Source of the DNA: a virus
Reading direction: 5' to 3' (one strand)
Virus record (IMG/VR): IMGVR_UViG_3300042923_000619
Location: 32,001-96,000 of that record
Length of the DNA: 64,000 bases
Position numbers and translations under genes: made by a program
Part shown: positions 1 to 64,000 of the stretch, in pieces
Layout: every line of letters starts with the position of its first letter
Numbering within the stretch: position 1 is the first letter of the stretch
Notes under the pieces: generated by a model
The model's input: the letters and a program-made list of their open reading frames with translations, nothing else
What the model was told of the DNA's origin: nothing
The model's database searches: none

Positions 1-145
1 ATTTGTTATCTTCTTTGTAAATATACAACCAAAATTCTCTATCTGTTTTACAATGTTTTGCTTTGAATTCACTTTTAATATGTTTTGATTCTAAAAATTC
101 TTTTAATGGCAAAGAAAAACATTGGTAATATATTTTATTATTCAT
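1..145 (-). CDS. Small hypothetical protein, truncated by window edge (DUF5659-like small phage protein)
   Basis: Manual translation MNNKIYYQCFSLPLKEFLESKHIKSEFKAKHCKTDREFWLYIY...; RBS AAAGGAG upstream; not in ORF track. Confidence 0.6.
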   Translation of the reverse strand, partial: MNNKIYYQCFSLPLKEFLESKHIKSEFKAKHCKTDREFWLYIYKEDNK

Positions 146-176
146 ATATTAATAAACTCCTTTTATTTTTAATTTA

Positions 177-2231
177 TTAACTTGTTGTTACAATTAAATT
201 TGGATTCACTGTTCGATTCCGATTAGTCAAATTCTTAACTGCCATTTGATTTGTTTTTGTATTATCTAATGGATCTCTGATTATTTTTACACCAAAAGTT
301 GCATAAGCGTCATCATATCTTCCAAAAGTTGAGTATTCTAAATGTGGTAATGTTGTGTAAGTCATTGTTAATGTTGACGCAATTGGAGTAATTGTAATAT
401 CTGTTGTAGAAAATTGCCATGCAAAATCTAATGACACAGGCACTATACTTAAACCACTTAAATCTGTTGTTAGTGTTGTTATTGGTAAATTTGTAAAATA
501 TGTTTGTAAGTCTGTATTATTGCTATAACTTGTCCATGCGATATTCAAATCTCCGGTATATTTGTGAATTCCTGTTCCATCTTTATACAACCAATTGACA
601 CCATTATCTACAGTAAACAAGAATTTTATTCCTGTATTAGCTAATATTGTAACTGGTATTGTCAATGAGGTTATTGTATCAATTGTTGTCAAACTAAAAT
701 TACTAGCACCTGTAGTCTTAAAATAAGTTGGATTAGTATTAGACACTGAAAAATCTATTATATCATTGTAAATTTCCAAATTATCTAGTATTCCTTGAAA
801 ATAGTAATTTGAATAATTATTATATCCAATTAATAAATTCATATCACCAGTTATTGTTATTTGTGAATTAAGAACTAAACTGGCTTTAGGATTTATTAAA
901 TCATCAACATATAAACTTATCGTTTTAGTAGCATGTGTATACCTATATATGATAGTGTGTTTAATTCCATCAAAATAAGGTGACATATCATAAGAAAGAG
1001 TACCATTTGAAGTGGGATAACTTACAAAGTAACTAAGATTTAAAATTTTAGTTGGAGTTATTGTTACTTCTAATCCATTACTTGATCTGTTTGTAATTAA
1101 AGTTTCATAATGTGTTGGGAGTACACTTTTCTTAAAATCAAATTTAATTGTAAAGTTTTTGTTATAAGGTATAACTGGATTGGAGAAACTTATATAATCA
1201 CTTGACCCATTGAAACTTCGTGCATAACCAGTTCCATCTAACCCTACAACACTAGTAGTTCCATGATATACTCCATTATATAAACCTTTTGAATCCGCAC
1301 AAACTGTTCCACTTGTTTCCTCAAATTTATAATTATTTACGCAAGTCACTCCTGCTTTTAATTTAACAGTATTTCCACTAAATAATAATTTAGTGGAATC
1401 TTGCAATGTGTATTTATTACTATCACTAAAATCACAATGATTATCTATTATAGAACTACCAGCAATTTGTTCTTGAATATTGATTAACATTTTATCTGCA
1501 TAACAACTAGGATAACTGAATGTTTTTTCTTCTCCACTTGCAATAGTTACTGGACTTCCACTAGGTTGTAATATCGTTCCATTTGTTGCTACCAAACCTG
1601 CTACATTAACATTAGCATGAGTATAATTACCACTATTATCTGCAACAAGAACTCTATTAGGTGAATAAGTTGAATTATCTACAATATGAGAATTAATGCT
1701 TTTTGCATCACTTCCAGATACACTAATGGTTACATCATTCCCAATAGTATTTAAATTTATATTCGTACCAGCTTTTATATTGCTAGAAGTTAATAAATTT
1801 GTGGGTTTATTATTTATGTAATCTAGTTTTGTATTGTCATTTTGATTCCAATCAGATTGAATTTGAGAACTAGAACCACTAACATTACCCCAAGAAGTAC
1901 CATTATAATATTTTAGTATTGGTGTTGATGTTGTATCTAACCATAATTTAGTTGTATCAGTATTTGAATTACCAATCACAATCTGTTTATCATTCAACTT
2001 ATGCCAACTAGAGTCATAATAATTCATACTAAAATCTGGTAAAATGTATATTTTATCTGAACTGATTTGAGAATTTGGAAGTGATGAAACAACTTCTATT
2101 GAACTATATTTTATTTTACTACCATCATTTTTAACTAAATAAAGATTATCCTCAGTAAATATAACTTGACCAGACGTTGTATAACTAGCCAAGTTACTTT
2201 TACTATCCGCATTAAAATTTAAATTTGCCAT
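177..2231 (-). CDS. Fibre/adhesin-like protein with LamG/concanavalin A-like domain
   Basis: LamG-like segment NYKFEETSGTVCADSKG...FNGSSDYI...YFQGILDNLEIYN; QSDWNQND and TSSNIKAGTNI fibre motifs. Confidence 0.75.
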   Translation of the reverse strand: MANLNFNADSKSNLASYTTSGQVIFTEDNLYLVKNDGSKIKYSSIEVVSSLPNSQISSDKIYILPDFSMNYYDSSWHKLNDKQIVIGNSNTDTTKLWLDTTSTPILKYYNGTSWGNVSGSSSQIQSDWNQNDNTKLDYINNKPTNLLTSSNIKAGTNINLNTIGNDVTISVSGSDAKSINSHIVDNSTYSPNRVLVADNSGNYTHANVNVAGLVATNGTILQPSGSPVTIASGEEKTFSYPSCYADKMLINIQEQIAGSSIIDNHCDFSDSNKYTLQDSTKLLFSGNTVKLKAGVTCVNNYKFEETSGTVCADSKGLYNGVYHGTTSVVGLDGTGYARSFNGSSDYISFSNPVIPYNKNFTIKFDFKKSVLPTHYETLITNRSSNGLEVTITPTKILNLSYFVSYPTSNGTLSYDMSPYFDGIKHTIIYRYTHATKTISLYVDDLINPKASLVLNSQITITGDMNLLIGYNNYSNYYFQGILDNLEIYNDIIDFSVSNTNPTYFKTTGASNFSLTTIDTITSLTIPVTILANTGIKFLFTVDNGVNWLYKDGTGIHKYTGDLNIAWTSYSNNTDLQTYFTNLPITTLTTDLSGLSIVPVSLDFAWQFSTTDITITPIASTLTMTYTTLPHLEYSTFGRYDDAYATFGVKIIRDPLDNTKTNQMAVKNLTNRNRTVNPNLIVTTS

Positions 2232-2249
2232 TTATTTTATCACTCCTTT

Positions 2250-4061
2250 CTAAAGATTGAATGTATTCCATGTTGAAATTCCTGTTCCACCAGAAGCAGT
2301 ACTATTTATAGTTACATCATTACCACTTGTTGTAACAGTAATATTAACTCCAGCTTTTATGTTGGTTGTTTCTAATTTGTTTGTTACACTAGGGATATTT
2401 CCGATAGTTGCAACTTTATCCCTAACTGTTCCTTTTGTGAAATATAAGTCCGTACCATCATATTCAATTAATCCATCTTGTACAGTTGGTTTTAATGTCC
2501 CTCCACGAAGTTTTATTGATGACATATTAATAATATTAGCACCCAAACCTCCATTAAGTGTTGAGGCAGTTCCTTTTCCAATAGAAGGATATACTATAGC
2601 TGATTCAGCAAATAGTCCTACACCATCTACCATTGGTATACTTGTACCAATTTGAATACAATTTAACATTGTTGTCAATCCACTTGAATTTGTAATAACT
2701 GACGGCACTGAATTAGTAGTATGAGATACCATTGCTGATGTATATGATGCTGTATTGTTTACTACTGCTTGACCAATAACTACATCACTTGTATGTGTAA
2801 AAGCAACTGAACCATTAATAGACAAACAAACATTATTAGGATTATTTATATTGAAGCTCACCCTGTTGGCTATCAATTTACCTTTTGCAGTACTTGCACT
2901 ATAAAAACATCTTGCACTTGTTCCACTAGTAGAAACATTACATGTTCCATCTTCAAAATAGATTCTTGAACTTGTATTAGTATTTGTATAATTTATTGCA
3001 TCACCACTTACTGAATTGACACTTGAACCTATTAATTGTAGATTTTGTATTCCTGTTCCATTAAATGATAATGTATTACCACTAGTTGAATTTAATGTAA
3101 TATTATCTATAACTACAGTTCCAGTAAAATCTGCTATATGATTTCCAGTAATAGTTACACCAAATTTAACTGGTGAAGTAAGCATTACGCCTGCTTTAAA
3201 GATGATATTTTCCACATAGCTAGAAGGAAATATAAATATAGTAGTTCCACTAGTAGCTGTATCAATAGCTTTTTGAATTGTTAAGAATGGTTTTGAAGCA
3301 CTTCCATCATTAGTATCTAATCCATTCTTTGCTACATATAAATAATTAGTTGGTTTGACTAACATTGTATTTTTTAATTCATATTTTGCATCAGCATCAA
3401 CTATTTTTATATAGTTAGCTAATGCATCTGATAAATTAGTAGTAGTTACTAAGTTGGCAACTACTATTGCATTTAATTTAGTTTTATCTTCTTTTGAAAG
3501 TAATCCATCAATACTTTCAGTTGCAATAGGAACACTTGAACTAGAACCTAAACTAACCCATGCACTATTACTATATATATAGATAGTTGAATTCTCAGTT
3601 ACTACATGTGCATCTCCTTCAACCATTCCTGTTAATGCTTGTAAATTAGCATAAGTATCTATTGGAGCTTTCCAATTCATATTCTTACTTATTGAATTAA
3701 ATAATATTTGAATAGCCTCTTTACTCATTGTCTCATCTTTAGGGTATCTATTATCAAGTGCAGTTTGAAGATTTATTATTGATGAAATTTCTTGAATATG
3801 TGTTATATCAGCCTTTGTATCTAAACCATTTGTTAATTCTAATTTAGAAGCCAAATTGGATATATCTGGAATTGTTGGGCGATTATTTAGTTCATTATAA
3901 TCTTTTGAAAAATTTTCTAATGAAGCTAATTTAATTTTTTCCCCATCAGTATAATCATTTGAACTTAAAGTTTTTCCTGTTACTTTGTCAACTTTTCCTT
4001 CAACTACTGAACTTATATTAATACTATTGAGTATATATTGAATAAGTTGTGAATTTTCGAT
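2250..4061 (-). CDS. Tail fibre/spike-like protein with parallel beta-helix (pectin lyase-like) region; probable non-canonical ATC start at 4061
   Basis: YVAKNGLDTNDGSASKPFLTIQKAID motif; reading frame stays open 69 codons upstream of the TTG at 3854 and contains KVDKVTGKTLSSNDYTDGEK fibre motif. Confidence 0.7.
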   Translation of the reverse strand: MENSQLIQYILNSINISSVVEGKVDKVTGKTLSSNDYTDGEKIKLASLENFSKDYNELNNRPTIPDISNLASKLELTNGLDTKADITHIQEISSIINLQTALDNRYPKDETMSKEAIQILFNSISKNMNWKAPIDTYANLQALTGMVEGDAHVVTENSTIYIYSNSAWVSLGSSSSVPIATESIDGLLSKEDKTKLNAIVVANLVTTTNLSDALANYIKIVDADAKYELKNTMLVKPTNYLYVAKNGLDTNDGSASKPFLTIQKAIDTATSGTTIFIFPSSYVENIIFKAGVMLTSPVKFGVTITGNHIADFTGTVVIDNITLNSTSGNTLSFNGTGIQNLQLIGSSVNSVSGDAINYTNTNTSSRIYFEDGTCNVSTSGTSARCFYSASTAKGKLIANRVSFNINNPNNVCLSINGSVAFTHTSDVVIGQAVVNNTASYTSAMVSHTTNSVPSVITNSSGLTTMLNCIQIGTSIPMVDGVGLFAESAIVYPSIGKGTASTLNGGLGANIINMSSIKLRGGTLKPTVQDGLIEYDGTDLYFTKGTVRDKVATIGNIPSVTNKLETTNIKAGVNITVTTSGNDVTINSTASGGTGISTWNTFNL

Positions 4062-4067
4062 AAGTCA

Positions 4068-5270
4068 TCAGTCCTTTCTATTTAATTCTTTTAATTTATT
4101 TTCTATGTCATATTTTATATATTCTTCTGTTGTTAGGTCAGAAATAAATTTAAAATGATATCCATGATGTGTTAATCTTTTACCAGTACATACTGAAGAT
4201 ATTTTAGATTGAGTTAATTTTATTCCATAGTATTTAATAGATAACTTTTCACAATTTGTACTACTAGTATAAACTCGTCCATCATCTAAATTTATAATTG
4301 GCTTTTCTTTATATCTACTGTTATAATCACACCAACATATTTCTGCTCCCCTTTTTAAGTAGTCTAAAATAGTTTTTGATGATATTTTCATAATTTTACC
4401 TATTTCTTTTGTGCTGTGAACTCCGCTATTCCAATAATCACAAGCTTCTTTAACCCTATTACTTAGAGCAAATTTTTCACATTCTACCCAATTAACATTA
4501 TTAAAATTAAATATATTTTGTAATTTAGCGATAGTATTTTCTTTAAAGTTTCCTTCATCAGAAATTCTAATAACCTCATAACCATATTCCTTAACTAATC
4601 TATCTTTCTCATCATCAAGAAATTTAGACTCTTCTTTAGTTTGACCATTCATATTATTGTCAGTTCTATGAAATCCACCATCAACTTCTATAATAAGTTT
4701 TTTATTCTCAATTACAAAATCATATTCTCCACTTACCTCTTTTTGTTTAAAAGGGTTATAAAATTTACACCAATCAAAGGTATGATTATCTATAAAATTT
4801 TGATTAAGTTGTGTTAGTAAATTAAATGTATATTTATGTCCATAACTATATCCATCTCCACATATACACCCTATGTCATGTCTATTATAAATATTATTTA
4901 TTTGATATTTTTTTATTGCTCCGCAGTTAGGACATTTAATTAATATCCTTTTATTACTTTGACATGTATACATTTTTGCTTCATCAATAGCACCTTGAAA
5001 ATATTTAATCATCCAAGGTGCTACAGTGGGGATGTCATTTATTCCTTCTACTACTATTAAAGGATTTTCACAACAACATAAACAACCAACTCCATGTAAT
5101 AAAGTTGATTCTAATACCCAAAATGGACAATCTGTCGATAAGCTTTTTCCCCCTAATTCATATCTAATACCATTTGATTTTAAATATTCTTTTTGAGGAA
5201 ATGAATAACAACAATATAGTATTTTACTATTATCCACACTTCCATTCTCCATTAAGACCACTCCTTTCAT
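4068..5270 (-). CDS. Free-standing putative homing endonuclease (Zn-finger, DUF559/Vsr-like PD-(D/E)XK core, NUMOD1-like C-terminus)
   Basis: GINDIPTVAPWM, CPNCG, EYDFVIENKKLIIEVDGGFH, SSVCTGKRLTHHGYHFKF motifs. Confidence 0.72.
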   Translation of the reverse strand: MKGVVLMENGSVDNSKILYCCYSFPQKEYLKSNGIRYELGGKSLSTDCPFWVLESTLLHGVGCLCCCENPLIVVEGINDIPTVAPWMIKYFQGAIDEAKMYTCQSNKRILIKCPNCGAIKKYQINNIYNRHDIGCICGDGYSYGHKYTFNLLTQLNQNFIDNHTFDWCKFYNPFKQKEVSGEYDFVIENKKLIIEVDGGFHRTDNNMNGQTKEESKFLDDEKDRLVKEYGYEVIRISDEGNFKENTIAKLQNIFNFNNVNWVECEKFALSNRVKEACDYWNSGVHSTKEIGKIMKISSKTILDYLKRGAEICWCDYNSRYKEKPIINLDDGRVYTSSTNCEKLSIKYYGIKLTQSKISSVCTGKRLTHHGYHFKFISDLTTEEYIKYDIENKLKELNRKD

Positions 5271-5293
5271 TTTTGTATATTCATCTTTTGTTT

Positions 5294-5330
5294 AATAAGA
5301 ATAAGACCCAGATAAAATAATTCTAGGTCT
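5294..5330 (-). terminator. Rho-independent terminator
   Basis: AGACCTAGA/TCTGGGTCT stem followed by TATTCTTATT. Confidence 0.65.
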
Positions 5331-5385
5331 CTAAAAGTTCACTTCAAATTACGATTTTAAAAACTTTTTATTTTGGTATATTTTA

Positions 5386-7965
5386 TTAATCAAATATTAC
5401 AATATTTAATTTTATAGTTTGTACAGACGTAGATGTTTCTTCATAATATACTCTTATTTGGCTATTAGATATTCTTGTAAATACTGTTTGAGTTATATCA
5501 TTAGCATATAATTGATTCCCAGTATTCTCAGTAGTAATATTATATATTGCATTAGAAGATACAGAAGGATGATTTATTGTTATGGATACTGCTGAACCAG
5601 TAGTAATTGATGCAGATATTATATCTCCCGATACAGGTAAATTGCCACTTGTTCCACCAACATCGCCAATACTTACAGTTCCTTTATATATGGACATTCC
5701 CCATGTTCCGTCACCTTTTAATATTGAATTTTGTTTACCTACCAATGGTTGAGGAACTAATCCACCTTGACCATTCACCGTACTTGATGCACCTGTCATT
5801 GTTTTTATATCATTTGTTAAAGCAATAATTCCATCTTTATCAGGTATTGTTAATGTTCTTATATTTCCTGTCGTAATTCCACTAGCTTCAAATTGTGCTA
5901 TTTTTGTATTGTCTATTTCATCAATTATTTTTGTAGATGAATCAACTAATGATTTATTAGTTAGTGTTTCAATTCCTGTTTTAGTAACATCAGCATTAAC
6001 TGTAATAATTGTATTGTCATTAGTAGAGTCATCTATTACTGAGACTCCATTTCCCATAAATTTTAAATTAGAACGTTTTGCATAAAAATTACTTCCATCT
6101 CTAATTATATGTCCACTTATTAAAGTCCAGTTAGAAGCTATAAAAGTGGCATCTGTGTTTAATGTTTTACATCTATACAACAAATCATCATGAATAACAT
6201 ATTCTCCTACTTTATATTCGGTATTAGAAATCCAATCATTTATTTTTGTACCACCAGCACTTCCAATTCCTACCCAAGAAGTTGAATTATAGGCACTTAT
6301 AGAATATGGAATACTTGTAGTATCTATCCATATATCATCTTTAACCATTCCTACAGGAGAATCTGATTGCATAAATATTCTTCTTTTTTTATCTTCTAAT
6401 TCTAAAATATGTTTTATACTATATGTTTTTATAGTACTTGTTGTATCCGCATCATCAATTTTTGCATATTCATGTAATTTATTTATTAAATCAGTTTGAG
6501 TTGATATGTCTCCTATTATACTTCCCCAACTAGTACTTCCATTATGAATTTTTAAATATCCACCTGTTGAAGTTTTTATAACTAAATCATATTGAGCAAA
6601 TGTTATTGAATTTCCTCCTAAAGTCTGTGTTCCACTAACTAAAACTATCCAAGCATAACTTTTGCCATTAGTATTTACAATTGTAATATCAGGAGTATTT
6701 GTTGAAGCATCATAATAATCATTTTGTATAGATAATCCACCTAAAATACTTTGATCTACATATTCCTTTGAGGCTAATGAAGTAAAAATATTTGTATTGT
6801 TTTTTTGTATTTCTAAATAACCTATTTCTCCACTTGAATTCTTAATTGGAATTGTATTATTATTAGCATTTTCAAATCCGAATAATTCCATATTCCCCAT
6901 AGAATTTACATCAATCGATTTATCATCTCTAACTACAGATGAGCCGTTAGTTGAAGCAAAAACAGTTACTTGCCAATTTGACACGGTTTTATCATAAAAA
7001 GCTATACCTACTTGACCTGAAACTGTACTTATAATAGCAAATTTATAAGAATCTGCACCACTTGGATAAGCTATTTTTAAATCAGCTAATGATGAAAATT
7101 GCCCTAAACAACTATTTAACTTCTCAAGCCATTCTGTTTCAGTTCCAGAGAACCCTTGTTTTTCTATTGCTGATTGATAAGCACTTTTACCTTCGACCCC
7201 TTGTATTCCTTGAATACCTTTATCCCCTTTTTCACCTTTTAATAAAACTGTAGAATTATACCATAGTAAGTTATCATATGAAGATGGCGAGTCTAAGCCA
7301 CTCCAAGTATAAACAACTTGTGATACTCCACTTCCTACTAAAATAACTAAACCATTTTGTAGTGAATTCGGTGAAACACTGAAATAATTATCTCTATCAA
7401 TAATTGTTGGAAACATATAATCACTACGAACAACTGCAATATTTTCCAATCTTTGTCCATTACTCGAACTATAATTAACAACTATTCTACCTGAGAAAGA
7501 AGAAGTTGACGTTAATTTTATTGTATCAGCATTTATTATTTGTACGCCAATAGTCTCTTCTTTTTCTTCAGAATTAAATATTTTATAGTTTATATTTAAG
7601 TCATTTAATTTATGTTCTAAAGTTAATGTATATATAGTATTATCAACAGTATCTCGTACCCATTGAGAACTTGTAAATACAAAATTTTTATTATCATTTA
7701 TATTAGGATTATTAATTAATTTATATGTACCATCATTAGTAAGAACTAGTTGTCCACTGCCATTAGTAATTAAATGTGCTACTTTATCTTTATCTATTTG
7801 GTTATAAGACATCCAATCTGCTATAGGAATATTAACTTTTGTAGCATCTTTTAAAGTAAATTCAATTCCTGTAGGTGTTCCTATGCCACTTTGAATTCCT
7901 ACACTATTCATTTTAAGAGCATACTTCTTTGCCAAAGCAAGAGTTACTACGTCCATTAAAATCAC
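5386..7965 (-). CDS. Mosaic tail-fibre-like protein (collagen-like repeat, CBM5/12-like module)
   Basis: KGEKGDKGIQGIQGVEGKSAY; DWISNTEYKVGEYVIHDDLLYRC; GLVPQPLVGKQNSILKGDGTW. Confidence 0.72.
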   Translation of the reverse strand: MILMDVVTLALAKKYALKMNSVGIQSGIGTPTGIEFTLKDATKVNIPIADWMSYNQIDKDKVAHLITNGSGQLVLTNDGTYKLINNPNINDNKNFVFTSSQWVRDTVDNTIYTLTLEHKLNDLNINYKIFNSEEKEETIGVQIINADTIKLTSTSSFSGRIVVNYSSSNGQRLENIAVVRSDYMFPTIIDRDNYFSVSPNSLQNGLVILVGSGVSQVVYTWSGLDSPSSYDNLLWYNSTVLLKGEKGDKGIQGIQGVEGKSAYQSAIEKQGFSGTETEWLEKLNSCLGQFSSLADLKIAYPSGADSYKFAIISTVSGQVGIAFYDKTVSNWQVTVFASTNGSSVVRDDKSIDVNSMGNMELFGFENANNNTIPIKNSSGEIGYLEIQKNNTNIFTSLASKEYVDQSILGGLSIQNDYYDASTNTPDITIVNTNGKSYAWIVLVSGTQTLGGNSITFAQYDLVIKTSTGGYLKIHNGSTSWGSIIGDISTQTDLINKLHEYAKIDDADTTSTIKTYSIKHILELEDKKRRIFMQSDSPVGMVKDDIWIDTTSIPYSISAYNSTSWVGIGSAGGTKINDWISNTEYKVGEYVIHDDLLYRCKTLNTDATFIASNWTLISGHIIRDGSNFYAKRSNLKFMGNGVSVIDDSTNDNTIITVNADVTKTGIETLTNKSLVDSSTKIIDEIDNTKIAQFEASGITTGNIRTLTIPDKDGIIALTNDIKTMTGASSTVNGQGGLVPQPLVGKQNSILKGDGTWGMSIYKGTVSIGDVGGTSGNLPVSGDIISASITTGSAVSITINHPSVSSNAIYNITTENTGNQLYANDITQTVFTRISNSQIRVYYEETSTSVQTIKLNIVIFD

Positions 7966-7983
7966 TCCTTTCCATTTTTTATT

Positions 7984-8178
7984 TTATTGTTGTAAAATCC
8001 AAATATCGTTTTCCTCGTCATAAAGATAAGCATCCCCAGTATCTTTACAATAAGCACTTGACCCATCACCAAGTTTATTATCGGCTTTTTTAGGTAAGTT
8101 TGGAACATCGGTACTTAAACACCAATAATCGACTTGACCTGTTTTATAATATTTATAAGGTTTTATCATATTAATCAT
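7984..8178 (-). CDS. Small hypothetical phage protein heading the fibre cluster
   Basis: 64-aa ORF with RBS GAAAGGA; GSSAYCKDTGDAYLYD. Confidence 0.65.
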   Translation of the reverse strand: MINMIKPYKYYKTGQVDYWCLSTDVPNLPKKADNKLGDGSSAYCKDTGDAYLYDEENDIWILQQ

Positions 8179-8277
8179 CCTTTCTATTATTAATTTATCT
8201 CCGAATGCCTAGCTAACACATTCATAAGTTATTTCTAGCTACTTATCATTTGATAAGCACCACAAAAACAACTTTTG

Positions 8278-8311
8278 TTAAAAGAGACTAGATTTAATTT
8301 CTAATCTCCTT
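8278..8311 (-). terminator. Rho-independent terminator
   Basis: AGGAGATTAGA/TCTAGTCTCTT stem plus T-run. Confidence 0.55.
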
Positions 8312-8334
8312 TATATTTTTAATTAATTTGTTAT

Positions 8335-9543
8335 TTATAATAATTCACATTCTTTAGCTTGGTTTAAATATGAATTTATAGTTATATACCCAGTATTAAA
8401 TTTTTTCACCAAATCTATCTTTTTATAATTAGGATTACTAGATACGTATTTTACTATCTCTACTACTAAACTTTTAATTGATTGAGACATTATGCAATTC
8501 CAATCCACTGTGATTAAATTAAATAATTTATTTAATTGACTACTTAACATTGAATTTCTAATCCATTCTAAAGAGTCATATCTTGTATCAATAACTATGT
8601 AATTTTCTTCTTTAATCCCATTAGATAAAGCTAATTCTTTTTTTAATCTGTCGTTTTCTTGTTCTTCTTCTAGTGTTTTAGTATTTGAATTCCATCCTGT
8701 ACTATCTTGATAATGTTGCATTCCATGAGTTTCTACTATATACTTTTCACCATTTAGTTTAAAAAAGAAATCATATCTGTATTTATCACACCATTCTTCA
8801 TTAATTTTTGAGTATTCTGATATAAAATCAACATTCATATTATATAAAAAATTACTCATAAACTTTTCTCCAAAAGGGACTTTATCAGAACATGAACAAC
8901 TAAATCCACTTCTAGAGTATATCTTTCCCAATGTTAATTTCTTACTTTTGTTTTTTCCACAATTTGGGCAAATAGGAAATATACTTTTAGTTGAACCATG
9001 ACTATATTTTTGGGCAATTTCGTTACCAACAATAGGAATCATCCAAGGGTCTGTAGTTGCAATATCATTTATTCCTTGAACTACTATTTGCTTAGTACAA
9101 CATAAACAACCTGAATTTATAAAACTTGCCTCATCAGCCCAATACTCTTTTTGATATTCACCATTTTTATAATGCTCGCCACATTTAAATCCACATACAT
9201 TACAAGTGTATTTATACAAACTACGATATGACTTTCTTTTCTCTATATATTCTCTTTTTCTGTCTGTAACAACAATATCTTTCTTTTCATTTATTATACT
9301 AACTCCAATATTATATTTAAATTCAAAAGGTTTAAAATTAAATATTTTTGATAGTCCACATTTTTTAAAATATAATGAGTTAATATAATAAATATTATCA
9401 TTATATTCAACTTTTAATGTACAATTTTTATCTTTTTTATTAAGTTCCCATCCTAATATAGTAAGATATCCTTGTATTGTGCTATAAACAAAGAATACTT
9501 TCTTATGTATAGAATCTTCCCAATTAAACAACGTTTTGTTCAT
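8335..9543 (-). CDS. Free-standing putative endonuclease (Zn-finger plus DUF559/Vsr-like core)
   Basis: GINDIATTDPWM, CPNCG, CSCSDKVPFGEKF, YRYDFFF...IVETHGMQHY; paralogous to 38122..39615. Confidence 0.72.
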   Translation of the reverse strand: MNKTLFNWEDSIHKKVFFVYSTIQGYLTILGWELNKKDKNCTLKVEYNDNIYYINSLYFKKCGLSKIFNFKPFEFKYNIGVSIINEKKDIVVTDRKREYIEKRKSYRSLYKYTCNVCGFKCGEHYKNGEYQKEYWADEASFINSGCLCCTKQIVVQGINDIATTDPWMIPIVGNEIAQKYSHGSTKSIFPICPNCGKNKSKKLTLGKIYSRSGFSCSCSDKVPFGEKFMSNFLYNMNVDFISEYSKINEEWCDKYRYDFFFKLNGEKYIVETHGMQHYQDSTGWNSNTKTLEEEQENDRLKKELALSNGIKEENYIVIDTRYDSLEWIRNSMLSSQLNKLFNLITVDWNCIMSQSIKSLVVEIVKYVSSNPNYKKIDLVKKFNTGYITINSYLNQAKECELL

Positions 9544-9554
9544 GGGAATTATTT

Positions 9555-9845
9555 CTAAGAATATTTTTTAAAATTTGTATCGTGTAATAAATCATGATTT
9601 TCTTTTTTCCAATTATCTATATATTCGTCATATTCTATTTGTGTCATATTAATCTTTATTTTTGATTTATCATATACTTCGTCAATAATAATGTTATTTC
9701 CTTTTCTATGATAATTAAAAAACATCTTAAACTCATCAAAATGTTTTTTATGTTTGCTACATTCTCTTGGTTGTTCTTCTAATAAATAACATAACTCGTC
9801 ATAATTTTTTATTACTTGTCCTACTTTTAATATACTTGTATTCAT
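9555..9845 (-). CDS. Hypothetical protein
   Basis: 96-aa ORF with RBS GAAAGAAGGA. Confidence 0.55.
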   Translation of the reverse strand: MNTSILKVGQVIKNYDELCYLLEEQPRECSKHKKHFDEFKMFFNYHRKGNNIIIDEVYDKSKIKINMTQIEYDEYIDNWKKENHDLLHDTNFKKYS

Positions 9846-9880
9846 AGCTTAAATTCCTTCTTTCTAAATTAAATTTTTAC

Positions 9881-9913
9881 AAATAAAAAGACGCTTACTT
9901 TTTGTAAACGCCT
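9881..9913 (-). terminator. Rho-independent terminator
   Basis: AGGCGTTTAC/GTAAGCGTCT stem then TTTTATTT. Confidence 0.65.
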
Positions 9914-10081
9914 AATTTCCAATTATCTAATATTCTTTTACATTTATCATCTCTAATAAATACCCAAAAGTCTTTATTCTTTTCTTTATTATATCCATGA
10001 ATAACATATTCAACTTTTTCTTCATTTAATTTATTTTTTTAAATTATTTGAATAACATATAAATAAATCTTCCTTTGTCAT
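9895..10081 (-). pseudogene. Frameshifted small DUF5659-like gene (one extra nt at AAAAAAA-T-AAA)
   Basis: MTKEDLFICYSNNLKK* then +1 frame KLNEEKVEYVIHGYNKEKNKDFWVFIRDDKCKRILDNWKLGVYKK*; 187 nt = 62 codons + 1; resembles ORF at 1..145. Confidence 0.55.
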
Positions 10082-10098
10082 AATTTATTTCTCCTTTA

Positions 10099-10401
10099 TT
10101 ATTTGTAATCCGATAAAGATATTAAGAATAATCGACTGTTCAATTTTTCTTCGGATAAAACAAACCATTCCCCGCAACCTCTTGAAAAATCTAAAATTTT
10201 ATGCAAATGTCTTTCTAGCTTTTTATATTGTACACAAGGAATTATTTGTATAAGTTCTAATTCATCTTTAGAACCAACAAATCTATTGGTGCTTTGTATC
10301 TGTTTAAACCTCAATTTACAATCTTTTGAACACCCAATTTTTATGTACATACTTTCATTAGTAGACTTTGATATGTTTTTTATAAAATATACTCCACTCA
10401 T
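10099..10401 (-). CDS. T5orf172 / GIY-YIG-like domain protein
   Basis: VYFIK...YIKIGCSKD...R...LERHLH...GEWF. Confidence 0.7.
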   Translation of the reverse strand: MSGVYFIKNISKSTNESMYIKIGCSKDCKLRFKQIQSTNRFVGSKDELELIQIIPCVQYKKLERHLHKILDFSRGCGEWFVLSEEKLNSRLFLISLSDYK

Positions 10402-10584
10402 TTTATTACCCCTTATTTTAAATTATTTTATTCATCTTAGAAATTTTCACTCTATATAATTACATTAATATATACCTTATAAACCTAGTAATAATGCCAT
10501 TATTGATAACGACCTTGGTAACTTTTATATACTTATATAGTACATTATATATTAGTTGGTCTACCAATCAGCTAACTTAACTAA

Positions 10585-12255
10585 TTAACAATTGAGCCTA
10601 TATCTATAATAGTCGTATCCATTATTCTTACTTGTTCTAATATCATAAATATCAATAATATGACAATCAATTAAGTTCTTTATCATTTTACTTATATTGG
10701 CTTGATTTTCAGTTGTATTATTTTTATAGTAAGCTTTTGCTAAGTCTACTTGAGACATTACAAATATATTTCCTTTTGTTTTATTCTCCACTAATTGTTG
10801 TTTATGTAGATATCTGATTAGCACATATAAAGCTAATTCATTGGGATTAATATTCTGACAAATACACATACAAGTTGCCATAAAGCTTATTTTTATTGTC
10901 TTATCTAAGGCAGTTCTTATTGGATTAAATTTGTAATATTTTTTATTTCTTGAACCAATTTCTTCTGTAATAAACTTTTTCTCAATAAGACTATTTAAAG
11001 TTTCTCTTAATGTTTTTTCAGATAAACAAGATTTTTTCTTATGTGTAATACTTCTAATAAGTAATTTTATATCCATACCAAACTTTTCTGTTAAAGGTCT
11101 AGGATTATCATATTCTAACCTTAATATGTTTAATATTAAAATTTCATTACCATTTAACATGTTAATCCCTCCATTTTGTTTATTTCTTATTTTCTTTGTT
11201 ATTTTATCTTCTAATTGATAAGTTTCATAAATTACTCCGTCTTCATCAACTAATGAATCAAAATCAAATTCTGACTCTGTAAAATTAAAGCATTCACTTT
11301 TACTATCACATTCTTTACAATTCATATGTACATACTTTAAATTGTTATAAATACTTTTAATTCTATAATCTAAATTGTCATTATAACTGCTTTTATCTGC
11401 CCATGATTTACAAGCCAAAGTTATTTCTTCAATTGTTTTATTTCTTTGTCTTAAATTAACTACTATCTTTTGAAGGTCAGAATATCTATCTCCTTCGATA
11501 GTTCCATTTTCTAATATACTTAATATGCATTTGGGAATATTAGTATTGTTAGTCATATATTTAATTTGTTTTTTACTTGCATTATTAACAACTGTTTTTC
11601 CACAATTCTTTTCATATAGAAATTCAATATCATATGGTTTAATTTCATCTCTATTATCCATAGCTATTATTTTAACTAATTTAGTTTTATTCTCATCTTT
11701 AATGTTGTATGAGTATGGTGTTCTTAATATTTGTGTTGGCAAACAGGCATGGTTATCAGCCTTTAATTTTTCACATAATACCTTTTGAACTTCATTTACC
11801 ATATCTAATTTATTTGTCTTATTGATACAAACATAGACATGATACCCATTACCTGAATCTACAAGACAATGAAAATGAATTTTATTTTGCTTAAATATAT
11901 TTAATATATCTAAATGGTCAAAATCTTCGCCTAAATCTTTTTTGTCGAAGTCAAATCCAAGACAATATCTATATTTTAAATTTTCAGTTTTCCCACTTTC
12001 ACTATCATCAACACTAGAAAGTTGAAAATAAGTATTTTTATTATATTTAGCACCACTTGTAACATAATTTACTACACTATCAATATCATTAAAGAATTTC
12101 GTTTTAATTTCAGTTGCTTCAGTATTTCTAGTTTCATTATTTTGAAATATTCTTATATACTCCTCATCTTCGTCAAACTCTCTAAAAATTAGTTTTAGAA
12201 ATTTCTTTACTTTAATATCTTTGTCCATTGCTTTTAGTTCTTCTTTACTGTACAT
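10585..12255 (-). CDS. Primase-polymerase (AEP superfamily) with Cys cluster and C-terminal winged-helix-like region
   Basis: GFDFD catalytic DxD, LVDSGNGYHVY motif II, CKECDSKSEC, C-terminal HTH-like segments. Confidence 0.75.
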   Translation of the reverse strand: MYSKEELKAMDKDIKVKKFLKLIFREFDEDEEYIRIFQNNETRNTEATEIKTKFFNDIDSVVNYVTSGAKYNKNTYFQLSSVDDSESGKTENLKYRYCLGFDFDKKDLGEDFDHLDILNIFKQNKIHFHCLVDSGNGYHVYVCINKTNKLDMVNEVQKVLCEKLKADNHACLPTQILRTPYSYNIKDENKTKLVKIIAMDNRDEIKPYDIEFLYEKNCGKTVVNNASKKQIKYMTNNTNIPKCILSILENGTIEGDRYSDLQKIVVNLRQRNKTIEEITLACKSWADKSSYNDNLDYRIKSIYNNLKYVHMNCKECDSKSECFNFTESEFDFDSLVDEDGVIYETYQLEDKITKKIRNKQNGGINMLNGNEILILNILRLEYDNPRPLTEKFGMDIKLLIRSITHKKKSCLSEKTLRETLNSLIEKKFITEEIGSRNKKYYKFNPIRTALDKTIKISFMATCMCICQNINPNELALYVLIRYLHKQQLVENKTKGNIFVMSQVDLAKAYYKNNTTENQANISKMIKNLIDCHIIDIYDIRTSKNNGYDYYRYRLNC

Positions 12256-12259
12256 TAAA

Positions 12260-12400
12260 TAACATCTCCTTTATAAATTTATAAGCAATTCCACTACTTG
12301 CCGAGAAGCAGAATAACCCTCTAAAAGAGAACTGAAGAATCTCGGCTTTCTTAGTTCTCCATAAAGGAAATGACTAAGATAACTTTTTTCAGTTACCTTT
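12260..12400 (-). promoter_or_regulatory. Structured 5' leader of primase gene
   Basis: Hairpin 12327-12359 with loop AGCCGAGA complementary to TCTCGGC at 12300-12306. Confidence 0.5.
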
Positions 12401-12420
12401 TACAAGGTTCATAAATTTTT

Positions 12421-12463
12421 ACATAATAAAAAGACCTAAGAAGATTACTTCCTAAGCCTTTTT
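12421..12463 (-). terminator. Rho-independent terminator ending lysis cassette
   Basis: AAGGCTTAGG/CTTAGGTCTT imperfect stem then TTTATTATG. Confidence 0.6.
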
Positions 12464-12489
12464 AAGTTCCAATAAATCAATTATTTTAT

Positions 12490-13125
12490 TTATTGTATAG
12501 TATTAGTAGTAATTCCATTTACATCTGCTTGTGCTAATATATTATTTGCTGTTTGTTGATCTACTGTAACAGCGTTTACTACAACATTATTAGCATTACT
12601 TAAAGCACTATTAATAATATTCAATTTATTATTTAAATCCTCAACTTGTTTCTTTAGTAACACATTTTCAGCAACTACATTTGTCTTTTCATTAATTAAT
12701 TGTGAATTTTGATTTTGTAAATCTACATTAGATTGTTTTAATGATTCATCGGTAATAACTGCTTGTTTCCCTTTATTAAATTCACCAGCAATAGCCTGTC
12801 TCAAATCATCAATATTTTCTTGAGTTAAATAAGGAATCTTTTGTAACAATAATTGGTCAAACATTTGTGATTTAGAAACTAATAAGTCTTCTACTTTTTC
12901 AGTAATTCTATATTTTTCTTCAACAATGTTCCATATTTCTTTAGCAGTATTAATCTCATCTTGATGTTGTGCTAATTGCTTTGTAACTCCTGAACTTTCT
13001 TTTTTAGCTTTCGCAGTATCAATAATAATGTCACCAACTTTAAAAATAAGTTTTCCTATAATACCTACTGCCCCTGTTATAATAATTGGTAAAGCCACAC
13101 TAATAATTATATTCCATATTTCCAT
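12490..13125 (-). CDS. Putative holin-like membrane protein with coiled-coil tail
   Basis: N-terminal hydrophobic helix, position directly after endolysin. Confidence 0.5.
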   Translation of the reverse strand: MEIWNIIISVALPIIITGAVGIIGKLIFKVGDIIIDTAKAKKESSGVTKQLAQHQDEINTAKEIWNIVEEKYRITEKVEDLLVSKSQMFDQLLLQKIPYLTQENIDDLRQAIAGEFNKGKQAVITDESLKQSNVDLQNQNSQLINEKTNVVAENVLLKKQVEDLNNKLNIINSALSNANNVVVNAVTVDQQTANNILAQADVNGITTNTIQ

Positions 13126-13192
13126 AATTATTTTCCTCCTTGACCTTATAAGTAGTCTAACTATCTATTTTTATTACATTAATTTGTTTTGA

Positions 13193-13987
13193 TTAATTAT
13201 TACCAGTATAATCTGAGTTTAAGAAAATATTCGCTTCTTTGGTACGTCTGCGATATAAACCTTCTATTCTCTTACCTCCTCCATTACTCCATGATTGAAA
13301 GTTCCCTAGAATGGTATTATAATCTCTTATTCCATTACAGACATTTTTATATAAAGTAGATTGATTTAACAATGCGTCAGTTCCACAATTGTATGCAAAA
13401 CTTACTAATGCATCAAATTCATTTTGTGATAATGATACTCCTTTATTATTTAAATCATCTTTTATTACTTGTGCATAGTTTTTATTTATCAAATCTTTTA
13501 ACATATTACTTGCAGTTTCTTCTGATATTTCGTTTGGTAAATTAGCAATCTCAATTCCAGTCATACCATAGCCTTGTGTCAAAACCCCAACACAATCATA
13601 GTATTTATTTGGGAAGAATCCTTCAAAAGATTTTACAAAATTTATACAATTATCAGAAACTAAACTATTACTAATCAAATGCCCTTGTGGATCAAAACTG
13701 TAAGACTTACCATCTATAGTAGCAGTTCTATTTACGTAGCATTCACCCATGTATCCATTACTATCTCTTTCAAGAAAAAACCAAACTCCTTTTAATTGAA
13801 TCCAACCAGTTTTTAAATCTCCATTAACTTCATCTAAATAATACCATCGTTGGTCTTTATCTTGAAACCATCCAGTATCTAAAACACCAACATCATTATT
13901 TAAGTGATACCATTTACCATTATCAAAGTACCATCCTTTGATAATTTTACCATCAGAATTTGTAAGACACCATTTCCATTGATTCAT
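13193..13987 (-). CDS. Endolysin: N-terminal cell-wall-binding repeats plus GH24 lysozyme
   Basis: GWYFDNGKWYHL/GWFQDKDQRWYYL repeats; FEGF...YDCVGVLTQGYG catalytic E-D-T; LVSFAYNCG; GLYRRRTKEA. Confidence 0.9.
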   Translation of the reverse strand: MNQWKWCLTNSDGKIIKGWYFDNGKWYHLNNDVGVLDTGWFQDKDQRWYYLDEVNGDLKTGWIQLKGVWFFLERDSNGYMGECYVNRTATIDGKSYSFDPQGHLISNSLVSDNCINFVKSFEGFFPNKYYDCVGVLTQGYGMTGIEIANLPNEISEETASNMLKDLINKNYAQVIKDDLNNKGVSLSQNEFDALVSFAYNCGTDALLNQSTLYKNVCNGIRDYNTILGNFQSWSNGGGKRIEGLYRRRTKEANIFLNSDYTGNN

Positions 13988-14006
13988 TTATTATCTTTCC
14001 TTTCTT

Positions 14007-14492
14007 TTAATTTATTTTGATTAATAATTTACTTTCACTTATATCTTTAGGCGATGGATATTTAGAATCTATATCAGGACATAAATCTATTCCAACACTT
14101 TTAAATGCATCATACCATAACATACTGCATATGTGACTTCCAAAAGGTTCTTTATAAGGTAAAATTATATGAAATACATATCTAAATAATTCAACAAACA
14201 ATAAGAAATAATCATATCTACTTCCAACTTGTCCATTTATATATCCAATAATTAAATCTTTTTGTTCTTCTGTTAATCCTTCATATCTATATACATCATA
14301 TATACCAACATATTTATCTATAGATACTTGTCCTGTTTTCTCAAAACCTTCAGCCTCAACTAATTTACTGTTATTATCAATCACACCAGCAACATGCGAA
14401 TAATTAGAGTCTGTTATATCCTTTATGATATCGCTCACTAGACCATGATTCCTTACTAATATTAAATCACAAGGTTTTAATTCCATAAACAT
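14007..14492 (-). CDS. Permuted papain-like amidase (YiiX/YebB-type NlpC/P60)
   Basis: DLILVR...SNYSHVAGV...RYDY...HICSML, His before Cys as in permuted family. Confidence 0.75.
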   Translation of the reverse strand: MFMELKPCDLILVRNHGLVSDIIKDITDSNYSHVAGVIDNNSKLVEAEGFEKTGQVSIDKYVGIYDVYRYEGLTEEQKDLIIGYINGQVGSRYDYFLLFVELFRYVFHIILPYKEPFGSHICSMLWYDAFKSVGIDLCPDIDSKYPSPKDISESKLLIKIN

Positions 14493-14724
14493 GCCCTCTT
14501 TCTTTAATTTTAATGTATATTTATTGTTATATTACACATAATAATGTTGTAAGAAATTATGATAAAACATGGTATAACTATGGTTATATTTGTGTTATTG
14601 ATTTTTTCTTATTAAACCTAAATGGAATTTTGTACTTGCAATATTAAATTAACCATTTAGGTTTATATTTATAAAAACATATAATAATCAAGTAAATTGT
14701 ATCTTTTATTAATTTATGATATTC

Positions 14725-14871
14725 TTATTTATTAACTTCTATTAATATATTTTCTTTTTCTTCATCTGTTAACTTTACATAATCTACAATTATTTCTTCA
14801 GCAGTTTTATTTTCTAATTCCATTCTTGACTTAATTGCTCTCACAAATATTCTTAATTTATATCCTTCCAT
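14725..14871 (-). CDS. Small tail-fibre-associated protein (48 aa)
   Basis: MEGYKLRIFVRAIKSRMELENKTAEEIIVDYVKLTDEEKENILIEVNK; TGATG overlap with upstream gene; not in ORF track. Confidence 0.65.
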   Translation of the reverse strand: MEGYKLRIFVRAIKSRMELENKTAEEIIVDYVKLTDEEKENILIEVNK

Positions 14872-15140
14872 CAATTAGTACCTCCAAGTACCTTAGCTAA
14901 TGCTATTTCTATATCTGTAATTCTATCGGAATTATTAGATGTAATAGTTTCTTTTATATCTTCAACAGTAATATCTCCAAAAATACCATAACTAGATTTG
15001 ATAATATTTAACCAATAATCCAATTCTTCATCTTTCGTTTTATATATTAATTGCCTAATTTCATAATTATCTTCTATTAATTCTTTTTCAAAATCACTAT
15101 TATTTTTTAATTCTTTATTATAATAAATTATATTTTTCAT
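14871..15140 (-). CDS. Tail fibre assembly/chaperone-like small protein
   Basis: GGAGG RBS before ATG 15140; C-terminal RITDIEIALAKVLGG typical of small genes following fibres. Confidence 0.6.
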   Translation of the reverse strand: MKNIIYYNKELKNNSDFEKELIEDNYEIRQLIYKTKDEELDYWLNIIKSSYGIFGDITVEDIKETITSNNSDRITDIEIALAKVLGGTN

Positions 15141-15151
15141 TTTTATACCTC

Positions 15152-16540
15152 CTATGGTATTACTGTATAAACTGGAGTATTTGTAGAATCTAAACTCCAA
15201 TATACATAATATCCATCACTTCTTGATTCTATAGTAGTTATATACGCTCTACTTTCTAAAGATGTTAAAGATGATAAATCTTTTGAATTCAACAATTTAA
15301 TGAACAAATGTTGTTTATTACTCCCTACAATATTAGAGGTACAACCATTTCCTAAAGTATTATTATTACAACCATTTCCTAAAGTATTATTATAACAACT
15401 ACTTCCAAAAGTATTGCTTGAACATCCAATTCCTAAAGTATTATTTCTACAACTATTTCCAAAAGTATTATTACTACTATTAGGACTTATGAAATTTTCT
15501 AAACAATTATTCTCAAACATATTATTGCTATAGCTAAAACTACCATGTAAAAAATTATTTTTATTACAACCATTACCAAAACTATTATTTATACAAACAC
15601 TAGATGCTGAACCAAATACATTATTCGAACAGTTATTCCCAAAAGTAAAGCTAGTAACTTTACAAAAGAATGTGTTATTTAAAAAACTATTTTCGGAATA
15701 AAAGTTTAGAACATCTGTATAAAATATATTATTTGTTAATCCTTCATAATCACCAATATAAATATTTTTAGAATTTATTGAATTAAAAGTAATATATTCA
15801 GTATAAGAAGAAGATTTAGTAAGATATAATTTGACACCATTAGAATAACCTACAAATTTTGTGTCAATCATATCATTTGTTATAGTATTGCCTACTAAAT
15901 TGAACACATTAACATCAGTAGAACTTGTAGGGGTATTGGTATTTTTTGCAACATATATATTAGTACCACTTAGATATAAGACTCCCATTACAGCATTACC
16001 AGAAGTCCATACTGAATATGGTGTCAATGTTGTACCTATCAAATAATTGCTAGAATCTGCTGTATACCTTGCCCATAGCATAGTTCTCCAATCATTAGGT
16101 GCATTTATTTTTAATTTAGTATCATTTCTTCTTAAAATAAAACCATTTCTTGAAGTAGTACCATCTTCACATAAGTTATTAGTAAAATCATAATAAATTA
16201 TATCTTGTGGATAGTCTAAACTACTACATTCAATAGCAAACCTATTTGTATTTATTGCGGTTAACACTAGGCTTTCAACAACAGAAGATTCTTTTATTAC
16301 ATTTGTCGTTGGTTGTTGATATTTTGTTTTATAATCTGTTAATATATATTGCACTCCAGCTATTAGTGTATTGTTAGACACCATTATTTGTAATTCAGAA
16401 TAAGTTTTTGATTGTTGAGCAATATTATTAAATGCATTCTGAATTTTATCTGTATTATCATCAGTTTTTTTTAAGTCACTAGCAGTTAATACTTGTCCAT
16501 TTTCTCTGTTCATTTTTTCTAGATTTAAATTTATTGGCAT
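15152..16540 (-). CDS. Tail fibre / receptor-binding protein with 11-aa Cys/Asn repeats
   Basis: YILTDYKTKY...DIIYYDF...GFILRRND; NNTLGNGC-type repeats. Confidence 0.7.
   Translation of the reverse strand: MPINLNLEKMNRENGQVLTASDLKKTDDNTDKIQNAFNNIAQQSKTYSELQIMVSNNTLIAGVQYILTDYKTKYQQPTTNVIKESSVVESLVLTAINTNRFAIECSSLDYPQDIIYYDFTNNLCEDGTTSRNGFILRRNDTKLKINAPNDWRTMLWARYTADSSNYLIGTTLTPYSVWTSGNAVMGVLYLSGTNIYVAKNTNTPTSSTDVNVFNLVGNTITNDMIDTKFVGYSNGVKLYLTKSSSYTEYITFNSINSKNIYIGDYEGLTNNIFYTDVLNFYSENSFLNNTFFCKVTSFTFGNNCSNNVFGSASSVCINNSFGNGCNKNNFLHGSFSYSNNMFENNCLENFISPNSSNNTFGNSCRNNTLGIGCSSNTFGSSCYNNTLGNGCNNNTLGNGCTSNIVGSNKQHLFIKLLNSKDLSSLTSLESRAYITTIESRSDGYYVYWSLDSTNTPVYTVIP
15330..15640 (-). repeat. Degenerate 33-nt tandem coding repeat (xxNNT(F/L)GxxC)
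   Basis: Recurrent CCTAAAGTATT/CCAAAAGTATT on plus strand at 33-nt spacing. Confidence 0.75.
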
Positions 16541-16570
16541 ATTTTTATATCACCATCCTTTAAATTTTCA

Positions 16571-16604
16571 CAATAAAAAAGAACAGTAATATTTATACTG
16601 TTCT
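16571..16604 (-). terminator. Rho-independent terminator after metalloprotease moron
   Basis: AGAACAGTA/TACTGTTCT perfect stem then TTTTTATTG. Confidence 0.75.
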
Positions 16605-16633
16605 AAATTGTTTATATTTGTTTTTTATAATTA

Positions 16634-17440
16634 TCATAAAGTACATTGTAAATGACTATGCAATATTCCTACTTTACCTTCACAAGTATTACTACCATTT
16701 TTTGTACACTCTGTTGTAAAACTTTCAGTACCATCATGATACTCTTTTCCTTGTTTACATAATGCGTAGTGTGTTAACTCATGAACTAAAAATTTTTCAC
16801 TAAGTAATTGTATATTTTTTGCCTTACTGTTTATTTTAATTTCAAGTGGTTTACCATCCATTGTTATTGTATTGTAACCTCCAATATTTCCATATATATC
16901 ACTATATCCAATTGGAACATCTAAAGTTAAATTATAATTGTCTTTTAACCATTGATTAGCATATGATTTTAAATCTTCATCAGTTTTTAAGTCATTAACA
17001 TAAATTTTATCACTATGTTTTCCAAATCCCTTTAGACATGAATTTCTATCACTTAGAATTAAATCACTATCACTATTTTTAATGCTATCATAATCATATC
17101 TACACTTATCTAATAAAGAATCACTTGCAAAATTTATTTCAGTTAATGATTCTACTGGTTTAAATTTGTATTCCATTTTTGAACTATTATATGAATACCA
17201 ACTACCATCTTGATATTTAATTGTTGTAGTACCAGTATTATCAACATTAGCTGTACTTATATAATGATTATCATTACTTGTAAGTCCATTATTAACAATC
17301 ATATATTTATTGCAAAAGTCATTTATGTTTTTTATACCATCATCAGCAAAACATGTACTAATCATTGACATACTTATTATAGCAGTAGCTATTAAAGTTT
17401 TTATTAATCCTTTTATATTTTTAATTTTCATAAAATTCAA
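16634..17440 (-). CDS. Secreted SprT-like zinc metalloprotease (moron)
   Basis: Signal peptide ending CFA-DD; HELTH zincin motif followed by YHDG. Confidence 0.68.
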   Translation of the reverse strand: MNFMKIKNIKGLIKTLIATAIISMSMISTCFADDGIKNINDFCNKYMIVNNGLTSNDNHYISTANVDNTGTTTIKYQDGSWYSYNSSKMEYKFKPVESLTEINFASDSLLDKCRYDYDSIKNSDSDLILSDRNSCLKGFGKHSDKIYVNDLKTDEDLKSYANQWLKDNYNLTLDVPIGYSDIYGNIGGYNTITMDGKPLEIKINSKAKNIQLLSEKFLVHELTHYALCKQGKEYHDGTESFTTECTKNGSNTCEGKVGILHSHLQCTL

Positions 17441-17503
17441 CTCCCTTTAATAATTATATTATATCAAAATTTTACTTTAAATTCTATTTCTTTCTATAAT
17501 ATA

Positions 17504-17532
17504 ATTTTACTACTATAGCAAAAGAATGTCAA
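17504..17532 (-). promoter_or_regulatory. SigA-type promoter of metalloprotease moron
   Basis: TTGACA-N17-TAAAAT; -35 lies in the 3' arm of a 17-bp upstream terminator-like stem (17518-17578). Confidence 0.7.
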
Positions 17533-17598
17533 CTATTATTCTATTAATTTATTAAAATTTTATAATTAACATTCTTTTAAAATTCCAATTTTAATTTA

Positions 17599-19200
17599 TT
17601 AATTACCTATTACTATATATGACCAATCATTTATACTTCCTTCTATTGGTATTTTAAAGCCTCCATAAAAAATATTGGTATTATCTAATATATATATTAA
17701 TGTTTCTTGTTTATCTGTGTCTCTAGTATAATGCCCTAATGCACTTAAAAAGTATTGATTAGAAGATGTTTGTGACGAGTAACATCCTAATATTGGAACA
17801 TAAGTTATACTGGTGTTATTATATATAATTATTGTATTTGGAGTAAAATCTAATCCCTGAAGTAATAAATAATCAGATGGTACAGGTAATATTCTATTAT
17901 TTTGAACTTGTTTAAATGTTATACCACTAGACCAAGTATTAGCATTTAACGTTCCTGTTTTAACTTGCATTCCACCCATACTTTGTAATGTTATATTAGC
18001 TACTAAACTAACCAAATTTCTTAAACTATTATTACTATTAGCACTAACACCTTTATTAACTAAATTACTTGCTAATATATTTTTGTCTGTTTGTATTTCA
18101 TTATTTATTTCACCAAATGTATTGCTACTTGTCACAGTACCAACAGTGTTAGCAATACTAGTTTTCCCACTATTGGCTAACGTAAAAGCCGAATTTGCTT
18201 TATTCATAACCTCTGCAAAACAAGCTTCAGCATTAGTTCCATTATATAAATTTCCACTATCAACTACATTTACTTTACTTGCAGTTAAATCAATTGTATT
18301 TACCTTCGTCATAACCTCTGTTAAAGCATCTTCTACATTAGTACTTGTATACATATTTCCAATATCAACTAAAGTTACATCACTAGCTTTTACATTTTGT
18401 CTAACCCATGTATTATTATCTGAATATCTTTTAAATACATTCTCGCCTACATTAGTATCCCACCATATAATACTAGTATCCAATGGAGTATCTGTTCCTA
18501 CCCATATTTTTTCTCCACATTTCCATCTTGCTGTGTCTGTTGGATTTATTCCTACTGTACCATCAACTATACAATAATACAATCTATGATTATATACACA
18601 AGCATCTCCAGTATTGTATGTTATTGTATTATCAAAATTACCTGTATTATCTGTTCCTTTTTTAATAGATATGTTTAATGATGGGTCTCCTTTTTCTCCT
18701 TTTATCATAAATCTTAACCAATATGTATCTGTAGAAACTTCATTATTTGGTTCATGATTTAAATTGTTATCTACTTTACTTAAAAATAAAAACTCTCCAT
18801 GTCTTACAAAATTACCTGTAGAATATGTAGTTGTTGAGTTCCAATCTCCTTTTTCAGAATAATTAGATATTATTTGATTTATTTCTGCTTGTTTTTGTTC
18901 TACAAATACTACTATTCCATCTCTCATATACATTTGCATTCCACGAATACATGCACATAATTTATTCCATGTATCTGAAGTTGGTAAATATTCTTGTAAA
19001 TTAACTGCCAATTGTGTCATTTCAGCTTTTTCTGCATCTGTAGTAAATGTTTTATTTTTTAAAACATAATATCTATCTATCATATCAGAATGTGCTTTAT
19101 CCACATCCTGAAAGACTATGAAACTATCTGGATTTAAATTATCATCTGTTGTAAATGTAGACCATCTAGTCACTAAGTCATCTGTCATATAAGTTGCCAT
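17599..19200 (-). CDS. Tail fibre/baseplate protein with CBM-like repeats
   Basis: WNSTTTYSTGNFV, FDNTITYNTGDAC modules; TSTNVEDALTEV repeats; ANSGKTSIA fibre segment. Confidence 0.7.
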   Translation of the reverse strand: MATYMTDDLVTRWSTFTTDDNLNPDSFIVFQDVDKAHSDMIDRYYVLKNKTFTTDAEKAEMTQLAVNLQEYLPTSDTWNKLCACIRGMQMYMRDGIVVFVEQKQAEINQIISNYSEKGDWNSTTTYSTGNFVRHGEFLFLSKVDNNLNHEPNNEVSTDTYWLRFMIKGEKGDPSLNISIKKGTDNTGNFDNTITYNTGDACVYNHRLYYCIVDGTVGINPTDTARWKCGEKIWVGTDTPLDTSIIWWDTNVGENVFKRYSDNNTWVRQNVKASDVTLVDIGNMYTSTNVEDALTEVMTKVNTIDLTASKVNVVDSGNLYNGTNAEACFAEVMNKANSAFTLANSGKTSIANTVGTVTSSNTFGEINNEIQTDKNILASNLVNKGVSANSNNSLRNLVSLVANITLQSMGGMQVKTGTLNANTWSSGITFKQVQNNRILPVPSDYLLLQGLDFTPNTIIIYNNTSITYVPILGCYSSQTSSNQYFLSALGHYTRDTDKQETLIYILDNTNIFYGGFKIPIEGSINDWSYIVIGN

Positions 19201-19220
19201 TAGTTTCCCTCCTTATTTTT

Positions 19221-19260
19221 TCATAATAAAAATAAGCCAAGAAATTCATCCTAGCCTATT
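19221..19260 (-). terminator. Rho-independent terminator
   Basis: AATAGGCTAGG/CTTGGCTTATT stem then TTTATTATG. Confidence 0.6.
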
Positions 19261-21905
19261 CTTACATCACTATTGAACCATTGTTTTATATTACTTAAAT
19301 TCCAACTTGGATTACCATCTGTAAATATACTTTCAGCACTATCAAATTCTTTATTTATAGTAATAACGTCTGATAATAAATAAACTGAATTTGTGTCTTT
19401 TTTATAGATTGTAAATTTAATTATCTTATTTTTATACTTGACACAATTTGCTTTTACCTTATTTCCAATATTTAAGTTACTAATATCTTGTATTGAAAAT
19501 AAAGATAGAATCTTAAAAGTCATATTATAACAATCATCTTTTGAATCTGACAATGTAGATACTTTAGTATTCTTAGGTATTCTTACACCAAATCTTATAC
19601 CTGTAGTATTACTATTGGGATAAATAGTTGATGAACTTTCATCTGTATTAAATACTTTTAATTTATTGTTATCAACAGTATCAATTGTTCTAGTGAAATA
19701 TGGAATATCTGCACCTAATTTTATTTCATTACTATATCCTAATACCATTTCTCCAAGTCTAGCTGTTCCTAATATCGCATCCATATTTGAAAGATTAAGT
19801 TCGTCCAATGTTGGAATATATACTTTTACGCTATCTCCATCAATTACATTGTCCATTAATATATTTTTAAAGTCTTCATGTATATAACTCAAAAATCCAT
19901 TTTCACTTGCATAACTTGGCATTTCATCATTATCATAAGATTTTTTGTACCATGTTGATCTACCATTTACAACTCTTTTTACATCAAAGTTCATTAATCC
20001 CAATGCTGTATCATTTTGAATATAAAAATATAACACATCTGTTGTCAATATATCTCCTACAACAAATGAATGTAATTCATATAATTTAATTCCACTTACA
20101 AATTTAGATAGTGAAAACATATTATTATATCTAGATAATTGTATATAATTTTTGTCATCTAATTCAAATTTAATTAGCATTACATCATGTAATTCAAGGT
20201 CTCTTGCCCATATTTTAGCAGTCCAATCTCCTTCTAGACGGAACGCCCCGTCCTTATCCCATATTACTACTGTGTTATGTAAATCAGCCCAAGTTCCATC
20301 TATATAATTTATATCATTCCCACTATAAATACGTCCTCTAATTTGTCTGACATAGCTTGTTATTTTTACACTTCCTGTAGTTGGACTATTTTCAAGTTTC
20401 ATAACTGCTGGTAATTTAGTTTGCAAAAAAACACAATAAAAATCTTGTGATATACTTGTTTCCATACCACTTGCTGTTTTTACTTTTAACTCTATAGTAT
20501 AATTTGTTTTATTTTCTAAATTAGAAAATTGATATTGTAATAATTTATCTAATAAAACACCGCTTGAAGCGATTAATGCACCATCTTCATATAAATTATA
20601 AACATAACTATATAATTCATCTGCTTCATTTTGACTATATGTAGCCATCATTACTGGATTAGGACTTTCTATTTTACCATCAATAATTGTTGTTACGTTT
20701 AGACTTGGTGGAGTCAAGCACTTTACAAGAACAGTATCGCTCCATGTCGAATACTGACCATTTGAATTATATGTTCTAATTTTTATTTGATATGTATGAC
20801 CATTACTTAATGTATTAAGTGGTATTGTATTATTAAATTCAAAACTTTCTATTTTTTTGTTATAAATTATAATTGATGAATTTATATTGTCTACAACATT
20901 TATTTCATTTGCATATACTAATTCACCACCAACCACATTAAATTTAATAATATTATCAACTAATGCGTTTATTGGTGCTAAAGAAAGTGAATTTGTTGGG
21001 GTTATAATTATAGGTCTTGTTAAATTAATTCCTGTTCCACTTGTATTATCCACTATTTTATTAAAAGTCCAAGTTCTTAATACAACATTATCACATGTAT
21101 CTGTAGTTCTTATTACAACTGTATGATTTCCAGCAGATAAATTAGTCCAAAGCGTTCCCAACAAACTATATATGAATTTAGTTTTACTAGGTTGATTTTC
21201 TAAAGTCCGTGTAACTGTTCCATCAAGTATTTCTTCAACTTTAAACAAATCATTTTCTGGGTCAGTAATTGTATATTCTTGTGTTATGCTTGAAGTAAAA
21301 TTTCCTAAAAATCTATCACTATCTGATATAACTGGAGGTTGATTATATTTCTCTAACATAATTCTCCAATTTGAGTTATCAGTTACTAATATGTTATTAG
21401 TTGTATTTATTGCATTACCACCTCTAATAATTACATTACTGCCACTAATATCTTTAGTTAAAGAAGGTGATTTCCACCAATGAAGTAAAGTGTTTGTATC
21501 AGAAGTAGAGATAGTTGTATCATTATAATTTCCAGTCAAATCATTTGAATTTGGAGTTAATAATGTATTTAAGTTAACTTGATTTAATACAAAATCGTCC
21601 CATTCTTTACTAGTAATTAATCTTATCTTATATTGATATTGATTTATAGTTACCATAGAATTTCCACCAACAAAGCCTTGAATATTCAATTGATTATAAC
21701 TTATTCCACTTAATAAATTTTTAGTAGATAATAAATACTCATGTGCGCCACTATTAATAACTAACCATTCAATATCTGTTCCACTAGATTTTAATTCTAA
21801 AACTGCATTGTTAATATAAGTAATTGGTGCAGATGAGAAATTAACTTGTATTCCATTTTGAAACAAACTACCTTGTACTATTTTTTGTACTGACAACATC
21901 CTCAC
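19251..21905 (-). CDS. Large tail/baseplate protein with fibronectin/Ig-like domains
   Basis: Beta-rich; NGHTYQIKIRTYNS..YSTWS FN3-like; position in tail module. Confidence 0.65.
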   Translation of the reverse strand: MRMLSVQKIVQGSLFQNGIQVNFSSAPITYINNAVLELKSSGTDIEWLVINSGAHEYLLSTKNLLSGISYNQLNIQGFVGGNSMVTINQYQYKIRLITSKEWDDFVLNQVNLNTLLTPNSNDLTGNYNDTTISTSDTNTLLHWWKSPSLTKDISGSNVIIRGGNAINTTNNILVTDNSNWRIMLEKYNQPPVISDSDRFLGNFTSSITQEYTITDPENDLFKVEEILDGTVTRTLENQPSKTKFIYSLLGTLWTNLSAGNHTVVIRTTDTCDNVVLRTWTFNKIVDNTSGTGINLTRPIIITPTNSLSLAPINALVDNIIKFNVVGGELVYANEINVVDNINSSIIIYNKKIESFEFNNTIPLNTLSNGHTYQIKIRTYNSNGQYSTWSDTVLVKCLTPPSLNVTTIIDGKIESPNPVMMATYSQNEADELYSYVYNLYEDGALIASSGVLLDKLLQYQFSNLENKTNYTIELKVKTASGMETSISQDFYCVFLQTKLPAVMKLENSPTTGSVKITSYVRQIRGRIYSGNDINYIDGTWADLHNTVVIWDKDGAFRLEGDWTAKIWARDLELHDVMLIKFELDDKNYIQLSRYNNMFSLSKFVSGIKLYELHSFVVGDILTTDVLYFYIQNDTALGLMNFDVKRVVNGRSTWYKKSYDNDEMPSYASENGFLSYIHEDFKNILMDNVIDGDSVKVYIPTLDELNLSNMDAILGTARLGEMVLGYSNEIKLGADIPYFTRTIDTVDNNKLKVFNTDESSSTIYPNSNTTGIRFGVRIPKNTKVSTLSDSKDDCYNMTFKILSLFSIQDISNLNIGNKVKANCVKYKNKIIKFTIYKKDTNSVYLLSDVITINKEFDSAESIFTDGNPSWNLSNIKQWFNSDVRIG

Positions 21906-21927
21906 TCCTTTCTTTTATTAATTTATT

Positions 21928-22845
21928 TTAATTTGTTGATACTTCGTAAGTTAAATTGTTTTTTTGTAAAATTTCTATATTTTTACCATTATCTATTTCG
22001 GTAAATGTTGAACTGTATTTCCATAGTCCCCATGCGCAATCGTCTCCAAATAAAGGATTCTTTTTAATATCAGTTAATACTCCTAAAGTATAAAAACTAT
22101 GATTTCTTACTAACATTGGTTTGCCACTATGTATAAAATCTTCAAATCCTTCTCTATAAGCATTTTCTATAGCAAAATCTACTTTTCCTCCATTTTCTTC
22201 ACAATTTAAACTTATTAAATCAAATGTCAAATTACCTGACATATATTTAGAACTTCCACATAATATTGCTGGATATTGAGATGATAAAGTTTTTACAATA
22301 GTTTTATCTTCGTTCAGTGATATATCACTTAAATTTAAATCAAATCTTATTGGATAATTAACTAAATCTCCATCACTATTTCTACCAGTTAAAAATAAAC
22401 TTTTGTATAATGGGGATATTATCCCTGTAACTCCAACACCTTCGAAATTTTGAACCACTGGAACTAATGAATACTCATAATTTTTACTGTTCTCTATATA
22501 AAAGTCTTCAATATCATAATTTTCTATATCATCACTAAAAGGATAATCTATCATAGTTTCCCATGATAAATCACCAACTTTTCTTCTCTTAAATCTAATT
22601 TTTTGAATTTTAATTCCTCCTGCCATCAAGTTTCCTGCTTCAAGTGAATTCAAGAAATGGCAAAGAAAACCTGTATTCATATCCCAAGGAGTTTGAATTA
22701 TCGAATTTTCACTGTCTAAAGTTTCATCTATTTTAATTTCGTCATAAATACCATTACTTGCATAAAGACTAGCGACTTTTTTAGAAGTATCACATCTGTT
22801 TAAAAAAGGAGTATTATTAAAACCAAACCTAGTTATAAAACCCAT
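21928..22845 (-). CDS. Putative distal tail / baseplate protein
   Basis: LEAGNL..IRFKRRK...YEYSLVPV; position. Confidence 0.55.
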   Translation of the reverse strand: MGFITRFGFNNTPFLNRCDTSKKVASLYASNGIYDEIKIDETLDSENSIIQTPWDMNTGFLCHFLNSLEAGNLMAGGIKIQKIRFKRRKVGDLSWETMIDYPFSDDIENYDIEDFYIENSKNYEYSLVPVVQNFEGVGVTGIISPLYKSLFLTGRNSDGDLVNYPIRFDLNLSDISLNEDKTIVKTLSSQYPAILCGSSKYMSGNLTFDLISLNCEENGGKVDFAIENAYREGFEDFIHSGKPMLVRNHSFYTLGVLTDIKKNPLFGDDCAWGLWKYSSTFTEIDNGKNIEILQKNNLTYEVSTN

Positions 22846-22920
22846 ATATTTATTGTCACCTCAATTCTTTTAAAATCTACGTTTTATTCTATTAATTTAT
22901 TTCTTGTGTTTTTATTTTTA

Positions 22921-22956
22921 CATAATAAAAGAACCTAGATTATTTTCTAGGTTCTT
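22921..22956 (-). terminator. Rho-independent terminator after secreted moron
   Basis: AAGAACCTAGA/TCTAGGTTCTT perfect stem then TTATTATG. Confidence 0.75.
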
Positions 22957-22973
22957 AAAAATATTATATTTAA

Positions 22974-23648
22974 TTACTTTGTGAAATCATAATCATCTAT
23001 TGTAGTATCCCAATGAAAATCTGTTATATTACCATTTTCATTATAATTTTTCCAAGTTAAAAATTGTGTTTTTGAATATCCAACTTTTAAATTAGGGTAT
23101 TCATAAAAGCTATCAAAAAATCCACCCATTACTTTTGTATTACTTTTTCCACATCCATATATAAAAGCATCACCAATAAGTTTTTGATAATTTCTTAATA
23201 ATTCTTTCGTTTTAATTTTATCTTCACTACTAATTTTTGTTGAATATTCTAATAAATAAGGATGAAATATAGTTATTTGATAAGGAGAATTAGATATTTC
23301 TCCAAATTCAGTCTGTACCCAGTAATCATAATCTGCAACTCCATAAGTATCAGTATTTATTGTAAATTTGAATTTTAACATTCCTATTGGAGTATTTAAT
23401 GTATTATATTTTGTATTCAATTCATTTTGTAAATCAGATAATGTTTCTACTTTTGAATTACCATTATTATTATTTACATTAGTAGTATTTGTGTTATTGG
23501 AATCAATATTAGTATTATTAACTATTTGACCATAATTGATATTATTTGTAACATTATTTATAGTTGTTTTATCTTCTGCCATTGTAGGTACAATAGAATT
23601 TACCATAATACTAGTTGATACAATCGCCATTAATATTATTTTTTTCAT
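22974..23648 (-). CDS. Secreted hypothetical protein (moron) with Asn-rich linker
   Basis: Signal peptide MKKIILMAIVS...TMA-ED; own extended -10 promoter and terminator. Confidence 0.65.
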   Translation of the reverse strand: MKKIILMAIVSTSIMVNSIVPTMAEDKTTINNVTNNINYGQIVNNTNIDSNNTNTTNVNNNNGNSKVETLSDLQNELNTKYNTLNTPIGMLKFKFTINTDTYGVADYDYWVQTEFGEISNSPYQITIFHPYLLEYSTKISSEDKIKTKELLRNYQKLIGDAFIYGCGKSNTKVMGGFFDSFYEYPNLKVGYSKTQFLTWKNYNENGNITDFHWDTTIDDYDFTK

Positions 23649-23686
23649 AATTTAACATCCCCCTTATTAAATACATATTATATGTT

Positions 23687-23695
23687 ATTATACCA
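23687..23695 (-). promoter_or_regulatory. Extended -10 promoter (TGnTATAAT)
   Basis: TGGTATAAT ~40 nt upstream of ATG 23648. Confidence 0.5.
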
Positions 23696-23765
23696 TAATT
23701 TTCTTATGTTTTATATAATTTTATAATAATACTTTTTAAGTTAGATGTAAATGTAAATTATTATT

Positions 23766-24920
23766 TTACAATGATGGATATAATTTATGACATGTTAAAT
23801 TCATAAGCCCGTTTGATTTTAAATCTATATTTATATCATCTATTAAATAATAACCATCTATATGTAAATTATCTGAATATGAATCATAATACACTTTAAT
23901 TTTCTGATTAGGCTCTAATCTATAGTCTGGAATTATACTCATTGTCAATTTTTCTTTATAATTAGTCCTTTTAGTACATTCAAATTTTGCTTGAGAAGCA
24001 CATTGTTCATTTGTATATAATTTGTCAAAACTCAAAGTTATTGGTCTTTCTCCATATATTCCATTCACATTTAAAGGATTGTTAGAATTGGTTTCTTTAT
24101 ACTGACCTATATGTTGTATTCCATCAGAAGTTGTCATTCCTACGACATTTACAACATTTCTAACATTATCAAATTGTTCATCTATTTGATATGATACAAC
24201 TATTTCCGAGTTTATGAATTCTTGAACAATAGGGTCAGTTGTTCTATCTTTTATATATTCAAATACTAATACACCTTCATTATTAAAATATAAATCATAA
24301 TTTAATGCATCAGCCATAATTGATTTTAAATGGTCAGTAATGTTTGACTCTGGTGAAGTTGAGATTTCTTCAATTATTAATGAATCTGTATGTTCTATTT
24401 TTATTTTATCTATAGGTAAATTCATCATTGATTGACTTGTTGCTACTGCTTGAATCTCACTCGATATATTGTTTCCGCTTGGCACTTTTGCAGTCATACT
24501 TGGGTCTACAGATTTTCCAAAAGTTCCATCATAATCTGCCATTAAATCAACTAAATTGACTGTTATTTTTTCAGAACCTACTGCTTGGCTTATTTGAGGA
24601 TTACTAAGTAAAAAAATGCCTTTGTCATATGTTGCTGATACTCCAGTAACTAAATCTGTTACATTTACAAGTATTCTTACTTTATGTGCTAAATCAATTT
24701 TATAATATTGAGTTGATAATGCTTTTGTTAAATTTAAATCTAGACTTCCACTACGTCTACTATAATTAGAATCAGTACTGTTTTTAATTGTTATAGTTCC
24801 ACTATTAACATCTCCTTGCAATTCATCAACTACATTATAATCGTTATTTAATAATTGAATTATGACACTTGTATTTCTGTTTCTACTTCTTGCACATATT
24901 TCTTGAGCATTATATTCCAT
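23766..24920 (-). CDS. Baseplate hub / tail-associated protein
   Basis: YDLYFNNEGVLVF, FDNVRNVVNVVG, IIPDYRLEPN, YLIDDINIDL hub-like motifs. Confidence 0.65.
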   Translation of the reverse strand: MEYNAQEICARSRNRNTSVIIQLLNNDYNVVDELQGDVNSGTITIKNSTDSNYSRRSGSLDLNLTKALSTQYYKIDLAHKVRILVNVTDLVTGVSATYDKGIFLLSNPQISQAVGSEKITVNLVDLMADYDGTFGKSVDPSMTAKVPSGNNISSEIQAVATSQSMMNLPIDKIKIEHTDSLIIEEISTSPESNITDHLKSIMADALNYDLYFNNEGVLVFEYIKDRTTDPIVQEFINSEIVVSYQIDEQFDNVRNVVNVVGMTTSDGIQHIGQYKETNSNNPLNVNGIYGERPITLSFDKLYTNEQCASQAKFECTKRTNYKEKLTMSIIPDYRLEPNQKIKVYYDSYSDNLHIDGYYLIDDINIDLKSNGLMNLTCHKLYPSL

Positions 24921-24944
24921 TTAATAAACCTCCTTTTTAAAATT

Positions 24945-25238
24945 TTACCAATTAGGCTTTTTACATTCTATATATTTTCTGCTAAAATTTCCATTACTTA
25001 ATCGAATTAGAACAGCATCGTTGATTTGATAATTTGTAGAATCATTCTCTTTTTTAGGAACACTATACTCTATATTATCTATATTTACTATATATTTTCC
25101 ATTGCTATCAATATTTGATTTTATATATCCTATTTTTTCTGTTGTATAAATAAAGTTTTTTAAATATTTAATTATCTCTATATCTATCAATTCAACCAAC
25201 CCTTCACTGTGCGAAATCATTGATATCATTCCTTTCAT
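24945..25238 (-). CDS. Small tail tip protein (OB-fold-like)
   Basis: Directly downstream of tape measure; YQINDAVLIRLSNGNFSRKYI. Confidence 0.55.
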   Translation of the reverse strand: MKGMISMISHSEGLVELIDIEIIKYLKNFIYTTEKIGYIKSNIDSNGKYIVNIDNIEYSVPKKENDSTNYQINDAVLIRLSNGNFSRKYIECKKPNW

Positions 25239-25240
25239 TA

Positions 25241-25278
25241 TTAATAAAGACTATTAGAATTATAACTCTAATAGTCTT
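25241..25278 (-). terminator. Rho-independent terminator after tape measure
   Basis: AAGACTATTAGA/TCTAATAGTCTT 12-bp stem. Confidence 0.65.
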
Positions 25279-25283
25279 ATAAT

Positions 25284-28200
25284 TTATTTTGGGTTTTTTA
25301 ATAAAGCAAGTTGTTTAGCTTGAGTTATAACATCAGTAAATACATCTTTAACTCCACTATCTACATTAGGGAAAGTTAAATCACCAAATTGATATGTAAC
25401 ACTACTTGCAGTTTTATTATTGTTTACTGTTGATACTGCACCACTACCACTCAAAGAATTTAATACACTAGAATTCATTGAATATCCACTTGCATTAGCA
25501 TAGTTTTTATATTGGTCATATACAGATTGGTTATAAAGTGGATTATTAGAATTATCATACAATCCTTTCTTTCCTTCTGTCCATGTAGAGATTTCTTGTT
25601 TATAAGCATTGAATTTAGTTTGTATGTCTGAAATATCTACATCTCCAATATTAACACCCATTTTATCCATCATGTTTCTAAAGTCTTGGAATGCTTCCTC
25701 ACACTGTACAAGTGCTTCCATTACATATCCCATACTACTTTGAGTTATATTTACTATATTTCCAAATCTAAAATCCCAAACCATTTGAACTAATTCTAAG
25801 AATTTATCTTCAAATTTAGTAAACTTATCTGCAAATTGAACTCTACTGTTATACTCATCAGTTTGTGATTTATTTTGTTTATCCAATTCATTTTTATAGT
25901 GAGCATCTTGTTCAGATTCTAATTTATTATTTATATCTACTAGATTTTTATATTGCTCTGACAATCCATCAGAATCAGTTTTTGTAATTTTATCTACTTG
26001 AGTTTTCCTGTCTTTAATATCATCATCTGTTATGTCTACATTCTTTTTAGATACTGCTAATTTTTCATAACTATCACTTAAATCACTTATTGATTTATTA
26101 GCAATTTTTGCACCTGAATCAACACTGTTTAAATAATTTGTTATTCCTTTTACATCTAGATTAGCTTTATCATTTAACTTATCTTTATTTTTATTAAGGT
26201 ATCCTGATACATCTCCACTATTAATTGCTTCATCTTGTTCAGTAGAAGTAAAATTAGCCTGTAATGTTTTTAAATTATTTAATTTTTGAGTTGACTGATT
26301 AACAAAAATAGAAATTGCATTAGAAATATCACTTATATTGTCGTTATATTCTTTCTTTAAAGAACCTAACATAGTCTTTGCCATTCTTTCAGTGTCAGAA
26401 TAATAAGATTCTATTCTTTTCTTATCCCTATCCTGTGTTTCCTTTAAATCATCGGATATTTTCTTTAGATATTCTTTTTTTACATTGTATGCTTTATCTT
26501 CAGCAGTTTTACTATCTTCTATTTTTTGTTTCTCTTTATCATACTCTTGGTCTGATTTTTCTTTATTGTAAGCCTTTTTAGCGTCATCAACTTCTTTTTT
26601 CTTTTTATCAACAGTTTCTTGGTCTATTGCTCCAACATATGAAAACGTATGGTCTGCATTTTCTTTTGCATATTTTACAGTTTTTTGATTTTCAAGATTA
26701 TTAAGTTCAATTTCTTTCTGTTTTAAATCATTTTTCTTTTCTTGCAGTTCATTAGATTTTTCCTCTTCATTATGTTGTTTTTCTAAAGCATTTAATTCAG
26801 CTTCATAATTATCCATTTTAGATTGATGAAGTTGTTCTTGTTGATTTTCTAAATCTTCTAAATCTTTAGTTTGTTTCTTTTGTTGAGATTCTAATGTTGC
26901 TTCTTCAATCTCTTTTTGATTATCAAACATCTTTTTAAGTTCATCAGTGTTAAACTTATCAATTTGTTCTTGCAAATTAGCTACTTCAAGTTTTTCATCA
27001 CGTAATTCTTTCGATGCCTTGAGTGTTGCTGATTCTAATTCTTTTTGTGCTTCAGCAGTAGTTACAGTTGTAGATTTTAATTTATTTAATTGAGTTTCAG
27101 CTTCACTAACAATTTGTTTTTGTTCATTCATTTTTTTAGATGTTAAATCCACTTTTTGAACAAAATTGCTATCATCAGTATCTCCAAGCAATTTTAAATT
27201 ATAATCTATTTCTCCAATATCATTTTCTATTTTATCTTTAGCTTCGTTATATGCGTCCGTGATATCTTTTATCATCTGTTTTTCTGAGTCTTCTAATTCT
27301 TTGTTCTCTTTTTCCTTCTTTTTCTTAGAATCTCCACCAGATGGCATATAATCTCCACTAGCTGAACTTGGGATATTCCCCCCATTTCCACCACTATACG
27401 GAACGCTACCAATACCAGCATATAATGAATCTGCTTGTTGTTTTGCTTTTTCATATGCATGAAGTTGGTCTTGTTGTTGCTTTAATTGTTCAAATTCAGG
27501 AGAATTTTCTTCTAAACTTTGTGCTTTTCCAATACTCATGGTTGAGTAATCTTGAGCACCAGCCATTCTAGCTGAAATAACTGCTTGAATAGCTTGTATT
27601 TCTGCTTTATACATTCCAATTCTATTAGTTATTTCAGCATATGTAACTTGTGAATTACCAACTTGCCATTCAGAATTAACTTTAGCATCAGTAATACGAA
27701 TTGCACTAAGATTATCTACTGTAAGTCCTTCTGATTGTAATCTTTGTATATTAGCTTCAATTAAAGGAGAATTAGAAATATAAGCTTTCCCATTTTCGTC
27801 AATAGATACATTTAATCCACCAACTTTTTCTTGTAATTGTTCAACTACATTCCCTAATTGAGTTTTCTGTTCAGCAGATAAACTTTCTTGAGCTGATAAA
27901 TTTTGATATTCTGAATATAAACTTTGAACAGAAGAAATATAATTATTAAATTCTGTTTGTGCTTGTTCCATATTCTGTCTATTTTCAAGTTGTGCTTTGG
28001 TTTGTTCTTTTATACTATTAATAACTTTAGTATTGTCTATTTTATCTTGTGCCTCAGTAAATTCATTAACTTTTCCAGTAGTTTCATCAATAGTATATCC
28101 AGCATCTTTTAAAACTTTTTCTTGTTCTTCTATTTTTTTATTTACTCCAGCAATTAAATCTGCTTGATTAGCACCACCAGCAGTTGGATTAAATGATGTT

Positions 28201-31200
28201 GTAGGCATATCTTGATATTTCTTCTTAATTTCAATTAATCTTTGTAATTGCTCTTGTGCCTTTTTCATCTTATCAACATCTTCTTGTGCCTTTGATGTAT
28301 CACCATTCTTTAAAGCTTCATTAACACCTTTTAACGCTTCTTTTAATGTATTAGATTGTTGTGTAAGTTCTGCTTGATGTTCCTTATATGATGTAAAAGC
28401 AGTTATTGCAATACCAACTGCAACAGCAATTCCACTTATAATAAGACCTAAAGGAGTAGTCATAAATGCTACAGAACTAGCCACTGCTTCTTTTATTCCA
28501 GTACTTAATAATACCCATGCACCTTTTAAACCAGTTAATCCTTCTGTTTGTGCTATTGCTCCCATTTGTGCTAATTGCATAGCTTTTGTTGCATTAGTTA
28601 CTTCATTTATTGTAGTACTAACTGTAGACATTCCTGTTAATACCGCTATAAATTTACTTAAACCTGTTACCGCTTCACCAGCAATTAATGTTTTATTTAA
28701 AGTTGATAATTTAGACATGACTAATACCAAGCCACCAATTGTTGCAGTAAAAGCTATAGTTTGTCCATCTACATTTGTTAAAGCCGTTACTAATTGTGTA
28801 AACTCAGATACTAACCATTTTAATTGTTCTGAACTTGTTATTTTTTCATATAATTGTTCAAATGCTCTTTTAAGGTCTTGAATACGTGCATCTAGAGATT
28901 GGTTATACGCTTCATCCATCATTTTTTTAGCTGAACCAGCAGATTGTGCAACTTCTTTTTGATGTTGATTTAACGTATCCATATTCTCCATTAATGCCAT
29001 TAATGTTTCTCTTTGCTTTTATATTTATCTAGAATCGCTAAATCTAGACTTGTGTATATATTTTATCATTTAATATATTTATATAATTATTGTTTTTAAA
29101 TTCCCAATATGGAATATTGTTATCTATACAATATGTATTTTTGATATCATCATGTTTCTTTGTGTAAGTATATGATTCTTCTCCACCAAAATACTCAATA
29201 GTTTCAAAATGTTGTCTTCCGTCACATTCAATTAAATATTTTAATTTATTCTCATTGTTTAATATTGCAAAATCAAATGGAAGTGGCAATATATCTTTAC
29301 ACTTATCAATTTTATATTGTGAAATATATCTAATATTATCATTCTCTAAATATTGTTTTACCAATTTCTCTAATAAAGATTCTGCCTTGGTACAACATTT
29401 ACATCTTGTTTGAAAAGATGTTCTAAAATGTTTAAAAGTAACTTCAAAAGGTTGTCCACATTCCTCACATGAAAACAATAAAGGTGTGTCACAATTAACA
29501 TATTCTATTGATAATAATTTATTTTTATAATTGTTTAGTTTTAAATATAATATTATATTATAAATGGTGTGTGGATTAAACTTGCTAAATTTATCAATAT
29601 TACAGTCCTCTTTTTTATAAAGTAGAAAATCTGATAAAGAAATACAATATCTAAATCCAATATCATCTTGAATATTTATCTTAGATTTAGAATTTTTAAA
29701 CTCAGAAGTATTCATGATTTTAAAATTGTATCCTTTAAGTATTTCATTTGCTTTTTCAATATTAATTTTATTTCTTTTATCTCCCCCAGAACATTGTTTA
29801 CACTTTGTTCTTTTCTTATCTTTTAATTCTGCAAATGAAACAGAATACTCTTTCCCACATTTTTCGCAAGTAAACATGAGTTTTCCAACATTATTTATAT
29901 ATTTATCTGATAGTAGTTTATTTTTACAATCATTTAATACCAACCATAATTTAATATTTTCTATAGTATGAGGATTATATTTGCTAAACTTATCTAATTG
30001 TTTATTATATTGAATATACTCATTAAATGATATCTCATATTTATATCCTTCATCGTCATGAATAGAAAATTTAGTCTTACTATTTACATAATCGTCCTTT
30101 ATCATATATAATCCTTTTTCTTTTAATTTATTTTTGACTTGTTGTAAAGTATATTTTACTGGCATATTTCACCTTCTTGTCCTATTTTAATTATATACAC
30201 AACTCATACTTTCATATGAGAATAGACTATTTCTTCACCTTCATCTATTATATTTTTTTATAATAATGTTAAGGGCGTACCTTTTCCATTTAAGGGATTT
30301 TCACCCACTCTAAGCGATTGAGCCGTACTCCTATTGTTCGATTTTCACGAACCTTCTCAGGGATAGTCGTTGAAGATTCCCCATATTATAAATTAACTTA
30401 GGGGCTTACCTGCATGAACAACCATTTTATTATATAATTTGTTTTATATAATTTGTTTTATATAATTGAATACTTAGGATTTAACCTTATATCCATCCTT
30501 ACGTTTTTTCTACTTTCGTCCCTTCATATACTACTTTCGTATATATTGTGGTGTAAGGCTTTAGGTATTACCTGCAATTAAATACGTGTCCTATGCACAT
30601 TTCTGTACATACGAGGCTTTTTCTAAGAAAAATCTTGTTCCAGCCAAAGCTTGTATTCCTGCTAAGTAATCAACTTGGCTGAGTTGACCACTTTTAAATT
30701 TTTGCATAAATTCTTGCAATACTGTATCAAATTCTTTAAATTGACCTTTATTATTTCTGATTGCGATACCAATTCTATTCCATTTATATTCATATAGGCT
30801 CGTTAATTCCTATACCGTTCTCTTATGAACTGCTTATAGTTTCCTATAAGATTAGACTATATCACTATCCTAAATTAATAGGAGACTCACCATTTCCATT
30901 CACTTGAATGTACTTCCCGAAGGAATAGTCGTTAGGCTTTTATATTCTATATAATAGAATAATTTAGCACGGTAGGTTAGCATATTCATTTATGAACTTA
31001 GCCTTCCCCGTATTAAGCGAGTTATTCGAAATGGATTACTCCATTAAGCCACAAGTTTGTCGTTTATGGCAAATTCTGTATCGTTAATTGTTTTTCCATC
31101 TTCATCAATATTACCTAGTTTTATATTACTATACCTTGCATAGATAGTTTTAAAACTTTCGCCTATTGTTGAAGCTGATTTTCGCGTTTTCTCAGAAACA

Positions 31201-32813
31201 GTTGTAATATATGTGATTAGGTTACTTAGTGGAGTTCCAGCCTCCTGTGCACTAAATGCTGTACGTTGTATTGCTGTTGCTATCTCAGCAAAGCTCGTAG
31301 CAGAAACATTGTCCATCTTACTCATCATATCTACAACATTCTGCATTCCTTCACCAGTCATATTAAAGGCATTTTTAATAGCAATTAATTGTTCAGTAAC
31401 TTGTGCAGTTGTTTGACCAGAAAGTTTAGAACCCATAATAGAAGCAGACATTAACGCTTCTCCTTCTTTTCCATCAAAACCTGCTCTAGTTACTTCTTCC
31501 ATACCCTTCATCATTTCTGCATTTGTTGTATGTAATTGTTCTCCTAATTGCTTATAATTATTAACTATATCAACTATTTCACCTTTGGATTTTCCAGTAA
31601 TCATCTGCATATTAGTCATTGACTTATCCATTTGAATAGTATAATTAACAGCATCTTTTAATTGACTTGTTATTTCTTGAACTACTTGTTGAACGCCATA
31701 AAAAATTCCAACCTTACTTAAAAAATTACTTAATCCACTAAAAAATCCACCATTATTAGTTTCTTTTAAAGAATTAACTAGTTGTTTGGTTTCATTAGTA
31801 GTTTGTTCCATTGATGATTTAACAGTATTTAAACTGTTTCTAATATTATTAAAATTAACATTATCAGTTTCTTTTAATTTACTTAACAAACTGTTTAAAT
31901 CTTTAGTTGTAGACTCCACAAATCCATTAGGTAATTTATTTCCAAACTTTTGTTGCAATTTTTCAACCTGTGAAATTGTATTATTTATATCTTTAGTTAA
32001 TGAATTAGTTTCACTATTTTTTATTTGTTGTTGTAATTTATATTCATCCTCAAGTGCTTTATTTACAGCTTTTGCTTGATTTAATTCTTGTGTTCTATCT
32101 CTTTGTTGAGATTTCTGTTCTGCTTTCTCTCTGCCATTAGCCATTTGATTAACTAAATCATTTTCTTCTTTTTGAATTTGAATTAATTTACTTTCTTCGA
32201 CTTCTAATTGTTTGACTTGTTCTAAATATTTCTTTAATTCATTGTCAGAAGAAAAATTATTAGAGTTGCTAAACATATTTTGTAAATCAGCAACTTTATT
32301 TTTATCAGCAAATCCATTTTTTTCTAATTGATTTAATTTTTGTTGTGCATTTGCAATATCATCTATAGATTGTTTTATCTTAGCATTATTCGTTATAATA
32401 GTTTTTGCAGACTCTACTAAGGTTCCATCTTGTAATGATTGAACTTGTTTTACTACAGTACCTATTCCTGTTGATATTTCAGCTACTTGTTTTCCTATTT
32501 CACCATTATTAAATCTAGTTGTAGTTACTTTTAATACTTCACCATTTAAGTTACTCATTGCTGATGTAGCTTTATTTATAACTTCATTAATATTTCCAAG
32601 TGAAACATTTCCACCTAAACTTGTTTTAAAATTATTTGCCAAATTAGTTAATGTCTCTAGCTGTTTAGCAACATCAGAATTTTTAATATTTATATCTAAA
32701 TCAATTTTTGAATTATTTAAAGTTTTTATAATATTATTTAATTTATTTTGTATTTCATTTGCACTTTGTAATTGTACTCCAAGTAAAATACTACTCTTAA
32801 AACTATCTGCCAT
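25284..32813 (-). CDS. Tail tape measure protein, three exons: 32813-31066, 30780-30633, 29015-25284 (~1875 aa)
   Basis: Joined frame reads ...DTEFA-M-NRIGIAIRNNKGQFKEFDTVLQEF...IQALAGTR-QRETLMALM..., a continuous TP901-type TMP core; lengths 1748+148+3732 = 5628 nt. Confidence 0.88.
29016..30632 (-). mobile_element. Group I intron 2 (~1617 nt) with endonuclease ORF in P9 region
   Basis: P2 hairpin with GAAA loop, AATTGCAGGTAA (P), TTCAACGACTA (R), GAAATAGTCTA (S), P9 CTCATAT-GAAA-GTATGAG, terminal AATATAAAAG; 5' splice site uncertain by a few nt. Confidence 0.85.
29044..30165 (-). CDS. Intron-encoded putative homing endonuclease (duplicated Zn-binding modules plus Vsr/DUF559-like core)
   Basis: Two KFSK(Y/F)NPHTI...F(T/S)CE(K/E)CG modules; LPFDFAI...YLIECDGRQHF. 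Confidence 0.82.
   Translation of the reverse strand: MPVKYTLQQVKNKLKEKGLYMIKDDYVNSKTKFSIHDDEGYKYEISFNEYIQYNKQLDKFSKYNPHTIENIKLWLVLNDCKNKLLSDKYINNVGKLMFTCEKCGKEYSVSFAELKDKKRTKCKQCSGGDKRNKINIEKANEILKGYNFKIMNTSEFKNSKSKINIQDDIGFRYCISLSDFLLYKKEDCNIDKFSKFNPHTIYNIILYLKLNNYKNKLLSIEYVNCDTPLLFSCEECGQPFEVTFKHFRTSFQTRCKCCTKAESLLEKLVKQYLENDNIRYISQYKIDKCKDILPLPFDFAILNNENKLKYLIECDGRQHFETIEYFGGEESYTYTKKHDDIKNTYCIDNNIPYWEFKNNNYINILNDKIYTQV
30781..31065 (-). mobile_element. Group I intron 1 (285 nt, ORF-less)
   Basis: P1 exon GCCAU pairs with GUGGC (U.G at splice site); AATACGGGGAA (P), CTAACGACTA (R), GATATAGTCTA (S), P9 CTTATAG-GAAA-CTATAAG, terminal AATATAAATG. Confidence 0.9.
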
Positions 32814-32839
32814 TATTTATTTCTCTCCTTTCTATTAAC

Positions 32840-32877
32840 AACAAAAAAGAGAGTGTTAATATAAATAACGCCCTCTT
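32840..32877 (-). terminator. Rho-independent terminator upstream of tape measure
   Basis: AAGAGGGCGTTA/TAACACTCTCTT stem then TTTTGT. Confidence 0.65.
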
Positions 32878-32878
32878 A

Positions 32879-33460
32879 CTATTTCTTCTTTCTATTATAT
32901 TGTCTTTTTGGCTTTGTATTTTTTTCAATACTTTTTATAATATTATTTTGAAACTTTTCTGTAGTTTCTTTATCTCCATTTTGTAATTTTACTAACTCAT
33001 CCATATTTAATCCAAGGTTAGATAAAGTTTTTTCTATATTGACTCCAACTTTAACAGACTCTATCATTTCATTTAATTTATTTTGAAGAATATCTAATTT
33101 TCTGATATTTTGAATTGTGATATCATTTCCTATTTCAATCATAATATCTATTAATGAATTTACTACTCTCTTAAAATCTCCATTCGCAAGATTCAACATT
33201 TCCTCTAGTTTGATGTCATCTATACTATTCCATTCTTCTTCTATATTTGTTAGATGGATTAACATATAACGCATTATTTGTATTGTATTCGTAATTTCAA
33301 TATCTGAATTTCCATTTTCTAATTGTACTGTTTGTGCATTTTCAGATATTAATTTAGTTAACTCATTCAATGTATTTATTTCAATTGCATTATATACTTG
33401 ATATTCGCCAAATGTTGCTCTAATTTTCTTTTTAATATCATTATCTTTTAACTTTGCCAT
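32879..33460 (-). CDS. Probable tail assembly chaperone
   Basis: Acidic helical protein immediately upstream of tape measure. Confidence 0.55.
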   Translation of the reverse strand: MAKLKDNDIKKKIRATFGEYQVYNAIEINTLNELTKLISENAQTVQLENGNSDIEITNTIQIMRYMLIHLTNIEEEWNSIDDIKLEEMLNLANGDFKRVVNSLIDIMIEIGNDITIQNIRKLDILQNKLNEMIESVKVGVNIEKTLSNLGLNMDELVKLQNGDKETTEKFQNNIIKSIEKNTKPKRQYNRKKK

Positions 33461-33657
33461 TATAATTCTCTCCTTTATTTTAAAAATAAAAGGCTAGAAC
33501 ATTACATTCTAACCCTTAGTATTTTATACATTTAATTCAGTCCAATCTATATTGTCTTTATTATTTATCTTAATTTATTAATTAGCGACCTTTAAATTCT
33601 CATCAATATTTTTTATAATATTTTCATAAGATTTAGATTCTATTTTCCCATCTTTAA

Positions 33658-34518
33658 TTAACTTTTTAAGCTAATTAAATAGTTAATAGCACTTTCTACT
33701 TCTTCTTTGTTAAAATTATTTCTTTTAATTTTTGATATTGTTTGAATATTATTTTCATCATGGCTTCCAATTATAATTTCGTTTTCAATTAATGAATATT
33801 TTACAATATAATTTATTGGAACTTTAAATCCTATATTTTTCTTTATAATTGTTAAACATATATCTAATAATTCATTATATTTTTGTTTATTTATTATACT
33901 ATCTATACAATTATTACATTTAAAAACTTTCATGTCTGCCATTTTTTCTAAATCATTTAATGATACTGTATAATCATAATTAATATTTTTAAAATATTCA
34001 TATTCATTATATTCTCCAACACATACAAAAGTATCCTGAATTAAAATTGAATTTTCAGATGAATCTATGAAATTACAATATATCAAATCTTTTATATCAA
34101 CATTAAACCACTCTCCAAATGTTCTAAATTGTTTATAATCATCATGTAGTCTTGCTTCTAATTTATACATTTCATCTTTATGTATCATAATAACTCCTAA
34201 TAGGGTTAAATTAGGAATGATTCCAACATAATTTTTAAATGTTGTCACTATTTCTTTAATTCTTTTAAGCAAATTACTTGTACATCCTATCTTAGTTAAT
34301 CCAGTATCTTCATTGTACAAAAAATATACATATGAAAATGAAGGATTGTTATATAATTTATTAATATAATGTATTTCATTTAAAGCTTTATTTGGTACTT
34401 TTTTAAATAAATTTTGTAAAGTATACTCAATACTTTTACGTCTTTCTTCTATTAGTTTATCAGTATTACATTCTGTATTTTCATTCGTGAATAATTTAAT
34501 AATTTTATTTTGTTCCAT
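33658..34518 (-). CDS. T5orf172-domain accessory protein
   Basis: YVYFLYNEDTGLTKIGCTSNLLKR...LEARLH...RTFGEWF. Confidence 0.7.
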   Translation of the reverse strand: MEQNKIIKLFTNENTECNTDKLIEERRKSIEYTLQNLFKKVPNKALNEIHYINKLYNNPSFSYVYFLYNEDTGLTKIGCTSNLLKRIKEIVTTFKNYVGIIPNLTLLGVIMIHKDEMYKLEARLHDDYKQFRTFGEWFNVDIKDLIYCNFIDSSENSILIQDTFVCVGEYNEYEYFKNINYDYTVSLNDLEKMADMKVFKCNNCIDSIINKQKYNELLDICLTIIKKNIGFKVPINYIVKYSLIENEIIIGSHDENNIQTISKIKRNNFNKEEVESAINYLISLKS

Positions 34519-34715
34519 ATTTGAAACATCTCCTTTTAATTTATTATATTTTATTGAATGTTATGTCTCTATATACATTCAAATCGTATCCCACTATATC
34601 TTATTTAGATAATCAGACTAAAGGTAGCTACTCCTTTAGTCATAATCACCACATTCAATAAAATATAATTGGTGTGGAGACACCATTTCAATGTATATTA
34701 ATTTATTGATTTCCT
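34519..34715 (-). promoter_or_regulatory. Structured ~200-nt 5' leader
   Basis: 18-bp stem 34543-34560/34652-34669 enclosing hairpin GACTAAAGG-AGTAGCTA-CCTTTAGTC. Confidence 0.6.
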
Positions 34716-34722
34716 TAATTAC

Positions 34723-34751
34723 ATATTACTACCAACAATTTTAAAAGTCAA
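34723..34751 (-). promoter_or_regulatory. SigA-type promoter of T5orf172 gene
   Basis: TTGACT-N17-TAATAT. Confidence 0.6.
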
Positions 34752-34852
34752 TGCTTATTTCTATTAATTTGTTTTAATAACTTTATATACTATATATTGT
34801 GATACGTTCTCTAAAATACCACAATATATAGATAAATATTTACATAAAATCT

Positions 34853-34886
34853 GTGTTTTATTGGGAATTTGAAGTAAAATAATTAT
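34853..34886 (+). repeat. 34-bp element, inverted copy at 61509..61542
   Basis: GTGTTTTATTGGGAATTTGAAGTAAAATAATTAT identical to reverse complement of 61509-61542. Confidence 0.85.
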
Positions 34887-34896
34887 CTTAATTTGT

Positions 34897-35346
34897 TTAT
34901 CCTAATACATCATACTTAGAACGTAAAAATGACATCATTTCATTTATAAAACGTCCAGTATTTTCCCACACTTCATTTACTGCTCCTACTGCATTTTTAT
35001 CCATGCTAATTGCGAAGTGTTCAGCAATTTCATCAAGAGTCATGTAGTCACCTACCTCAATTCCCATTTCAGTTTCATCATACCAAGCTGGATTTGCATG
35101 TACTGTATCATGGTCTATGTATATTTCAATATAAAATTCTCCATTTTTATTTTGAACTGGTGACACCTTACATGAATTAAGCAATAAATTTGTTCTTTCA
35201 TATACTTGAGGTGTATAATTATATATATTTTCTAAAAAATATAATCTAATATCTTGTTGTACTTTTATTGCTATAGTTTCTAATTCCTTTATTACATCTT
35301 TTTGCATTTGTGCATAAAACTCTTCAATTGAATTATAAGTTCCCAT
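34897..35346 (-). CDS. Tail completion protein (HK97 gp10-like)
   Basis: IYNYTPQVYERTNLLLNS motif; position. Confidence 0.5.
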   Translation of the reverse strand: MGTYNSIEEFYAQMQKDVIKELETIAIKVQQDIRLYFLENIYNYTPQVYERTNLLLNSCKVSPVQNKNGEFYIEIYIDHDTVHANPAWYDETEMGIEVGDYMTLDEIAEHFAISMDKNAVGAVNEVWENTGRFINEMMSFLRSKYDVLG

Positions 35347-35452
35347 TTTTTGATTTCACTTCCTTATATTAATTTTTTCATTTTTAAATACTCAAAAATA
35401 GACACCACTAGGATGTCTACTATCAATATTCAATTTTTATTTTATTAATTTA

Positions 35453-36562
35453 TTATGCAACTGTAACAGTTGAAACATTAGATGTTCCAGCAAAAGTACC
35501 ACCTGTTACAACTACTTTAAAGTTATAAGAACTTCCTGAAGTTAATCCTTTAACTAATGCACTGGTTGAAGTTGCAGTTACAGCTCCACCATTTAAATAT
35601 ACTCCTGTTGTTCCACTTGTAGCACATGTTGAATATGTGGCATCTGTTGAAAGTTTATACATAACATCAACAGATGTAGCTCCTGTTGGTGCAGTAAATG
35701 TTAAACTAGATTGTCCTGCTACTAAAGAACTTGCTGATAAATCACTTATTGTAGAAATTGGAGCTGTAGCGTTTGGATTTTTAGCTTTAAATTCACAGAA
35801 TAAAGGATTGCCGTCTGGGTCAACATTAAATGGGTCTCCAAGTACCTTAAAAGTAATTTCAAATTTTGATGGATTTTCAGCGTCAAATGATAAAGTTACA
35901 CCTGATTGAACAACTACATTTGGAATAATCATATCCATTAATTCTATTTTATTTGTAGCAACATTCTTTCTTAATACTGTTGCTTGTAATTCTTTAGCAT
36001 CAACTTGTCTATTACCATATACCTTAAAAGTATAGACTTGTCCTGCTGATAAAACTTCTGTATAGTTTACTTCAACTTTATCACCAATTTTTAATTCTGA
36101 ATTAGTTATGGTAAATTTCTTTTTATCAGTCCCATCTACTACACCAACTAGTGGTAAATCTAATTCTCCTCCAAGAGATAATTTATGGAAATTAATTGGT
36201 GTTCCAGTCATAGGTTCTGATTTTAAAGTTAACACCAAAGTTCCATCTGTTGTTACTGAGAATACTTCTTCTTTATAATAAGATTCATTTTCGGTATTTA
36301 ATACCAATCCTTCACTACCTAATGCTTCTGCGAGTTGAGCAAAAGATATAGTTTCTGTTTCCATCTTGTATGTTGCTACTGGTGTTGTTGACCAAAATAG
36401 TTTTTCTATACCTTGTTCCTTTGCTGATTTGTCTGTAGTTTTGTATTCAAATGTACATTTGTTTGCTTGAGGGATTTTTAGTAATAATTTATTATCTGTT
36501 CTGCTTCTCAATTTGACCTGACTCGCATTTAAAATCCCAAATCTTTCATTAATTGTTGCCAT
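35453..36562 (-). CDS. Major tail (tube) protein with C-terminal FN3/Ig-like domain
   Basis: PNVVVQSGVTLSFDAENPSKFEITFKVL tube motif; GLTSGSSYNFKVVVTG; followed by terminator 35393-35422. Confidence 0.75.
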   Translation of the reverse strand: MATINERFGILNASQVKLRSRTDNKLLLKIPQANKCTFEYKTTDKSAKEQGIEKLFWSTTPVATYKMETETISFAQLAEALGSEGLVLNTENESYYKEEVFSVTTDGTLVLTLKSEPMTGTPINFHKLSLGGELDLPLVGVVDGTDKKKFTITNSELKIGDKVEVNYTEVLSAGQVYTFKVYGNRQVDAKELQATVLRKNVATNKIELMDMIIPNVVVQSGVTLSFDAENPSKFEITFKVLGDPFNVDPDGNPLFCEFKAKNPNATAPISTISDLSASSLVAGQSSLTFTAPTGATSVDVMYKLSTDATYSTCATSGTTGVYLNGGAVTATSTSALVKGLTSGSSYNFKVVVTGGTFAGTSNVSTVTVA

Positions 36563-36631
36563 TTATATTCCTCCTTAAATTTTACGATTTTTATATAATA
36601 AAAAAGTTCCTATAATTTATAGAAACTTAAT

Positions 36632-37489
36632 TTATTCATTAATTAACTTTTTACATTTTGATAATTTTACTTTTGTCTTTTTAATCCAATTTAAATCTGG
36701 AACTTTTTCAAAATTATAATTACCAGAAGTAAATTGAGATTTAGTTATTTCTATATTTTCTTTTTCAAGTAAGAAATTGAAATAATAATGTAATTGCCAC
36801 ACTGTAATAGTTGAAATATTAGAAAAATTATATTTGCTATTTTCATTCATACATACACTACCAATTAATTGATTGATGGTAATTTTATTTTCATTTTCTT
36901 CTTTTTTTTTATCTTCTTTGTATATTCTATATTGTTCCTCTAATATTCTTTGTAAATTTTCATCGTCATAGTGTTCTAATTCATCTATTTCTTCTTTTTC
37001 TTCTTTTATGATATCTGTACAAGTAATAGTTCTAATAAGTTCACTTAATTCTTCAAAGTTATCCTCATTTAATTCAAATGGAATATTAAACATTTTCCCA
37101 AATGCTTCTTTTTTATAATTTATTACAATTTTATTGTCATCTAATACTTCAATATCTTTCATATCAATTCCAAAAAAGAAACATAATGATTGTGCCAATA
37201 ATGCTATAATAGAATTTTCAGGTTTAATTCCTTCATCTTGTTTGAGGTAGTATTTTTCTTGAATAAAAAATGAGTTAAATAAACTTTTCCCACAAAAATC
37301 ATTTTGTAATGTATTCCATAATTGAAGATTCTCTTTTTGCATACAAAATGGATAAGTCATAGCATAATAATATCCCAAACCAATTTTATCTATGTCTGAT
37401 ATTTTAGGTGGTTTTATAATTAAACCATTATAATTAACTGGTAAACCCCTAATAAGAAGAAATTCTAATTCATCTATTGAAATATTCAT
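36632..37489 (-). CDS. Hypothetical tail-module protein
   Basis: 285-aa ORF with ATGA overlap; position. Confidence 0.55.
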   Translation of the reverse strand: MNISIDELEFLLIRGLPVNYNGLIIKPPKISDIDKIGLGYYYAMTYPFCMQKENLQLWNTLQNDFCGKSLFNSFFIQEKYYLKQDEGIKPENSIIALLAQSLCFFFGIDMKDIEVLDDNKIVINYKKEAFGKMFNIPFELNEDNFEELSELIRTITCTDIIKEEKEEIDELEHYDDENLQRILEEQYRIYKEDKKKEENENKITINQLIGSVCMNENSKYNFSNISTITVWQLHYYFNFLLEKENIEITKSQFTSGNYNFEKVPDLNWIKKTKVKLSKCKKLINE

Positions 37490-38052
37490 TAAGAATCACC
37501 TCTTAATTGTTTCTGAATATTTTTATTATTAAGATAATCACTTGAGAATGAATGCCCGCTATAAATGCAAGTATATCCAACATTTTGTTCGTTAATATTT
37601 AAATCTCTAATTTTTTCCTTTTTAACTTCACCTAATCCATTAATAGTTGCTCTATTAAACTCATTATCCATTAATTTCATGATTGCAAAACTTCTATTGA
37701 TTCCATTAGAAAGTTCTTGAATATTATCACCTTTTATTATAATTCTAAATATTATATAAACCATATCATATTCTCTACTTAAAGAAGCAGTATGAAAATC
37801 TATTAATATATTGACACATTCCTCTGATAAAATTTCATTATTTTTACGTCTAAATAAAACACAACCATGTTCTTTTGATGGTATAAATAATTGATATGGG
37901 TCGTCTGGATAACTACAAATACTTTCGTCTAAGGCGTTACTATCTGCAAACCAAACTAAACGAAATAGTTGTTCATTATCTATAAAGAATTGTTTTATAA
38001 AATTTTTAAATAAACCTATATCATCAATTTCTAATAAATCATCTACTTTCAT
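37489..38052 (-). CDS. Putative tail terminator / neck protein
   Basis: Position between head closure and tube genes. Confidence 0.5.
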   Translation of the reverse strand: MKVDDLLEIDDIGLFKNFIKQFFIDNEQLFRLVWFADSNALDESICSYPDDPYQLFIPSKEHGCVLFRRKNNEILSEECVNILIDFHTASLSREYDMVYIIFRIIIKGDNIQELSNGINRSFAIMKLMDNEFNRATINGLGEVKKEKIRDLNINEQNVGYTCIYSGHSFSSDYLNNKNIQKQLRGDS

Positions 38053-38121
38053 TTATCCATCACCTCCATAAATTAATATTAAATTCACATTATCACTCCC
38101 TTATTGTATTAATTTATCTTT

Positions 38122-39615
38122 TTAGATATATTTAAATGTATGTCCCTTATACTGTCTTCTATCACCTCGGCATACTTGAGATATTCCATGACTTAATAAT
38201 TTAATTTTAAATACTTGTTCACTAATATCTTCTAAGTATTTTGCGGAATTAAATATACCTAAACTAATTCCATCTTTAAACATTTCTACTTTTTTACTAT
38301 GTTCTTTACTTGCCTTAATTGATACTCTAATCATTTCTTCTTTCGGGTTATAATTAACCCATATTCCATTTCCTTGTTTTAAATACTTACATATAGTACT
38401 AGAACTTAAATTTAAAATATTTCCTATATTAGTAGTAGTTAATTCTGGATTGTTATTTTTAATTTCACATGCCTTTTTAACTAAATTAGAACAAGCATAT
38501 TCGTTACATTTATTCCAATCTAATTTATTTAAATTAAATAAATTATTTAAAGTTGTATTTTTTAAAATGTGTTCTTTAATCCAATCTAAAGTAGAATATC
38601 TACAATCAATAACTATGTAGTTTTCGGGTTTTATTCCATTTTTTAAAGCTAATTGTTTCTTTAATTTATCATTTAATTGTTCTTGTTGTAAAGAACGTCC
38701 TCGTTTTTGCTCTTCATAATGTTGTTGTCCATGTGTTTCTATAATGTATTGTTCATTATTTAACTCAAAATAGAAATCATATTTATATTCTTGACACCAT
38801 TTGAAAGTCGTCTTAGTAAGTTGTGTCTTAAAATCCAATTTAAATTGTTCTAGTATATTGAATAAAAACTTTTCAGGATATGGGATTTTATCAGAACAAG
38901 AACATCCTATTGAATGATTTCTATAAATATCTGCTATTCTTTTTTTCTTAGATTTTATACGTCCACAGTCAGGACAAATAGGATATATGTATCCTTTCGG
39001 ATTATTAGGGTTTCCACTACCTGTTTTAGTATATAATTTAGCTTCTTCATAATTACCTTGAAAATAAGGAATTAACCAAGGTACGGTTGTCGGTATATCA
39101 TTTATTCCTTGAATTACTGTTCTTCCTGCACAACAAGAGCAACCTGTTTGTTGTTTTCCTATCAAAGCACTTTCTACAATCCACTGTTTATGACTACAGA
39201 TATTACAATGATAGTTATACCATTTTTCTTTAAGAATACTTTTTCTTCCCAGTTTGTCTACTTTTTCTTTTTCTCTATATTCTTTATCTATAATAGTGAT
39301 ATTTCTTTTATCATCTTGTAATCTCGTTCCTATTTCTATTTTAAATTCATCTGTGACTTTTCCTAATATTTTTCCTATTCTACATTGTAAAAGATTAGGA
39401 GTTTGAATTATATATTCATTATTATTATATTTTATTGTTACTTTTTGACCTTTTGGAATATAATTTATAATTTCAAAATAATTGTCAATATTATCATATA
39501 TAAAATACACTTTATAACCAATACTGCTATTCCAATCAATTCTAAAATAATCCCCATATTTTTCTTTTGGTAATTCATCTAAAAATATCTTCTTTTTTAC
39601 TTCCTCTTTACTCAT
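38122..39615 (-). CDS. Free-standing putative homing endonuclease (Zn-finger, DUF559/Vsr-like, NUMOD1-like)
   Basis: GINDIPTTVPWL, CPDCG, CSCSDKIPYPEKF, YKYDFYF...IIETHGQQHY, GISQVCRGDRRQYKGHTFKYI. Confidence 0.75.
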   Translation of the reverse strand: MSKEEVKKKIFLDELPKEKYGDYFRIDWNSSIGYKVYFIYDNIDNYFEIINYIPKGQKVTIKYNNNEYIIQTPNLLQCRIGKILGKVTDEFKIEIGTRLQDDKRNITIIDKEYREKEKVDKLGRKSILKEKWYNYHCNICSHKQWIVESALIGKQQTGCSCCAGRTVIQGINDIPTTVPWLIPYFQGNYEEAKLYTKTGSGNPNNPKGYIYPICPDCGRIKSKKKRIADIYRNHSIGCSCSDKIPYPEKFLFNILEQFKLDFKTQLTKTTFKWCQEYKYDFYFELNNEQYIIETHGQQHYEEQKRGRSLQQEQLNDKLKKQLALKNGIKPENYIVIDCRYSTLDWIKEHILKNTTLNNLFNLNKLDWNKCNEYACSNLVKKACEIKNNNPELTTTNIGNILNLSSSTICKYLKQGNGIWVNYNPKEEMIRVSIKASKEHSKKVEMFKDGISLGIFNSAKYLEDISEQVFKIKLLSHGISQVCRGDRRQYKGHTFKYI

Positions 39616-39715
39616 AATTTATTACCTCCGTTGTAATTTATTTTCCGATTTTAGACATAAAAAGAAGAGTGATTCGGAATATCACTCTTATTAATAGAAC
39701 TCGCGACTTTTCTAT
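39616..39715 (-). promoter_or_regulatory. Structured leader / attenuator of endonuclease gene
   Basis: Hairpin with loop AAGTCGCGAG then AAGAGTGAT/ATCACTCTT stem plus CTTTTTATG. Confidence 0.5.
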
Positions 39716-39882
39716 CTATCTTTCAATTTAGATATTATAATTTGTTTATAATACTAATAAAAAGACACGCATTAGCATGTCCTTATGATTAATATTATAG
39801 GTCTAAACATTCATTTAAAATTGTATTTTTATTTACTATTTTTTCTATTAATTTATTATTATTTTTATTGTTTTTCATACTA

Positions 39883-41139
39883 TCACGCCCCTTTTAGGTT
39901 AATGATTTGTGTTAATATTACTGTTCCATTAGCTTTATCTGTTATAGTTAATGTAAATGACATTGTCGTTGAAATATTAACATTTCTAATTTGTAATTCA
40001 GTATTAGATTTCTTAACTATAGTTATATTACCTTTTGACAATAAGTTTGTACCAGTTGTATCAAGACTATAATCAATAACTAATGTATTATCTATAATAC
40101 CATTTATGTATCTAGTTGATACCAAACTCGAGCCTTCTTTTATCCTATAAGTATATCCATTACTTGTAGTGACTTTATAATCAATCTTATCAGCAACAAC
40201 CGATTTAACCTCAAAATTAATAACAAAATCCTTACTTTTTTCACCACTAGGTATACTCAATGTAATAGAACCTATTCCAATATCTAATCCTTTTATAGAT
40301 ATTACACCTTTGTTGTTATCAACTTGAATTAAATTGCTAGTATTTTTAACAGTAACTAAAGAATAGTCAAACTCATTGCCTGTTTCGTCTTTTATACTGT
40401 AAACCAAATTAATAGATTTATCTTTTTCTAAATCAATACTAGGTGGCATATTATATGTATAAGTATGTTTATTTGCATATAATCCAGCAATTTCATGTGA
40501 CCTATCATCTATTTCATCATTTATACTGTCTTGTCCAAGTAATAAATTCAGTAATCCACCATCAGACACTCTATCAGTTTGAGTGACTTTCCACGCTCCA
40601 TCATTGAATATAAATCTTTGTCCTATTGCTATATTTTTAGTCATATCATTATAAGGTAGCTTTACTTGAAAACGTGAATCTGATTCTGATATCCCACTAA
40701 CCAAAACTTCCATCCCTAGAGTGTATTTAGTTTGATTTATAACAATTGCTTGTGTACTATATAAATTGTTTTTATACATCCATTTTAGCAATTGATTACA
40801 TTTTGTTGAGTCTGCTCTTGGTGAAATTAGATTAGTTTCCACTGCCAAAACTAAATATGTAATATTAGGATATACAATATAATCTCCTACACCTATATTT
40901 GTATCAGGTCTTACATATATTTTCTTTTCTAATGGATTGTTTTCATTATTTACCAATCTTGTATCCAAATCTAATTCTTCATTTAAGTTATCTTTTTTCT
41001 TTAATACACCCAATTTGTATGATGGGTCATCTTTAAAACTACTATTAAATATATTTTTTGAATTATTTAATCTTGACTGTGCAATATCACCATTGCTTAT
41101 CATTCTTTTTTTCCAAACATCAAAATAACTTATTGCCAT
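39883..41139 (-). CDS. Head closure/adaptor protein with Ig-like C-terminal domains
   Basis: IGVGDYIVY..YLVLAV, KCNQLLKW, IAIGQRFIFNDGAWKVT; position. Confidence 0.6.
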   Translation of the reverse strand: MAISYFDVWKKRMISNGDIAQSRLNNSKNIFNSSFKDDPSYKLGVLKKKDNLNEELDLDTRLVNNENNPLEKKIYVRPDTNIGVGDYIVYPNITYLVLAVETNLISPRADSTKCNQLLKWMYKNNLYSTQAIVINQTKYTLGMEVLVSGISESDSRFQVKLPYNDMTKNIAIGQRFIFNDGAWKVTQTDRVSDGGLLNLLLGQDSINDEIDDRSHEIAGLYANKHTYTYNMPPSIDLEKDKSINLVYSIKDETGNEFDYSLVTVKNTSNLIQVDNNKGVISIKGLDIGIGSITLSIPSGEKSKDFVINFEVKSVVADKIDYKVTTSNGYTYRIKEGSSLVSTRYINGIIDNTLVIDYSLDTTGTNLLSKGNITIVKKSNTELQIRNVNISTTMSFTLTITDKANGTVILTQIINLKGA

Positions 41140-41564
41140 ACTTTTGCCTTCTTAGGATTTTCTAATCGTTTCAAATAACCATATCTATTCATCCAATAAT
41201 GAAATTGTTTTAAACTATCATTTTTAAGTTCTATTAACTTACTTAAATGATTAGCTTGACTATACATTTGAAAATCCTTTGATGATAAGGATTGTTTTAA
41301 TAATTCAATATTATTAATTTTCGGTGATAAATAATGCACTACCATGTTATAAGATATAATATTCATTTCTAAATCTGTTAAATCTCTATTAAATTGATTA
41401 AGAACATAATCTGCTGATGTATTTTTAAATGACACACATTCAGCAAATGATGTTCTTAATAATTGTTGTAATTCAACTTCCAACTCAGTATCAGTTAAAG
41501 TTATATATTCATTTGTGCTTATTTTAGCTAAAAAATAATTATATACTTCGTCAAAGGTTGTCAT
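41130..41564 (-). CDS. Head-tail connector protein
   Basis: MTTFDEVYNYFLAKI...SSKDFQMYSQANHL; position after capsid. Confidence 0.6.
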   Translation of the reverse strand: MTTFDEVYNYFLAKISTNEYITLTDTELEVELQQLLRTSFAECVSFKNTSADYVLNQFNRDLTDLEMNIISYNMVVHYLSPKINNIELLKQSLSSKDFQMYSQANHLSKLIELKNDSLKQFHYWMNRYGYLKRLENPKKAKVWQ

Positions 41565-41595
41565 TTAAAAACACTACCTCTCTATATTAATTTGT

Positions 41596-42309
41596 TTAGA
41601 TATTCTTTAAGTCAATATGTAAAATTTCACTTAAATCATCAATTGTACTTAAATTATTTAATTCTCTAGTTTTTACCTTTTTAAATATTTCATTTCTGAA
41701 ATTATTTTTATATTGTGAAGGTAACTCATTAAAGATTCTTGAAATATCATCTTTATTTAAAGTTATTAATTCATCAACATTTTCTACTTGTTTTATTAAG
41801 TCATATGTTCTTTTAAGTCCTAATGCTTCAATTACTCTATCATCTTCTACTACTAACCAAGGTGTATGTAAAAATCTTTTGCTTGCGTTTTCCATACCTA
41901 TAATTTCACTTATAGGTAATGGTTCAACATCTCCTTTTACTAGCCAATTGTATTCAATTTTTGTTTTTGGAGATAAGAAAGTTACATTATCAACTGCACT
42001 TTTTACAACTACAACTTCATCATTTATATTAGCCAACATAGCCTTAGTAAATTTAGCATTGCTATTTACTTTTTTATCTTTAATTACATTTTTTTCTTCA
42101 GAAGCTTGATTATTATTTTTCATTTGTTGAAATTGTTCAAACACAGCAAACATTTTTGCCATATTTTCAGGAGTAAACATATCATTTGACTCTGTTTTAT
42201 TATCTATTTTTACTTCTTTTTCTTTTACTGTACTTTCTACTTTTTCTTCATTATTAACTTTTTTTGGTCTTCCTGCCATAATATCATTTCCTTTCATATT
42301 TGAATTCAT
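41596..42309 (-). CDS. Hypothetical head-module protein (start probably 42279)
   Basis: MAGRPKK N-terminus with RBS GAAAGGA; position like SPbeta yonA. Confidence 0.6.
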   Translation of the reverse strand: MNSNMKGNDIMAGRPKKVNNEEKVESTVKEKEVKIDNKTESNDMFTPENMAKMFAVFEQFQQMKNNNQASEEKNVIKDKKVNSNAKFTKAMLANINDEVVVVKSAVDNVTFLSPKTKIEYNWLVKGDVEPLPISEIIGMENASKRFLHTPWLVVEDDRVIEALGLKRTYDLIKQVENVDELITLNKDDISRIFNELPSQYKNNFRNEIFKKVKTRELNNLSTIDDLSEILHIDLKNI

Positions 42310-42326
42310 ATTAGATTTAATTAAAC

Positions 42327-42503
42327 TTAGCTAAATTTAATATTATTTAATTTATTAATTTTATCATATAAAATATCACTTGCTTCAAAACTATATATTG
42401 TCTCATTATTTTCATTTTGAAATTTATAAAAATTTTGATTAGTTATATATTGAATTGCATAAGCAAATGTTTTAGATTTTGTTGTAAAATACTTATTATT
42501 CAT
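42327..42503 (-). CDS. Small 58-aa hypothetical protein
   Basis: MNNKYFTTKSKTFAYAIQYITNQNFYKF...TIYSFE...; RBS GAGGTG; not in ORF track. Confidence 0.6.
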   Translation of the reverse strand: MNNKYFTTKSKTFAYAIQYITNQNFYKFQNENNETIYSFEASDILYDKINKLNNIKFS

Positions 42504-42521
42504 AAAAACACCTCATATAAT

Positions 42522-42556
42522 AGTAAAAATAGGAAGACTAAATGTCCTCCTATTTT
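42522..42556 (-). terminator. Rho-independent terminator after major capsid gene
   Basis: AAAATAGGAGGAC/GTCTTCCTATTTT stem. Confidence 0.7.
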
Positions 42557-42562
42557 AATTTG

Positions 42563-43582
42563 TTATGCTAATTCAATATATCCAATAAGATCTGAATATG
42601 CAACAGCACTTCCAGCTCTAAATTGTAAAGTATATTCAGTAGTTCTGTCAGCATTTGTAGTTCCATCAGCTATTTCATTAACCTCAGTTTCTCCTTCAAG
42701 ACAAATCTTAACAAGTTTATCTCCACCTACTAAAGCATATAATTTATTATTATCCATAGTGAAATCAAATCCACCAATTTTATGACCTTGTGCGATTTCC
42801 ATACAAGGATATCCATTCCATACAGTTAAATAACCTTGTCTATTCTTTTCATCTGCCATATTATCAGACACTTGAATAGTAGATTTATTTTGTAATTTAG
42901 CTAAGCCTACTGAAGTTCCAACAATTGTTGGCTTTATAGTACTTGAAGCTTGTACATGTTGTAAAACTTCAAGGATTTTAGCTTCATTATAAGAACCTGT
43001 AGCTGTAAATTCTGCTGGTAAGTTATTTATAGCTGTTGCAAATGTTGTTTGTGCAATATCAGCTAATTTTCTTTCTACAGCATCAATTATGAAAGATACT
43101 AATTTAGCAAAATCTGCTCTACCAGACATTATTCTTTCAATTTCTTCATAAACTTTAATTCCAAAATTTCTCATTTCCAAACTAAAGCTTTGTCCAACAT
43201 CTACACGTCTTCTCTTTAAATCCCAATGTGAACCTGAGAATTCAGATACTTCTAATTGATTTTTTACATCAACATAGAATTCATTTTTATCTCCTAATGC
43301 TAGATTTTTAATTTCAACAAATTGATTAAAGAAAGTATTTCTTTGATATTCTCCATCAACCATTACTTGGTCAGCAATATCTTCTATAATAGAGAATACT
43401 TTTGCTTTATTTTCTCTAAAAGCTTTTCTAAAAGTGTTCTTTTCAAATGTTTCTAATCCAAGAACCCCTAAAAATTCTTTTCTGATAGCTTCCTCTCTTA
43501 CTGATTTATCCATTGTTGCATATTTTGTAGGGATACTTCCCTTATATGAATCATAAATTAATTGTGAAACTGTATTATTCAT
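42563..43582 (-). CDS. Major capsid protein
   Basis: 339 aa after scaffold/decoration genes; FNQFVEIKNLALGDKNEFYV; strong terminator downstream. Confidence 0.8.
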   Translation of the reverse strand: MNNTVSQLIYDSYKGSIPTKYATMDKSVREEAIRKEFLGVLGLETFEKNTFRKAFRENKAKVFSIIEDIADQVMVDGEYQRNTFFNQFVEIKNLALGDKNEFYVDVKNQLEVSEFSGSHWDLKRRRVDVGQSFSLEMRNFGIKVYEEIERIMSGRADFAKLVSFIIDAVERKLADIAQTTFATAINNLPAEFTATGSYNEAKILEVLQHVQASSTIKPTIVGTSVGLAKLQNKSTIQVSDNMADEKNRQGYLTVWNGYPCMEIAQGHKIGGFDFTMDNNKLYALVGGDKLVKICLEGETEVNEIADGTTNADRTTEYTLQFRAGSAVAYSDLIGYIELA

Positions 43583-43610
43583 TTATATAATCCTCCTTCT
43601 ATCTAGTAAA

Positions 43611-44186
43611 TTAAGCAAATATTACTTCAACATCAATATTTTTATAAGCTTGTGGGAATAGTTGTCCATTTCCTGCTACAAATACTGGTGTATAAGCGTT
43701 TTCTACTTTTAATACTTTAAAATAAACTTTATTAGCTGTTGATACAGGTGCTGTTGCAGAATACTTTAATTGAGTCCCTGCGACTAAGTTTGCTTGTAAT
43801 GCAAACATATCTCCTACTGCTATTGCAGAACCTTTGCTTGCCATATCAAAATAATCTTCTGATAAAGTTATCACATCATATTGTTCTAATGGAAAAGTTC
43901 TTAATACCTTTCCTGTTCTATTTCTATAAATACCTAATGCAGAATCAGTTGTAACTTCTTGTCTATAATTTATTTCTGGATTATGTATTAATACTGGTAC
44001 TTGTGTTTTAATTAAGTCAGCAGTTGGAGTTAATAATTCTCTAACTTCCTCACTTACATAAGAACCCATAAATCCAAAAATACCATTAGGTAATTCTGTA
44101 TCTACTGATGGTTTTGTAGAATATAATCTTCCCCCTGCATTTGAATTTTTAATAAAAGTTGTATCACATCTGAAATAATTTGCCAT
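43611..44186 (-). CDS. Capsid decoration/cement-like protein
   Basis: ELPNGIFG...VLIHNPEINY; position between scaffold and MCP. Confidence 0.55.
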   Translation of the reverse strand: MANYFRCDTTFIKNSNAGGRLYSTKPSVDTELPNGIFGFMGSYVSEEVRELLTPTADLIKTQVPVLIHNPEINYRQEVTTDSALGIYRNRTGKVLRTFPLEQYDVITLSEDYFDMASKGSAIAVGDMFALQANLVAGTQLKYSATAPVSTANKVYFKVLKVENAYTPVFVAGNGQLFPQAYKNIDVEVIFA

Positions 44187-44217
44187 TGTTAAATTCCTCC
44201 TCTAATTATCTATTAAT

Positions 44218-45783
44218 TTATTTTGTATATTTTTCTAAAACATCCCAAGCTCCTGTATATCCACTATTATTTGATTTTCCTTCTATTGGTAGATTTACTG
44301 GTGATTGTTCGTTTGTTCTTGTAAACTTTTGTTTTTTGCCAACAACAATGTTGTTATCAAAAGCAAAAACTTTTAATTTTGTTTCTAATTCATCAAGAGT
44401 ATAATTAAATTTATCTTTAATTAATTCATCATAACCCTCAACTTTTTCTAATTCAGTAAATTTAGCTAATACTTCATTTACTTGTGCTTCTTTAAACTCT
44501 TGTTCTTTGTCTGCTTTAAATTGTCTTAAATCCTTAACTTCTTCATCTAAAGAAAATTTATCTGATTGTAAAGTTGTATAATCAGATTTTACTTTATCTA
44601 ATTCACCTTCAATAACTTTAAACTCTCCAACCTTTGTATTTAATTCAGTTTCTAAAGTTTTATATTCTTCTGTTTCTTTAGCATTGAAAGAATCCTTTGT
44701 TTTATTAATTTGTGTAGTAGCTTGTTCTACGATATCATTTGCAAACATTTCAATTGGATTTGATGGTTCAGATTGTCCATCTTCAAATGGTCTCCAATCA
44801 CCAACTACATATCTTTTAGCATTTTCATAATCTAATGTAACTTTATCACCACTCATAAAATATGGAACACCATAATTTTTATAGTCTTCTCTACTCCACA
44901 AAACAGCTATATTATCAGCTATTACAACATCTTCTAACCAATATTTTTGAGTTTCATAACTTTCACCATCCCAATATTGTTTAATTATTGTTTCTGTAGA
45001 TATAGATTCATTTATGAATTGGTTTAATTGATTTTGACTTAAAGCAAATAATTGTTTTTCTAATTCTTCATCTGAAAGTTCTGAATTATCAATTATTACT
45101 TTATATCCTTCTACTTTTTCATTTAAAGTAGAAAATTTTGAAATTATTTCTTCTCTTTTCACTTTCTTACCTCCTTCTGTAGATACATTACCTACTATTT
45201 CATTTGCTTTATTTATAATTGCACTGAATTTAGTTGCAAATGATTCACTATCTGTTTTACTAAATAACTCAATTGTTGCATTTTCACCCATTGCAGGTTG
45301 CCATGCATCACCCAAGATAGTAATACATAATAAATTAAATCTCTTTATGTGAAAGAAATTATCTTTACCCTTGAAACCTTCTAATACTTCTATTTCCATA
45401 GAAATCTTTTTACCATCTTTAAGTAATTGATAAGCTTCAGGGCAATATTCTTTGAATACTATTCCATCTGTTACTGCCCATTTTAATTCATCAATTTCTT
45501 CTATTGAGTAATTATTTGTTTCAGGTATTACTCCAACTGGCTTTTCTTCTTCATTATGTTCTTTAAAATCTTCAATTTCATTTTCATCATTATATTGATA
45601 AGCACAACATAATGGTTTATTTTTAAAAGACTCTTGACTATTTTCAAGACTTTCATCTTCAAAAAATGAACCATTTGGATTATAAGAATTATGAAATACA
45701 TTAATCCTTACTCTTGCTATATCATTATCTAATTCAGAAAATGTGTATTTTTCAATAGGGATTGAAATTACTGTCTTACTCAT
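44218..45783 (-). CDS. Prohead protease/scaffold fusion
   Basis: HNSYNPNGSFF, KPLCCAY, ISMEI, CITILG..PAM protease-like N-terminus; acidic coiled-coil C-terminus. Confidence 0.7.
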   Translation of the reverse strand: MSKTVISIPIEKYTFSELDNDIARVRINVFHNSYNPNGSFFEDESLENSQESFKNKPLCCAYQYNDENEIEDFKEHNEEEKPVGVIPETNNYSIEEIDELKWAVTDGIVFKEYCPEAYQLLKDGKKISMEIEVLEGFKGKDNFFHIKRFNLLCITILGDAWQPAMGENATIELFSKTDSESFATKFSAIINKANEIVGNVSTEGGKKVKREEIISKFSTLNEKVEGYKVIIDNSELSDEELEKQLFALSQNQLNQFINESISTETIIKQYWDGESYETQKYWLEDVVIADNIAVLWSREDYKNYGVPYFMSGDKVTLDYENAKRYVVGDWRPFEDGQSEPSNPIEMFANDIVEQATTQINKTKDSFNAKETEEYKTLETELNTKVGEFKVIEGELDKVKSDYTTLQSDKFSLDEEVKDLRQFKADKEQEFKEAQVNEVLAKFTELEKVEGYDELIKDKFNYTLDELETKLKVFAFDNNIVVGKKQKFTRTNEQSPVNLPIEGKSNNSGYTGAWDVLEKYTK

Positions 45784-45801
45784 TTATTTCACCTCCCTTC
45801 A

Positions 45802-45978
45802 TTAGCAATACATTTTATTACTAAATTCTAAATTATCATTAGTAAAATTTATTTTATTTCCATTATTCATGAATAAAAATGCTTTTTTACCTTTATAAGT
45901 TGTTTCATTCATAAAATCATATCCATTGTTAATTAATTTATCTTTTGTAATATCATCATAACAATATATAAAATTCAA
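45802..45978 (-). CDS. Small 58-aa hypothetical protein (TTG start)
   Basis: MNFIYCYDDITKDKLINNGYDFMNE...AFLFMNN...; RBS GAAGGTG; not in ORF track. Confidence 0.6.
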   Translation of the reverse strand: MNFIYCYDDITKDKLINNGYDFMNETTYKGKKAFLFMNNGNKINFTNDNLEFSNKMYC

Positions 45979-45991
45979 TTAATCACCTTCT

Positions 45992-47524
45992 TTATCGTTT
46001 ATTATTTGAATCATTATTATTAGTTTGGTCTCCGGAATTACTTAAACCATCAGTAGATTTTGGTTTACCAGCTTTCTTTGTCGTGTCCCCAGCAGTTGTA
46101 TTTGATGACATTAATGGTTTCCATTTAGTTGATACTTCAAATACAACTTCTTGCATATCAGCTAAATCATTTATATCACTGATTTCAAACCCTAATAGTA
46201 ATGGTAAAACAATTGCTACAGGTATGCTAAATTGTGCTTGTTGTATATAATATCCAATCATTTTTTCTAAATTGAACCAAGTTATATTTAACATTTCAAA
46301 CTTGAAGTTGTTTTTAAATTGTTGTTTGAATTTAAATCCCCAATACTTTTCCAGTTGTCTATATAGTGGAAATAGTATTTGCTCATCAACCCTAATAGAA
46401 TAATCTAATGTACCACTATTATTATTATCTACTCCAAAAATACTTTCAGCAAAACCTGTTGCATTCCAAACATTTTTTACTGCGTTTGCAACATTATCTA
46501 TTTTATTATCTCCTGATGTTGACGCTTTAACTGGAATAATATCTGTTGCTGTTGTAAAGTAACCCATATATGGTGGTAATGATACGTCTAACTGTTCAGT
46601 AGTAGCGTCTATCATGTCATTACTTATTGCATAAGCATCTTCATTCTCTGTTTTTGATAAAAATGGTATTTTTAATCCAATTAAAGTATAATTTTCAGCA
46701 GTAACTTTAGCTTTGTTTAAACTTTGAAATTCTTCTAAATCATACAATGCACTAAATATATTTACATAAGGTGGCACACTATAATTTAAATTGGTTAAAT
46801 CATATTTAATTGTTATGGTGTTTTCTACAGGTAAAGGTTGCCAATTTGTCCCTAAATGATTAAAAGGTTTAATATTTTTCTTATAATCATTAAATAATTT
46901 AGTAAATATTTTCGGATAAGAATTCTCTAAAACATACTCATTTCCATTAAAATATGAAAAATCAAATGCTATTCCTAAACCAATTTCACCTTCAGAAACT
47001 ATTTTACATAAAGAGGGTTCTAGTTTTTTAATATATGTAGAATACATTCCTTCCACTTCTATTCCATAGAAAATACCATATTTAAATACGTCTTTTAATA
47101 TCTTCATAGATGTACTTTTAACATCTAAAGTATCATAATAATCACACATTCTATCATAGTCAGATTTTATTTTCTTATCTTTTCCTCGATATTGTCTCAT
47201 ATTTTGTTTTACAAAAGGTGTAATCAAAGCCATATTAGGAATGTACTCAATCAATCTACAAAATTGAGGTGAAATAGTACATAAATAATCTATTACTTCC
47301 CTTAATTTATTTTCATAAGTAGAAGGTTTCTCTAAATACATTCTTATAGTATCTTTATCATATTTTTTCATCATTTTATTCTTTTGACTTGTTGTTACTA
47401 CACCATCTAAAGGAATATTTGTCATCGCTTTAGCATACTTCAAAATCTGATTTCTTTTTTCTTGTATTTCTTGTGCTTTTAATTTTACTTGATTTTCATT
47501 TATATCCACTTTTTCACCTCCCAT
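45992..47524 (-). CDS. Portal protein
   Basis: 510 aa directly after terminase; C-terminal KAGKPKSTD..LS pattern of SPbeta-like portals. Confidence 0.8.
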   Translation of the reverse strand: MGGEKVDINENQVKLKAQEIQEKRNQILKYAKAMTNIPLDGVVTTSQKNKMMKKYDKDTIRMYLEKPSTYENKLREVIDYLCTISPQFCRLIEYIPNMALITPFVKQNMRQYRGKDKKIKSDYDRMCDYYDTLDVKSTSMKILKDVFKYGIFYGIEVEGMYSTYIKKLEPSLCKIVSEGEIGLGIAFDFSYFNGNEYVLENSYPKIFTKLFNDYKKNIKPFNHLGTNWQPLPVENTITIKYDLTNLNYSVPPYVNIFSALYDLEEFQSLNKAKVTAENYTLIGLKIPFLSKTENEDAYAISNDMIDATTEQLDVSLPPYMGYFTTATDIIPVKASTSGDNKIDNVANAVKNVWNATGFAESIFGVDNNNSGTLDYSIRVDEQILFPLYRQLEKYWGFKFKQQFKNNFKFEMLNITWFNLEKMIGYYIQQAQFSIPVAIVLPLLLGFEISDINDLADMQEVVFEVSTKWKPLMSSNTTAGDTTKKAGKPKSTDGLSNSGDQTNNNDSNNKR

Positions 47525-47542
47525 TTATAAATTAATTTATTT

Positions 47543-49354
47543 TTAGTAATGCGTTTTAGGTTGTCTAAACTTACATGCCCTTCTTGGGTCAAAATTTGAT
47601 TTTTTATCTGGTCTTAATTTAGATTCTAATTCTTTAGCAATATAAACAGCATAACCTAAACTTGAATATCTATCTTTTCTTTTTGTAGATGGTTCTTTTA
47701 ATTTGATTAAATTGTTTTCAGTATCTACTTTTTCAAGATTTATCATTTCATTTATAAGAAAAGTAGTTTGAACATATGGTAATTGGAAATTAACTTGCTC
47801 TTCTTGAGGTAATTCATTATACCCCTTTATATTTGATAGTACTTCTTTGGCTTCATTTTCATTTACCAACATTCTTAATTTACCTCTTTTTAAATCATCT
47901 CTAACATAAATATGCATATCATTATTTAATCTTGCATCTGCTTTTATACTATAAATAACCTTTGGAGCATTTTCAACAAAGCATCTTTTTGCCATCTCTT
48001 CATCATTTGCACAACTTAAAGCTTCGTAATCACAATCAAGTTCTTTATCATATAAATTAGTTACTAAATTATCATATACTCCTAAACCGAAGGATTGGCA
48101 ATCTAGTACAATATAATCACAATTAAATTCTTCATATAATCTTCTTATTTTTATAGCTTGAATTTGAGAATGTCCTCCTTCATAACTTTCCATATAACAA
48201 ACATATTTATCATATGAATTTTTATTTTTACTTGGAATTAACCTTAATATAGTAAAAACTGAAGCATCATTATTATTTTTTGTTGAACTCATACCTGAAA
48301 TATCACAAGAAACTAATCGTATTTCCCCTTCTTCTTTTTCGGTAAATTTAAAATCTTTATTTCTTAATATATTATAAAATGATTTTGGATATACTGCTTT
48401 AGGCAATACTCTATTTTTTTCTAAATCAGCAAACTTAAAGAATGCTTTTTCAGATTCACCAAAGAACATTGCTTCCATTTCCATCATCCAAGAAATTTCG
48501 TTAAAATCACTTTCTGACATTTCATCTTCTACTTGCTCCCTCATTAATAGTCCTTCTTTTATAGCTAATTGATAAGGTAAACTACATACAAAATATGATT
48601 TACCATCTGTCATAGCATTAAAGAAAGAATTAACTTTATCCCAAGACCAATCATGTTTATACCAAGCCGAACTCAAATATAATTCTTTATTTCTTTCTTG
48701 CATATGTTTATATTCTGGTTTTTCTAAATATTTAGGTTGCCTAGGTGCAGTTAAAAACTTTCTAATAACACCATCTACAATAGCTTTATCAACCATACGA
48801 TATTCATCCACGACCGCAACATTTGCCCTCTTTGACCTTGCTCCTTGATTACTAGCAACAGCCCTTATCCATGACCCATTTTTGAAGGTTACACGAGCAT
48901 CATTAGTTCCAGTTTTTATTTCGTCTATTTCCCTTGCAAGATTTGGAGAATTATTTTTTAAGTCCAAAATTTTTTCTATGACTTCTATACTTTGAGATTT
49001 ATTACCTGCACAAAGTATTATTTTTGATTCTGGAAATAATATTGCTCTAACACAACAGAATATTCCTGTTAAAAATGACTTACCTTGTCCTCTCGAAGCT
49101 ATGTATAGGAAGTAGTTAAAGTGCATCATAAAATATATTAATATCATCTGAAATGGTTTTAGGGAAATTCCTAAATATTCCTTTACAAAAATATGTGGAA
49201 ACAATCTATACCAAGACGTCCATATTCCAATTCCATTCATTAATTTATCTGATTTTGATGTATTTTCCATATTTTTATTTAAATTTCTTTTTTGTTTAAA
49301 AATATCGTTTTTCTTTTGTTGGTTTAATTTATTAAAATTAGAATGTGAAGACAT
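47543..49354 (-). CDS. terL: Terminase large subunit
   Basis: Walker A ASRGQGKS, Walker B VAVVDE, nuclease DISG and KDRYSS. Confidence 0.92.
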   Translation of the reverse strand: MSSHSNFNKLNQQKKNDIFKQKRNLNKNMENTSKSDKLMNGIGIWTSWYRLFPHIFVKEYLGISLKPFQMILIYFMMHFNYFLYIASRGQGKSFLTGIFCCVRAILFPESKIILCAGNKSQSIEVIEKILDLKNNSPNLAREIDEIKTGTNDARVTFKNGSWIRAVASNQGARSKRANVAVVDEYRMVDKAIVDGVIRKFLTAPRQPKYLEKPEYKHMQERNKELYLSSAWYKHDWSWDKVNSFFNAMTDGKSYFVCSLPYQLAIKEGLLMREQVEDEMSESDFNEISWMMEMEAMFFGESEKAFFKFADLEKNRVLPKAVYPKSFYNILRNKDFKFTEKEEGEIRLVSCDISGMSSTKNNNDASVFTILRLIPSKNKNSYDKYVCYMESYEGGHSQIQAIKIRRLYEEFNCDYIVLDCQSFGLGVYDNLVTNLYDKELDCDYEALSCANDEEMAKRCFVENAPKVIYSIKADARLNNDMHIYVRDDLKRGKLRMLVNENEAKEVLSNIKGYNELPQEEQVNFQLPYVQTTFLINEMINLEKVDTENNLIKLKEPSTKRKDRYSSLGYAVYIAKELESKLRPDKKSNFDPRRACKFRQPKTHY

Positions 49355-50253
49355 TACTCATCACACTCCTCATCTTCATCTACTTTAACTGTATATTTAT
49401 TTATTTCTTCATCATATTCTTCTTTAAACGGATTTGGTTTTCCCATCATTCTACATAAATTACCAAAGAACCAAACAACAACGTATTTCCTTATCCAATC
49501 TGCTGTCATCCATTCAGGTAATGGTTCTGGAATTGGTTTTTCATTTTCATATTTTTTTATTAATGTACCAAATGTAACTTGTTCAGAAGCCATTGAAGCA
49601 TTTTCTTGTGCTGGTTTTATATTTGCAGAACCTAGTAAATCTTGTAATGTTTTTACTTCTTTACTAACATCTTTTCCATCTTTACGTTTATTTCTAATGT
49701 CTAATGTCTGAAAAGCTATTTCTTTAAATAATATTTCTTGTGCATAAGAGTCACATTCATATCTAGCAGTAAGATTTTGAAATTCTTTTTCAAGGAAATT
49801 ATATTCACTTGTTGAAAATCCATCACCCCAAAAATCGACTATATCATGCCCTATATCTTCTGCAATTTCTTCGTCATTTTGTTTTTTATCAAATAATTCG
49901 CTATCTATAAAGGTTTTTCCACGATATTGAGGCAAAGAATTAACTTTTTGAAAATAAACAGCAAATGAATTACCATTATTCTTACTAGATTGTTCTACTG
50001 CACTATCGTATAAAGATTTTTCATAGTATACATCCAATAATTTACATAATTCATATAATCCACGAGTATCGCTATTAAATCTCTTTTTAAATTGTTCAGC
50101 TAATTCTATAACACAATCTTTACAAATGCACATTCTTGAATCGCCATTGTTCTTAAATAATTCACTATATGACTTATAGAAATTAGTGGCGTTTAATTTT
50201 TTTGTATTACCACATCTTGTACACTTTTGTTCTTCTGTTTTGCTTGTAGCCAC
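49354..50253 (-). CDS. Zn-finger protein, probable terminase small subunit
   Basis: CTRCG...FYKS, CICKDCV; immediately upstream of terL with stop/start overlap. Confidence 0.55.
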   Translation of the reverse strand: MATSKTEEQKCTRCGNTKKLNATNFYKSYSELFKNNGDSRMCICKDCVIELAEQFKKRFNSDTRGLYELCKLLDVYYEKSLYDSAVEQSSKNNGNSFAVYFQKVNSLPQYRGKTFIDSELFDKKQNDEEIAEDIGHDIVDFWGDGFSTSEYNFLEKEFQNLTARYECDSYAQEILFKEIAFQTLDIRNKRKDGKDVSKEVKTLQDLLGSANIKPAQENASMASEQVTFGTLIKKYENEKPIPEPLPEWMTADWIRKYVVVWFFGNLCRMMGKPNPFKEEYDEEINKYTVKVDEDEECDE

Positions 50254-50330
50254 TATATTTCATCTCCTTTTCTTAAATTATTTTATTATTTCAAACTACT
50301 TATCTCTGATAAATAAGCACTATAAAAATA

Positions 50331-50366
50331 ATAAAAAGGCTGGATATATTTCAATCCAGCCTTTTT
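50331..50366 (-). terminator. Rho-independent (possibly bidirectional) terminator
   Basis: AAAAAGGCTGGA/TCCAGCCTTTTT stem. Confidence 0.75.
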
Positions 50367-50394
50367 AAAAACCCAATAAAAACTAACTTTTATA

Positions 50395-50619
50395 TTAATT
50401 AATTTGTTTCTTTTGCTTCAAAGAATTAATTGCATCCATTGTTTCTTGAAGTTCTGATAGACTCTCGGTCAAAGCAAAATCATAACATTCACAAAACTTA
50501 TTTATTAATTTCTTTTTAAACAATTCATCACCTGTTATAGTCTCATTCTTAATATCAGCAAACAATTCTTCAACAAAAATCTGACCTATATTCTCATTAA
50601 CATTATCATATTTAGCCAT
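50395..50619 (-). CDS. Hypothetical protein
   Basis: 74-aa ORF with RBS GAAGGTG. Confidence 0.55.
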   Translation of the reverse strand: MAKYDNVNENIGQIFVEELFADIKNETITGDELFKKKLINKFCECYDFALTESLSELQETMDAINSLKQKKQIN

Positions 50620-50630
50620 ATAATCACCTT

Positions 50631-51011
50631 CTAAACTTGATTTTGTTCTTGAATTGTTTGTTGAATCTTTGCAGTCTTTTCATTTGAAGTACAAGTCATC
50701 TGATTTATTTGTAGATTAAACTCTATATTTCTTTCATTTACGATAATATCAATTGCAGAACTAGAATCGATTCCTACACTTCTTAAGGCAGAATATTGTC
50801 CACATAAAAATGAAATAGAATCTATCCCAGCTTGAAATTCTTGTGAATTTAATTCCAATCCTTGAACTTCGTCCACATTAATTTCTACTTTAGGAGTTAC
50901 TTGTTCTATAATGTCATATACTTCATCTTGAGTAAAATATTCTTGTTCTTGAGACTCTACTTCTTCTATTTCATCAACTTGATTTAATTCTTCTTTACAC
51001 ATAATTATCAC
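50631..51011 (-). CDS. Hypothetical acidic protein
   Basis: 126-aa ORF in operon. Confidence 0.55.
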   Translation of the reverse strand: MIIMCKEELNQVDEIEEVESQEQEYFTQDEVYDIIEQVTPKVEINVDEVQGLELNSQEFQAGIDSISFLCGQYSALRSVGIDSSSAIDIIVNERNIEFNLQINQMTCTSNEKTAKIQQTIQEQNQV

Positions 51012-51020
51012 CTATATCCT

Positions 51021-51635
51021 TTATATTATTTCATCAGCCATTCCATATTTAATACAATCATCAGGAGATAAATACCAATCTACTCCTTTTGTTTTATCTA
51101 ATAATAAATCTAATGGTATTTTTGTTTTACTTGTAATTAAATTATTTAATAAATTTTGAAGTCTTTTATCTTCTTCATATCCAACTTCTAACTGGTCATA
51201 ATTACCAGTATTCCAATTAGATAATTTATGTATTAATAAAGTTCCATATCTGTATACTCTTCTATGTGTGCCAAACATAAATATAAGTTGTCCACAACTC
51301 ATCGCCTTTCCAGTTAAAGTTGTAATTATCTTATATCCATCTTCTATAAATTTTTCCATTTTACTAATCAAAGCCATACATTCATATAACTGCCCACCAT
51401 ATGAATTACAAACAATTTCAATAGGTTGTCTATTTTTCATTTCAATTCCTTGAGATTCATCAGTTTTTCTGATTTTATCCATATAATACATAATTTTAAA
51501 CATGGATACTTCATCAACACCCTCATTTAAGTGTAGCTTTCTATTTTTTAAAGCATCTTGTACAATCATTTCATTATAGATATTATCAATTGGTTGGTAT
51601 ATTTCTCCCATATCAATCACCACTTTAACCTTCAC
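51021..51635 (-). CDS. clpP: ClpP-like serine protease
   Basis: IVCNSYGG, GKAMSCGQLIFMFG (catalytic Ser), LLIHK (His), DWYLSPDDCIKYGMADEII. Confidence 0.8.
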   Translation of the reverse strand: MKVKVVIDMGEIYQPIDNIYNEMIVQDALKNRKLHLNEGVDEVSMFKIMYYMDKIRKTDESQGIEMKNRQPIEIVCNSYGGQLYECMALISKMEKFIEDGYKIITTLTGKAMSCGQLIFMFGTHRRVYRYGTLLIHKLSNWNTGNYDQLEVGYEEDKRLQNLLNNLITSKTKIPLDLLLDKTKGVDWYLSPDDCIKYGMADEII

Positions 51636-51658
51636 TTTTTATTTTAATTTATTGATTT

Positions 51659-52930
51659 TTAATTTAACCAAAAATCTTCTTGTCCTGTCTTTCCTTTTCC
51701 TTCATTAAATACAAACATACTTGCCCCAGCTCTGCCTGATTTATGTAATGTCATTGAAAAATCATCAATACCACATATAGAAGAAACTCTTATACATTGT
51801 GCATCTCCTTGTTCACCAATACCTTCTGTTACTAATGATTGACTATGTAAATGCCCTCCATATATTAAATCAATAGGTTTTTTATAAATACTTCTAAACC
51901 ATCTAATTGATTCAACTAAATTTTTATCTTCACCATGATATCCAAATATATTTACTCCTAAAATGTTAGTATATATAAATGGTAAATTATCATTATGTAT
52001 ATTTATGTTTTTATTATCTTTAACTCTTAATTCTATAAAACTCATTATTAATTTATTTACATTTTCATGTGGAAAATCTCCCTTTTTACCTGTTAGTAAT
52101 CTTAATTCATCATGATTTCCCCAACATTGGTAGTAATCAATATTAATATATTTACTTAATTCATTTAACCAAGTAGCCATAAATTCACTAAATTCTAACA
52201 CTGAATCTACAACTCCAGTTTGTAAACTTCTTAATTGTGATACTCTCAAGATACCATCAATACAATCTGATAAATTGAATATATTTAAATGAGTTAAACT
52301 CTTTTCTTCAATCTTATCAACTACTTGACTTAGCAAATCCCACATTCTATCTTTAAATATTTCAGTATTATATTCACTAATTGTTTCTCCATCTAGTCCT
52401 CTTATTAAACATTCTCTTCCATAATGCATATCTGAAATAGTCAATAATGCATCCTTTTTTACTTTTTCTATTTTTATTAGTGTTGGAACTATAAATGGTT
52501 TCATTGATAATATTGTTGTTTCAACATTTTCCCACCATAATTCTTCTCTTGCTTGTTCTCTAACTAATTTTTGAAGTTCTATATTTACCGTTTGAACTTT
52601 CTTGCGTTCTTTTAATACCTCAATCTTTTTTAATTCTAGTTCATTCAACACTTTATTAATGTCTGCATTTACATTATTTAAAGCCATATTTTCTATTTTC
52701 TTTTGATAGTGTTTTGCCACTTTATATCCACCAAATTCAGAATCATTAGCTTTTCTTAGACTGTCTTTATTTCCTTCAAATCCTATGTACTCTTTTATGT
52801 CTGACCATTCTAAATCTTCAGGTCTTTCATTTTTTAATATTTCAACAAGTCTTACTTCATAGTCAATTAACTCTTCATCTTGTTTTCTTGTATACCTTTC
52901 ATTTATCATAATAATTTCTCCCTTTATCAT
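51659..52930 (-). CDS. Calcineurin-like metallophosphoesterase (YonJ-like)
   Basis: ISDMHYG, LSDCIDG, GNHD, YHGE, GHLH motifs. Confidence 0.8.
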   Translation of the reverse strand: MIKGEIIMINERYTRKQDEELIDYEVRLVEILKNERPEDLEWSDIKEYIGFEGNKDSLRKANDSEFGGYKVAKHYQKKIENMALNNVNADINKVLNELELKKIEVLKERKKVQTVNIELQKLVREQAREELWWENVETTILSMKPFIVPTLIKIEKVKKDALLTISDMHYGRECLIRGLDGETISEYNTEIFKDRMWDLLSQVVDKIEEKSLTHLNIFNLSDCIDGILRVSQLRSLQTGVVDSVLEFSEFMATWLNELSKYINIDYYQCWGNHDELRLLTGKKGDFPHENVNKLIMSFIELRVKDNKNINIHNDNLPFIYTNILGVNIFGYHGEDKNLVESIRWFRSIYKKPIDLIYGGHLHSQSLVTEGIGEQGDAQCIRVSSICGIDDFSMTLHKSGRAGASMFVFNEGKGKTGQEDFWLN

Positions 52931-52931
52931 T

Positions 52932-53132
52932 TTATTTCTTTTTAACTTCTATACTGTTTCCACATTCTTGACAGTAGATATATAAAACGTCTTTTCTCAC
53001 AGGGTCTTTATCGTAATCTTCATTCTCAAGTGCCATTGTTAAATCATTTTTACAACCACAACTCTCACATGGTTTAAATTCATGTCTCTTTTTCATCTTC
53101 ATTGATTCTCTGCCATCATTTTTCATAACCAT
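52932..53132 (-). CDS. Small Zn-ribbon protein
   Basis: CESCG...CQECG. Confidence 0.55.
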   Translation of the reverse strand: MVMKNDGRESMKMKKRHEFKPCESCGCKNDLTMALENEDYDKDPVRKDVLYIYCQECGNSIEVKKK

Positions 53133-53185
53133 AACTAAATCTACTCTCTTCCCTTTATAATTTCTAAAATATTTTAATTTATCTA

Positions 53186-53214
53186 TTGACTATTTACTTT
53201 TAAAGTTTTACAAT
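53186..53214 (+). promoter_or_regulatory. SigA-type promoter facing against the operon
   Basis: TTGACT-N17-TACAAT on plus strand. Confidence 0.55.
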
Positions 53215-53398
53215 TAAAGTGTAAAAGTATATTTTAAATACACTAAAAAGACTTGCATGATATCACATCGTTCAAATCCTTTATAATATATTTAAAATAA
53301 TATAGGCGTTGAGAACATACCTCAAAACATGCATAACCTATATTATCTAGTTGCTTAAATAAGGTTCGGCTTAAATTAAGCAATATATGTATTGTTGA

Positions 53399-54316
53399 TT
53401 AATTTGCTTTCTTTAAAGTTAAATTTTTGTCTACATCTATACCAACTTGATTAGCATAAGTACGAACTATCTTTTCAACTTCATACATTTCTGTTTCAGA
53501 TAAACTATCTAAAGGTTTTTCTTTTCTTGCTCTTATATTAATTCCTAATTGATAATTTACTTTAGACCATAATTCATTCCAACAATCAGCAAATTTGCCA
53601 TTAAACTCTTTAAATACAATTGTCTTCATTAATCTATTAATTACTTTTCTTGACTCCAAAATATCTAAAGCATGAGTTGTAATAGTTTCTATTTTATCTT
53701 CTAACTCAACAATTCTCTTATTTTTAATGGAATTATATTCAGCTTGACATTGTAAATATCCTTGAAAATTTCCTTCACAAATATAAACACCCATTTGTAG
53801 TTGTAATTCTTTTTCTTTATCCATTTCGTTTATTATATTTTCTTTAACTGTTTGTCCATTGTCTTGAATAGCGTTATTAGATTCATATTCAATATCTAAT
53901 AATCGTGTTCTAATTTCTTTGGCGATTTCAGAATCTCTCAATAACATACCTACTCTTAATATTGAACGTTTTGAAAATAAATTTAATCCAGTATTATTAA
54001 TTGCTATTTCTTTTCCATCAATAACTACAAGCGACCTAGTTCTCTCATTTCTTACGATATGTCCTTTTAAAACATTTCGTAAAATATCATTCTTTTTGAA
54101 TTTTTTAAAACCATCTGACTCTAATTCATCTCTATTATCTTTTATTATGGATTGAATAGCCTCAATTCCAACTTCATAATAATTTGCTACCTGTTCTGTA
54201 GTTGCAAAATCACTATCACCAAGTAATAACAACCCTTTAACCTTTTCCAATACTTCAACCTTATTAATCATTTGTTCTCTTGTTTCTTTGTTTTGTAAAA
54301 TTTCTAACTCTTGCAT
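53399..54316 (-). CDS. Phage regulatory / antirepressor-like DNA-binding protein
   Basis: ATTEQVANYYEV...NRDELESDG, ILRVGMLLRDSEIAKEIR N-terminal domain; coiled-coil and ORF6C-like C-terminus. Confidence 0.5.
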   Translation of the reverse strand: MQELEILQNKETREQMINKVEVLEKVKGLLLLGDSDFATTEQVANYYEVGIEAIQSIIKDNRDELESDGFKKFKKNDILRNVLKGHIVRNERTRSLVVIDGKEIAINNTGLNLFSKRSILRVGMLLRDSEIAKEIRTRLLDIEYESNNAIQDNGQTVKENIINEMDKEKELQLQMGVYICEGNFQGYLQCQAEYNSIKNKRIVELEDKIETITTHALDILESRKVINRLMKTIVFKEFNGKFADCWNELWSKVNYQLGINIRARKEKPLDSLSETEMYEVEKIVRTYANQVGIDVDKNLTLKKAN

Positions 54317-54319
54317 TCT

Positions 54320-54600
54320 TATTACCTCACTTCTTATTATTTTAAATTAATTTATTTAAATGAGGTATTTTGTTGATAAATGTGAAAATATCCTAAAATC
54401 ACATTTAGCTAAATTGCTAATAATCGATATTTAATTTTAAAATGGTGAATTCTTTTGATAATGCAGTAATAATCACTAGACTGCAACCTAGAAATAATTC
54501 TAGTTATCTATATTTGGTTTTTATAGTGTAATAAAACACCAATAAATATACTAATTATCAAATTCGAATCTCACATAAGAGGCTAATCAAAAGTAAGATT
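54320..54600 (-). ncRNA. Candidate structured RNA B / leader (multi-branch junction, RBS-sequestering stem)
   Basis: Closing stem 54454-54462/54554-54562 enclosing three hairpins; TACCTCA/TGAGGTA stem over the RBS of 54316. Confidence 0.45.
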
Positions 54601-54660
54601 TATAGATAATCAATATATTTATTGCTACTTTATCATTAATTAATTTATTTTTAAATTTTA

Positions 54661-54872
54661 GGCGATGGATAACTTCACATTATCAAATCGCCTTTCAACA
54701 TCTACTATAATAGTAGTCATGGAGTTAAACTCCTTCAATATGGGAATCTATACCCATTCTCAAATAGTTGGTTATCGAATACGAAATCCAACGCACTCCT
54801 TTTACACATGGTAAATGAGTATTGATAAAACATTTGTTTTATCAAATTTGGGTCACATCTCAATGAGTATAT
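54661..54872 (-). ncRNA. Candidate structured RNA A (seven adjacent hairpins)
   Basis: Stems at 54661-92, 54702-16, 54721-33, 54741-56, 54767-92, 54795-820, 54822-45; no ORF. Confidence 0.5.
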
Positions 54873-54875
54873 GCC

Positions 54876-55100
54876 TTAATTAATTTGTTCTTCTGTTGGT
54901 TCAGACTCAACTTTATCTGAAATAGATAATTTTATATAAGCTGAATTAAACTTATCTAAATATTTCTTTAAATCTACCTCGCCAATTTCTTCAACTTCCA
55001 TCATGAATACTCCTTCTGGAAGACTATCTATTGATAGAGTCCCCTCTGCACTGAATTTGTGGTCAGTTATAATCTTTTCATTTATTAATTTCTTTGCCAT
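54876..55100 (-). CDS. YonK-like small protein
   Basis: EGTLSID...MEVEEIGEVDLKKYLDKFNSAYIKLSI; syntenic with SPbeta yonK position. Confidence 0.55.
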   Translation of the reverse strand: MAKKLINEKIITDHKFSAEGTLSIDSLPEGVFMMEVEEIGEVDLKKYLDKFNSAYIKLSISDKVESEPTEEQIN

Positions 55101-55137
55101 AATCTTTCTTATCTCCTTTAATTCTATTAATTTATTT

Positions 55138-56640
55138 CTATAAAGTTATTTGCATATCTCTATATGATGAAATAACTTTTGTAGTTCTATTTATTTTACT
55201 TAATTCTTTTTCAGATATTTTTTGCAATTCTTCCTTAGCTTCTTTAGAACCGTGCATTAATACAACTTTTTGACAATTGCATTGTTTTATATAATTTATC
55301 AAATCTTTTTGTGAAGCGTGACTGCTAAAACTATAATATCTTTTTACAATACAACGTTTCATTAATACACTTCCATCTATATTTACTTTATCAAAATTAT
55401 CATCTAATAGTTGTCCACCTATTGTATTCGGAGAACAATAACCACAGAATAATATTCCATTATGAGAATCTTGTAACATTTGTTTTGCGAATAGATTACT
55501 AAATCCTCCACTCACCATTCCACTACTTGATAGAACCAAGTAACCTTTAGGTTTTGATGATAAAAAGGCTTCACAACTCTTACCATCCTTAATGAATTTA
55601 AAAGCTTTCCAGTGCATTACTTCATCCCAATAAGCTAAATCTTCATCATCTAATACCTCATACATTTTATTGTTTAATTTATATCCTAGATTAGTTGCAA
55701 TAACTATTGGTTTAGACATATCCCATCTATCTTTAAATGTGTCATATAACCAACACATCATATTACTAAGCCTAGATAGGGCAAAACAAGGAATCATACA
55801 AGAATTATTGTAGTTAAGAAAACTTAATACATCTTTTTCTAATTGTTTTCTTTCTTCCAAACAAATTCTTTTGTTAAAATTTCTATCTCCTAATCCATAT
55901 GTACTTTCAATAAACAAAATATTTGAATTACTTACTGGAATAGTTGATTCAGTAAAATATGTATAAGAGTAATTATCTGTATTTCCTAAGTCTGAAGTAA
56001 ATGTGATTTTCTTTGTCACATTAGTTCCATATTTTTTAATAAATAATTCTAATTGTGTAGCACCTATTATATGTGAATTATTTGTAAATCTAAAAGATAA
56101 ACAATCATCTAATTGATAAATATTATCTAACTCATAAATATCCATCATATTCAAAGTATTATCTAAATCTTTTTCAACAAATAATTCTTTAACTCTTCCT
56201 TTTATTTTCTTTTTAAATTTATCTCTATTATCTCTTAAATATTGACATGATTTCATGTGTAATTTTATTGTGTCTTGTAGCATAGGTTTTGACAAGATAG
56301 CATTTGTTTTAGTTGTTATTATTCTGCCTTTAAAACCCATTGACGATAGTGAAGGAAGTAAAGCAATATGATCACTGTGAATATGAGCAATGAAACAATA
56401 ATCTGAACTTTTAATAGGAATATTGTTTAACATTTCCTTATTTAAAATATATTCATCCGCCATATCATTATTTTGTATCATTCCTAATTCTACTAATATT
56501 GTTTTTCTACCTTCATCTGTTAAATATGAAATAGTGGTATTACTTCCCACAACTTCTTCTGATTGGTTGCCTGACACTGTAATGACAACATCATTATCTT
56601 TTTTACTCATATCGTATTCCCCTTTACCCTCCACCGACAA
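55138..56640 (-). CDS. Metallo-beta-lactamase / beta-CASP ribonuclease
   Basis: HIHSDH, SHIIG, FTSDLG, IESTYG, SSSGMVSGG, FSSHAS, MHG motifs. Confidence 0.85.
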   Translation of the reverse strand: MSVEGKGEYDMSKKDNDVVITVSGNQSEEVVGSNTTISYLTDEGRKTILVELGMIQNNDMADEYILNKEMLNNIPIKSSDYCFIAHIHSDHIALLPSLSSMGFKGRIITTKTNAILSKPMLQDTIKLHMKSCQYLRDNRDKFKKKIKGRVKELFVEKDLDNTLNMMDIYELDNIYQLDDCLSFRFTNNSHIIGATQLELFIKKYGTNVTKKITFTSDLGNTDNYSYTYFTESTIPVSNSNILFIESTYGLGDRNFNKRICLEERKQLEKDVLSFLNYNNSCMIPCFALSRLSNMMCWLYDTFKDRWDMSKPIVIATNLGYKLNNKMYEVLDDEDLAYWDEVMHWKAFKFIKDGKSCEAFLSSKPKGYLVLSSSGMVSGGFSNLFAKQMLQDSHNGILFCGYCSPNTIGGQLLDDNFDKVNIDGSVLMKRCIVKRYYSFSSHASQKDLINYIKQCNCQKVVLMHGSKEAKEELQKISEKELSKINRTTKVISSYRDMQITL

Positions 56641-56697
56641 ACGGTATGTTATTTTGTATTAATTAACAACTTATAAAACTATAAGCTCTATTATTAA

Positions 56698-56737
56698 TAC
56701 AAAAAGGGGACTAAATAATAATACATTTAGTCCCCTT
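56698..56737 (-). terminator. Rho-independent terminator after HU-like gene
   Basis: AAGGGGACTAAAT/ATTTAGTCCCCTT perfect stem then TTTGTATT. Confidence 0.8.
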
Positions 56738-56747
56738 AAAAGTCTTA

Positions 56748-57053
56748 TTATTCTGATTTCTTTGCTTTAACCTTTTTAACTTTAATTACATCCTCAGCAG
56801 GAATTTTCTTAATTTCTCCAGTCTTAGGTACTTTCTTGTCATGTGCTTCCACATGTCTTAGTTCAAGTTCTAATCCTGCAAATCTAACTTTTTGACCAAC
56901 CTTTAGTCCATCATAAATTAGTTGTAGTCTATCTGCTACTTCTTTTTCAATTTGATCAGCAAGTCTTCCTTGTTCTGCCTTAGATTTAAATTCCATTCCT
57001 TTAGTTAATAATTCTACCTTTTCATCTTTCTTTAATGATACTGCTTTACTCAT
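56748..57053 (-). CDS. HU-like histone-like DNA-binding protein (divergent)
   Basis: VRFAG-LEL...VEAHDKKVPKTGEIKKIPAEDVIK resembles HU arm; syntenic with SPbeta yonN. Confidence 0.7.
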   Translation of the reverse strand: MSKAVSLKKDEKVELLTKGMEFKSKAEQGRLADQIEKEVADRLQLIYDGLKVGQKVRFAGLELELRHVEAHDKKVPKTGEIKKIPAEDVIKVKKVKAKKSE

Positions 57054-57159
57054 ATTGTTTATCTCTCCTCTAATCTTTCTTTTTGTTTTTTATTTATAAC
57101 CCTTAATAGGGATATTTACTATTGTTATTTTTATTAATTTATTCCGAAACACTTTTTCT

Positions 57160-57370
57160 CATTTCTTCTCCTAAATGAACGCTAGTTACCTGTATGCAAC
57201 TTAAAACGTCCACTTTTAGGAGAGAAAAGAAATAAAATAAAGGGTAAAATGTTTATGAAAAAATTAAAAAGTATAGAGTGTATAGAAGATAGATTTATGA
57301 CTTTACTCGTCCCTCTATCTCCCTATTGGGGTAAAATACCAATCCTTGCATACGTTGGTATTACTAACTT
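57160..57370 (-). ncRNA. Candidate structured RNA / leader of HU-like gene
   Basis: Three stems plus 8-nt complementarity GTATGCAA (57353-46) / TTGCATAC (57199-92). Confidence 0.45.
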
Positions 57371-57384
57371 AGAGCGTTATTCTA

Positions 57385-58218
57385 TTAGTCGATTAATTTG
57401 TTTTTTCTTTTGTTTTGTTGATATATTCTATCTATTTCTTTATGTTTTTCTTTGGCACACTTAAAACAATAATCTTGTTTATTATTACTTTGTTTAATTT
57501 CTTTTCCACACACTTTACAAAAGCTATAATCTTCTTTTTTTCTCCAGCTTAAATAATCAACAATCATATTTTCGGCAGTTCTTTCATTTAATTCTACATT
57601 TATAACAATATCATTTTCTTTAATTTGTTTTTGTCCATATAACAACTTTATATTTTTACCACCTAATGCAAAGACATTTTTCTTAAAATTATCTAAATCA
57701 TATATTAAGCTTTCTCTTTGAATAAACTGTGTAACTGATTTTTGTTTATACTTAAATCTAGCAAGTCTAAATATATCCCTACTATCATAATTACACCAAT
57801 AATCCTCCCGTTCTGTTCCTTTATATGTAGATTTAGCTAATACTAGCATACAATATAAAACTTTTTCTATTTCTATTGATTTGACTCCACCTACGTCCCC
57901 TATGTTTTTTATAAATTCTAACTCTTTTTGAGTTATCTTAATTGTTTTACTTGTTCTATAATTGCAATTATCATTTTTTGAATATTTATTAACGTATCTT
58001 TGCAATTTACTATCCCAATCTGCCATTATAAAACCTTTATAATTTTTTATCATTAAATCATCTAATTCATTTCTAATATCTGTTTTGCTTTTTTTACTCT
58101 GTTTTAAATACTTTATATAAGCAACTATTTTTTCATTTGTATTCTCATTTATCTTCTTTTTATTTTTGACTAAATCCTCAGCTATTTGTCTCTCATCAGT
58201 AAAACTCCATAAATTCAT
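57385..58218 (-). CDS. RNAP-adjacent hypothetical protein with C-terminal Zn ribbon
   Basis: CKVCGKEIKQSNNKQDYCFKC; 1 nt from RNAP stop. Confidence 0.6.
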   Translation of the reverse strand: MNLWSFTDERQIAEDLVKNKKKINENTNEKIVAYIKYLKQSKKSKTDIRNELDDLMIKNYKGFIMADWDSKLQRYVNKYSKNDNCNYRTSKTIKITQKELEFIKNIGDVGGVKSIEIEKVLYCMLVLAKSTYKGTEREDYWCNYDSRDIFRLARFKYKQKSVTQFIQRESLIYDLDNFKKNVFALGGKNIKLLYGQKQIKENDIVINVELNERTAENMIVDYLSWRKKEDYSFCKVCGKEIKQSNNKQDYCFKCAKEKHKEIDRIYQQNKRKNKLID

Positions 58219-58219
58219 A

Positions 58220-61114
58220 TTATTTATCCTCCTTTTTATCTATTATCTTTGTCACCATTTTAAAATTATCACCATCATACTTTATATCACCATTATCATC
58301 TCTAATAGGAAAACTAATTGTTCTATTACTGTTATCTAATAGATTTTCTAATATATAGTTTCCTACCATAGACCAAACAAAAGCTTTACTAATGAGTTTT
58401 TTCTTATAAGCTAAAAATACTAATTTGTCACATAATTCTTGCTCATTCATTATTAGATTTTTCAAATCAACTTTTAAACTATCAAAGTTTTGTTTACTTT
58501 CTTCCATTCCTACTTCTTTATCCGAATTTTCATCGTTAACATTTCTTTTATTAGATATAGATGATTTATATATACTATATATATCCTTTATTTTATTAAT
58601 AGTTTGATTATCTACATTTTCAATTTCATTTGACATATATATAGAATAATCAAATTTTTTATCTATTAAGTTTTTATCATTATCTGACAAGTCACCTTCA
58701 AAACTAACTTCAACTTTATGTGCTATCTTATTGACAATACAAGGATTGTCACTTAATGGATTTTTTTCTAAATAATACTTTAACATTTCTTGTTCTTTTA
58801 AACTTTTGTTATTTTTATTTATCAATTCATCCAATGTCATTCTAAATTCTCTTAAACATAATATATTTGCTTCTTTTATGTAATTTAAATATTCATTGTT
58901 TGACTCCCCATATATATATCTAAAATAATATGGTTTCTTATAAGCACAAATACTTAACAAATATTCTTTTCCCTTAATGATTTCTTCAGAGTCTAATGAT
59001 AAATTTATGTTTCCAACAAATTTGTCATTTTTCTTTTGTCTAACCATATTTATTTTTATATATTCACACTTATTATCATACCAATAACTAGGTATTGGTT
59101 CAGGTGGTTTACCTTGTTTAGCAGAATCAATGCATGATTGTTGTATGTATTGTATACATTGTATACGTCTATCAAGTTCAATATACTCTTTACTACCTTT
59201 TAAAAATAAAGATAGTTTGTCATAAAAAGAACTTCCTACATTAGTAACACTTCCTACTTTATTACCAAATGAATTTTTAATAGCTTGTATATAATCTTTT
59301 CTTTGAGGATTAACCATTTTTTCTGCACTTTCACTATCACAATCTAAAGCTGGTAAATCAAATATACCATTAATTATTATAGAATTTGATGTTGTAAAAT
59401 TCATATCTGCATCGAAGTCCTCACCATTCATTGCCATACAAGAAGTATCCCAAGCATTAAATATAATCATATTTTCTATATCAGAATACCAATTATCAAC
59501 TTCTTGTTTGTTACAAATATTCATTACTCTAGCATTTTGTTTACAACTCATAGGACTTCTAAACGCTCCGACCTTTTCTATATTTCTATCTTTCCAATAT
59601 TTTATGTAAAACTCATTTGTATTTAATAATCCTTGTGGTTTTTTATTACACATTGCTTCTAATTGGATTACTGGCTCTCCAATTGCTATTTGATAATTCC
59701 CATTAACTTTTATTTTCCCTGTCTTTAACATATCAATTCTTTTAGATATTGCTCTTTTTAATTTATCCACTACAAAATCATCATGTATAGTATTTTTATT
59801 TATCATTAATGCTTTTATATGATAGTCATTTATATCATTTCCAAACCATACGTTTTCTTCTGTTATATCTTTTCCTTTACCAAAAAGAATTGATTTTTTA
59901 TAATTTTTACCTATTACTTCTTTTATTTCACTTATATTTTTATTTAATAATTTATCAATGTCATTATCATTTAAATCTAAACATTGTATGTACTGATAGT
60001 TTAGCATTCTTTCATTTTCTAATACTTTAGGAGTATATTTAGTTACCGAAAATCCATACTCATTCTTTAAACAGTTATCGCAATATTCTTCAATACTTTT
60101 GTAGAATGGGAAATTAAGTTTTAACATACTTTCATTAAGTATAATATCTACATCATCTATATTATGTACTTGTCCAAAAACATCTGTTACTTGAGTAGTT
60201 TTTAGTACTTCTTTACAGTATTCTTTAAATTTAAATTTTGTTACCATACCCTTTATCCAAGAATTTCTTATGCAAAATGATGATGGAATATAATCTTCTT
60301 GTAAGTCATTTGCCCATTTTTCTGCTAATTCATAAGAAATTAATCCACATCCATCACAAGCATTTAATTTTATTAATTTATTGTTTACTGGAAATGTATT
60401 CGGTTCTCCAAGTTCTTTATCAAATTTAACTTCAATAACATCAGCATTGAACTCTGTTTCAACATCTTTTACTACCAAGATTCTATTTGTCCATGTAACA
60501 GGAGTGCTTGAACTAAATGTAAGTGCCTTATATCCCATTATCTTATTTGGTAAAACTTCAACTGTTTTTATTTCTCCAGTAGATTTATCAATTTTTTCAG
60601 CTAAAAAATTTGCTCCATTATTTAATCTTATTTCCATTTCTTCAAGTAAATCTGACCTTATAAATAACACAACCGATTTTTTTAATCCCCCAGGAGTTCC
60701 TAAAAGTAATTCATACTTCTTACCATTAAGTTCAAATCCACTTTCTGAATATTTATCATATTGTTTATTACTATTAAATTCAACATTACAAATAAAGTCC
60801 TGTAATGAAGCCACTCTAATATCTTCTTGAAGTTGTCTTATCTCTTTTTTCAATTCTGTGTTGTTTCTATCTTTAATTATCTCTTTTCTTTTTTGTTTCA
60901 GTTCTGACTTTTTGTTATTTATGTATTCTTCATTATACTCGCTATTTAAAATATCTCTAATCATTCTAGTACCTTCAGAATCACCAATACCAACTATATA
61001 TCTTTGTTTTATTCCTTTAGATATGTTAGGTATTTTAACCTTACCTTTGTTTCTATCAATAAAATTACTATTAATTCTATAACAATATCTTTGATTTAGA
61101 ATTTGTTTACTCAT
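58220..61114 (-). CDS. yonO: YonO-like single-subunit DNA-dependent RNA polymerase (RdRP-like two-barrel family)
   Basis: ACDGCGLIS, CIRNSWIKG, FRSPM, NGEDFDAD catalytic loop, GSVTN motifs; SPbeta-like synteny. Confidence 0.88.
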   Translation of the reverse strand: MSKQILNQRYCYRINSNFIDRNKGKVKIPNISKGIKQRYIVGIGDSEGTRMIRDILNSEYNEEYINNKKSELKQKRKEIIKDRNNTELKKEIRQLQEDIRVASLQDFICNVEFNSNKQYDKYSESGFELNGKKYELLLGTPGGLKKSVVLFIRSDLLEEMEIRLNNGANFLAEKIDKSTGEIKTVEVLPNKIMGYKALTFSSSTPVTWTNRILVVKDVETEFNADVIEVKFDKELGEPNTFPVNNKLIKLNACDGCGLISYELAEKWANDLQEDYIPSSFCIRNSWIKGMVTKFKFKEYCKEVLKTTQVTDVFGQVHNIDDVDIILNESMLKLNFPFYKSIEEYCDNCLKNEYGFSVTKYTPKVLENERMLNYQYIQCLDLNDNDIDKLLNKNISEIKEVIGKNYKKSILFGKGKDITEENVWFGNDINDYHIKALMINKNTIHDDFVVDKLKRAISKRIDMLKTGKIKVNGNYQIAIGEPVIQLEAMCNKKPQGLLNTNEFYIKYWKDRNIEKVGAFRSPMSCKQNARVMNICNKQEVDNWYSDIENMIIFNAWDTSCMAMNGEDFDADMNFTTSNSIIINGIFDLPALDCDSESAEKMVNPQRKDYIQAIKNSFGNKVGSVTNVGSSFYDKLSLFLKGSKEYIELDRRIQCIQYIQQSCIDSAKQGKPPEPIPSYWYDNKCEYIKINMVRQKKNDKFVGNINLSLDSEEIIKGKEYLLSICAYKKPYYFRYIYGESNNEYLNYIKEANILCLREFRMTLDELINKNNKSLKEQEMLKYYLEKNPLSDNPCIVNKIAHKVEVSFEGDLSDNDKNLIDKKFDYSIYMSNEIENVDNQTINKIKDIYSIYKSSISNKRNVNDENSDKEVGMEESKQNFDSLKVDLKNLIMNEQELCDKLVFLAYKKKLISKAFVWSMVGNYILENLLDNSNRTISFPIRDDNGDIKYDGDNFKMVTKIIDKKEDK

Positions 61115-61160
61115 TCTGTCACCTCAAATTACTTTTTATTTATTTAATTATATAATTTAT

Positions 61161-61487
61161 TTAAATTTCAATTAATGTTTTATTACTATATTCTTTTAAT
61201 GTTTCAAACAATTCATCTAAATCAATTTCATCGTCCAAATAACTCCAATAAGTCATCATTCTTATATCAGCATTTGCTAAATTGTCAGAATTAATTAATT
61301 CTTTCCCAATTAAAGCTTCCTCTATTTCGCATAATATATTCATTTGGACTTCCTCACAAAAATTATCATATCCTAAATACATTTCATACAAGTCTTCATC
61401 TTCGTTACAAGCCATTACTATTTCCTTTGTTTTGTTTAATAAATAAATTATATCTTCCTTACTTTTAATTTTCATATTCACTCTCAT
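61161..61487 (-). CDS. Hypothetical acidic protein
   Basis: 108-aa ORF with RBS GGAG. Confidence 0.5.
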   Translation of the reverse strand: MRVNMKIKSKEDIIYLLNKTKEIVMACNEDEDLYEMYLGYDNFCEEVQMNILCEIEEALIGKELINSDNLANADIRMMTYWSYLDDEIDLDELFETLKEYSNKTLIEI

Positions 61488-61508
61488 CTTTTATTTCTCC
61501 TTTATTTT

Positions 61509-61542
61509 ATAATTATTTTACTTCAAATTCCCAATAAAACAC
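61509..61542 (-). repeat. 34-bp element, inverted copy of 34853..34886
   Basis: Exact reverse-complement match. Confidence 0.85.
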
Positions 61543-61707
61543 GCATTTGATTAAGTTTAATTCTATTAATTTATTAACTATACATTTAAACCATCTAATA
61601 CTTTCTCTGCCTTGTCCAATTTCAAGACAACAAAGTATATCACTTCAACTCCAAAAACTCTCTATAAAGCTAATAGACCACTTAAATTCGATTCTAACCT
61701 ATATGTA

Positions 61708-61929
61708 CTACTTATCCCTATTATATCTTTTTATTTTATGTATATCAGATGGTTTCAAATACCCACTACTAACATCAATACCATAACAATGTGCTTCGGT
61801 TATTAAATCACTTTTATTTCCTGTGTTATAATCATCCAAGTAATCATAATCATCGTAAAACCCATTTATGTATACTTCCCATTCTCTATCAAAACTTCTC
61901 TTTTGTGTTCTTCCTTCTAAAATTCCCAT
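61708..61929 (-). CDS. Hypothetical protein
   Basis: 73-aa ORF, RBS GAGAGG. Confidence 0.45.
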   Translation of the reverse strand: MGILEGRTQKRSFDREWEVYINGFYDDYDYLDDYNTGNKSDLITEAHCYGIDVSSGYLKPSDIHKIKRYNRDK

Positions 61930-62018
61930 CTATTCATACCTCTCACTTCTGTAATATTGTTTTTATTGTTTTTAATCATTAAATTCATTGTGTTTTCTCC
62001 TTTTCTTATATTAATTTA

Positions 62019-62303
62019 TTAATTAGCCATTCTATTTTTATTATTTCTTTTACTTCTAATATGTATTTCAAGCCATTCATCTAAATCATTATATTCCTTT
62101 TCTTCTGTTGGAGTTAATATGCCACTAAAATCTTTGATTTTTAACTCATCAAACCTAGCATATTTCTTTTCCAGTAACTTATCTTTTTTTGATTTAAACT
62201 CGATTACTTCACACATTGTCCTCACCTTCTTTCTTAATTGTATTAATTTGTTTACTACTTGTATGTTATGGAAAACTAGTGGATTAATTACTATCTCTTC
62301 CAT
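62019..62303 (-). CDS. Hypothetical protein
   Basis: 94-aa ORF downstream of SigA promoter. Confidence 0.5.
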   Translation of the reverse strand: MEEIVINPLVFHNIQVVNKLIQLRKKVRTMCEVIEFKSKKDKLLEKKYARFDELKIKDFSGILTPTEEKEYNDLDEWLEIHIRSKRNNKNRMAN

Positions 62304-62309
62304 AATTTA

Positions 62310-62338
62310 ATAATAACATATTAAATTTTATTTGTCAA
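62310..62338 (-). promoter_or_regulatory. SigA-type early promoter heading the RNAP-containing transcript
   Basis: TTGACA-N17-TATTAT with TG just upstream of -10. Confidence 0.7.
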
Positions 62339-62348
62339 CTTATTTCTA

Positions 62349-62933
62349 TTAATTTGTTTCCGACTTGTATTTTTCTTTTAATTCTTCTATATCTTTAATT
62401 ACATTTTCTAATTTATTAGTTACAACAAAGCTATAACATTTCTCTCCTTTGTTATATTTGTCATCTAATTCATAAAAATCTTGTCCAGTAAAATAACTTA
62501 TAGTAATTGCCAACTTTCTACTATTAACAATCTTAAATTTATACTTCTCTTTCTTTTCTGTTGTCTGATTAAAAGTATTGTTCACGCAAGTTTCTATATA
62601 TCTTGAAAAAGCAAAATCAGTAGTATATTTCTCCTTGTAATATTTTTCTATAGATCTTTTTACTTTTGTCAATGATTCTAATATTTCATTTAAAGAATAC
62701 TTATTACTTAAATCTTTAATGGTTTTATAAACTATTGGTGTTGGATGTTTAGTAATTTCATAAATTATACTAAAGCATTCCATCTTTATTTTATTATCGT
62801 TATTTGTTTTACTAATATAATCTTCTTTTTCTTGCTCACTACAGAAATATTTGTTACTTTTTCCTATTTTAACTTTTACTGATTCATTAGAATCTATTGT
62901 TTTTCCACATTTTTTACATTTTACCATTCTCAT
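62349..62933 (-). CDS. Hypothetical protein with N-terminal Zn finger
   Basis: VKCKKCG...YFCS. Confidence 0.55.
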   Translation of the reverse strand: MRMVKCKKCGKTIDSNESVKVKIGKSNKYFCSEQEKEDYISKTNNDNKIKMECFSIIYEITKHPTPIVYKTIKDLSNKYSLNEILESLTKVKRSIEKYYKEKYTTDFAFSRYIETCVNNTFNQTTEKKEKYKFKIVNSRKLAITISYFTGQDFYELDDKYNKGEKCYSFVVTNKLENVIKDIEELKEKYKSETN

Positions 62934-62990
62934 TTTATAAAATCTCCTTTATTATTTTTTTATTTTATTAAGGTAGAAATGTCAAATACA

Positions 62991-63160
62991 TAGTTTTTGT
63001 ACATTTCTTAAAATTACAGGACTACTTTTTGTACATATTTGAAAACTACGAACATACTTTTTGTACATTTTATAATTCATTTGTACAGAAAGTATGTTGT
63101 CAGTGTACCGTAAAATATATATTAAATACAATATATATTAATAAATAAATATTCATACAA
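62991..63160. repeat. Iteron-like repeats plus AT-rich tract, probable replication origin
   Basis: TTTTTGTACAT cores at 62998, 63030, 63062 (32-bp period), partial at 63082 and 63104; AT-rich 63111-63160. Confidence 0.65.
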
Positions 63161-63200
63161 TAGAGAATTATTGTTTCGTGAAAAATTTCACTCACATTGG

Positions 63201-63998
63201 TCATCTTTCTTCTTTTATTAATTCAATTAGGTTTTCTTTTTCTTGCTCTAATAGTTTCAATTTTTCTAAATCTATTATTGTTCTTTCTTTTAATTTATTT
63301 ATATTTGTTATTTTCTTGCTAATAGATATTTGTAAATTGATTAACTCTTTATATTTGTTACTTACTTTATAATATCCATTTTTCTCTCTATCTTTTCTTA
63401 GTCTTTCTAATAATATATCTTCATTCCCATATGGAGTATAAAACATTACTCCATTTCTTATTGATTCTTTCCCATTTTTATCAACCTTATATCCTGCATA
63501 GTCAAAGCTGAATATCTTCAATTCTTTAAATATACTGTTATATTTGACTATTGTGTTTTTAGATTTGATTTTGCATATATTGGCTATATTATCTAATTTA
63601 GGATAGTCACATAAATAATCTTCACATTTATTATCTTTATTAATACAACTACATATGTATAAATATTGTTTTATTAAATAATATAAATCAACTTCATTAG
63701 ATATTGAATATTTTACCAATTTATCAATATCTAAATCACAAAATATACAAAAATCTCCATCCATATGATTGATTAATTGTCCATATATCATATCATTTGC
63801 TTTTAATTTATTCAAGTCTTTAATAGTATAATCATCATTTAAATATATTTTATCCTTAAAATGCATTTGCTCTTCATCTTTTAGTAGTTGTAATGTGTCA
63901 ATTATCAGTTTGTTCATTCTTGTATTGTAAGTTATCCCTAAATTATCACATATAGAATTTATATTGAACATACAGGTATCTTTACTACTTCTAGTCAT
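63201..63998 (-). CDS. Putative replication initiator (tandem winged-helix-like)
   Basis: FNINSICDNLG, DYPKLDNIANICKIKSKNTIVKYNSIFKELKIF HTH-like; adjacent iterons; start may lie beyond window edge. Confidence 0.5.
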   Translation of the reverse strand: MTRSSKDTCMFNINSICDNLGITYNTRMNKLIIDTLQLLKDEEQMHFKDKIYLNDDYTIKDLNKLKANDMIYGQLINHMDGDFCIFCDLDIDKLVKYSISNEVDLYYLIKQYLYICSCINKDNKCEDYLCDYPKLDNIANICKIKSKNTIVKYNSIFKELKIFSFDYAGYKVDKNGKESIRNGVMFYTPYGNEDILLERLRKDREKNGYYKVSNKYKELINLQISISKKITNINKLKERTIIDLEKLKLLEQEKENLIELIKEER

Positions 63999-64000
63999 AT

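Follow-up and report, generated by a model that had tools for sequence, protein, structure and literature searches.

Two probable mobile group I introns separated by a 148-nt exon in a phage tape-measure gene

The tape-measure protein (TMP) gene in the DNA analysed here (a 64,000-nt stretch, hereafter the window) very probably carries two mobile group I introns of the IA2 type, 148 nt apart, whose removal would yield one mRNA for a product of 1875 aa. All parts of the gene lie on the minus strand. Exon 1 (31066..32813; 1748 nt, 582 codons plus 2 nt) has the 3' end ...GCCAU and is followed by intron 1 (30781..31065; 285 nt, no ORF), exon 2 (30633..30780; 148 nt), which codes for ...NRIGIAIRNNKGQFKEFDTVLQEFMQKFKSGQLSQVDYLAGIQALAGTR, intron 2 (29016..30632; 1617 nt, its ribozyme occupying the first ~467 nt), and exon 3 (25284..29015; 3732 nt, 1243 codons plus stop), which begins CAAAGAGAA (QRE...). 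In the ORF list, the gene appears as two minus-strand frames of 589 aa (31044-32813) and 1238 aa (25284-29000). A first-pass annotation of the window had placed a 148-nt micro-exon between these frames, and its coordinates, 30780-30633, hold.

Both ORFs belong to a TMP. They match several TMP families in PHROG, and PHROG 4211 is matched colinearly by the two, at profile positions 441-784 and then, in exon 3, 848-1132. The first ORF contains a Pfam PhageMin_Tail domain (PF10145, 1e-19), with the match ending at profile position 145 of 201. Alongside this domain, the gene has the great length of a TMP gene and lies between tail chaperone-like and distal tail genes; the downstream ORF at 23766-24920 matches PHROG 1887 (tail protein). 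Introns 1 and 2 both sit in the PhageMin_Tail domain, the most conserved part of the TMP gene. The predicted tail of ~280 nm is arithmetic only, 1875 x 0.15 nm, from a rule of thumb.

Removal of 31065-30781 and 30632-29016 leaves a stop-free frame of 5628 nt (1875 aa) and, as is characteristic of group I introns, precisely restores the host frame and the conserved protein sequence. The spliced protein aligns gap-free at both joints with the TMP of Psychrobacillus phage Perkons; the tblastn match to that protein ends at 31065 (exon 1) and resumes at 29015 (exon 3), and exon 2 aligns to Perkons residues 640-686. The intron boundaries are fixed because intron-less alleles define them. The relative L007 is uninterrupted at both sites, has identical residues across both joints (...TAMNRIG... 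and ...AGTRQRETL...), and encodes a TMP that is colinear up to residue 1801; its counterpart of exon 2 differs at 24 nucleotides, all synonymous, with 0 amino-acid differences over 49 whole codons. Likewise, contigs of the DNA metagenome run X3 skip exactly 30781-31065 (intron 1), and an X3 DNA contig skips exactly 29016-30632 (intron 2), with a synonymous AGA->CGT change beside that joint. At the intron 2 site, the intron-less context in L007 or X3 is GGAACAAGA joined directly to CAAAGAGAA. The open 1875-aa frame, the colinearity with Perkons and L007, and the X3 contigs skipping each intron together confirm the exact joints that had been called from the window alone.

The intron-bearing form was found again, with 0 differences, in the independent soil run X2, and the phage is abundant in its own sample (depth about 200). 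The phage is uncultured and from soil, with a genome of 196 kb. Run X6 (labelled "RNA?") contained only short, diverged pieces and no exon joints, and the sequencing runs listed for this locus include no RNA run. Since both sites also occur without an intron, in close relatives and in nature, the introns can be read from these sequences as coming and going like selfish elements.

Without splicing, translation halts 7 codons into intron 1, at the previously reported stop at 31044, and 13 codons into intron 2. If exon 2 is skipped, the frame is broken and a stop follows after 587 aa, again as the first-pass annotation had claimed. Both splicing events are needed, as it had also held: a failed splice or a skipped exon would give a truncated TMP of 587, 589 or 645 aa.

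By sequence and predicted fold, intron 1 is a minimal, ORF-less IA2 group I ribozyme of the T4 td kind. It matches T4-type td introns in blastn (about 70% identity over 189 nt), as well as features annotated Intron_gpI in GenBank records of Staphylococcus phages. In the T4 td intron, P7.1 and P7.2 lie between P7 and P3'. The same helix order was recovered for intron 1 by folding and covariation, with the CAAGUG and AUUAACGA loops conserved, and all helices of a group I core were located: P1 (31070-31064/31054-31048; 7 bp, GCCAUAA/UUGUGGC), P2 (31044-31031; GUAA loop), P3 (31021-31016/30891-30886), P6 (30960-30944), P7 with its R and S elements (30930-30925/30860-30855), P7.1 (30924-30915), P7.2 (30910-30897), P8 (30883-30868), P9 (30849-30834; GAAA loop), P9.1 (30830-30817), and P9.2 (30815-30792). 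P7.1 and P7.2 between P7 and P3', together with the P9.1/P9.2 extensions, are the marks of subgroup IA2; P9-P9.2 also resemble the 3' end of the phage K lysK intron. Unlike the td intron, intron 1 has no endonuclease ORF in P6, and its host is a tail gene rather than thymidylate synthase. The 5' splice site is canonical, with the exon ending in U31066 paired with G31052 of the P1 guide, and the terminal base is an omega G (G30781). The minimum-energy fold (z -2.45) contains every helix except the P7 pseudoknot. Across 121 IMG/VR homologues, compensatory changes occur in P7.1, P7.2, P8, P9, P9.1, and P9.2; the P9 pair 99-112, for example, is GC in 33, UA in 27, AU in 22, and CG in 22.

Intron 2 also appears to be an IA2-type group I ribozyme, with a subgroup assignment less certain than that of intron 1. 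Its nt 259-430 match the P7-P7.2 region of the phage K lysK intron (blastn, E 1e-8), and it further matches the group I element of C. botulinum phage c-st / D-1873 in blastn. The helices are P1 (30634-30628/30622-30616), P2 (30611-30592), P3 (30586-30580/30282-30276; intron nt 65-71/369-375), P7 with its R and S elements (30368-30363/30230-30225; intron nt 283-288/421-426), P8 (30274-30271/30241-30238), P9 (30220-30203; GAAA loop), and a terminal hairpin (29048-29028); hairpins are also present between P7 (30368-30363) and P3' (30282-30276), and the terminal base is again an omega G (G29016). The P3/P7 pseudoknot is supported because long-range P3 and P7 both covary in a 13-member family. In L136 and L140, relatives with an intron at the same site, P2, P3, and P8 are kept via compensatory changes while the exons have diverged; exon 3 there has no start codon close to the joint and so would be expressible only after splicing. 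An AU-rich tandem duplication (30429..30464), in one of the peripheral loops of intron 2, is a dispensable insert: the family members lack it, and 30374-30469 is missing from a variant in X3. Both introns do contain what the first-pass annotation noted: near-identical 3' ends (AAUAUAAAUG and AAUAUAAAAG), R/S (P7) elements, and P9 hairpins capped by GAAA. Its claim of two group I introns in the TMP gene is borne out by these matches to known introns and these compensatory changes.

The two introns differ at their 5' splice sites. For intron 2, cleavage has to follow A30633. This leaves the U30632·G30617 wobble one base inside the intron, a departure from the usual group I arrangement in which the 5' exon ends in a U paired with the guide G. 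The first-pass annotation of this gene did not remark on the non-U site, which a separate note on the window does mention. The exon side of the intron 2 P1 pairs poorly, with 3/5 pairs in the best register and A30633 unpaired, and the last base of the 5' exon differs among same-site relatives (A, A, G), L140 being without a U at +1. The guide, GCCUCG, is that of L021 (target GAGGC) and nearly that of the c-st IStron (GAGG/U). Other cleavage positions were considered and rejected. A cut after U30630 would give GTRF/QRE and one after U30631 with G29011 would give GTRLETL, while L007 and the X3 contig read AGTRQRE; a cut after U30632 leads to a frameshift or stop. An upstream P1 in the usual register of the family, pairing GGC 30645-30643 with GCC 30617-30615, would be out of frame as a productive helix here, and the register differs in L136 and L140. 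P10 pairings were not evident for intron 1 or intron 2. For the splice-site pair of the intron 2 family, the intron-less allele of L010 allows two readings that differ by one base, either C with a terminal G or A with a terminal A.

Group B IStrons have the same arrangement, in which cleavage precedes the U·G pair by one base and the last exon base is a purine, and for BcISt1 splicing after G was demonstrated experimentally (Tourasse, Stabell and Kolsto 2014, PMC4227781). Intron 2 shares with BcISt1 and the C. botulinum/phage CbISt elements a purine at the end of the 5' exon and an intron that opens with the U of the U·G pair. The c-st phage element and intron 2 are 73% identical over 114 nt, have the guide GCCUC in common, and carry their cargo after P9 near the 3' end. 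The group B IStrons differ in that they carry IS607/IS200 transposase genes where intron 2 carries a homing endonuclease, have an internal loop where intron 2 has four U-A pairs after the U·G pair, and follow an exon ending in G rather than A. No IS607-family transposase genes (ORF A serine recombinase, ORF B) were found in intron 2; its only ORF is the 373-aa homing endonuclease, and therefore it is not an IStron. We tentatively suggest that intron 2 and its same-site relatives in L136 and L140 might form a transposon-less, homing-endonuclease-bearing branch of the ribozyme lineage known from group B IStrons, one that cuts one base upstream of the partner of the guide G, after A or G. Site choice would then be independent of a canonical U·G, and the shift would belong to the ribozyme and not to the IS607 target.

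The endonuclease gene (29044..30165, minus strand; 373 aa) lies in the 3' terminal loop of intron 2 and has its own ribosome-binding site, GAAGGUGA, at 30176-30169. Its product matches PHROG 559, 9084, and 7140 (homing or intron-encoded endonucleases), and its N-terminal part consists of two zinc-ribbon DNA-binding repeats, as indicated by Zn-ribbon Pfam matches. A PDB sequence search with the endonuclease gave no match, and Foldseek with the whole AlphaFold model (pLDDT 88.6) returned weak rows only, none significant. The best structural match of the nuclease domain (residues 262-373) is I-Bth0305I, from the recA intron of Bacillus phage 0305phi8-36 (PDB 3R3P; chain 3r3p_B, Z 10.4, rmsd 2.8 A over 91/98 residues, 15% identity); the same residues match Vsr (1cw0_A) with Z 9.7. 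Residues D298, E313, G316, H319, and K342 are invariant among 42 homologues, and D339 is nearly so. With its Vsr-like fold and conserved acidic and His residues, the C-terminus is, as modelled, an I-Bth0305I/Vsr-like nuclease domain of the PD-(D/E)XK type. Both I-Bth0305I and this enzyme are encoded in phage group I introns; the N-terminal zinc-ribbon repeats set the latter apart.

We propose that the late transcript would fold as two self-excising ribozymes. At each, guanosine would attack the 5' splice site; at intron 2 this site would lie between A30633 and U30632, displaced one base upstream from the U·G pair in the manner of the group B IStron ribozymes. The exons would then ligate after the terminal G, joining all three into a single mRNA for the 1875-aa TMP. 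By analogy with other homing endonucleases, cleavage of intron-less alleles by the intron 2 enzyme would lead to the intron being copied into them. Splicing itself, endonuclease activity, and homing are what we infer from the DNA.

Genes split by free-standing homing endonuclease genes can make separate, cooperating polypeptides, and the TMP gene might be truly split in this way, with the intervening sequences (at least the endonuclease-bearing one) left unspliced and the 589-aa and 1238-aa polypeptides working together. Such an arrangement would fit the in-frame ATG that exon 3 has close to its start, at 29000, as well as the weak P1 and non-canonical splice site of intron 2. However, no good Shine-Dalgarno precedes that ATG, L136 and L140 are without an ATG near the start of exon 3, exon 2 has accumulated 24 synonymous and 0 non-synonymous changes although it has no start codon of its own, and both intervening sequences hold complete, covarying group I cores. 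We consider a split gene extremely improbable. Also very improbable is a reading in which intron 2, brought in recently by its endonuclease, is still poorly adapted, with a guide that fits another target (GAGG/U); splicing would then be inefficient or use a cryptic site, giving little or altered TMP. No more than 3 of the final 5 exon bases pair with the guide, and the upstream GGC/GCC helix competes for it. Yet the same intron occupies the same site in two diverged TMP genes, where compensatory changes have kept the ribozyme; the cryptic upstream site is out of frame here; and the phage is abundant and recurs in a second soil run.

The first-pass annotation had also raised the idea that the need for two consecutive splicing events could serve as a regulatory checkpoint for assembling tails and producing virions. 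Truncation of the TMP whenever either splice fails or the exon is skipped is compatible with such a role, but close relatives and natural populations contain intron-less alleles of both sites, insertion into the most conserved stretch of a gene is usual for homing, and no sequence feature suggests a regulated step. The checkpoint is speculation, and very unlikely. Overall, excision of both introns to give one TMP message is the reading that we carry forward.

The first-pass annotation had called tandem introns in a ruler gene rare, and this is contradicted by B. cereus-group prophages, by phage Twort, and by relatives of the present phage: TMP genes with two introns are already familiar from phages of Gram-positive bacteria. 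Three TMP intron sites (TMP-IVS1, IVS2, and IVS3) were described in B. cereus-group prophages in 2008 (Tourasse and Kolsto, PMC2504315), with two introns in one gene in E33L (IVS1 and IVS3a) and KBAB4 (IVS2 and IVS3a). Those introns share with the present pair their IA1/IA2 type, several sites, patchy presence among relatives, and conserved targets (PMC2504315). They belong to another phage lineage and apparently to other insertion sites; in the present gene, the introns lie only 148 nt apart, and intron 2 has an I-Bth0305I-type endonuclease and a shifted 5' site. According to PMC11878797, which cites Landthaler and Shub 1999, the tail tube gene orf142 of Twort has three group I introns and undergoes exon skipping. 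As described there, it too is a structural gene of the tail in which several group I introns leave short internal exons that can be skipped; it is another gene in another phage, and splicing was shown experimentally in Twort whereas here it is read from DNA. The lysK (endolysin) intron of phage K differs from intron 2 in its canonical 5' splice site after ...GGU and in an endonuclease ORF placed upstream of the core instead of in the 3' terminal loop. Further TMP intron sites occur in L007, L008, L010, L020, L136, and L140; this phage clade has at least three inside 126 codons, and gut phages have more.

The main value of these results is correct annotation: two "tail protein" ORFs and the interval between them are best recorded as one 1875-aa TMP gene with two introns and an endonuclease. 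Gene callers and Rfam both overlook it. The first-pass annotation had suggested Infernal group I models as a check, and Rfam RF00028 (Intron_gpI) gave no match to either intron, neither at the gathering score nor with the threshold relaxed to E<=10; the scan otherwise returned two chance-level rows only. A match to RF00028 is a detection tool and not a defining property of group I introns. The gene adds one more case of the conserved PhageMin_Tail core of TMP genes attracting group I introns, and its natural pair of intron-bearing and intron-less alleles could be used to test homing by an I-Bth0305I-type enzyme. The sole mechanistically interesting point is the non-U 5' splice site; intron 2 and its relatives could help in studying how IStron-type ribozymes choose their cleavage site.

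Finally, when all 196 kb of the genome were scanned by regex for more R/S cores, only introns 1 and 2 were found, and the 560-nt gap at 54317-54875 held neither an R/S core nor an Rfam match. Another endonuclease gene (38122-39615) is of the free-standing kind, outside any intron.

The tape-measure protein (TMP) gene sits on a viral contig from IMG/VR that is 196 kb long and bears terminal repeats; the window is a portion of this contig. On the minus strand, a 589-aa ORF (32813-31044) covers the N-terminal part of the TMP and a 1238-aa ORF (29000-25284) the C-terminal part; between them lies a 373-aa ORF (30165-29044) that matches homing-endonuclease PHROGs 559, 9084, and 7140. The PhageMin_Tail domain in the 589-aa ORF stops short at profile position 145 of 201, and the two TMP ORFs are colinear on tape-measure profile PHROG 4211 (positions 441-784 and 848-1132, respectively). 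Excising 31065-30781 (intron 1, 285 nt) and 30632-29016 (intron 2, 1617 nt) joins exons 32813-31066, 30780-30633, and 29015-25284 into 5628 stop-free nt encoding 1875 aa.

The strongest result on the exon joints comes from public sequencing runs. Contigs from a DNA metagenome of another habitat (X3) lack exactly 30781-31065, and also 29016-30632, with a synonymous AGA-to-CGT change adjoining the joint; the intron-bearing form occurs with 0 differences in an independent soil run (X2). Among the public runs listed for this stretch, no RNA run contained the locus. The best IMG/VR relative, IMGVR_UViG_2710264778_000001 (L007; ~50% identity overall), has a TMP without interruption at either joint, featuring residues DTETAMNRIGIAIRNNKGQFKEF and AGIQALAGTRQRETLMALMEN, each matching prediction, and its DNA reads GCCAT/GAACAG and ACTAGG/CAAAGA at the joint positions (slash, joint). 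In the middle exon (49 whole codons) the L007 gene shows 24 base differences and 0 amino-acid differences. Similarly, the alignment of the Psychrobacillus phage Perkons TMP to exon 1 ends at 31065 and picks up again at 29015, and the joined protein aligns with it gaplessly at both joints and continuously across the 49-aa middle exon. Together, the runs and the relatives indicate that intron-less and intron-bearing alleles coexist in nature, with base-exact boundaries. The proposal of the first-pass annotation that the TMP ORFs join into a ~1875-aa protein holds on the stop-free frame, the colinearity with Perkons and L007, and the intron-less X3 contigs, and the TMP introns are confirmed and well resolved; the accompanying tail length of 280 nm is a rule-of-thumb figure.

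The 3' 190 nt of intron 1 are similar to T4-type td introns and matched ~700 phage records (E down to 6e-29), some annotated Intron_gpI. Its minimum-energy fold (z-score -2.45) contains P1, P2, P3, P4-P5, P6, P7.1, P7.2, P8, P9, P9.1, and P9.2, with a GUAA loop on P2, a GAAA-capped P9, and P6 as a closed hairpin; P1 pairs GCCAU/AA with UUGUGGC, including the U31066·G pair, and GACUAU/AUAGUC supplies P7, the expected pseudoknot partner. The chance expectation of its exact R...S pattern in the window is zero. Among 121 IMG/VR homologues collected by that pattern, compensatory changes occur in every peripheral helix; one P9 pair, for example, is GC in 33, UA in 27, AU in 22, and CG in 22. The helices run in the order P7, P7.1, P7.2, P3', P8, as in subgroup IA2.

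In intron 2, a ribozyme occupies the first ~467 of 1617 nt, an endonuclease gene with its own ribosome-binding site lies after P9, and the 3' end closes with a 6-bp terminal hairpin and then AAAUAUAAAAG. Staphylococcus phage K has a match to nucleotides 259-430 in its lysK intron, and the 5' part of intron 2 defines a family present in 13 viral contigs. In their alignment, the long-range P3 covaries with up to four pair types, P7 exchanges CG-to-UA and UA-to-CG, and P2, P8, and the GAAA-capped P9 covary likewise. Through close homologues of the endonuclease we reached two further TMP genes (L136 and L140) that carry the intron at the identical codon (GGAACAAGR/...AAAAG/CAAA). Their flanking exons share just 60-73% identity with those of the window, and P2, P3, and P8 are maintained through compensatory changes despite this divergence. 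Exon 3 of both lacks a start codon near the joint and can only be expressed via splicing. A peripheral loop of intron 2 contains an AU-rich tandem duplication (30429-30464), and this loop (30374-30469) is length-polymorphic, since an X3 variant lacks 96 nt there.

The endonuclease has 272 homologues at E<=1e-10, mostly without an assigned name, many of which contain treble-clef zinc-finger, DUF723, CapR, or DUF2726 Pfam domains. Its structure model (mean pLDDT 88.6) predicts a pair of zinc-ribbon repeats plus a C-terminal domain that, in structural comparison, best matches the catalytic domain of I-Bth0305I (3r3p, Z 10.4) and Vsr (Z 9.7); D298, E313, H319, and K342 are invariant across 42 homologues. 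We infer the splicing of both introns, homing, and the cleavage chemistry at intron 2 from sequence. A 497-aa paralogue (38122-39615, minus strand; PHROGs 4538, 9084, and 7140) is free-standing in the structural module, preceded by hairpins and a GGAGGT ribosome-binding site of its own; no ribozyme core was seen around it. Neither a group I R/S core nor an Rfam match was seen in a 560-nt inter-ORF gap (54317-54875, minus strand).

Tandem introns in a ruler gene had been called rare, a view refuted by both the literature and the relatives. Group I introns in TMP genes were reported in 2008 at three sites, two per gene (PMC2504315); the Twort tail tube gene has three introns, with exon skipping (PMC11878797); and spliced introns are known in mycobacteriophage capsid and tail genes. 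L007 encodes a third TMP group I intron (L007:9665-10894) whose U·G site is canonical, with a terminal G and a P1 of GUCGUU/...GACGAC. This intron harbors a 292-aa GIY-YIG/NUMOD1 homing endonuclease (L007:9791-10669) and lies at codon ~508, where the window gene is continuous. TMP genes of gut phages (L008, L010, and L020) feature yet other combinations. The suggested splicing checkpoint is speculative, its sole basis being that the protein would be cut to 587, 589, or 645 aa if splicing fails or skips. Overall, the TMP insertions appear to be an ordinary mobile group I intron pair in a known hot-spot gene. Between the window and L007, TMP codons 509-742 share ~97% protein and ~85% DNA identity, whereas the remainder of the TMPs share ~50%; all three intron sites of the two genes fall inside this block or at its edge. 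In the human gut phage L008 (MT835469.1), two introns of the intron 2 family flank a 228-nt exon (sites FKT/ISM and DIQQA/), the second with two ORFs (57 and 476 aa) rather than one; L010 is without the first, and in L020 a different insert, of ~275 nt, sits a few codons upstream.

Finally, the 5' cut of intron 2 has to fall after A30633; no other site pair yields the conserved protein. Its guide, A-G30617-CCUCG, is immediately 5' of P2. Of the possible registers, the best has the first intron base, U30632, in a U·G wobble with four U-A pairs after it; on the exon side G30634-C, A30635-U, and C30637-G pair, and A30633 faces C. In L140, a G at -1 pairs with that guide C, and +1 is A. Group B IStrons have a 5' exon ending in G and a U·G pair that is "shifted by one bp", so that its U belongs to the element, and BcISt1 is spliced after G in vivo (Tourasse, Stabell and Kolsto 2014, PMC4227781). 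An element of C. botulinum phage c-st, in which an IS OrfB transposase gene comes after a group I intron, is 73% identical to intron 2 over 114 nt and has the junction GAGG/U with guide GCCUC. Given the shared shift and this similarity, the 5' end of intron 2 appears to behave as in group B IStrons, but the intron does not belong to them, since it carries a homing endonuclease and no transposon. Across 12 5' ends of the family (L008-L021), the exon base facing the guide G is C in nine (a C-G pair) and U in one, and in another C faces A. With the terminal 3' G, a C facing the guide G implies splicing after C, a rare exception (PMC4227781), and a one-base ambiguity stays. A minor point of interest is that an endonuclease-bearing intron has a putative splice site shifted as it is in IStrons.
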